The translations under genes were made by a program, and so were the position numbers. A DNA stretch of 32,000 nucleotides from an uncultured Acidobacteriota bacterium. Its GTDB lineage: Bacteria; Acidobacteriota; Terriglobia; Terriglobales; Acidobacteriaceae. The DNA lies in contig CAVOKO010000012.1 in NCBI GenBank assembly GCA_963696525.1, positions 955,558-987,557 of the forward strand. The letters run 5' to 3'. The notes beneath the pieces were generated by a model. The model had not been told where the DNA came from, did not search any database, and saw only the letters and a list, made by a program, of their open reading frames with translations. The stretch's first letter is position 1, and every line of letters begins with the position of its first letter. Below, piece after piece: positions 1 to 32,000 of the stretch.

Positions 1-735
1 GGCATTGGCCAGGATCAGCCCGGCGCGTGGGCCGCGTAGCGTCTTATGCGTGGTCGAAGTGACGATCTGGGCGTGGGGCACGGGCGAGGGATGTACGCCG
101 CCGGCGACCAGGCCGGCAAAGTGCGCCATGTCAACCAGATAGACCGCTCCTACCTGATCGGCGATCCGCCGCATGCGCGCGAAATCGATGATGCGCGGAT
201 AGGCCGACCCGCCGCCGATGATCAGCTTAGGCCGCTCGCGCTCGGCGATTTTTTCAAGCTCGTCGTAGTCGATGGTCTCGGTCTCGCGCGAGACCCCGTA
301 GGGAACGATATGGTAGGTCTTGCCCGAAAAGCTGAGCTTGTGGCCGTGCGTCAGGTGGCCGCCATGGGCGAGGTCAAGTCCCATTACGGTGTCGCCCGGC
401 TGCACCACCGCTGCATAGGCCTCCATGTTGGCCGAGGAGCCCGAGTGCGGTTGCACGTTGGCATACTCGGCGCCGAATAGCTGCTTGGCGCGCTCGCGGG
501 CCAGATTCTCGACTACGTCGGTGAACTCGCATCCTCCGTAGTAGCGCTTCCCGGGGTATCCCTCGGCGTATTTATTGGTGAAAACCGAACCGGCGGCTTC
601 CAGCACGGCTTCGCTGACGAAGTTTTCCGAAGCAATCAGCTCCAGGCCTTCGTGCTGGCGGGCTTCTTCGTCGGCGATCGCCTGCGCAATCTCGGGATCG
701 ACTTCACTCAGTTGGCGCGACATACGGTCGTTCAT
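1..735 (-). CDS. glyA: serine hydroxymethyltransferase, 5' part only (gene runs off the window start)
   Basis: Absent from the ORF track because it has no stop in the window. My minus-strand translation from ATG 735-733 reads [71 protein letters not shown]...[15 protein letters not shown], the canonical SHMT N-terminal half including the [13 protein letters not shown]-lysine motif. Confidence 0.92.
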
Positions 736-766
736 GGGGGCAGACTCCTTCTCGGAAACACCTACT

Positions 767-1252
767 TTACCGCTTTGGCGGGGTGTAGCCAAGCAAGCTT
801 TCCTGGAGCGGCTTCGGTGTTTCCAACTCCGCCAGTTTTTCGAGCCGCTGCTGGTGCCGGCCGCCCGCGAAGGGCGTATGCAGCCAGACATCGACGATCG
901 CCGTGGCCTGCTCTTCATCGAGGATTCGCGCCCCCATGGTCAGCACGTTGAGGTCGTTGTGCTCCCGTGATATCCGCGCCTCGTATTCGCTGGTGATGTT
1001 GGCGGCGCGGATCCCTGGAGTTTTGTTGGCGGCTATCGCCATGCCAATACCGCTGCCACAGACGAGAACGCCGCGCTGCGCCTCGCCCGAGACCACGCGG
1101 CAGGCGACCGCGTGAGCAAAGTCCGGGTAGTCGCAGGAGTCGCTGGAGGCCGTGCCACAGTCGTCGACGGCATGGCCCAGGTGCTCAAGGTGAAGCTTGA
1201 GTTTTTCTTTCAGTTCGTAACCGGCGTGATCGGCGCCTATCGCAATTCGCAT
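767..1252 (-). CDS. rpiB: ribose-5-phosphate isomerase B
   Basis: 161-aa [22 protein letters not shown]...[17 protein letters not shown]...[13 protein letters not shown], typical RpiB/LacAB family. It lies immediately upstream of glyA on the same strand. Confidence 0.9.
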
Positions 1253-1489
1253 AAAGAAATTTTACCTTGGGAAGCTCTGGTTATTGCCCGCAAGCTGATG
1301 CTAAAAAATTATGGCGCCGCAGTCCATCAATTTTCGCTCGGCACAGCGCATCCGGAAGCGGAAATCATACTCAACCAATGCTTGAAGCTGCGCTGCTTTG
1401 GTGTAAGCTGGGGCGCAACGGCAAGATTGTAGATTAGCTCGGGAGAAACCATATCCCCGGACTCGCCGGATCGCGCTTGGGGGGCACGG

Positions 1490-1936
1490 ATGATCACCAA
1501 CAAGATTTCTTCTGACCAGGTGCAGGCCTTTGTACACCAGTATTGGCATGTCCTGATGGGCAAAACGCCGGGAGAGATGGAGAAGTTGTACACGTACGAT
1601 TCAACCATTTTCAATCCCTTCGCGCCGCGCGCCGAGTCGGGACGCGTTTCGGCTGCCCGCAAGGAGCGAGAATACTTCGAGGGCGAAACCAGTTTCCGCG
1701 CTGAAGTGACGGGTTCTATCGAGGTGATGCTGCTGTCGGACAATGTCGCCGTGGCTACCTACACCTTCCGCTGGCAGGCCACCGGGGCGACGGGGGGCTT
1801 GGCGGGCAAACGCATCGACAAAGCGGTACGCAATGGCCGGGCAACGGAGGTGATCGCGCTCGATCCCGGAGGCGGTTTGCGCATCGTACACCAGCATCAC
1901 TCCGACATCTGGCGAGATGCGAAGCCGGGCGTTTGA
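1490..1936 (+). CDS. SnoaL-like / NTF2-fold (DUF4440-like) protein, paralog 1
   Basis: 148-aa ORF. It aligns along its whole length with the 12942-13388 ORF (QVQAFV/QVQAAV, LYTYD/MYAYD, GRVSAARKEREYF/GRVAAARREREYF, SFRAEVT/SFRAEIT, IVHQHHSDI/VVHQHLSDI). The fold assignment is from memory of the family. Confidence 0.65.
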   Translation: MITNKISSDQVQAFVHQYWHVLMGKTPGEMEKLYTYDSTIFNPFAPRAESGRVSAARKEREYFEGETSFRAEVTGSIEVMLLSDNVAVATYTFRWQATGATGGLAGKRIDKAVRNGRATEVIALDPGGGLRIVHQHHSDIWRDAKPGV

Positions 1937-2275
1937 GAAGTGGCAGGCTGCGAAAAGACGCTTTGCGTGCAACCTGTTTTCCGCAGCTGTCGGAACGCAA
2001 TGGCGCAATCGGCCCTGCAAGTTCGGTACAGAAGCAAGGCTGCAAATGCTTTAGCGAAGCAGGTTTGACGCTCATTTCTCCCGACTGCTAAACTCAAATC
2101 TCCGACCAGCCGGAATCCCCGTTACGCGCCGCTTTGCGTGTAGAGGGGTAGAAGCGACGGTTATGGGCAGGTTTATCCCGACCGTCCGCGTTCGTCAGAC
2201 CTGGGAAGAAGACCTGGAAAAGACCCCTAAAGAAAGGCAGCAACCGTGTTGCGCCTGGGGCCTTGAGGACCAACC

Positions 2276-2986
2276 ATGCGCTACACCCGGCAACAACTGA
2301 AGCAGGATAAGCTTGCAGCTTCGGCGGCAGAGGCCGTCCATTGGACAGTCGCGCACCGCAAAACCATCATCAGCGGCGCGACCGCCCTGGCGGTACTGGT
2401 GGCTGTGGGCATTGGTATTTTCTGGTATCGCGATTACCGCCAGGCGGCGGCTGCGCAAAAATTTGGCGATGCCCTGGTTACCTATAACGCCCCAGTGCTG
2501 CCCGACGCCGCGTCCCAGGGAACTCAGATGGTGAGTTTCACGAGCGTTGCCGACCGCGCGCTCGCCGCCAAGAAGCAGTTTTATGCAATCTCCGCCGAGT
2601 ACGGTTCGGCACGCGCCGGACAGTGGGCCCACTACTTTGCGGCTCTGTGCGAAGTCGACCTTGGCAATTACGCCGTGGCCGAGGGACAACTGAAAGACGT
2701 TGCTAAGTCTCGCGATGTGGAAGTGTCGTCGCTTGCCAAACTCGCGCTGGCTTCCGTCTACCGCAACCAGAAGAAAGATTCGGATGCGGTCGCGGTTTAT
2801 AAGGACCTCATCGATCACCCGACACTCAGCGTGCCCAAGACTACTGCGCAACTCGGCCTGGCCGATCTCTACCAGGCAACCGAACCGGCTGAAGCCAGCA
2901 AACTCTACGAGCAAATCGCTAAAGATGACGCCAAGGGTCCGGCGGGCCAGATTGCGGCACAGCACCAGAAAGCCCCCGCGCAATAA
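2276..2986 (+). CDS. membrane-anchored TPR-like protein (YfgM-like architecture)
   Basis: 236-aa ORF with a short charged N-terminus, one hydrophobic helix (IISGATALAVLVAVGIGIFWY) and an Ala/Leu-rich helical-repeat C-terminal domain, the same layout as YfgM-type proteins. Confidence 0.55.
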   Translation: MRYTRQQLKQDKLAASAAEAVHWTVAHRKTIISGATALAVLVAVGIGIFWYRDYRQAAAAQKFGDALVTYNAPVLPDAASQGTQMVSFTSVADRALAAKKQFYAISAEYGSARAGQWAHYFAALCEVDLGNYAVAEGQLKDVAKSRDVEVSSLAKLALASVYRNQKKDSDAVAVYKDLIDHPTLSVPKTTAQLGLADLYQATEPAEASKLYEQIAKDDAKGPAGQIAAQHQKAPAQ

Positions 2987-3237
2987 ACCATAGCGACTCT
3001 CTGAGTGCAAACCCACCGTTCCCGTGAAAGTACGTCAAGCCGGCGGATGCGGTATTAGCGCATCTGCCGTCGCGCCTGGGTGACGGAGCACACGCCTACT
3101 TACATCCGTAGTTGCGCTGGCTGGGGGCCGAGGCCAACCTTGCATGAGCCGTCGCACTCTCATAGTTCATCACCGTTGTTCAAGTTTTCCGCGCCAGGAT
3201 GGGTGTATCTGGGCGGTTCTTACCAAAGAGGCACCTG

Positions 3238-3487
3238 ATGAAGAGTTTTCTGTTTGGCCTTGGATTGGGCATCGCGCTGGGCATTCTGTTTGCCCCGATG
3301 AGCGGAGAAGACAACCCGCGACCACCTGAGTGAACGTGCAAGCGATGCGGCCAGCTCAGCGCGAGAGAGTTACGAGCAGGGACGTGAAAGCGTGCAGCGA
3401 GGAGTGGAGTCCATACGCAGGACCACAGAGCGCGCCGTGGGCCATGCTCGCGCCAGTTTTGGCGACGCCACCGGCACCAACCTATAA
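3238..3487 (+). pseudogene. YtxH-like small protein with an apparent frameshift near 3311-3316
   Basis: ATG 3238 is preceded by AAGAGG. Frame 1 gives MKSFLFGLGLGIALGILFAPMSGEDNPRPPE*. Dropping one A from gacaaccc restores MSGEDTRDHLSERASDAASSARESYEQGRESVQRGVESIRRTTERAVGHARASFGDATGTNL* (stop 3485-3487), the usual YtxH pattern of a TM helix followed by SGE-TR and a helical tail. Confidence 0.45.
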
Positions 3488-3614
3488 CGCCCAACCGCCG
3501 ACGAAGCGGCATGCGGCGTAGCTCGGCAGCTGGGGGCGCGGAATTCGACCTGGCACCGGGCGGTGGTTCGTGGCTGCCGTGCGGCAGTACGGGGATCGTC
3601 CACCATGAGGGTGG

Positions 3615-3644
3615 TTGACACTCGCAAAGCGCTGCCAGTATTCT
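3615..3644 (+). promoter_or_regulatory. candidate sigma70-type promoter for yceD-rpmF-plsX
   Basis: TTGACA (3615-3620), 18 nt, TATTCT (3639-3644), about 180 nt upstream of the yceD ATG. Sequence match only. Confidence 0.3.
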
Positions 3645-3821
3645 TATATCTTGCCCTGAAGGGAAATTTTCTCTAAAGGCGGTTGCAAAGGTGGGCGGAG
3701 CCTGGAATGGCTTTAGGCTCCGGTGTGGGTTCTTCGGCGAATTGCACTGGCGGGTTCCGGGAAGTGCGCTCATTCCGAATCCAGCCTGCAACTCTCTTCG
3801 CCTCATGCGGTTATAGACATC

Positions 3822-4370
3822 ATGCTGATCCGCGTACAAGATCTGGAACTCCGGCGTCAGGATTTTGCCGAGGAGTTGCAGCCGGGTACTATTGATTTTG
3901 GGCGAGAGCTCCAGCAATTCGACGTCATGACGGTACACGGCAGGGCCGAATTGATCCGCGAGCACCACGGCGGACGCGAATACGTCTCCGACATCCGGCT
4001 GGTTGGAGAGTTGGCGGGCCGCTTCGAGGTAAGCTGCGCACGCTGTCTGGAGCCGGTTCCACAGCAGGTAAGCCGGTCGTTTGACCTGTTGTACCGCCCA
4101 CTCGGCATCGACCGGCGCAAGGAGGAAGTCTCCATCAGCGAGGCCGAGACCGAAATCGGCTACTATGAAGGCGAAGGGCTGGAGTTGGAAGATGTTCTTC
4201 GCGAACAAGTTTTGCTGGCCGTCCCCATCAAGACGGTTTGTCGAATCGACTGTAAAGGGTTGTGTCCACGGTGCGGCCAGAACCTCAATGAGGGAAGCTG
4301 TACCTGCCAACCACGGCAGGAAGACCCGCGCTGGTACGCTTTGCGCGATTTGAAGAGCCACCTGCACTAG
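3822..4370 (+). CDS. yceD: YceD/DUF177 family protein (23S rRNA accumulation protein)
   Basis: Internal ATG at 3822 of the 3723-4370 ORF gives MLIRVQDLE... The C-terminal CxxC...CxxC region (CARCLEPV ... CKGLCPRCGQNLNEGSCTC) and the position directly upstream of rpmF match the conserved yceD-rpmF-plsX arrangement. Confidence 0.8.
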   Translation: MLIRVQDLELRRQDFAEELQPGTIDFGRELQQFDVMTVHGRAELIREHHGGREYVSDIRLVGELAGRFEVSCARCLEPVPQQVSRSFDLLYRPLGIDRRKEEVSISEAETEIGYYEGEGLELEDVLREQVLLAVPIKTVCRIDCKGLCPRCGQNLNEGSCTCQPRQEDPRWYALRDLKSHLH

Positions 4371-4510
4371 CTTTGTTTCCCTACCAGGCGCGTGATTGCG
4401 CCAATCGGGGCGCGGCGGCAAGCCGCACCATTTTGGCCGGCAACACCAGTCCGGCACTTACGTAGTACCCGGCGCGACAATCTGCCGGGGACACTGAAAG
4501 GTTTAAAGCA

Positions 4511-4696
4511 ATGGCAAATCCCAAGCGGAGACACTCCCAGCGCCGCACTTCCATCCGCCGCTCGCATGACCACCTGACGGCGCATTCACTTTCCGAATGT
4601 CCCAATTGCCACGAGCGAAAAATGCCGCATCGCGCCTGCCCCAAATGCGGGTACTATAAAGGCCGCGAAGTCATCGAAGTCGAGAAGGCAAGCTAA
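4511..4696 (+). CDS. rpmF: 50S ribosomal protein L32
   Basis: 61 aa, MANPKRRHSQRRTSIRRSHDHL...CPNCHERKMPHRACPKCGYYKGREV, canonical zinc-ribbon L32. Confidence 0.95.
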   Translation: MANPKRRHSQRRTSIRRSHDHLTAHSLSECPNCHERKMPHRACPKCGYYKGREVIEVEKAS

Positions 4697-4708
4697 AACG
4701 TCCGTGGC

Positions 4709-5796
4709 ATGAATTCACCTGTTAACAATTGCGGTCGATGCGATGGGCTCCGACCGGGCTCCGAAGCCCGAGGTGGAGGGCGCCATTCTGGCCGCCAGAC
4801 ACTATGGCGTCGCGTACTGCTGGTGGGCAAGGAAGAAGTGATCCGCGCCGAGATGGACGCTGCATCCGCGCCGCCCAGCAGTTGCCGATCGAGATCGTCC
4901 ATGCCAGCGAAGTCATCGGCATGCAGGAGAAGGCGGCGCAGGCGGTCAAGCAGAAGCGCGACTCTTCGATGCGGGTCGGGCTTCGCCTGGTCCGTGAAAA
5001 GCGGGCCGCCGGCTTTGTTTCGGCGGGCAACACCGGCGCGGCAATGGTTACGGCCAAGCTGGTGCTGGGAGTTCTGCCCGGGGTGGACCGTCCGGCGCTG
5101 GCCGCAGTCTTTCCCACGGCGCAAGGCACTGCTTCGATCATGCTCGACGTGGGCGCCAACGTTGATTGCAAGCCCCACAACCTGCAGCAGTTCGCGATCA
5201 TGGGCGAGATCTACTTCCGCACCATGTTCGCCGGACGCTTCGCCGAGGCCGATTGCCCGCGGGTCGGCTTGCTCTCGATTGGCGAAGAGGAAACCAAGGG
5301 TAACGACCTCACGCGCGAGACCTTCAAGATACTGAAGACCATGCCCATGAACTTCGTCGGCAACGTCGAGGGACGGGATCTTTACAACGGCCACGTCGAC
5401 GTCATCGTCTGTGACGGATTCGTCGGCAACGTGGCGCTGAAGATCTCCGAAGGGCTGGTCGACACGGTTCGCGCCATGCTGAAAGAGTCGCTGCAGGCAA
5501 CCATCACTCGCCAGATGGGATACCTGCTGGCGCGGCGGGCCTTCCAGGACTTCAAGAAGCGGCTCGACTACTCAGAGTACGGTGGCGCGCCGCTGCTCGG
5601 CATTAAGGGTGTGGCGATCGTCAGCCATGGTTCATCGAACAGCCTGGCGATCAAGAATGCCATCCGGGTGGCCGCCGAATTCGCCAGGACGAATCTGAAC
5701 ACGAAAATAGAGGAGCAGTTGCAGATCGCCGGTCATGCCTTGGGCCACGCCAATCATGCGGCGGCCGGAGAGCCTCATCCTTCGATTTCCGGCTGA
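4709..5796 (+). pseudogene. plsX: phosphate acyltransferase PlsX; the first ~55 codons are spread over three reading frames (start uncertain)
   Basis: From ~4862 the listed 4729-5796 ORF is clean PlsX ([51 protein letters not shown]). The conserved N-terminus is in other frames: [30 protein letters not shown] (4722-4813), then [15 protein letters not shown] (4814-~4858), then [19 protein letters not shown]. This implies about two 1-nt indels. Confidence 0.85.
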
Positions 5797-5917
5797 ACCG
5801 GCAGCTGAAACCCGAAGCAACCAGCACTCCTGAAGGAAAATTCAGACCGGATTCGTGCGCGGGCAACACAGCCCGTGCTCTAAAGTGTTCACAGGCCCTA
5901 GTAAGGAAAATTCAGCC

Positions 5918-7075
5918 GTGAAGATTGCAATCGACATCCGCCAGATGAGTGATTATGGCGTGGCAACGTACACTCGCAACGTGGTCCGCAACTTGGCGCG
6001 GATGGATCATGTCAACGAATATTTCCTGATCGGCATGGTCGAGCGGCTGAACGAAGTTGGCGAATTGCCGCCCAATTTTCATTGCGTTCCCTTCGAGGGC
6101 CACGAAGGCAATACCAGTGGTTATTTCGATTTCCGCCGGACGGTGCGCGGCTTCCAGTGCGACCTGATCCACTTTCCGCAGATGTTCTGGCGCCCGCGTA
6201 TGGCCGGCTGTCCTTATGTCGTCACCGTTCACGACCTGCTCGACTACATGTACCGAAACAATTCGCAGTCCAGTTTCACCCGCACGGTGCGCTTCCACCT
6301 GACGCGGCGCGTGCTGCACGGAGCGGCGAAGGTCTTCGCGGTTTCCAATTTCACCAAGCAGGATCTGACGCGGCTTTTCGATGTGCCGCCCGACAAGATC
6401 GAAGTTGTTTACAATGCGCTCGACGACCGCTTCCTGCTCGGACACGCGACCCCTGACGATCGTGCCATGATCGCCGAGCGTTACCAGGTGAACTACCCTT
6501 TTATTCTGTACGCCGGCCGGATCAGTCCGCACAAAAACATCGTGCGCATCATCGAAGCGTTCTCGACGCTGAAATCGGCGCTGGCCAAAAACGATTTCGT
6601 TCCCGACCTCAAGCTGGTCATCATTGGCGATCAGGTCTCCAAGCATCCCGACCTGCGGCGAGCGGTGATCAAGAGCGCGGTGCAATTCGATGTGCGCTTT
6701 CTCGGCTTCGTTCCCGTCGACGTGCTGCGTATCTTCTACGACTTGGCAAAAATATTCGTTTTCCCGTCGCTCTACGAAGGTTTCGGATTGCCGCCGCTGG
6801 AGGCCATGGCGCATGACACCCCTGTAGTGGCGTCCAACGTGACCGCGGTCCCGGAGGTTCTGGGCAACGCCGCCGTGCTCGTCAACCCGGAAAACGTCTT
6901 CGAGATAAGCCGCGCGCTGTATCGCGTGCTGCTCGATCAGTCTCTGCGCGAGCGAATGAAAGCCGCGGGGCGGGAACGCGTCCGGCGCTACTCGTGGCAA
7001 ACCTCCGTACGCAGTATCCTGGACGTTTATCGGGCGGTCGCCAGCCAATCCGCGGCTGCCGCCGGTCACTCCTAG
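5918..7075 (+). CDS. glycosyltransferase family 4 (GT-B fold)
   Basis: GTG 5918 is preceded by AAGGAAA and gives VKIAIDIRQ..., a typical GT4 N-terminus. C-terminal EGFGLPPLEAMAHDTPVVASNVTAVPEV motif. The ORF-track start at 5855 is an alternative. Confidence 0.8.
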   Translation: MKIAIDIRQMSDYGVATYTRNVVRNLARMDHVNEYFLIGMVERLNEVGELPPNFHCVPFEGHEGNTSGYFDFRRTVRGFQCDLIHFPQMFWRPRMAGCPYVVTVHDLLDYMYRNNSQSSFTRTVRFHLTRRVLHGAAKVFAVSNFTKQDLTRLFDVPPDKIEVVYNALDDRFLLGHATPDDRAMIAERYQVNYPFILYAGRISPHKNIVRIIEAFSTLKSALAKNDFVPDLKLVIIGDQVSKHPDLRRAVIKSAVQFDVRFLGFVPVDVLRIFYDLAKIFVFPSLYEGFGLPPLEAMAHDTPVVASNVTAVPEVLGNAAVLVNPENVFEISRALYRVLLDQSLRERMKAAGRERVRRYSWQTSVRSILDVYRAVASQSAAAAGHS

Positions 7076-7076
7076 G

Positions 7077-8004
7077 CTAGGCTCGTTCCTTCTGGAAGAG
7101 GTAGCGCCCGTTCTGTTGCGCCGCCATCGCCTCCAACTCCTTCATGAAGGCGCGTGCCGCGTGCGACAGGCTGGCCCCTCGCCGATATACCAGCCGCACC
7201 TTGCGCTCCATCTGTAACTCTTTTACCGGTATTTGCACCAGCTCACCGCGATTGATTTCGGCTTCGACGGCGATCCGCGGCAGTAGCGCAACCCCATTTC
7301 CCATGGCGACAAACTGCTTGATGGCCTCGATATTCGGCAACTCGACCGGCATGTGCAGGGCCGTCTTGTGCTTGGCGAAAGCCTGAAGAACCTTTTCGCG
7401 ATAGGGCGAGCGCACATTGTGAGCGACGAAAAACTCGGCGCCAAGCTCGCGAATGCTGACCTCCTGCGAGTTCGCAAGCGGATGACCCGGATAAACGACG
7501 AAGGCGATCTCATCGATATAAACGATGATCGAGTTGAGCTGCTCGTCGTCCGGCCGGAACGACAGCATGCCGAGCTCGAACGTGATGGTTCACGACTGAA
7601 CGGGCGACGTCGGCGGCCAGAGACCGTTGCACTTCGATATGTATGGTTGGATGAAGCCTGCGGAAACGATGCAGTGCAACCAGCAGGTACAGCACCGTGA
7701 ACTCGTTGGCCGCAATGCTTACCTTGCCGTGTTGCAATTCCCTGAGCTCCCGCAGGGCGTCGCGCGCGCGGCCACGCAGGTTCAGCAGCTCCTCGGCATA
7801 CTTCAACAACAGCGCCCCAGCATCGGTGATGGCGCCGTCACGCGACGAGCGCTCGAAGAGGGTCTCGCCGAGCTCGTCTTCCAGTTTGCTGATGGTTTGG
7901 CTCACAGCCGACTGCGTGCGGTGCAGCCGACCGGCGGCGCGTGAAAAGCCCTTTTCCTCAACCACCGCAAGGAACGTTTCCAACTGAAAAAGATCCACCA
8001 TCAC
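7077..8004 (-). pseudogene. LysR-family transcriptional regulator, split by one apparent frameshift near 7575-7585
   Basis: The N-terminal ORF 7510-8004 has the wHTH (FQLETFLAVVEEKGFSRAAGRLHRTQSAVSQTISKLEDELG). The C-terminal ORF 7077-7568 carries the LysR substrate-binding domain. The frames join at ...ARSVVN / TITFELGMLSFRPDDEQ. Divergent from leuA. Confidence 0.8.
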
Positions 8005-8105
8005 TCCTTGCCCGAGCAGTTCGTGTCATATTATCCGGCGCCCGGGACGATTCGCGAATACCTTATTAAATCACACCCCCTAATGGTAATGGAATAATAA
8101 TAAGT

Positions 8106-8133
8106 TTGACTAATTTGCGCGAAGCTGCGCAAA
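8106..8133 (+). promoter_or_regulatory. candidate leu promoter -35 element plus overlapping inverted-repeat operator
   Basis: TTGACT at 8106-8111, followed by a perfect 7-bp inverted repeat TTTGCGC-N6-GCGCAAA (8114-8120 / 8127-8133) in the AT-rich LysR/leuA divergent intergenic region. The -10 element is weak or unclear. Confidence 0.25.
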
Positions 8134-8171
8134 GTAGAGGAACTAGACCTACCCAGTGGGGGGATTCAATC

Positions 8172-9368
8172 GTGGCTAACGAACGCGTACTGATTTTCGA
8201 CACGTCTTTGCGTGATGGCGAGCAGGCTCCGGGATGCAGCATGACCGTGGATGAGAAGCTGCGGCTTGCTCAGAAGCTGGAAGCTCTCGGCGTCGACATT
8301 ATCGAAGCTGGTTTTCCGGTCGCCTCGACTGGCGACTTCGAGGCGGTTCAGCGGGTCGCGCGCGCCATGAGAAGTGCGTCCGTCGCTGCCTTGGCGCGCT
8401 GCCGGCGGGAAGACATTTCGCTGGCGTGGAATGCGGTGCGCGACGCGCGTCACCCGCGCATTCACGCCTTTCTCGCCACTTCCGATATTCATCTCGCCTG
8501 CAAGCTGAAGATCACGCGTGAAGACGCCCTGCGGCAGGTTGGCGAGTGCGTTCAATATGCGCGTTCCTTATGCGAGGATGTGGAATTCTCGCCGGAGGAT
8601 GCGACCCGGTCGGAAGTGGAGTTTCTCTCTAAAGTGCTGGAAGTCGCCATCGCAGCCGGCGCGACCACGCTGAATATTCCTGACACGGTGGGCTACGCGA
8701 CCCCGGGCGAGTTCGGCGAATTGATCCGCGCCATCCGGTCGAGAGTGAAAGGGGTCGAGAACGTGGTGATTTCCGTGCATTGCCACAACGACCTTGGGTT
8801 GGCCGTGGCCAACTCGCTGGCCGGCGTCGAGGCTGGCGCCCGCCAGGTCGAGTGCACCGTGAACGGAATCGGCGAGCGCGCGGGCAATGCCGCTCTTGAA
8901 GAAGTTGTCATGTCCATGCACGTGCGCAACGACCGCTTGCCCTTCGAGAACGGCATAAAGCGCGACGAAATCTACTCCGCCAGCCGCCTGCTTTCCGAGA
9001 TCATCGGTTTCCAGGTGCAGCCTAACAAGGCCATCGTCGGACGCAACGCCTTCGCCCACGAAGCCGGCATTCACCAGCACGGCGTGATCAGCAATCCCCT
9101 CTGTTATGAGATTATGACCCCGGAGTCGGTCGGGGTTCCGGCCACTCACCTGGTGCTGGGCAAGCACTCCGGCAGGCACGCGCTGCTGATGCGCTACGAA
9201 GAGCTGGGTTTTCCGTTGACCAAGCAGGAGTTGCAATCGGCCTACGAGCGCTTCACCCAGTTGGCAGATCGTAAGAAAAGGATTTACGATCAGGATCTGC
9301 TTTCGCTGCTGACCGAGAAGCCGGTCATCTCGAACGAAGGGAGCCGCTCGACGGCGTTTATGCAATGA
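8172..9368 (+). CDS. leuA: 2-isopropylmalate synthase / citramalate synthase family enzyme, short form without the C-terminal LeuA regulatory domain
   Basis: [50 protein letters not shown] and [12 protein letters not shown] are DRE-TIM metallolyase/IPMS motifs. The stop overlaps the leuB ATG (ATGA at 9365-9368). GTG 8172 is my preferred start; the ORF track uses TTG 8106. Confidence 0.85.
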
Positions 9369-10462
9369 ATCTGAAGATAGCTGTTTTGCCCGGAGACGGG
9401 GTTGGGCCTGAAGTGACTCGCGAAGCCGTGCGGGTGCTCCGCGCAGTCTCCGACGTAAACGGTTATGAGTTTGAATTTCGCGAATACCCGATCGGGGGCG
9501 CGGCGATCGACGCCGAGAAACAGCCGCTTCCACAACGTACCCGCGACGGATGTCTCGAATGCGACGCCGTGCTTCTGGGTGCCGTGGGCGGTCCGCAATA
9601 CGACGCTTTACCGGCTGAACTGCGTCCTGAGGCGGGAATCCTCGGCCTGCGGCAGGCGCTCGGGGTTTTTGCCAATCTGCGTCCGGCGATAGCTTACGAG
9701 GCGGTCGCCGACTGCTCTCCCATTCGCGCTGAAGTCCTGCGCGGAGCCAATGTGTTGATCGTGCGCGAACTGCTCGGCGGCCTCTATTTTGGTCAGCCCC
9801 GCGGACGCGATGAGCGCGGCGCTTACGACACCATGCGCTATTCCGCGCCGGAGATCGAGCGCGTCGCCCGGATCGCGTTCGAGCAGGCCCGCAATCGGCG
9901 CCACCACCTTACCTCCGTGGACAAAGCCAACGTGCTGGAAACTTCACGGCTCTGGCGGCAGGTGCTCACCGATCTGGCTCGGGAATATCCGGACGTGAGG
10001 CTCGATCATGCTTACGTCGACTCTTTCGCCATGCAGTTGATCTCGACGCCGTCGCGCTTTGACGTGGTGGTCACGGAAAACCTGTTCGGCGACGTGCTTT
10101 CCGACGAGTCGGCGGTTCTGAGCGGTTCACTGGGCATGCTGGGTTCGGCCAGCATCGGCGGCAAAGTTGGTCTTTTCGAACCGATCCATGGCTCCGCGCC
10201 CGATATAGCGGGGAAAAATATCGCCAATCCCATCGGGGCGATTGCCTCGGCGGCCATGCTGTTGCGCTTCGCCGGCGGGCTGCATCGCGACGCCGATGAC
10301 GTTGAATCGGCAATTGCGCTGACGCTGGAGAAAGGTTGCGTCACCGCCGATTTGCGGAGCGAGAAGCGCAAGACGGTATCCACGACGCGTGAGGTCGGAG
10401 ACGAAATCGAGCGGGCGCTGACCGATCTGCTCAGCCAGCACCTTGCCTATCACGCGGTGTAA
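9365..10462 (+). CDS. leuB: 3-isopropylmalate dehydrogenase
   Basis: 365 aa: [17 protein letters not shown]..., [35 protein letters not shown]. Canonical. Confidence 0.95.
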
Positions 10463-10503
10463 TAAAATCTACGCGGTAAGAAAATTTACGCGGTAAAGAG
10501 AAA

Positions 10504-11931
10504 ATGCCACAACCACGCACTCTGTTTGAAAAACTTTGGGACAGCCATGTCGTCCGCCATGCCGAAGGCGAGCCGGCTCTCCTGTTCATCGATCTGCACC
10601 TGGTGCATGAGGTCACGTCTCCGCAGGCCTTCGAAGGTCTGCGCATCGCCGGCCGCAAGGTGCGCCGAACCGATCTCACGGTTGCGACGGTGGATCACAA
10701 CATCGCCACTACGACCGCCGACCGCTTCCGGATTACCGACCTGGTCGCCAAGCAGCAGGTGGAAGCTCTGCGCGCCAATTGCGCCGCGTTCGGCGTCGAG
10801 CTGTTCGATGTCGGTACGGTGGAGCAGGGCATTGTGCACGTCATCGGGCCGGAGCTTGGTTACACGCAGCCCGGTAAGACGATTGTCTGCGGCGACAGTC
10901 ATACCAGCACACACGGAGCCTTCGGCGCGCTGGCGATCGGCATCGGAACCTCGGAAGTGGAACACGTGCTGGCCACGCAGTGCCTGCAACAGGATAAGCC
11001 CAAGGCCATGCGTGTGCGCGTCGATGGCAGGCTGCCCGAAGGGGTTACGGCCAAGGATCTGGCTCTGGCCATCATCGGCAAGATCGGCACCGATGGAGGT
11101 ACTGGCCACGTCATCGAATATGCCGGCGAGGCAGTCCGTGCCCTCTCCATGGAAGGCCGCATGACGTTGTGCAACCTGAGCATCGAAAGCGGCGCGCGCG
11201 CCGGAATGGTGGCTCCCGACGAGACTACGTTCGCCTATGTCAAGGGCCGCAAGAACGCGCCCAAGGGCGCCGGCTGGGATAAGGCTGTCGCCTACTGGCG
11301 CACGCTGCCCACCGACGAGGGCGCCAGCTTCGACAAGGAAGTTTTACTCCATGCCGCGGAACTGACCCCGCACGTCACCTGGGGCACAAACCCGGGAATG
11401 GTTTCGCCCATCACCGGACGCGTGCCGAACCCGCAGGATGCCGCCAGCGAAGCGGAGAGGAGCGCGCTGGAGCGTGCTCTCAGCTATATGGCGCTGAAGC
11501 CCGGCACGCAACTCACCGACATCGCCATCGACCGCGTCTTCATCGGCTCCTGCACCAACGGGAGGCTTGACGATCTTCGCGCCGCCGCACGCGTTCTGCG
11601 CGGCTACAAGATTCACCCGAAGGTCCACGCCATGATCGTTCCCGGATCGCAGGCGGTGAAGGCCGCCGCCGAGCAGGAAGGGCTCGATCGCATCTTTCTG
11701 GACGCGGGCGCGGAGTGGCGCGAATCGGGCTGCTCGATGTGTCTGGGGATGAACCCCGACATTTTGCAGCCGGGCCAGCGCTGCGCCGCCACCAGCAACC
11801 GCAACTTCGAAGGACGCCAGGGCAAGGGCGGTCGCACCCACCTCGTCAGTCCGGCAATGGCCGCCGCCGCCGCCGTCGCGGGGCACTTCACAGACGTTCG
11901 CGCCTGGCAATTCAAGGATCAGGAAAAATGA
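10504..11931 (+). CDS. leuC: 3-isopropylmalate dehydratase large subunit
   Basis: 475 aa: [58 protein letters not shown]. Aconitase-family Fe-S ligand motifs. Confidence 0.95.
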
Positions 11932-12521
11932 AACCGTTGCGTGTACACAAAGGAATCGCGGTGCCGATGGACAAGATTAACATCGACACCGACCAGATCA
12001 TTCCCAAGCAGTTTCTCAAGCGCATCGAGCGCACGGGTTACGGCGACTTCCTGTTTTTCGACTGGCGCTTCCGGCCGGACGGCAGCGAAGATCCGTCGTT
12101 TGTCCTCAATCACCCCGTGTACCGCAAGGGCAGCATCTTGATCGGAGGGCGAAATTTCGGTTGCGGCTCTTCTCGCGAGCACGCGCCGTGGGCGCTTTCC
12201 GATTTCGGTATCCACATCGTAATTGCGCCGTCGTTCGCCGACATCTTTTTCAACAATTGCGCCAAGAACGGGATGCTGACGGTAATTCTCAGTGAGGAAC
12301 AGGTCGCGGAATTGGCGCGCCGGGCGCGGGAAAAACCCGGTCACCAATTGACCGTCGATCTGGAAAACCAGACGGTTTCCGACGATCAAGGCTTTCGCGC
12401 CGCATTCTCCATCGATCCTTTCAAACGCCATTGCCTGCTGCATGGGCTGGATGACATCAGCCTGACCCTGCAACACGAGGCGGAGATTGAGGCATTCGAA
12501 AAGAAACGGGTTCAGTTCTGA
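11928..12521 (+). CDS. leuD: 3-isopropylmalate dehydratase small subunit
   Basis: ATG 11928 overlaps the leuC stop (ATGA). [33 protein letters not shown]..., [17 protein letters not shown]. Confidence 0.95.
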
Positions 12522-12523
12522 GT

Positions 12524-12559
12524 GTGCTGCCGGAATCTCTTATGTCGCTTCGGCAGCAC
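12524..12559 (+). terminator. candidate hairpin terminator between convergent leuD and the DUF3592-like gene
   Basis: GTGCTGCCG (12524-12532) pairs with CGGCAGCAC (12551-12559): a 9-bp stem with an 18-nt loop. It starts 3 nt after the leuD stop and is followed by GGTTGTTGCT. The loop is long and the U-tract weak. Confidence 0.35.
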
Positions 12560-12568
12560 GGTTGTTGC

Positions 12569-12958
12569 TCATGACGCTGCAACTGACCGAGTAGGATTTC
12601 GAGGATCAATTCGAACTGTTATTGTTGCTCCACGCGGGAACTGATTTATTACCTTTCCAGTCTGTACTTCGTGTGACGAAAAGCTGAAGAGCAGCCACTT
12701 CCGGCATTCGCCGGAATACTGCTTGCCGGCGAAATCGAAGCTGTAGAAAACAACAAACCACCCGTTTCCTCTCGCGGCTAACAGCTCGTAACCCTCAACG
12801 ATCGCAGAAATACGAACCCAACCGCTAGAACGTCGTCTGGTCGCCCATTGTCGCGGACCAAAGTAGTTCCATGTACCCAAGGACCGACTTGACTGGGAAC
12901 AGTTCCATCTAGCACGCCACCCACTGCGGGCGTTCCGCACGTTATGACACCGGTTCAA
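12569..12958 (-). CDS. hypothetical protein with DUF3592-like core; N-terminus doubtful
   Basis: The C-terminal two-thirds (SGWVRISAIVEGYELL...WFVVFYSFDFAGKQYSGE...ITVRIDPRNP) resembles the DUF3592 beta-rich pattern. The N-terminal 45 residues are Arg/Trp-rich with no TM helix and may be out of frame. The region is visibly more AT-rich than its neighbours. Confidence 0.4.
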   Translation of the reverse strand: MNRCHNVRNARSGWRARWNCSQSSRSLGTWNYFGPRQWATRRRSSGWVRISAIVEGYELLAARGNGWFVVFYSFDFAGKQYSGECRKWLLFSFSSHEVQTGKVINQFPRGATITVRIDPRNPTRSVAAS

Positions 12959-13388
12959 GGGGGGTGCGGGAAATATCGGACAGGTGCTGGTGCACCACGA
13001 TCAGCTTGCCCTCGGAATCGAGAGTGAATATATGGGTTCCGCGGCCGTCGGGCACGCCTCGGTTGTATTTTTTCCCGAGGATCGGTTCTTCCAGGTTCTT
13101 GGCCCACGTCCGGAAGGTGTGGATGGCCAGGGCCACATCGTCGGCGAGAAACTTCACGTCGATCGGCGAGGTGATCTCGGCGCGAAAACTGGCGTCTGGC
13201 TTGAAGTACTCGCGTTCCCGGCGGGCTGCCGCCACCCGTCCCAGCTCGGCCCGTGGCGAATACGGGCTGAACGAGGTTGCATCGTATGCGTACATCTTCA
13301 CCAGCTCACCGGGTTTTTTGTCGGCCATGGCTGAAAAGTATCGGCGCACGGCCGCCTGCACTTGTTCTACCGTGAATTTTGTCGTCAC
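12942..13388 (-). CDS. SnoaL-like / NTF2-fold (DUF4440-like) protein, paralog 2
   Basis: GTG 13388 is preceded by GAGGAGG and gives VTTKFTVEQVQAAV..., colinear with the MITNKISSDQVQAFV start of the 1490-1936 paralog. The ORF-track start at 13427 is probably too long. Confidence 0.7.
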   Translation of the reverse strand: MTTKFTVEQVQAAVRRYFSAMADKKPGELVKMYAYDATSFSPYSPRAELGRVAAARREREYFKPDASFRAEITSPIDVKFLADDVALAIHTFRTWAKNLEEPILGKKYNRGVPDGRGTHIFTLDSEGKLIVVHQHLSDISRTPLEPVS

Positions 13389-13552
13389 ACCCACCTCCTC
13401 CGCGTCGACCGGCTCATTTCGGTGCAAGCAGCGTAACGCACTTTATCCAGTTCGCAAAATTACGTAGGTTACGGACCGATTGGGGGCTGCTCGCTCCCCA
13501 GCCGGCACGCGGTTGGCCGCGCCATGGCTGCGCGAATGGGAGTAATTCAGGA

Positions 13553-13989
13553 CAGCTTTGAGATCAGCGATGCCGTCCGGAACGACTGCTGGATCTGGTC
13601 GAGTTGCTATTCGGGGGAGGCCGAGTCGAGGCTGCCGATCTACGAATGAAGCGCTGCAAGCGTTCGGCGGACGTTTTCGCCGCTGGTGGCGAGAATCTCA
13701 CGCCAACCCGCGGGATCGTTTGGCGCCAGACGCGTCATCTCCGGCTGCTTGCCGCACGGAGCCTGGGTGCAGTCTCCGTAGTCTCATCGGGCTGCAGCAT
13801 TGTGGCAAGCGCGGCGTTCGGCAATGCGTGCGGCAATCGACTGGCCGATGCAAGCGCCGCATGATGCTCTTCAGGAGTCATGCAATCGTAAGCGTATGTC
13901 TTCGCCAGTTCCCTGGCTCTTTGGTCGGCGGTCGATTCAAAGTATCGGCAAATGGCTGCAAATATGTGTCTCATGATGTTCTTTCTCAT
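13553..13989 (-). pseudogene. chimeric duplication remnant: 5' ~35 codons of a snoaL-like gene fused to the 3' third of a tyrA copy, with a frameshift and in-frame stops
   Basis: Minus strand: MRKNIMRHIFAAICRYFESTADQRARELAKTYAYD matches TVEQVQAAVRRYFSAMADKKPGELVKMYAYD. It joins at 13885/13884 to CMTPEEHHAALASASRLPHALPNAALA, which matches tyrA CMTPAEHDLVLAFTSHLPQLLSIALA. The match then continues in another frame (PCGKQPEMTRLAPNDPAGWREILATSGENVRRTLAAL vs PCGGGLRDMTRLAKSDPLVWRDILATNGDNIRRALAEI). At DNA level, 13553-13590 and 14240-14277 are near identical. Confidence 0.65.
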
Positions 13990-14250
13990 CACAGGGCTAC
14001 TGCTGGGACCGATACGTCTAAGGTCGAATCCTATATGGTTTTGCGCATTCGTCAAATTACCGAGGTAACGCTGGGGGATGGGTCTGGCTGGTTGGAGCGA
14101 CTCCAGAATCGGTGCATCCCGGAACTGGTAATGGCGGGTTCACTGTCACTCCGGCAAGCGAAACGCTACGCTCGCCGGGGACTCGCGTGCCCAGCTGCTC
14201 CATGGGGTATCTCTTTCGCGAAAGTGCTCCAACTCAGCACAGCTTCGAAA

Positions 14251-15132
14251 TCAGCGATGCCGTCCGGAACGATTGCTGGATTGGTCGAATTGCGCTTCGG
14301 ACAGGGCGGAACTCAGGCTGCCGATTTGCCGTTGAATTTCCGCCAGGGCTCGCCGGATGTTGTCGCCGTTGGTAGCGAGGATGTCGCGCCAGACAAGGGG
14401 ATCGCTCTTGGCCAGGCGTGTCATATCGCGCAAGCCGCCGCCGCAGGGAATGCGACTGTAGCCGTCGTCGCCGGCATCCACTCTGAGTTCGCCAAGCACG
14501 GTGTTGGCCAGAGCGATCGACAATAGCTGCGGCAGGTGACTGGTGAAGGCGAGCACGAGGTCGTGCTCTGCGGGCGTCATGCAGACGGGCGAAGCCCCAA
14601 TTTTGCGGATCAACTCCATCCAGCCGGCGTGCAGGGAAGTGGGGGCCGGAGAAGAGGCGGAGGGTCCGGCTGCGATTCGATAGGCGTGAACACCCACTTT
14701 GCCCCGCGAAACAGGTAAGGGTCGGCTTGCTCGATGCCGTGCGTTCCTTGCCCGAAATCGGATGGCCGGGCAGAAATCGCCGCTGCGCGGGCGCGCCGAA
14801 GACGTTTCTGGCTTGGCTTGGGCGACGATCTCAACCTTGGTACTGCCGGTGTCGGTGATGAGCGCCTGTGCGGGAGCGTGTTTAGCGACCACCGGCAACA
14901 GTGCAAGAATCGAAGAAATCGGGGTCGACAGCACGATCACGTCGGCATCCCGGACGGCACTCTCGATTGCTGGCGCCGCGCGATCGATCGCTCCCAACCG
15001 GACTGCCTTTTCGAGCACTTCCGGCGCGTCGCTGCCAGCGATTCCGCCGCGAAATCCCGCGGTCCGCAGAGCGGCGCCGAGTGACCCGCCAATCAGCCCG
15101 CAGCCGACAATCGCGATCTTACTGATTTGCAT
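14251..15132 (-). CDS. tyrA: prephenate dehydrogenase; the ORF is open but ~75 central codons are out of frame (three compensating 1-nt deletions)
   Basis: ATG 15132 gives MQISKIAIVGCGLIGGSLGAAL (Rossmann motif). The C-terminus reads WMELIRKIGASPVCMTPAEHDLVLAFTSHLPQLL...GGGLRDMTRLAKSDPLVWRDI. The conserved core is only readable in the other two frames: NVFGAPAQRRFLPGHPISGKERT, then GIEQADPYLFRGAKWVFTPI (about 14810-14650). Confidence 0.8.
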   Translation of the reverse strand: MQISKIAIVGCGLIGGSLGAALRTAGFRGGIAGSDAPEVLEKAVRLGAIDRAAPAIESAVRDADVIVLSTPISSILALLPVVAKHAPAQALITDTGSTKVEIVAQAKPETSSARPRSGDFCPAIRFRARNARHRASRPLPVSRGKVGVHAYRIAAGPSASSPAPTSLHAGWMELIRKIGASPVCMTPAEHDLVLAFTSHLPQLLSIALANTVLGELRVDAGDDGYSRIPCGGGLRDMTRLAKSDPLVWRDILATNGDNIRRALAEIQRQIGSLSSALSEAQFDQSSNRSGRHR

Positions 15133-16189
15133 GCATGATCTCACGCCGCCGTGGCGCGGGTTGCGGAAGCGCGGACAGCCGCGCCTGCACTCTACGCACC
15201 GGCTCGGCCAGCCCTCTCATTAGCTTTGCGAACTCGGCGATGTTGAGAGACTGCGCGCCATCGGACAAAGCATTTTCCGGATTGGGATGCACTTCGAGCA
15301 GCAGTCCATCGGCCCCGGCGGCCAGTGCGGCTCGCGAGACTGCTGGAACCAGATCGCGTCTGCCGGTGGCGTGCGAAGGATCGGCCAACACGGGAAGATG
15401 CGTAAGCTGCCTGGCCAGCGCCACGGCGCCGATGTCGAACGTATTGCGGGTTTCAGTACCCGAGCCTTTGATGCCGCGTTCGCACAGGATCACGTTGGGA
15501 TTCCCGCCCGCCAGCAGATATTCGGCCGCCAGCAGCCATTCCTCGACGCTGGCCGCCGGATTGCGCTTGAGCAAAACGGGCTTGTCCACGGTCGCAAGCC
15601 GTCGAAGCAGCGCGAAGTTCTGCATGTTCCGCGCTCCCACCTGTAACACATCGGCGTACTCGCAGACGGTCTCGACATCATCGGTGCTCAGCACCTCGGT
15701 AACGATCGGCAAGCCGGTTTCTTCGCGGGCTTCGGCCAGCAGCTTCAGGCCCTTCACTCCCAGTCCCTGGAACTCGTAAGGCGATGTGCGGGGCTTGTAC
15801 GCGCCTCCGCGCAGCATGGTGGCGCCGCCGTCCCGCACTCCGCGGGCCGCGGCCATCAACTGTTCGCGAGATTCCACCGAACACGGCCCGGCGATCACGA
15901 CCGCCGTCTCGCCGCCGATCTCGACATCGCCCACCCTGACGATGGTCCGCTGCTTGCGGGATTGTATCGAAGCCAGCTTGAAACGATGAGTGACGTTGAT
16001 GAGCGAGTCCACGGCCGGCAGCAGGCGCAGAGCCTGGTCGCCGTTACCATCGAGTCTGGACTGGTTCGTTACCACCACGATGCGGCTCGCTTCGCGCACC
16101 ACATGGGCCTGAATACCGCGATTCTGAAGGTTGGAGACAACTCGCAGGACATCCTCGCGTGTTGCCGTATTCCGCATGCTGACCAACAT
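15119..16189 (-). CDS. aroF: 3-deoxy-7-phosphoheptulonate (DAHP) synthase, type I-beta, with an N-terminal ferredoxin/ACT-like regulatory domain
   Basis: ATG 16189 is preceded by GAGGAG. The N-terminal ~70 aa (MLVSMRNTATREDVLRVVSNLQNRGIQAHVV...) precede the KDO8P/DAHPS-like barrel (VIAGPCSVESREQL, LRGGAYKPRTSPYEFQGLG, LQVGARNMQNF, CERGI, DPSHATGRRD), as in Thermotoga-type DAH7PS. Confidence 0.9.
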   Translation of the reverse strand: MLVSMRNTATREDVLRVVSNLQNRGIQAHVVREASRIVVVTNQSRLDGNGDQALRLLPAVDSLINVTHRFKLASIQSRKQRTIVRVGDVEIGGETAVVIAGPCSVESREQLMAAARGVRDGGATMLRGGAYKPRTSPYEFQGLGVKGLKLLAEAREETGLPIVTEVLSTDDVETVCEYADVLQVGARNMQNFALLRRLATVDKPVLLKRNPAASVEEWLLAAEYLLAGGNPNVILCERGIKGSGTETRNTFDIGAVALARQLTHLPVLADPSHATGRRDLVPAVSRAALAAGADGLLLEVHPNPENALSDGAQSLNIAEFAKLMRGLAEPVRRVQARLSALPQPAPRRREIMHANQ

Positions 16190-16200
16190 GATGACTCCTC

Positions 16201-17094
16201 TTATTTGTGCTGTTCCCGGCTGGTGTTGCAGGACCCGAGATACCTTAATTCCGCGTTCATCGCGTGCAATGGCCCGGCCACGCAGGCTTCCAGTTTTTGC
16301 CTGGAGGCCGCCACGTCGAGGAAGAACCGGTACTGCCAAGGCGTGCCCTTGATCGGACGGCTTACCAGGCTCAGTAAATCGATTTGAGAATTGGCGAACG
16401 GCGCCAGCGCGTGATAAAGCGATCCGGGCCGGTTCGGGAGCGTCAGCGCAATCGTCGAGGTCGTGTTGTCGGCATGTATTTTCACCGCGGGCGACAGCAG
16501 GGCGAAGCGCGTGAAGTTGTTGCGAAAGTCTTCGATATGTTCCAGCAGGATCGAACCGCCATAGAGTTCGGCCGCCTCGCTGCCGGCGATGGCTGCTCGT
16601 GAACGGTCGCCGGCGTTGATCACCGCTTGCACGCTTCCCGCCGTGTCATCGGCCACCTTGCGCATGATGTGTGGGTAATTGGCGAAGAAGCGCTCGCACT
16701 GTGCCAGGGCGACGGGGTGCGATTCGACCTCCCGGACATCTTCGAGTTTCGCTTGCGGAACGGCGATCAGACAATGCGAGATCTGGAGAACGGTCTCGTC
16801 GATGATGCTCAGTCCGGCATCGTAGAGCAGGTCGTAACATTGATAGACGGTTCCCGCCAGGGTGTTTTCCAGCGGGGCGACGATATAGTCGGCGCGATTT
16901 TCGCCGATGGCGCTGAACAGAGTCTCGAAATCCCTGCATTCGACGGGGATCGCGCCGGCGGGAAACAGGCGGCGAACCGCGGTCTCGCTGAAGGCTCCGC
17001 GGCGGCCCTGGAAGGCGACTCGCGGCGACCTTGGGTCCGCAACCACCTCCGTTGTCGCCGTGGCCGGAGCAGCGGACTTGGAGGAGTCGCTCAC
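16201..17094 (-). CDS. pheA: prephenate dehydratase (PDT plus ACT domains)
   Basis: 297 aa: VAFQGRRGAFSETA, PLENTLAGTV, ESHPVALAQC, TRFALL, and the ACT region PNRPGSLYHALAPFA...SRP...WQYRFFLD. The start overlaps the chorismate mutase stop (ATGA 17091-17094). Confidence 0.9.
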   Translation of the reverse strand: MSDSSKSAAPATATTEVVADPRSPRVAFQGRRGAFSETAVRRLFPAGAIPVECRDFETLFSAIGENRADYIVAPLENTLAGTVYQCYDLLYDAGLSIIDETVLQISHCLIAVPQAKLEDVREVESHPVALAQCERFFANYPHIMRKVADDTAGSVQAVINAGDRSRAAIAGSEAAELYGGSILLEHIEDFRNNFTRFALLSPAVKIHADNTTSTIALTLPNRPGSLYHALAPFANSQIDLLSLVSRPIKGTPWQYRFFLDVAASRQKLEACVAGPLHAMNAELRYLGSCNTSREQHK

Positions 17095-17360
17095 GCCCTG
17101 CTCTCCTGAATGCGTCGTGATTCGCGGATGATGCTGCGGAAGATGGCGGCTACGCTCCTGGTGTTGAGCGGGCCCCGGTTTTGCTCGCGCAAGCGCCGCA
17201 AGACCTCCGCTTCGCGGGTGCCGTCGAGCACCGGCATTCTGTGTTCCCGCTTGAGTTTGCCGATATCCTCGACAATGCGGGCGCGTTGGTTCAGCAAGTC
17301 GAGCAGCCTCTGGTCAATTTCGTCAATCTCAGCGCGCCGTCGCCAAATCCTCGGTGTCAT
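17091..17360 (-). CDS. chorismate mutase, AroQ class (monofunctional)
   Basis: 89 aa: RRRAEIDEIDQRLLDLLNQRARIVEDIGKLKREHRMPVLDGTREAEVLRRL, the typical AroQ helical motif. Strong SD GAGAGGAG upstream. Confidence 0.85.
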   Translation of the reverse strand: MTPRIWRRRAEIDEIDQRLLDLLNQRARIVEDIGKLKREHRMPVLDGTREAEVLRRLREQNRGPLNTRSVAAIFRSIIRESRRIQESRA

Positions 17361-17400
17361 CGGCCGTCTCCTCTCAAGTCCTTTTCCGATTCACTATCCA

Positions 17401-17437
17401 AAAACAAAAAAGCCGCGACTTTGTGAGTCGCGGCTTT
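17401..17437 (-). terminator. intrinsic terminator acting as the attenuator stem (helix 3:4) upstream of the aromatic operon
   Basis: Minus strand: AAAGCCGCGACU cacaa AGUCGCGGCUUU followed by UUUGUUUU. This is a 10-bp GC-rich stem plus A-U extension with a 5-nt loop and a U-tract. It lies 41 nt upstream of the chorismate mutase ATG and 22 nt downstream of the leader-ORF stop. Confidence 0.75.
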
Positions 17438-17459
17438 CGAAGCTTTGCTGGTTGAGACT

Positions 17460-17579
17460 TTAGGTTTCCATCACCCCAGCACACGAGCCTCGGTCGGCCG
17501 CCACTCTAAAGTAGTAGCGGTAAGCGTATCCGAAGCTAAATCGATAAGTGTGCATGAACGTAACGGTCCAACCCGACAT
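17460..17579 (-). CDS. candidate Phe/Tyr-rich leader peptide (39 codons) of the aromatic-operon attenuator
   Basis: Below the ORF-track size cut-off; read by hand: ATG TCG GGT TGG ACC GTT ACG TTC ATG CAC ACT TAT CGA TTT AGC TTC GGA TAC GCT TAC CGC TAC TAC TTT AGA GTG ... TAA = MSGWTVTFMHTYRFSFGYAYRYYFRVAADRGSCAGVMET. 10 of the first 24 residues are aromatic. Alternative helices overlap the Tyr codons. Confidence 0.6.
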   Translation of the reverse strand: MSGWTVTFMHTYRFSFGYAYRYYFRVAADRGSCAGVMET

Positions 17580-17584
17580 CAATT

Positions 17585-17613
17585 AACTTAGCGGCGTTCT
17601 TTCGAAAAGTCAA
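17585..17613 (-). promoter_or_regulatory. candidate promoter of the leader/aromatic operon
   Basis: Minus strand: TTGACT (17613-17608), 17 nt, TAAGTT (17590-17585). The -10 element ends 5 nt before the leader ATG, and there is no SD between them. Confidence 0.35.
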
Positions 17614-17855
17614 CTACCCGAAAGTGTTACGGGAGAGAACGAGATCGCCGGGCGCGCAGCTCTCGTGTTACGCCAATTCTACTGAACGCGCAGCCCGCTC
17701 GAAACGGCGATAAAATAAAGCTGCCGATTACGGATCGTGCGCGCCGCCGCGCGAACTTGTGATTCAATCGCGATTGCTTATGAAGACACAACAAATATAG
17801 CTTTGACTAATTGCATGCGGCATAAGAAATTCATGGACAAGGTGATAAGGTAACG

Positions 17856-17889
17856 ATCCTGCCGATTGCTGGGGCAGGATTTTCGCTAT
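17856..17889 (+). promoter_or_regulatory. terminator-like hairpin in the ilvD 5' leader (weak attenuator candidate)
   Basis: ATCCTGCC (17856-17863) pairs with GGCAGGAT (17873-17880) with a 9-nt loop, followed by TTTCGCTAT. It sits ~95 nt upstream of the ilvD ATG, directly after a 12-codon ORF (MRHKKFMDKVIR*). Confidence 0.25.
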
Positions 17890-17983
17890 GCCATGAGGCC
17901 TTGTGCCACCCGACGCGGCTGCTGCCGGAGCGCAGCGCGTCATCTCTTGGGCAGATTTAACCAAATTGTAAGGCGAATGAACG

Positions 17984-19696
17984 ATGGAAAAGAAAGATCT
18001 CAAGCACCGTAGCCGGGCTCTTACCGAAGGCTCTCATCGCGCGCCCGCTCGCGCCATGTTCAAAGCCGTTGGCTTTGGCGACGATGACCTGCAGAAACCT
18101 CTGGTCGCGATCGCCAACACCTGGACCGAAATCGGCCCCTGCAACTTCCATCTTCGCGAACTCGCGGCGGCCGTAAAGCAAGGGATTCGCGCCGCCGGCG
18201 GCACGCCGATGGAGTTCAACACTATCTCCATCAACGACGGCATCACCATGGGGACGGAGGGAATGAAGGCCTCGCTGATCAGCCGCGAAGTGATCGCCGA
18301 TTCCATCGAACTGGTAGCCGGCGGCCACATGTTCGACGCCGTCGTGGCGCTTTCCAGTTGCGACAAGACGATTCCCGGAACCGTGATGGCGCTGGCACGT
18401 CTCGATGTCCCGTCGCTTATGCTCTACGGCGGATCGATAGCACCGGGGCAGTTTCACGGACGCCAGGTTTCCATCCAGGACGTCTTCGAGGCGGTCGGCG
18501 CAAATGCCAAGGGAATCATGTCGGACGCGGATCTCAAGGACATGGAAGACCATGCCTGTCCGGGACCCGGCGCGTGCGGCGGTCAGTTCACGGCCAACAC
18601 GATGGCTACCGCCTGCGAGTTTCTCGGAATCTCCCCACTCGGCAGCAACAGCATTGCCGCCATGGCAGAGCAGAAACGAAAGGCAGCCTACGACGCCGGC
18701 CTGCAAGTGATGGAGTTGCTCAGACAGGACATTCGCCCGTCACGGATACTCACACTGGAAGCCTTCCAGAATGCCGCCGCCAGCGTTTCCGCTTCGGGTG
18801 GTTCCAGCAATGCGGTGCTTCATCTGCTTGCGATTGCCCACGAAGTTGGCGTAGCTTTCACGATGGACGATCTTGACCGCATTTTTGCCAAGGTGCCGCT
18901 GCTTTGCGACCTGAAGCCGGGCGGACGTTACATGGCAACCGATTACGCGGCCGCGGGCGGTTCCAGGCTGCTGGCCAAGCGTCTGTCGGATCTCGGAGTG
19001 CTCAACCGCTCCGCCATTACGGCCAGCGCGCGCACCATCGGGGAAGAGGCTGACAAAGCGCAGGAAACTCCCGGGCAGGCGGTGATTCGTACGCTGGACA
19101 AGGCGATTAAGCCGAGCGGAGGACTCGCAATTCTCAAGGGCAATCTTGCGCCGGAAGGCTGCGTGGTCAAGCTTGTCGGGCATGATCGCCTTCAGCATCG
19201 CGGCCCGGCGCGGGTTTTCGAGTCGGAAGAGCAGGCTTTCGATGCGGTACAGAAGGGCAAGATCAATTCCGGCGACGTGATCGTAATCCGCAACGAGGGC
19301 CCGCGCGGCGGTCCGGGGATGCGCGAGATGCTGGCCGTAACCGGTGCGATTGCAGGCACTCCTTTGACGAAGGAAGTTGCGTTGATTACCGACGGCCGTT
19401 TTTCCGGCGCCACCTATGGCTTTATGGTGGCACATGTGGCACCGGAAGCCGCCATGGGAGGACCGATCGCGGTGGTTCGGGAAGGTGATCCGATTCTGAT
19501 CGACGCTTCACGCAAAACCATTGCAGTGGAAATTCCGCGGGCAGAACTCGAACGGCGGCTGGCTGCCTGGAAGCCAGGGCCTCCGCGCTATCGATCCGGA
19601 GTCTATGCCAAGTATGCCGCTGCGGTTTCATCCGCTTCCCGGGGCGCGGTGACCCATGCGGGCCGCGAAGCAAAAACCGCTTCCACGGTAAAGTGA
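17984..19696 (+). CDS. ilvD: dihydroxy-acid dehydratase
   Basis: 570 aa: [70 protein letters not shown]. Canonical IlvD. Confidence 0.95.
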
Positions 19697-19812
19697 GCCA
19701 GGTCTTTAGTCTTTAAGTCTCTAATTTTTTGCAACTGCCGGGTGGAGGCGTTGATGCATACCTCCAGACGGCCACAATTTACAATCAATAAGGTTTGAAA
19801 GGAACAGTCCAC

Positions 19813-20851
<1,039 letters not shown>

Positions 20852-20859
20852 AGCTGCTC

Positions 20860-21235
20860 GGCGCTTCTCATCGCCGTGGCCGCTGACGGATGGTGCCCAA
20901 TATCTGCTTCGGTTGCAGATGTGTGGCAGTTCAATCCTTAGAACCTGTCCGCCCCCCACATTCGCCGAAAAGCGGCGGATGTGGGCCGCTAGCCAGAATT
21001 TCCAGCAACGCACGTTAGGGGCACTACCCAGGGCCTTGGCCATTTGGTAAACCATGCCAGCCAGCGTACACTTGAAGCAGCGGCCAGGGGTGATTTCAGA
21101 ATAGGCGTACCAGCCCGATGGAACAAACGGGTCTGTTGGGGACCGTCATCGTGGTTCAGCACGACAGCCCAAAGCTCCTTCGCTTGACTCTGCCGCAGGG
21201 TACAGAGTTCGTGTACTTGGCATTGGATAGAGGTA
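20860..21235 (-). pseudogene. possible degenerate, 5'-truncated IS200/RAYT-like (Y1 transposase-like) gene remnant
   Basis: Minus-strand frames give ...AKELWAVVLNH (resembles the L-x-A-x-V-x-M-P-N-H-x-H region) and, after a frame change, LAGMVYQMAKALGSAPN...KFW...RRFSANV...LRIELPHICN (resembles LS-x-IM-x-x-K...FWQ..F.D...YI..NP). The similarity is weak and recalled from memory. Confidence 0.25.
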
Positions 21236-21311
21236 TTCTCAAACTTTGCGTTCCAGCCTAAGCATAACTGCTCGAATCGTAATTCTCGTTTGCCTCTCTT
21301 ATCTGTTCTTC

Positions 21312-22637
21312 ATGGCGCAGCGTTTCTGGCTGAACCATGCCAATCGCATCATCAACCGCATGGGCTCGTCCCGCTGGCGGCGTTGGTGCCGGGGGCTGGT
21401 GATCACGATTCTCGGCTTCGTCATCGTGAGCTTCGCGGACCGGATCTTTCTGCGCAGTTTCCCGAGGTCCGGCTTGGTTTCCTGGGCGATGGGTTTATCG
21501 CAGCTATGGCTATTCACCTCATCGATAGCTTACCTGGCGGTGAAGCTGGTGAATGCGTTGGAGTGGTTCTGGGGGTTGCTCCCGAAACCGCGCGCCCCAG
21601 TGCTGGCGCCCGCGGCAGCGGGAGAGTGCAACGCTTCGCTCCACCCCGGCACGCGGAACCACGGCAGAGCTGGAGTTGATGCAGGGCTCGGCGACGCACC
21701 CGAGGACGCCGGGCGCAGAAAGCTGTTCCAGTATGCGGCCATGGCGGCGGCCTGCCTCCCATTTGGAGCCAGCGTTTACGGCTTTGCCAGCGAACGCCTG
21801 CACTACACCGTGCAGCGAGTCGAGCTGCCGATTCACCGTCTGCCGGCGCCGCTGGATGGCTTGCGAATCGTCCAGTTGAGCGACATTCACATCGGGGATT
21901 TCATGCCGCGCGAAGAGGTGCGCCGTGCGGTTGCCATGGCCAACGAACTGGAAGCCGACGTGGCGATGCTGACCGGCGACTACGTTACCGGCAGCCGCGA
22001 TCCACTGGAGGACTGCGCCGCCGAACTTGGCCAATTGCGAGTGCCGCTGGGCATCTGGGCCTGCAATGGGAACCACGAAATCTACGCCGGTGTAGAGGAC
22101 GAGATCGAAGCGGTTTTCCTCCGCTATGGCATGCGATTATTGCGGCAGCAAAACGTGGAGTTGCAGTGGCGCGGAGCAAAATTCAACCTGATCGGGGTCG
22201 ATTACCAGAAGGAGTTCGCGGGCCTCAGAGCCCGAGCCCCGATGCTGCCTGGGGTCGAATCGCTGATGCGGCGCGATATCCCCAATATTCTGCTCTCGCA
22301 CAACCCTAATAGCTTCCCGAAAGCCGCCGAACTCGGCATCGAGTTAAGCCTTGCGGGGCATACGCATGGCGGGCAGATTCAGATCGAAATCGTGGATCAC
22401 CGCTGGAGTCCGGCACGCTTTATGACCAGCTATGTTGCCGGGTTGTACCAGCTTCCCATGGCATCCGTTGTGGCAGGTCCCGGAGCTACCGCGAGCGAAG
22501 GCGTGCCTCTACGTCAACCGCGGATTGGGAACCATCGGCATTCCCGCCCGCTTCGGCGTCAAGCCGGAGATTTCCTTGCTAACCCTGCGTTCCGCGTGGC
22601 GTCGGACCCGCCTTTCGCGAAAGTGCATGTCGAGTGA
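21312..22637 (+). CDS. membrane-anchored metallophosphoesterase (calcineurin-like); C-terminal conserved block sits in an alternate frame
   Basis: N-terminal TM helices, then IVQLSDIHIGDF, MLTGDYV, CNGNHE, SHNP, LAGHTHGGQ. The family-typical end LYVNRGLGTIGIPARFGVKPEISLLTLR is only readable in the frame of ORF 22432-23172 (about 22500-22600). This implies two indels in a nominally open ORF. ATG 21312 is my preferred start. Confidence 0.75.
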   Translation: MAQRFWLNHANRIINRMGSSRWRRWCRGLVITILGFVIVSFADRIFLRSFPRSGLVSWAMGLSQLWLFTSSIAYLAVKLVNALEWFWGLLPKPRAPVLAPAAAGECNASLHPGTRNHGRAGVDAGLGDAPEDAGRRKLFQYAAMAAACLPFGASVYGFASERLHYTVQRVELPIHRLPAPLDGLRIVQLSDIHIGDFMPREEVRRAVAMANELEADVAMLTGDYVTGSRDPLEDCAAELGQLRVPLGIWACNGNHEIYAGVEDEIEAVFLRYGMRLLRQQNVELQWRGAKFNLIGVDYQKEFAGLRARAPMLPGVESLMRRDIPNILLSHNPNSFPKAAELGIELSLAGHTHGGQIQIEIVDHRWSPARFMTSYVAGLYQLPMASVVAGPGATASEGVPLRQPRIGNHRHSRPLRRQAGDFLANPAFRVASDPPFAKVHVE

Positions 22638-23501
22638 AGCATCGCGCGATTGCCCGCTCTCCTGCTATGCTTTTTCTGTGACGGAATCTAAGTGGGACAG
22701 TTATGCTCGGGTGAATGCCGGTGAGCGCTATCGCGCGCAATCGGCGGCAATCGGGTCGCAAGCGACCCAGGCGATCGTGGACGAGGCGCGAATCGTGCCC
22801 GGTTTGCGCGTGCTCGACGTGGCCTGCGGTTCGGGAGAGCCGTCCATCTCGATCGCCGCCTTGATGCGGGAGCAGCGGGCACGTGGTCGGGATCGACCTG
22901 GCGGCGGCGTCCTTGCAGGTTGCTCGCGAGCGTGCCGGCGCTCGCCACCTTACCAATACGGAATTTCTCCAGGCAGACGTGCATCAGCTTCCGTTTGCGG
23001 ACTGCAGCTTCGATCGCGTGGTGAGCCGCCTGGGAGCGATGTTCTTTTCCAGTCTGGAGACCGCTCTGCGCCAGATGTACCGTGTGCTGAAGCCGGGCGG
23101 CCGCACCAGTCATCTGGCGTGGGGATCGATCGAGCAGCCCTATTTTCAATCGACCATCGGGACCGTGCTTAAGCTGTTGCCGGATCTCAGCTGTACCTGC
23201 ATCGGCCAAGGTGATGTTTCAGTTCGGCGAGCCAGGCGTGTTCGCGGCAGCTCTGGAGCGGGCCGGATTTACGAAAGTCGAGGAGAGAGTCAAGAAGGTC
23301 GCGTGGAACTGGCCGGGAACGCCCGAGGAATTGTGGGCGTACTTTCAGGATGTGACCATCCCATTCAAGCCCGTGCTGCAAGCGATTCCGGCGGACCGCC
23401 CTGATATCCACGGCGCGGTGCTCGACGCCCTGCGGGCTCATTCTGACGGCAAACAAGTCAACTTCCAGGCTGAGATCGTGCTCGCCTCGGCTTCGCGTTG
23501 A
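22627..23501 (+). pseudogene. class I SAM-dependent methyltransferase, two apparent frameshifts (~22867 and ~23180-23200)
   Basis: Three consecutive frames read: LRVLDVACGSGEPSISIAALM / GSSGHVVGIDLAAASLQVARERA...FLQADVHQLPFADCSFDRVVSRLGAMFF...LKPGGR / VMFQFGEPGVFAAALERAGFTKVEE...QAEIVLASASR*. Motif I is VLDVACGSGE. Confidence 0.75.
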
Positions 23502-23602
23502 GACAGGCCCAGAGTAGTGAAAGCAAACGCCGCAGCCACGGACCAGGTATCGAGGGAACAGGGAATAACGGGTCAGGTTCCGACCCCTATTCCCTTCCGG
23601 GT

Positions 23603-25108
23603 TCACAGTTTTGTGCAAACTGCCTTGGTTTCCGTATACATCTCGAGGACGTCGTGTCCCATCTCGCGTCCCCAGCCCGACTGCTTGTAGCCGCCGAAGG
23701 GCAGAGCCGCGTCGAAGATGTTGTAGCAGTTGATCCACACGGTGCCGGCGCGTAACTCCGAGGCGATCCGGTGTGCCTTGCTGATATCGCGCGTCCAAAC
23801 GCCGGCCGCCAAGCCCGTAAACGGTATCGTTGGCGCGAGGCAGAATCTCCTCGTCCTTGTGGAACGGCATGGCCGTCACCACCGGACCGAAGATTTCCTC
23901 CTGCACGACTTTCATGCTTTCGCTGGTATTCACCAACACGGTCGGCTCAACGAAGTAGCCCTTTTCGCCCATGCGTTGGCCGCCGCATAAGGCTTTGGCG
24001 CCTTCGGCCCTGCCCGCGTCAAGATAGCCGGTTACGCGGTTCAACTGCTCTTCCGAGACCAGCGGTCCCATCTGCGAGTCCTGGTTGAACCCCGGTCCCA
24101 GTTTGATCTTCTTGGCGCGTCTGGGTGACGCCGTCGACGACCTTGTCGAAGACCTTGTCCTCGACATAGAGCCGCGATCCGGCGCAGCAGCATTGGCCAT
24201 GGTTAAAGAAAATCGCACTCGCCGCGCCGGGAATGGCGGCCTCGAGGTCCGCATCGGCGAAGACGATGTTGGGCGACTTGCCTCCCAACTCCAGCGAGAC
24301 CTTCTTAAGGTTTCCGGCTGCGGCCTGCACGATCAGCTTGCCGACCTCGGTTGAACCGGTAAAGGCTATCTTGTCCACTTCATCGTGAGCGGCGAGTGCC
24401 GGCTCCGGCGGTCTCGCCGTAGCCGGGAACGACGTTGACGACCCCGTCGGGGAATCCCGCTTCCTGAATCAGCTCCGCCAGCCGCAGGGCCGTGAGCGGC
24501 GTCTGTTCGGCGGGCTTTAGCACGATGCAGCAGCCGGTGGCGAGGGCCGGACCGAGTTTCCAGGCGGCCATCAGCAGGGGGAAATTCCAGGGAATGATCT
24601 GTCCGACCACTCCGATGGGTTCGCGAACGGTGTAGGCGAGGTAGCGTGCGCCGGGGGTGTAAGGAACCGAGAGCGGAATGGTATTGCCCTCGATTTTGGT
24701 GGCCCATCCGGCCATATAACGGAACAGGTCGGCGGCCAGCGGCACATCGGCGGCGCGCGCCACGGCCAGAGGCTTGCCGTTATCCAGGCTCTCCAGTTGA
24801 GCGAGTTCTTCGAGGTTCTGCTCGACCAGATCGCCGAGCTTCCAGATCAGGCGGCCGCGCTCGGATGGAGTCATCTTGCGCCACGGCCCGCTGTCGAATG
24901 CGATACGAGCGGCCTTGACGGCGCGGTTGATGTCCTCCCAGCCGCCTTCGGCGATCTGGGCCAGCACCTGGCCGGTGGAAGGATCATAGGTTGGAAACGT
25001 TTTGCCGGAGGCGGAGTCGCGAAAGCGGCCGCCAATGAACATCTGTCGCGGCGTGGAGACAAACCCCGCGACTCGCGGGTCGGGGCTATAGGATGCTGCA
25101 ACTGACAT
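23603..25108 (-). pseudogene. NAD(P)-dependent aldehyde dehydrogenase, three apparent frameshifts (~24400, ~24120, ~23810)
   Basis: Four ORF pieces are colinear with ALDH: [35 protein letters not shown]...GYGETAGA / [21 protein letters not shown]...[14 protein letters not shown]...[14 protein letters not shown] / [10 protein letters not shown]...EEIFGPVV...NDTVYGL / AAGVWTRD...[12 protein letters not shown]...*. Catalytic Cys and Glu motifs are present. Confidence 0.85.
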
Positions 25109-25329
25109 GAGGTCCCTCCTCGTTGGGAGTTGGTGAGAGGAGTTAGGTCAGGCGCCAGGGACGCCACGGGAATCACCGGGCATTGCTGGGCAGGCGGACG
25201 GAAAACGGGGACGCCCGTAGGTTCCGGGCTACGGCTCAATTACCAAATATGTGGATGCCCACCTGCCACTGACAGTTGCGCGTCCCCGGCAGACCCTTCG
25301 CAGTATTTGCGGACCCCTGGAGCGGCTTC

Positions 25330-25434
25330 GGAGACACTGTCTCCTTCCTCAAAGGGTGACACACTGGAATAATTGCTCTTGGGATACACCAACCCTAACA
25401 CCGCCTTAGAGCTGTTTCAGAGTAGGTGTATCCC
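25330..25434. repeat. intergenic element copy 1: hairpin A, ~43-nt conserved core, hairpin B
   Basis: Hairpin A is GGAGACAcTGTCTCC (25330-25344). The core is TCCTCAAAGGGTGACACACTGGAATAATTGCTCTTGGGATACA (25346-25388). Hairpin B is GGGATACACC (25381-25390) paired with GGTGTATCCC (25425-25434). Homologous to 28047-28135. Confidence 0.55.
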
Positions 25435-25553
25435 GAAGCTATCAATTTCCATTCCAATCGCAGGCTGGGTCGCGAGGCGGCGTGAGGGTCGATACTACAA
25501 TGAGTCGATACAATGGGGAGTGGGCAGGCGAGAGCCCGAAGCAAGGAGGCAGT

Positions 25554-26879
25554 ATGGCATACGACGTAGCCGCCGACGCACGCGCGGCGCGAGCAGCCGC
25601 ACGCGTTTTGGCCAACCTGACCTCTGTGAAGAAGAATGCCGTGCTGGCCCGAATGGCTGCTGCGCTGGAGGCTGCCTGGCCGGAACTCGAGCGGGCGAAT
25701 GCGCTGGATGTCGCGGAGGCGGAAGAGGCCGCAGCAGCCGGAGCGCTGAAGGATTCGCTGGTGGAGCGCCTGCGGCTCTCGGAAGACAAGCTGAAGCAGA
25801 TGGTGAAGAGCGTGCGCGAGGTCGAGGCGCTGCCAGATCCGGTTGGGCAGGTGCGCCTGCACAGGCTGCTCGACGACGGGCTGGAGCTGAAAAAAGTGAC
25901 GTTCCCCTTCGGAGTGGTGGCCGCCATTGTCGAAGCTCGTCCGGATGCGGTGGTGCAGCTTGCGGCGCTGGCCGTGAAGTCGGGAAACGCGCTCATGATT
26001 AAGGCCGGCGTGGAAGCGACCCGCACCTCGCAGTGCGCCGTCGACGCGATGGCGGGAGCGATCGCCGAAGAGGGAATTCCGGCCGCCGCGCTGATCTTGG
26101 TAAAGGGCCGCGATGCGGTGCGGCAACTGCTGCGTCTGAATGAGTGGATTGACTTGGTCGTCCCGCGCGGAGGCGCTGATTTGGTCCGCTACGTGATGGA
26201 GAACTCGACCATCCCGGTGCTTGGCCATGCCGACGGAGTGTGCCATATTTTCGTCGACCGCAGCGCGGATCAAGAGATGGCGCTGGAGGTCGTGCTGGAC
26301 TCGAAGGTGCAGGCTCCGAGCGTTTGCAATGCCGTGGAAACGGTGCTGGTGGACGAGGCAATCGCCGCCGAGTTCCTGCCGCGGCTCGTCTGCCATTTGA
26401 AAGCGGCCGGGGTGAAGATGCTTGGCTGTCCGCGGTCGGTCGAATTAGCCAAGGGCGAGATCGCGGAAATTGCACCGGATTCATGGCACACAGAGTATGG
26501 AGATCTGACCCTGGCAATTCGGGTCGTCGCCGGCTTGGAAGAGGCAATCGAGCACATCGAGAGCTTTGGCTCGCGCCACACCGACTGCATCGTCACCCGC
26601 GACCAGGAGACAGCCGAGCGCTTCCTGAATGCGATCGACTCAGCGAATGTTTTTCATAACGTCTCCACTCGCTTCTCGGACGGATTCCGCTACGGCTTCG
26701 GCGCGGAGGTTGGGATCAGCACCGGAAAGCTCCATGCGCGCGGGCCGGTGGGTCTGGATGGCTTGGTCACTTACCGGTACCAGCTCAGCGGCAGAGGGCA
26801 ACTGGTCCGCGATTATGTAGGCAAGGACGCCAAGCCGTTCAAACACGTCAGCATGCCTGATGCCGGTTCGGCCGGGTGA
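25554..26879 (+). CDS. proA: glutamate-5-semialdehyde dehydrogenase (gamma-glutamyl phosphate reductase)
   Basis: ATG 25554 is preceded by AAGGAGG. Motifs PFGVVAAIVEARPDA, VVPRGGADLVRYV, HADGVCHIFVD, CNAVETVLVDE, SRHTDCIV, NVSTRFSDGFRYGFGAEVGIST. Canonical ProA. Confidence 0.9.
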   Translation: MAYDVAADARAARAAARVLANLTSVKKNAVLARMAAALEAAWPELERANALDVAEAEEAAAAGALKDSLVERLRLSEDKLKQMVKSVREVEALPDPVGQVRLHRLLDDGLELKKVTFPFGVVAAIVEARPDAVVQLAALAVKSGNALMIKAGVEATRTSQCAVDAMAGAIAEEGIPAAALILVKGRDAVRQLLRLNEWIDLVVPRGGADLVRYVMENSTIPVLGHADGVCHIFVDRSADQEMALEVVLDSKVQAPSVCNAVETVLVDEAIAAEFLPRLVCHLKAAGVKMLGCPRSVELAKGEIAEIAPDSWHTEYGDLTLAIRVVAGLEEAIEHIESFGSRHTDCIVTRDQETAERFLNAIDSANVFHNVSTRFSDGFRYGFGAEVGISTGKLHARGPVGLDGLVTYRYQLSGRGQLVRDYVGKDAKPFKHVSMPDAGSAG

Positions 26880-26895
26880 CAGAACTGTCGCCTAA

Positions 26896-27831
26896 TTATT
26901 TGCCCGCCGATTGCGTTGCCGGACGCGTGATCGCCTCCCGCACTCGGGCCAGAGGCGCGTTTGCCGCGAAATCGACGCCGCCGTTCCGGTCGCGCTTTAC
27001 GCCCAGCCGGTTCCAAAGCGAAGGCAAGTCGACCGGGTAGGGCTCGTCTCGCATTTGCCGGTAGAGGTTTTCCAGAACGCGGGTGCCAGTCGCCTTATCG
27101 CCAATGGTGAGCGCCCGTTCAATCGGCCAATCCTCGGTGATCACCCCGCCTTGGCGCAGAATAGCCCGCAGTGCATCTTGAAGCCCCATGCGATTGCCTG
27201 TCTGCTCCCTGATCCGCACATCGGCGAGCAGGCAGAAGAGCGCTCCACCCCAGTAGGTGCGGCCCCAGGTGTGGGTTTGGTCCAGACCGCGATCACCCGG
27301 TTGCGGTTCGCCCTGCGGCATGTCGCGGACCAGGTTGCGCCACATCTCGGCAGCCGGCAGTTGGCCCGCCTGTACTCTTGCCACCGGCTCAACGTATGTG
27401 GCAATGCCTTCTTCGATCCAATGGTGGCTGTCGGCCATCGATGGGAAGGCAAGATGGATCATCTCGTGCGTCAGCATCCAGTCCTGCTTCAGATCGGCGA
27501 CCGTAGTCCGCGGACCCACCGAGATGCGAGTAAAGCCCTCGCCGCGAGGAAACGTCGTGCCGCTGTGAACCCCAGGACGCCCATCCATTTTCACCAGCAG
27601 CGAGTAGTGCCGAACCGGAAACTCACCGTAATAGCCGCAGACTGCGGTGGCGGCCGAGTTGATCCAGTTCAGCAGATCGCCGCGGAAAACGAATTCGGCC
27701 TCGCCGCGAAACTCGACGTCAATTCTGGCCTGGCAGATAGTCACCGTGGTGGAAGTGTCGGAAGCACGGGCGCATGCCGGCAGAAGAACAAGCGCAAGCC
27801 AGCAGGCAAATGAGAAACGGCGAGTCCACAT
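26896..27831 (-). CDS. secreted or lipoprotein zinc metallopeptidase, HExxH...E (gluzincin, M61/M1-like core)
   Basis: ATG 27831 gives MWTRRFSFACWLALVLLPACARA (signal peptide with a possible lipobox Cys). Active-site-like LTHEMIHLAFPSMADSHHWIEEGIATY. Family assignment is approximate. Confidence 0.65.
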   Translation of the reverse strand: MWTRRFSFACWLALVLLPACARASDTSTTVTICQARIDVEFRGEAEFVFRGDLLNWINSAATAVCGYYGEFPVRHYSLLVKMDGRPGVHSGTTFPRGEGFTRISVGPRTTVADLKQDWMLTHEMIHLAFPSMADSHHWIEEGIATYVEPVARVQAGQLPAAEMWRNLVRDMPQGEPQPGDRGLDQTHTWGRTYWGGALFCLLADVRIREQTGNRMGLQDALRAILRQGGVITEDWPIERALTIGDKATGTRVLENLYRQMRDEPYPVDLPSLWNRLGVKRDRNGGVDFAANAPLARVREAITRPATQSAGK

Positions 27832-28046
27832 ATCGGTGATCCAATTTCGCAAAGTTATACCCCGCGAAGCGGTTCGGAAATTTTCCAAGAGCCGTGCCAG
27901 TCACACTGCATCCTTCGCTTCTGTCATCGTGAGGAGGTTTGCCGGCATCGGGGTCCCCGGCGAGGCTGGGCTCGCTGGGGTGATTAGGCGTGACGATCTA
28001 TGCATTTCACGAAGCGCCCCCGAAAAATACATGGACCCTCACGTCA

Positions 28047-28135
28047 CGTCCTAACGGACGCTCCTCAGGGTGACACGATTGGATAATCACTCTTGGGATA
28101 CATTGGGACCCAGCCATGACGCCGCTCCAATATCC
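28047..28135. repeat. intergenic element copy 2: hairpin A, conserved core, hairpin B
   Basis: Hairpin A is CGTCCtaacGGACG (28047-28060). The core is TCCTCAGGGTGACACGATTGGATAATCACTCTTGGGATACA (28062-28102). Hairpin B is GGATAcaTTGG (28096-28106) paired with CCAATATCC (28127-28135). Same orientation as copy 1. Confidence 0.55.
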
Positions 28136-28428
28136 GAAACCAACCCAGCAATTCGATGCCGATACCAAGCCGGAAGCAGCGATTCGGCAGCCGCAGTTGT
28201 GTAAAACGGCAAGGGCGGAGAAACGCTAGGTGAGCGCCTGGTCTGGAACACGAGTCAGCTGTCTGTGCTCGATTTCCAGTTAACGCGTTTTGCACCGGAA
28301 GGATGCCGGATTACAATCAGTGCAGCTAATCAGGATCGGGCGGGGTCGCCGGCACGCGCCGTGGCTGCGGATGTTGGGGCGGAAATCCCATCAACTAAAC
28401 GGAACGAGAATCCCATAACTCTGACTTC

Positions 28429-29223
28429 ATGATGACCAACCATACTCCTCCATTGATTGAACTGCGCAACGTCTCCGTCGCCCGCAGTGGCCGCGTGGTG
28501 TTGCACGACCTGAACTTACGCATCGAAGCCGGCGAGCACGTCGCCATCATGGGTCCCAACGGCTCTGGCAAATCGACGCTGATCAAAACCATCACGCGCG
28601 AGTTTTACCCGATGCAGGATGAGGGTTCCTCGATGAAGCTTTTCGGGCAGGAGACCTGGGATGTCTCCGAACTGCGCTCGCTGCTGGGAATCATGACCAA
28701 CGATTCGACCGGCTTTTACGTGCGTCCCATCACCGGGCGCGACGCCGTTCTCTCCGGATTTTTCAGCAGCGTTGGCCTGTGGCGGCACCAGAAGATCAAG
28801 CCCGCGATGGGCGAGAAGACCGATGAACTGATGGCCTGGCTGGAGATCGAGCATCTGGCCAAGCGGGTGATCGGCGAGATGTCGTCCGGCGAGGTTCGGC
28901 GGGTGATGATTGCCCGCGCCCTGGTTCACGAGCCGAAGGCCTTGCTGTTTGACGAGCCCAGCAACAGTCTCGACGTTTTCGCGCAAATCGAACTGCGGCG
29001 CACCATGAGCAAGCTGGCGCAATCCGGCATCGCCCTGCTGTTAATCACGCATCATCTGCCCGACGTTGTTCCCGAGATCGAGCGCGTCATCTTCATGCGC
29101 GATGGCCGCATTGTCGGCGATGGATCGAAGCCGGAGTTGCTGACCGCCGAGCGCCTGGCTTCTCTGTTCGGATGTCCGGTGCGCGTCACCACGCAAGACG
29201 GATACTACCACCTGGTTTCGTAA
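28429..29223 (+). CDS. ABC transporter ATP-binding protein (YlmA/ModF-like), no adjacent permease
   Basis: Walker [10 protein letters not shown], signature MSSGEVRRV, Walker [13 protein letters not shown]-loop ITHH. The flanking genes are unrelated and convergent or divergent. Confidence 0.85.
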
Positions 29224-29228
29224 AGAAC

Positions 29229-29293
29229 GTTTCAAAGTTTCAAGTTTCAAATTGATGCGGTTGCGAAACTTTGAAACCTTGAAACTTTGAAAC
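29229..29293. terminator. long AT-rich hairpin built from GTTTCAA(A) repeats; probable bidirectional terminator between convergent genes
   Basis: GTTTCAAAGTTTCAAGTTTCAAA (29229-29251) pairs with TTTGAAACCTTGAAACTTTGAAAC (29270-29293): 23 bp with one bulged C and an 18-nt loop. It starts 6 nt after the ABC ATPase stop and ends 5 nt before the ADH stop. Confidence 0.55.
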
Positions 29294-29297
29294 TGCC

Positions 29298-30297
29298 TCA
29301 CGTGCAATCGAGCACCGCGGCGCCGCGGATAGCGTCGTTCTTCAGTGAATTCAGGGCGCGGTTCGCCTCGCGCAGAGGGTAGACCTGCACTTGGGTCTGG
29401 ATAGGAATCTCCGCCGCGATGCGGAGAAACTCCGCGCCGTCCTCGCGGGTATTGTTGGTCACGCTGCGAACCACGCGTTCCTGATAGAGCAGGTTGTAGT
29501 CGAGCGGCGGTATCGTGCTCATGTGGATTCCCCCGAGCGCCAGGACTCCGCCTTTGCGCAGGGCTTTCAGTGCCGCCGGAACGATCTCCCCAGCGGGCGC
29601 GAAGATGATTGCGCTGTCGAGTTTCACGGGAGGTTCCGCCGTCGTGCCGCCGGCCCAGACCGCTCCTGAGTTCGAGCGCGAGCTGCTGATGGCGCCGATC
29701 GCGCGTCGCCGCGTAGACTTCCACCCCCCAGTGGCGCGCCACCTGAATGGCTAGATGTGCGGCGGCGCCAAAGCCGTAAAGCCCCAGCTTGCCGCCAGGC
29801 TTGATCGCGGAAAGCCGGAGCGAACGGAAGCCGATGATGCCGGCGCAGAGTAGCGGCGCGGCTTGGTGGTCATGGAACGATTCGGGGATCGCGTAAATCC
29901 ATCCCTCGGGCGCAACGGCGTACTCCGCATAGCCACCGTCGACCGTGTAGCCGGTGAAAGCAGGCTGGTCGCACAGGTTCTCCAGCCCTCTCCGGCAGTA
30001 TTCGCAGACTTGGTCGGTATGGTGCAGCCACGCTATGCCTACTCGCGCGCCCACCTGGAAACGATGCGCCCCTTCGCCAAGTTCAGAGACCACGCCAACC
30101 ACCTGATGACCCGGAATGAGTGGAGACTTGAGGGGCGGCAACTCGCCTTCGATGACATGCAGGTCGGTGCGGCAGACCGCACAGGCGCGAACCCGGAGCA
30201 GCACTTCGCCTCTGCCCGGCCTAGGCGTGGCCGTATCGGTGAAGACCAGCGGATTGGTTTCAACTGGCGCTACCGCATGCAGCAGACAAGCCTTCAT
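29298..30297 (-). pseudogene. zinc-dependent alcohol dehydrogenase (MDR family), one apparent frameshift near 29667
   Basis: N-terminal piece: [50 protein letters not shown]. The frames join at ...QQLALEL / [36 protein letters not shown]...AAVLDCT*. ORFs 29041-30297 and 29298-29627 supply the two halves. Confidence 0.85.
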
Positions 30298-30351
30298 TCA
30301 GCACCAAGCGCAAAGCCAGGACAAAATATAGCGCACTCTGCCACGAAGCGC

Positions 30352-31047
30352 TCATTGCCGGGGGCTTTTCTCATCCTCGGTGTAAAGCTCGGGGAACAAC
30401 TTGCGCAAGGCAACCACCTTGGGCGCGTCGTTAAACATGATGTAGGGCTGGCTCGGATGATTCGCGGCATAGTTCTGGTGATAATCCTCTGCCGGATAGA
30501 AGGCCTCAAGAGGCGTGACCTGGGTGACTATGCGGCGCGGGAAAACGCTGGCCCGGTCGAGTTGAGCAATGTAGGCTTCGGCGACGCGCTTCTGTTCCTC
30601 GCCGTCATAGAAGATCGCCGAGCGGTACTGGGTTCCGCTGTCGGGACCTTGGCGGTTCAACTCGGTAGGATCGTGGGCCACGGAAAAGAAGATTCTGAGA
30701 ATCTGCCCATAGCTGATCTGCGCCGGATCGTAGGTAATCTTTACGGATTCCGCGTGGCCGGTATTGCCGCCACAAACCTTTTCATACTCGGCCGTCTGCG
30801 CGGAGCCGCCCGAGTAGCCGGAGACCGCACTGATTACGCCTTTGACGTGCTGGAATACGGCCTGTATGCCCCAGAAACAGCCTCCGGCCACGACGGCGGT
30901 CTGCTGGCCATGAGTGGAAGCCAGTCGAGCGTCCAGCTCGGCGGCGGGCAGGGCAGTGCTGGAGGCATTAGCCGTATTGCAGGCAATCACGCCGGCTATC
31001 GGCAGCATCAGTAACAAAACCGCAAGCGCAGACAGTGACATGGACAT
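30352..31047 (-). CDS. msrA: peptide-methionine (S)-S-oxide reductase with N-terminal signal peptide
   Basis: ATG 31047 is preceded by GGAG. MSMSLSALAVLLLMLPIAGVIA signal, then AVVAGGCFWGIQAVF, YSGG, GNTGHAESVKITYDP, DPTELNRQGPDSGTQYRSAIF. Confidence 0.9.
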   Translation of the reverse strand: MSMSLSALAVLLLMLPIAGVIACNTANASSTALPAAELDARLASTHGQQTAVVAGGCFWGIQAVFQHVKGVISAVSGYSGGSAQTAEYEKVCGGNTGHAESVKITYDPAQISYGQILRIFFSVAHDPTELNRQGPDSGTQYRSAIFYDGEEQKRVAEAYIAQLDRASVFPRRIVTQVTPLEAFYPAEDYHQNYAANHPSQPYIMFNDAPKVVALRKLFPELYTEDEKSPRQ

Positions 31048-31384
31048 AGACAACTCCAACCTTCTGGAAATCGAGCATGTGCGAATCAAGAATTCCGTCG
31101 TTATTTGGAGTCGAAAATTGGTTAAAGGGTGCAATTCTTTGAGCTAGCTCTCGCCCTAGCGCCGAACTGCGCAAACTTCCCGATCACTACCGCGTTGCAG
31201 AACCGACTCTACGCCGGGGTCCGAAGAACTGCCCCACCCTACCCAACGCCGGGGTAGGATGTGGCCACCGCCATAGGCTCGTGATTTGCGCCAGACGACT
31301 ATTAGCGCCGGAAGGCTTAATCAGGCGGCATTGGTATGCTTCACCGTCAGATCAGCTCAGAAAGATGAGTCCGCGAAGCCGGCG

Positions 31385-31780
31385 TTACGAAATCAAGCGA
31401 AGCGACTTCAACTTCGCGAGTAGCTTGGCCTTATCGATGGGCTTCATGAGGTACGCATCGCAGAGTCCTTTAAATGCCGTCATCACACTCCCAATATCAT
31501 CCAGGGCCGTAGTCATGACGACTTTGGCTGCATCGCTCGATAGAATGTCTGCGTCGTCTTCCAGCTTGCGAATCTGTCTGAGGGCTTCCTGGCCGTCCAT
31601 TTCAGGCATCATGATATCCATGCAGACGAGGTCATAGTGCTGCCCCTGCTCACGGGCGGCCCGAAAAGCCTTGACCGCCTCCTTGCCATTGACCGCGATG
31701 TGGCACTCCCCGTATGGAGTAAGCGATGCTTGCAATAAAAGCCGACTGACAAAGTCGTCTTCAACGATCAGCGTTTTCAT
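31385..31780 (-). CDS. single-domain CheY-like response regulator
   Basis: 131 aa: [13 protein letters not shown], phospho-acceptor context [15 protein letters not shown], conserved T (VMTTA) and K (LMKP). Confidence 0.9.
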
Positions 31781-32000
31781 CTTGGATCCTCCGGTTGTGG
31801 TTTCTGGCCATCTGAGCGTTCAAGACGGCTCTGAGCTGTTCGAATTGTTCTTCCATGCGAGGGAGCAGTTCTACTCCGCCCTTCAGATCATTCGCCAGGA
31901 TCGCTTCCTGCATGGCGTTCGCAGAATCACGCAAGCTGCCGGCGGACAATATGTCTGCCGCTCCCTTCATGGTGTGCACCTGGAGCCGCAGGCCTGGCAA
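31761..32000 (-). CDS. Hpt (histidine phosphotransfer) domain protein, C-terminal part (gene continues past the window end)
   Basis: [27 protein letters not shown] contains the H-x-x-KG Hpt phosphorylation motif. Its stop overlaps the response-regulator start by 20 nt. The 5' end is outside the window; the track's TTG start is an edge artefact. Confidence 0.7.

Follow-up and report, generated by a model that had tools for sequence, protein, structure and literature searches.

It is known that the pheL-pheA leader of Escherichia coli and other Gammaproteobacteria combines a short ORF rich in codons for the end product with four RNA regions (regions 1–4) that form alternative terminator and antiterminator helices, and that it controls a chorismate mutase/prephenate dehydratase gene. 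The pheL ORF is about 15 codons long, senses Phe only and is known from the gamma subdivision. The stop codon of E. coli trpL falls between regions 1 and 2. As outlined in two previous studies, the same four-region logic, with kinetic coupling of the leading ribosome to RNA polymerase, operates in trpL, hisL and pheM (pheST) of Proteobacteria and in trpL of Actinobacteria (PMC1183508, PMC1262725). A review describes E. coli aroF as controlled by the repressors TyrR and TrpR, and Corynebacterium glutamicum aroF as preceded by aroR, a leader peptide containing Phe-Tyr-Phe, on which ribosome stalling raises transcription in response to limitation of Phe, not of Tyr (Neshat et al., 2014, cited in PMC11802643). 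In the Tyr/Phe T-box leaders that precede aromatic biosynthesis genes in Firmicutes, the choice between terminator and antiterminator in amino-acid gene leaders likewise depends on tRNA charging, and exchanges between T-boxes and leader peptides have been described (PMC2965389).

The locus analyzed here lies in a 32,000-nucleotide stretch of acidobacterial DNA (the whole stretch is called the window), and it carries a putative Phe/Tyr leader upstream of an operon for chorismate mutase, prephenate dehydratase, DAHP synthase and prephenate dehydrogenase (CM-PDT-DAHPS-PDH). The short ORF rich in end-product codons, the four regions with alternative helices and the chorismate mutase/prephenate dehydratase genes as predicted target recur in this locus. 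However, homology to pheL in sequence or structure is absent (an Rfam match covers the terminator only), the acidobacterial ORF has 31 codons in which Phe and Tyr are interleaved with other residues, regions 1 and 2 are both inside the ORF, and the operon adds DAHP synthase and TyrA. Kinetic coupling of the leading ribosome to RNA polymerase would be shared with the classical attenuators, whereas the amino acid and the lineages differ from those of trpL, hisL and pheM. The stop codon follows region 2 here, unlike in E. coli trpL, and a ribosome that does not stall would therefore physically cover region 2. T-boxes bind uncharged tRNA directly and without an ORF; the acidobacterial leader has no T-box match. 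As a mixed sensor, aroR is the nearest functional precedent: it also places a mixed Phe/Tyr leader before a DAHP synthase operon. As described in the review, aroR is actinobacterial, contains only three aromatic codons and responds to Phe but not Tyr, whereas the acidobacterial leaders contain 6–9 aromatic codons each, with a Tyr share that varies with operon content. A previous reading of the DNA from sequence alone (hereafter, the sequence-only reading) had proposed a mixed Phe + Tyr sensor matched to an operon for both branches; such a mixed leader has a precedent in aroR as the review presents it (PMC11802643).

The features of the locus, in the order of transcription, are as follows.
17585..17613, minus strand: putative sigma-70-type promoter, inferred from positional conservation
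17556..17579, minus strand: upstream in-frame extension MSGWTVTF, part of a 39-codon ORF
17460..17555, minus strand: leader ORF from its most likely start, 31 codons and a stop, MHTYRFSFGYAYRYYFRVAADRGSCAGVMET (minus-strand read)
17513..17553, minus strand: region 1, within the leader ORF, spanning codons 1–15
17476..17506, minus strand: region 2, also within the ORF, partner of region 1 or region 3
17425..17451, minus strand: region 3, including the terminator 5′ arm
17401..17438, minus strand: intrinsic terminator (3:4), 13-bp stem GAAAGCCGCGACU / AGUCGCGGCUUUU, loop CACAA, U-run to 17401
17091..17360, minus strand: chorismate mutase (CM_2), predicted first regulated gene
16201..17094, minus strand: prephenate dehydratase with ACT domain
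15119..16339, minus strand: DAHP synthase of type I-beta, with an FXD domain; its listed ORF overlaps PDT at the start
14251..15144, minus strand: prephenate dehydrogenase (TyrA)

The downstream genes proved to be those named by the sequence-only reading, namely, CM_2, PDT with an ACT domain, DAHP synthase and prephenate dehydrogenase, and all of its coordinates matched the minus-strand read. The Shine–Dalgarno sequence (GAGAGGAG) and ATG of CM are located 40 nt 3′ of the U-run. Because the FXD domain of DAHP synthase starts at residue 51, the true start of this gene is probably near 16200. The upstream gene, ilvD, is divergent to the operon, and thus the terminator ends no other gene. In many relatives, PDH is located in a divergent ilvD-ilvC operon.

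The putative promoter consists of a -35 element TTGACT (17613–17608), a 17-nt spacer and a -10 element TAAGTT (17590–17585) on the minus strand. All close relatives keep the -35 element and the spacing, and their -10 element appears as TAAATT, TAATTT, TAAGAT, TAGATT or TAATAT. A consensus promoter scan of 17000–18200 called no site, missing this promoter because its -10 element matches at only 3/6 positions. We infer that transcription starts near 17580–17576, approximately 25 nt 5′ of the ATG at 17555.

To place the leader among its relatives, searches based on PDT were performed, and 96 loci were returned. The leader was found in 13 close relatives and in about 45 distinct distant ones with PDT approximately 50% identical, amounting to about 58 loci that share the layout of promoter, ATG, Phe/Tyr run, stop, terminator and chorismate mutase. 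The terminator was present in every member examined, with the core GCCGCGA...UCGCGGC. No leader was found upstream of PDT in eight loci named as other phyla (L009–L016: Eisenbacteria, Balneolaceae and several Firmicutes). A covariance model of 171 positions (R1), built from distant members only with the window's own clade left out, gave a single match in the 32-kb window, at 17403–17555 on the minus strand and immediately 5′ of CM-PDT (74.1 bits; E = 1.3e-21; positions 1–171/171). When applied to the collected loci, R1 matched the sense strand once at each expected locus and left the loci of other phyla without a match; it also matched the palindromic terminator weakly on the reverse strand. 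For the distant-only alignment, RNAalifold returned only the terminator helix, so that R1 mostly models sequence. A peptide profile search with the 40-aa ORF as the first row retrieved 337 proteins of 29–68 aa from 5.8 billion sequences at E ≤ 1 (best E = 5.5e-10). Three of these matches (P0032, P0004 and P0025) were traced to contigs at eight loci, and each is placed directly upstream of CM-PDT-DAHPS; the only organism name given by the protein-cluster look-up was Pyrinomonadaceae. The Phe/Tyr leader is thus a conserved, uncatalogued family across Acidobacteriota, and its probable mechanism is a classical one.

The leader ORF had been described as a 39-codon frame starting at 17579. This frame indeed runs from ATG 17579–17577 to TAA 17462–17460 on the minus strand and reads MSGWTVTFMHTYRFSFGYAYRYYFRVAADRGSCAGVMET; the ORF listing starts it at an in-frame TTG instead (17460..17582, 40 aa). 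The comparative data nevertheless moved the functional start to the internal ATG at 17555, which most likely opens a leader of 31 codons. The two ATGs are separated by a frameshift in L007, the upstream ATG is missing in L005, the family alignment begins at 17555, and position 1 of the independent covariance model corresponds to 17555, which together argue against ATG 17579 as the leader start; the predicted transcription start, at 17579 or later, also argues for the internal ATG. The MSGWTVTF extension (17556..17579) varies among relatives, whereas the leader core is near-invariant, and it is probably 5′ UTR rather than coding sequence. With the start placed at ATG 17555, the first eight residues of the 39-codon ORF, Trp4 among them, probably fall outside the peptide. 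For this ATG, the window and many relatives lack a convincing Shine–Dalgarno sequence, in contrast to the strong one of CM.

Codons 4–16 of the 31-codon leader contain five Tyr and three Phe. The aromatic enrichment pointed out by the sequence-only reading is far above chance: among approximately 64,000 stretches of 13 codons in the six frames of the whole window, only the leader holds eight aromatics. It is also alone among 491 small ORFs in having at least seven aromatics in 12 codons (the runner-up has five). In the four operon genes, Phe, Tyr and Trp together account for 44/1093 codons. The frame is open from the conserved ATG in all of the approximately 58 members, and leader indels are in frame, as with the extra Phe codon of L006. 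The aromatic columns are aromatic in 41–45 of 45 leaders, with repeated exchange between Phe and Tyr at aligned codons. Third codon positions are strongly constrained; therefore, much of the apparent peptide conservation is RNA conservation and is, by itself, no proof of translation. The composition of the leader also followed that of the operon. Among the aromatic codons, the Tyr share was 0.45 for operons that include DAHPS (n = 24), 0.50–0.67 for those with PDH as well and 0.25 for those consisting of CM-PDT alone (n = 12); the Mann–Whitney test gave p = 0.002, uncorrected for phylogeny, the CM-PDT-only leaders being mostly one clade. Exceptions to this correlation were L058, L050, L053 and L084.

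Folding analysis supported all three alternative helices. The terminator (3:4) has a stability of -21.4 kcal/mol (z = -5.0), and a terminator scan independently returned its 13-bp stem at 17438–17408 followed by the T-run. The segments assigned to helix 3:4 by the sequence-only reading were found in place, with AGCCGCGACU (17435–17426) pairing with AGUCGCGGCU (17420–17411) across a 5-nt loop and followed by UUUUUGUUUU (17410–17401), as were those assigned to region 2 (GAGUGGCGGC, 17506–17497), region 3 (GCCGCGACUC, 17434–17425) and region 1 (CCGCUACU, 17520–17513). The predicted helices lie where they had been proposed, but the lengths of 8–10 bp given for them were too short. Region 1 comprises GCACAC (17553–17548), AGCUUCGG (17537–17530), CG (17526–17525) and the 17520–17513 segment; region 2 comprises GAGU/AGUGGCGG(C) (17506–17497), C(C)GAGGCU (17493–17486), GUGUGC (17484–17479) and UGCUGG (17481–17476); and region 3 comprises CCAGCA (17451–17446), AGCUUCG (17444–17438), GCCGC (17434–17430) and ACUC (17428–25). 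The 1:2 hairpin (-31.1 kcal/mol) is included in the full-length minimum free energy structure; this pairing lies over the putative sensor codons and is in competition with 2:3. The antiterminator (2:3) has 22 bp in four segments (-37.3 kcal/mol; z = -3.7; 0/200 shuffles as stable). The three pairings draw on overlapping nucleotides and are mutually exclusive. The 206-nt leader folds with -75.3 kcal/mol (z = -4.35; 0/200 shuffles as stable).

Conservation of these pairings was examined with an alignment-free test, in which cognate and non-cognate duplexes of 22 non-redundant leaders were compared over 5000 permutations. R2:R3 duplexes averaged -32.4 kcal/mol when cognate vs. -26.7 kcal/mol when non-cognate (z = -7.0; 0/5000 permutations), and R1:R2 (z = -4.6) and R3:R4 (z = -7.6) behaved alike; the negative controls R1:R3 and R2:R4 showed no cognate advantage in the same 22 leaders. 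In the alignment, columns of the terminator state were 82.7% paired compared to 41–52% when slid, both sides had changed in 21 of 29 pairs, and covariation was 0.260 vs. 0.169 ± 0.009. Both sides had also changed in 12/16 pairs of helices 1–3 and, across the family, in 7/10 pairs of helix 5 (the terminator); in L014 and L021, for example, GACU/AGUC is replaced by GAUU/AAUC. Antiterminator columns were 82.5% paired vs. 31–51% slid, with a modest column covariation (10/500 shuffles reached the same value) and an invariant core, GCGG:CCGC. The alignment of orthologous upstream regions, which had been proposed as a check, found the F/Y run kept and all three helices co-varying.

The effect of a stalled ribosome was modeled by scanning nine leaders with a footprint of assumed size (A site + 12 nt), using the fold that exists before the terminator 3′ arm is made. 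The stabilization gained from sequestering the terminator 5′ arm peaked with the A site in the aromatic run, reaching 8–12 kcal/mol for the window leader and as much as 24 kcal/mol for L096. Beyond the run, it dropped to a low baseline (2–5 kcal/mol in most) in eight of the nine leaders. Besides the window leader, seven of the eight leaders scanned gave a clean peak within the run; the exception was L039, in which stabilization was high throughout the scan. In the window leader, the modeled footprint covers region 1 while region 2 stays accessible for stalls from Tyr4 to Arg13, whereas Tyr14, Tyr15 and Phe16 are at most 10 nt from region 2, and stalls there would cover it and not promote read-through. 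According to this model, Tyr4 to Tyr12 would be the effective sensors, and Tyr14, Tyr15 and Phe16 would lie too near region 2. When the stalled state was folded with the terminator 3′ arm present, the terminator still won in most members; therefore, antitermination must depend on kinetics, as it does in other attenuators.

The trpL/pheL-type logic proposed by the sequence-only reading is supported by the recurrence of the layout, the covariation, the open frame with F/Y exchange, the Phe:Tyr ratio and the ribosome scan. The leader is very probably a ribosome-mediated transcription attenuator sensing charged tRNA-Phe and tRNA-Tyr, for which translation of the ORF, termination in vivo and a response to Phe/Tyr supply are predicted. 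RNA polymerase would transcribe the 31-codon leader from about 25 nt 5′ of ATG 17555. With ample Phe and Tyr, the ribosome would continue across region 2 as far as the stop codon and leave region 3 free; if the leader were untranslated, region 1 would pair with region 2, which would also leave region 3 free. Free region 3 would then pair with region 4 to form the terminator, and transcription would end approximately 40 nt short of chorismate mutase. Under a shortage of Phe-tRNA or Tyr-tRNA, the ribosome is expected to stall with its A site on an aromatic codon from Tyr4 to Tyr12, covering region 1 and exposing region 2. Region 2 could then capture newly made region 3 in the 22-bp antiterminator and sequester the terminator 5′ arm, and the polymerase would read into CM-PDT-DAHPS-PDH.

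A translation-independent RNA switch, in which a ligand, uncharged tRNA or protein selects 2:3 or 3:4 and the ORF is incidental, would also account for a leader RNA that is strongly structured, conserved in its nucleotides down to third codon positions, and provided with an ATG without a clear Shine–Dalgarno sequence. We regard such a switch as very unlikely, given that variable aligned positions swap Phe and Tyr rather than arbitrary bases, that the frame stays open from its ATG throughout the family with indels in frame, that the Phe:Tyr ratio tracks operon content and that the 1:2 pairing coincides exactly with the aromatic codons. A conserved unpaired pocket or specifier-like loop is also absent, and no Rfam family, including T-boxes and the known riboswitches, matched the window or ten distant loci. 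Still less probable is the absence of any regulation, with the hairpin serving as a partial, constitutive terminator or forming the 3′ end of an independent small RNA, and the aromatic ORF and pairings arising by chance. The weak Rfam matches to sRNA- or terminator-containing models would fit this explanation, but all are far below threshold. No other place in the window is as dense in aromatic codons, the whole co-varying architecture is preserved across large distances, in every case directly 5′ of CM/PDT, and the upstream gene is divergent, leaving nothing here that needs termination.

The peptide could instead be the product, either as a TnaC-like arrest peptide that senses free Phe/Tyr within the ribosome tunnel or through a released micro-protein or terminated leader RNA acting in trans, with codon sensing secondary. 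The peptide core reads F-A-F-T-Y-R-F ... G-E-R-A-G-E-T-R-A in most members and F-G-Y-A-Y-R-Y-Y-F in the window; its F-A-F-T-Y-R-F part is recognizable at approximately 50% PDT divergence, and the peptide profile retrieves the 337 homologues. Leader peptides and attenuator RNAs acting in trans are documented as well, as reported for peTrpL and rnTrpL of Sinorhizobium (PMC7298713, PMC6614838). However, the conserved non-aromatic residues are encoded by region 1 and 2 nucleotides, and the codons are almost fixed (TAC-CGC in 39–40 of 45 leaders), which argues for a constraint on RNA and not on the peptide. The window clade, moreover, has FGYAYRY in place of FAFTYRF with the pairings kept, and C-termini and stop positions are variable. 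It is therefore highly improbable that the peptide is the product. The chance that the core acts as an arrest peptide for free Phe/Tyr, or that the released peptide or the ~175-nt terminated leader RNA acts in trans on other aromatic-pathway genes in the manner of peTrpL and rnTrpL, is likewise small; if this were true, a single element would coordinate a split Phe/Tyr regulon.

Rfam scans at gathering thresholds identified no family in the whole window or in ten distant loci, which rules out a known RNA family or riboswitch there, and a tRNA/tmRNA scan found none. In a permissive scan of 17300–17900, Phe_leader (RF01859) matched the terminator part only, with 15.5 bits against a gathering threshold of 55 (E = 8.7), and the sub-threshold match to Thr_leader (14.8 bits) was terminator-driven. 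T-box RF00230 gave no match in this interval even at E ≤ 10, nor at the gathering threshold elsewhere. The comparative attenuator survey of Lopatovskaya et al. 2010, reportedly the broadest, lies outside the literature covered, within which no description of an acidobacterial Phe/Tyr leader was found.

In soils, Acidobacteriota count among the most abundant bacteria, yet their gene regulation is almost unexplored. With this leader, they gain a concrete and testable cis-regulatory family whose predicted input is the charging of Phe- and Tyr-tRNA and whose predicted output is the CM-PDT-DAHPS-PDH operon. Hundreds of public “hypothetical proteins” of 29–68 aa could be re-annotated as leader peptides, and the acidobacterial leader could seed an Rfam family. 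The occurrence of Phe-dominated and Phe/Tyr-mixed leaders across operon contents offers a natural experiment on the codon tuning of attenuators. On the divergent ilvD side of the locus, a second candidate leader rich in Ile/Val was observed, which suggests that this lineage uses leader-peptide attenuation more than once.

The leader precedes four genes on the minus strand, and the gene upstream of it, ilvD, is divergent; therefore, the leader hairpin ends no other gene. The genes and RNA elements were located as follows.

Genes downstream of the leader and RNA elements within it
17360-17091, minus strand: chorismate mutase (CM), CM_2
17094-16201, minus strand: prephenate dehydratase (PDT) with ACT
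16339-15119 as called, minus strand: DAHP synthase (DAHPS), type I-beta with an FXD domain
15144-14251, minus strand: prephenate dehydrogenase (PDH)
17435-17426 and 17420-17411, minus strand: terminator stem (3:4), AGCCGCGACU / AGUCGCGGCU, 5-nt loop, then UUUUUGUUUU
17506-17497, minus strand: region 2, GAGUGGCGGC, direct read
17434-17425, minus strand: region 3, GCCGCGACUC, direct read
17520-17513, minus strand: region 1, CCGCUACU, direct read
17553-17548 with 17484-17479, minus strand: 1:2 segment, GCACAC with GUGUGC
17537-17530 with 17493-17486, minus strand: 1:2 segment, AGCUUCGG with CCGAGGCU
17520-17513 with 17505-17498, minus strand: 1:2 segment, CCGCUACU with AGUGGCGG
2:3 segments, minus strand: GAGU:ACUC, GCGGC:GCCGC, CGAGGCU:AGCUUCG and UGCUGG:CCAGCA

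The DAHPS ORF as called (TTG at 16339) overlaps the PDT end by 139 nt (16201-16339, minus strand); its true start is probably near 16200, because the FXD domain begins at residue 51.

A minus-strand read of 17250-17800 matched all coordinates of the sequence-only reading, which had placed three mutually exclusive helices in the leader. Folding recovered these helices at the same sites, but their lengths had been understated, and all three pairings were longer. The 3:4 terminator had 13 bp (-21.4 kcal/mol, z = -5.0), and a consensus scan called a 13-bp terminator at 17438-17408. The 1:2 pairing amounted to -31.1 kcal/mol, the 2:3 antiterminator, whose four segments total 22 bp, to -37.3 kcal/mol (z = -3.7), and the whole leader fold to -75.3 kcal/mol (z = -4.35). 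Region 1 resembles region 3 (AGCUUCGG..CCGCUAC vs AGCUUCGA..GCCGCGAC), which is expected because both would pair with region 2.

The 39-codon frame described earlier (ATG 17579 to TAA 17462-17460, minus strand) was present, and the ORF listing gave it as 17460..17582 with 40 aa from an in-frame TTG start. Its proposed start is probably not the true one, however, as relatives and promoter position favored ATG 17555 and point to a predicted leader of 31 codons, MHTYRFSFGYAYRYYFRVAADRGSCAGVMET. This start was preferred because locus L007 has gained one nucleotide between the two start codons, which breaks their frame continuity, locus L005 has AAG where the upstream ATG should be, and a promoter-like TTGACT-17 nt-TAAGTT of conserved position predicts a transcription start at approximately 17576-17580. 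The -10 element is weak, with no call by the consensus scan, and no convincing Shine-Dalgarno sequence was found before ATG 17555 or before many relatives' leaders. The aromatic density of the leader is not due to chance: among approximately 64,000 six-frame 13-codon windows, only the leader had 8 aromatic residues, and among 491 small ORFs, it alone had at least 7 in 12 codons. The operon genes themselves contain 44 Phe, Tyr, and Trp codons out of 1093.

Relatives were collected by a PDT-based scan with one genome per species, and a separate metagenome scan added 80 loci. The PDT scan placed the window in Acidobacteriota, near Candidatus Korobacteraceae, from which the close relatives came (L001-L007 and L014, PDT 78-95% identical); it also returned one Acidiferrales genome (L008, PDT 52%) and eight loci belonging to other phyla. 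Across the close relatives, two stretches were near-invariant, from ATG 17555 to GUGUGC 17479 and from CCAGCA to the terminator, and the sequence 5' of 17555, the leader C-terminus, and the stop codon were variable. Loci with PDT only about 50% identical kept the architecture with different sequences, as in the leader peptides of L044 (MHTTRFTFDFFAYRGFTSRSGKTVCASAFRL), L068 (MHSLQFYYFAFTYRFSFYGGRDGRSLHARE), L083 (MQYFGYFAFTYRFSFAGERAGETRADGTGS), and L008 (MRKTSFTFAFTFRFPYRGERPGDARMMQGQYKS). In these distant leaders, the stop codon was followed by 20-50 nt, a terminator with the core GCCGCGA...UCGCGGC, and then CM. Altogether, the family comprised approximately 45 distinct distant leaders and 13 close ones; no leader was found 5' of PDT in the Eisenbacteria, Balneolaceae, and Firmicutes loci.

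A covariance model of the leader family, built from the distant members only (alignment A6), gave a single full-length match in the 32-kb window, at 17403-17555 on the minus strand (74.1 bits, E = 1.3e-21), and its position 1 fell on ATG 17555. In the other loci, it gave one sense-strand match per expected locus and, more weakly, also matched the palindromic terminator on the reverse strand. A peptide profile searched against 5.8 billion proteins matched 337 sequences at E <= 1 (best E = 5.5e-10), the best 120 of which were all 29-68 aa long and unannotated or "hypothetical"; one of the matches, MHLYSSYFAFTYRFPFAGERAGETRADKTSS, was found on 99 contigs. The three matches whose contigs were examined (eight loci) each lay directly 5' of CM-PDT-DAHPS, with ilvD-ilvC divergent, plus PDH where the flank was long enough. 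One match is named Pyrinomonadaceae, which extends the family to two classes at least, Terriglobia and Blastocatellia.

Leader ORFs of this family already stand in the public protein collection by the hundreds, predicted by gene callers as "hypothetical proteins" of 29-68 aa (P0001-P0120 among those listed), some with spurious N-terminal extensions (e.g., P0022, P0036, and P0100). Two clusters include long proteins, P0123 (556 aa) and P0131 (401 aa), which must be mis-clustered or mis-called.

Across the family, the frame was open from the aligned ATG in all members, with indels in frame, and the aromatic columns held Phe or Tyr in 41-45 of 45 sequences with repeated Phe/Tyr exchange. Third positions were tightly constrained (one column had TTC in 36/45, a second had TTT in 33, and TAC-CGC occurred in 39-40), as expected because the coding sequence doubles as region 1 or 2; the "peptide motif" is therefore largely an RNA motif. 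Leader composition appears to follow operon content. The Tyr share of Phe plus Tyr codons averaged 0.45 with DAHPS in the operon (n = 24), was 0.50-0.67 where PDH was also present (window clade, L039, and L093), and averaged 0.25, typically F5-7 with Y1, where CM-PDT alone was followed by an unrelated acyltransferase-like gene (n = 12). This association (Mann-Whitney p = 0.002) ignores phylogeny and has exceptions.

Co-evolution of the helices was assessed by an alignment-free test, chosen because the helices shift among sub-families, in which, across 22 non-redundant leaders, the duplex energy of each region with its own partner was compared with that with other leaders' partners. Cognate R2:R3 pairs averaged -32.4 vs -26.7 kcal/mol for non-cognate pairs (z = -7.0, 0/5000 permutations), and R1:R2 gave z = -4.6. 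The positive control R3:R4 gave z = -7.6, and the negative controls R1:R3 and R2:R4 gave z = +0.3 and +2.8, respectively. Column counts in a 44-sequence MAFFT alignment (A3) showed 82.7% of cells paired in the terminator-state structure vs 41-52% with slid partners, 21 of 29 pairs altered on both sides, and covariation of 0.260 vs 0.169 ± 0.009, which 0/500 shuffles reached. The consensus antiterminator was paired in 82.5% of cells vs 31-51% slid; its column covariation was modest (10/500 shuffles reached it), and its core GCGG:CCGC was invariant. The comparison of relatives' leaders supports the proposed switch, with the aromatic run kept and helices 1:2, 2:3, and 3:4 co-varying, the 2:3 columns modestly.

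A ribosome footprint from -15 to +12 nt around the A site was placed codon by codon on nine leaders, and the RNA present before transcription of the terminator 3' arm was folded. In this model, stabilization from sequestering the terminator 5' arm was highest with the A site in the aromatic run, peaking at 8-12 kcal/mol from Tyr4 to Arg13 in the window and at 18, 17, and 24 kcal/mol in L044, L008, and L096, respectively. It fell to a low baseline, 2-5 kcal/mol for most of the nine leaders, as the ribosome advanced over region 2 towards the stop; the exception, L039, stayed at 11-23 kcal/mol at all positions. Without a ribosome, 1:2 and 3:4 formed together. Because the stop codon lies 3' of region 2, a non-stalled ribosome would directly mask region 2, a variation on the otherwise shared classical attenuation model. 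In the window, no more than 10 nt separate Tyr14, Tyr15, and Phe16 from region 2, and stalling there would not be predicted to favor read-through. As the stalled state folded at equilibrium with the 3' arm was still mostly terminator, the modeled switch must be kinetic, like known attenuators. Overall, it is very likely that the leader acts as a Phe/Tyr transcription attenuator of a well-known kind; the attenuation proposed by the sequence-only reading is supported, with its start codon, helix extent, and effective sensor codons corrected.

No Rfam match was obtained in the window or in ten distant loci, and no T-box match was found. Phe_leader reached 15.5 bits, far short of its gathering score of 55, and did so through the terminator part alone; membership of an Rfam family was ruled out accordingly. 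In logic and in the gene under control, Escherichia coli pheL-pheA is nearest, although its leader is Phe-only and has a sequence unrelated to that of the acidobacterial leader. The nearest mixed-sensor precedent, compared by description only, is Corynebacterium glutamicum aroR, which contains Phe-Tyr-Phe, lies 5' of aroF, and is reported to respond to Phe, not Tyr (PMC11802643). According to a 2010 survey, hardly any acidobacterial attenuator had an assigned function, and most of the leader peptides known by then came from Proteobacteria and Actinobacteria (PMC2965389). No description of an acidobacterial Phe/Tyr leader was found in the literature covered, which left out one broad Russian-language survey. 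The leader is the founding example of a phylum-wide family of probable regulators of a well-known kind.

The surroundings of the leader also varied. In L024 (~790-850) and L025 (~1585-1640), an insert of ~130 nt between the leader terminator and CM holds a second, stronger hairpin with a T-run (-24.7 and -28.5 kcal/mol, respectively). On the opposite strand of L002 (~2050-2400) and L005 (~2020-2360), the sequence past the shared divergent promoter is unlike that of other close relatives, and an ORF starting MIRRC(D/E)(D/N)RDF(E/D)LIWAIINNGAQAYKGIIPEDRW... stands in for the ilvD 5' region, which makes a synteny break right beside the leader. The position of PDH differs by lineage: it lies within the leader-controlled operon in the window clade, L039, and L093, and among L097-L104, seven of eight have it last in the divergent ilvD-ilvC operon, the flank of the other, L097, stopping inside ilvC. 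In the latter arrangement, Tyr synthesis would therefore be behind a putative branched-chain leader, not the aromatic one.

A candidate for such an element was seen in the window at 17803-17886 (plus strand), 5' of ilvD (ATG 17984). It comprises a promoter-like TTGACT, a very short ORF (MDKVIR, 17833-17853), and, at 17856-17886, a hairpin with a U-run (-15.1 kcal/mol). L001, L003, L006, and L007 retain the hairpin and U-run but not the frame of the mini-ORF. In distant relatives, an Ile/Val/Leu-rich mini-ORF precedes ilvD-ilvC-PDH (MTRSISYSVYVIVGWGRPV, MTRPSSIPVHVIIRWGPPV, and MTRRILIPVYVASRWGPV; L098:3612-3730 and L102:3605-3722, both minus strand, and the corresponding intergenic region of L101). 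A strong terminator comes after this mini-ORF in L098 (-25.2 kcal/mol) and L102 (-23.8 kcal/mol), and a similar-looking stem with a U-run in L101. The ilvD-side element is probably a branched-chain amino-acid attenuator.
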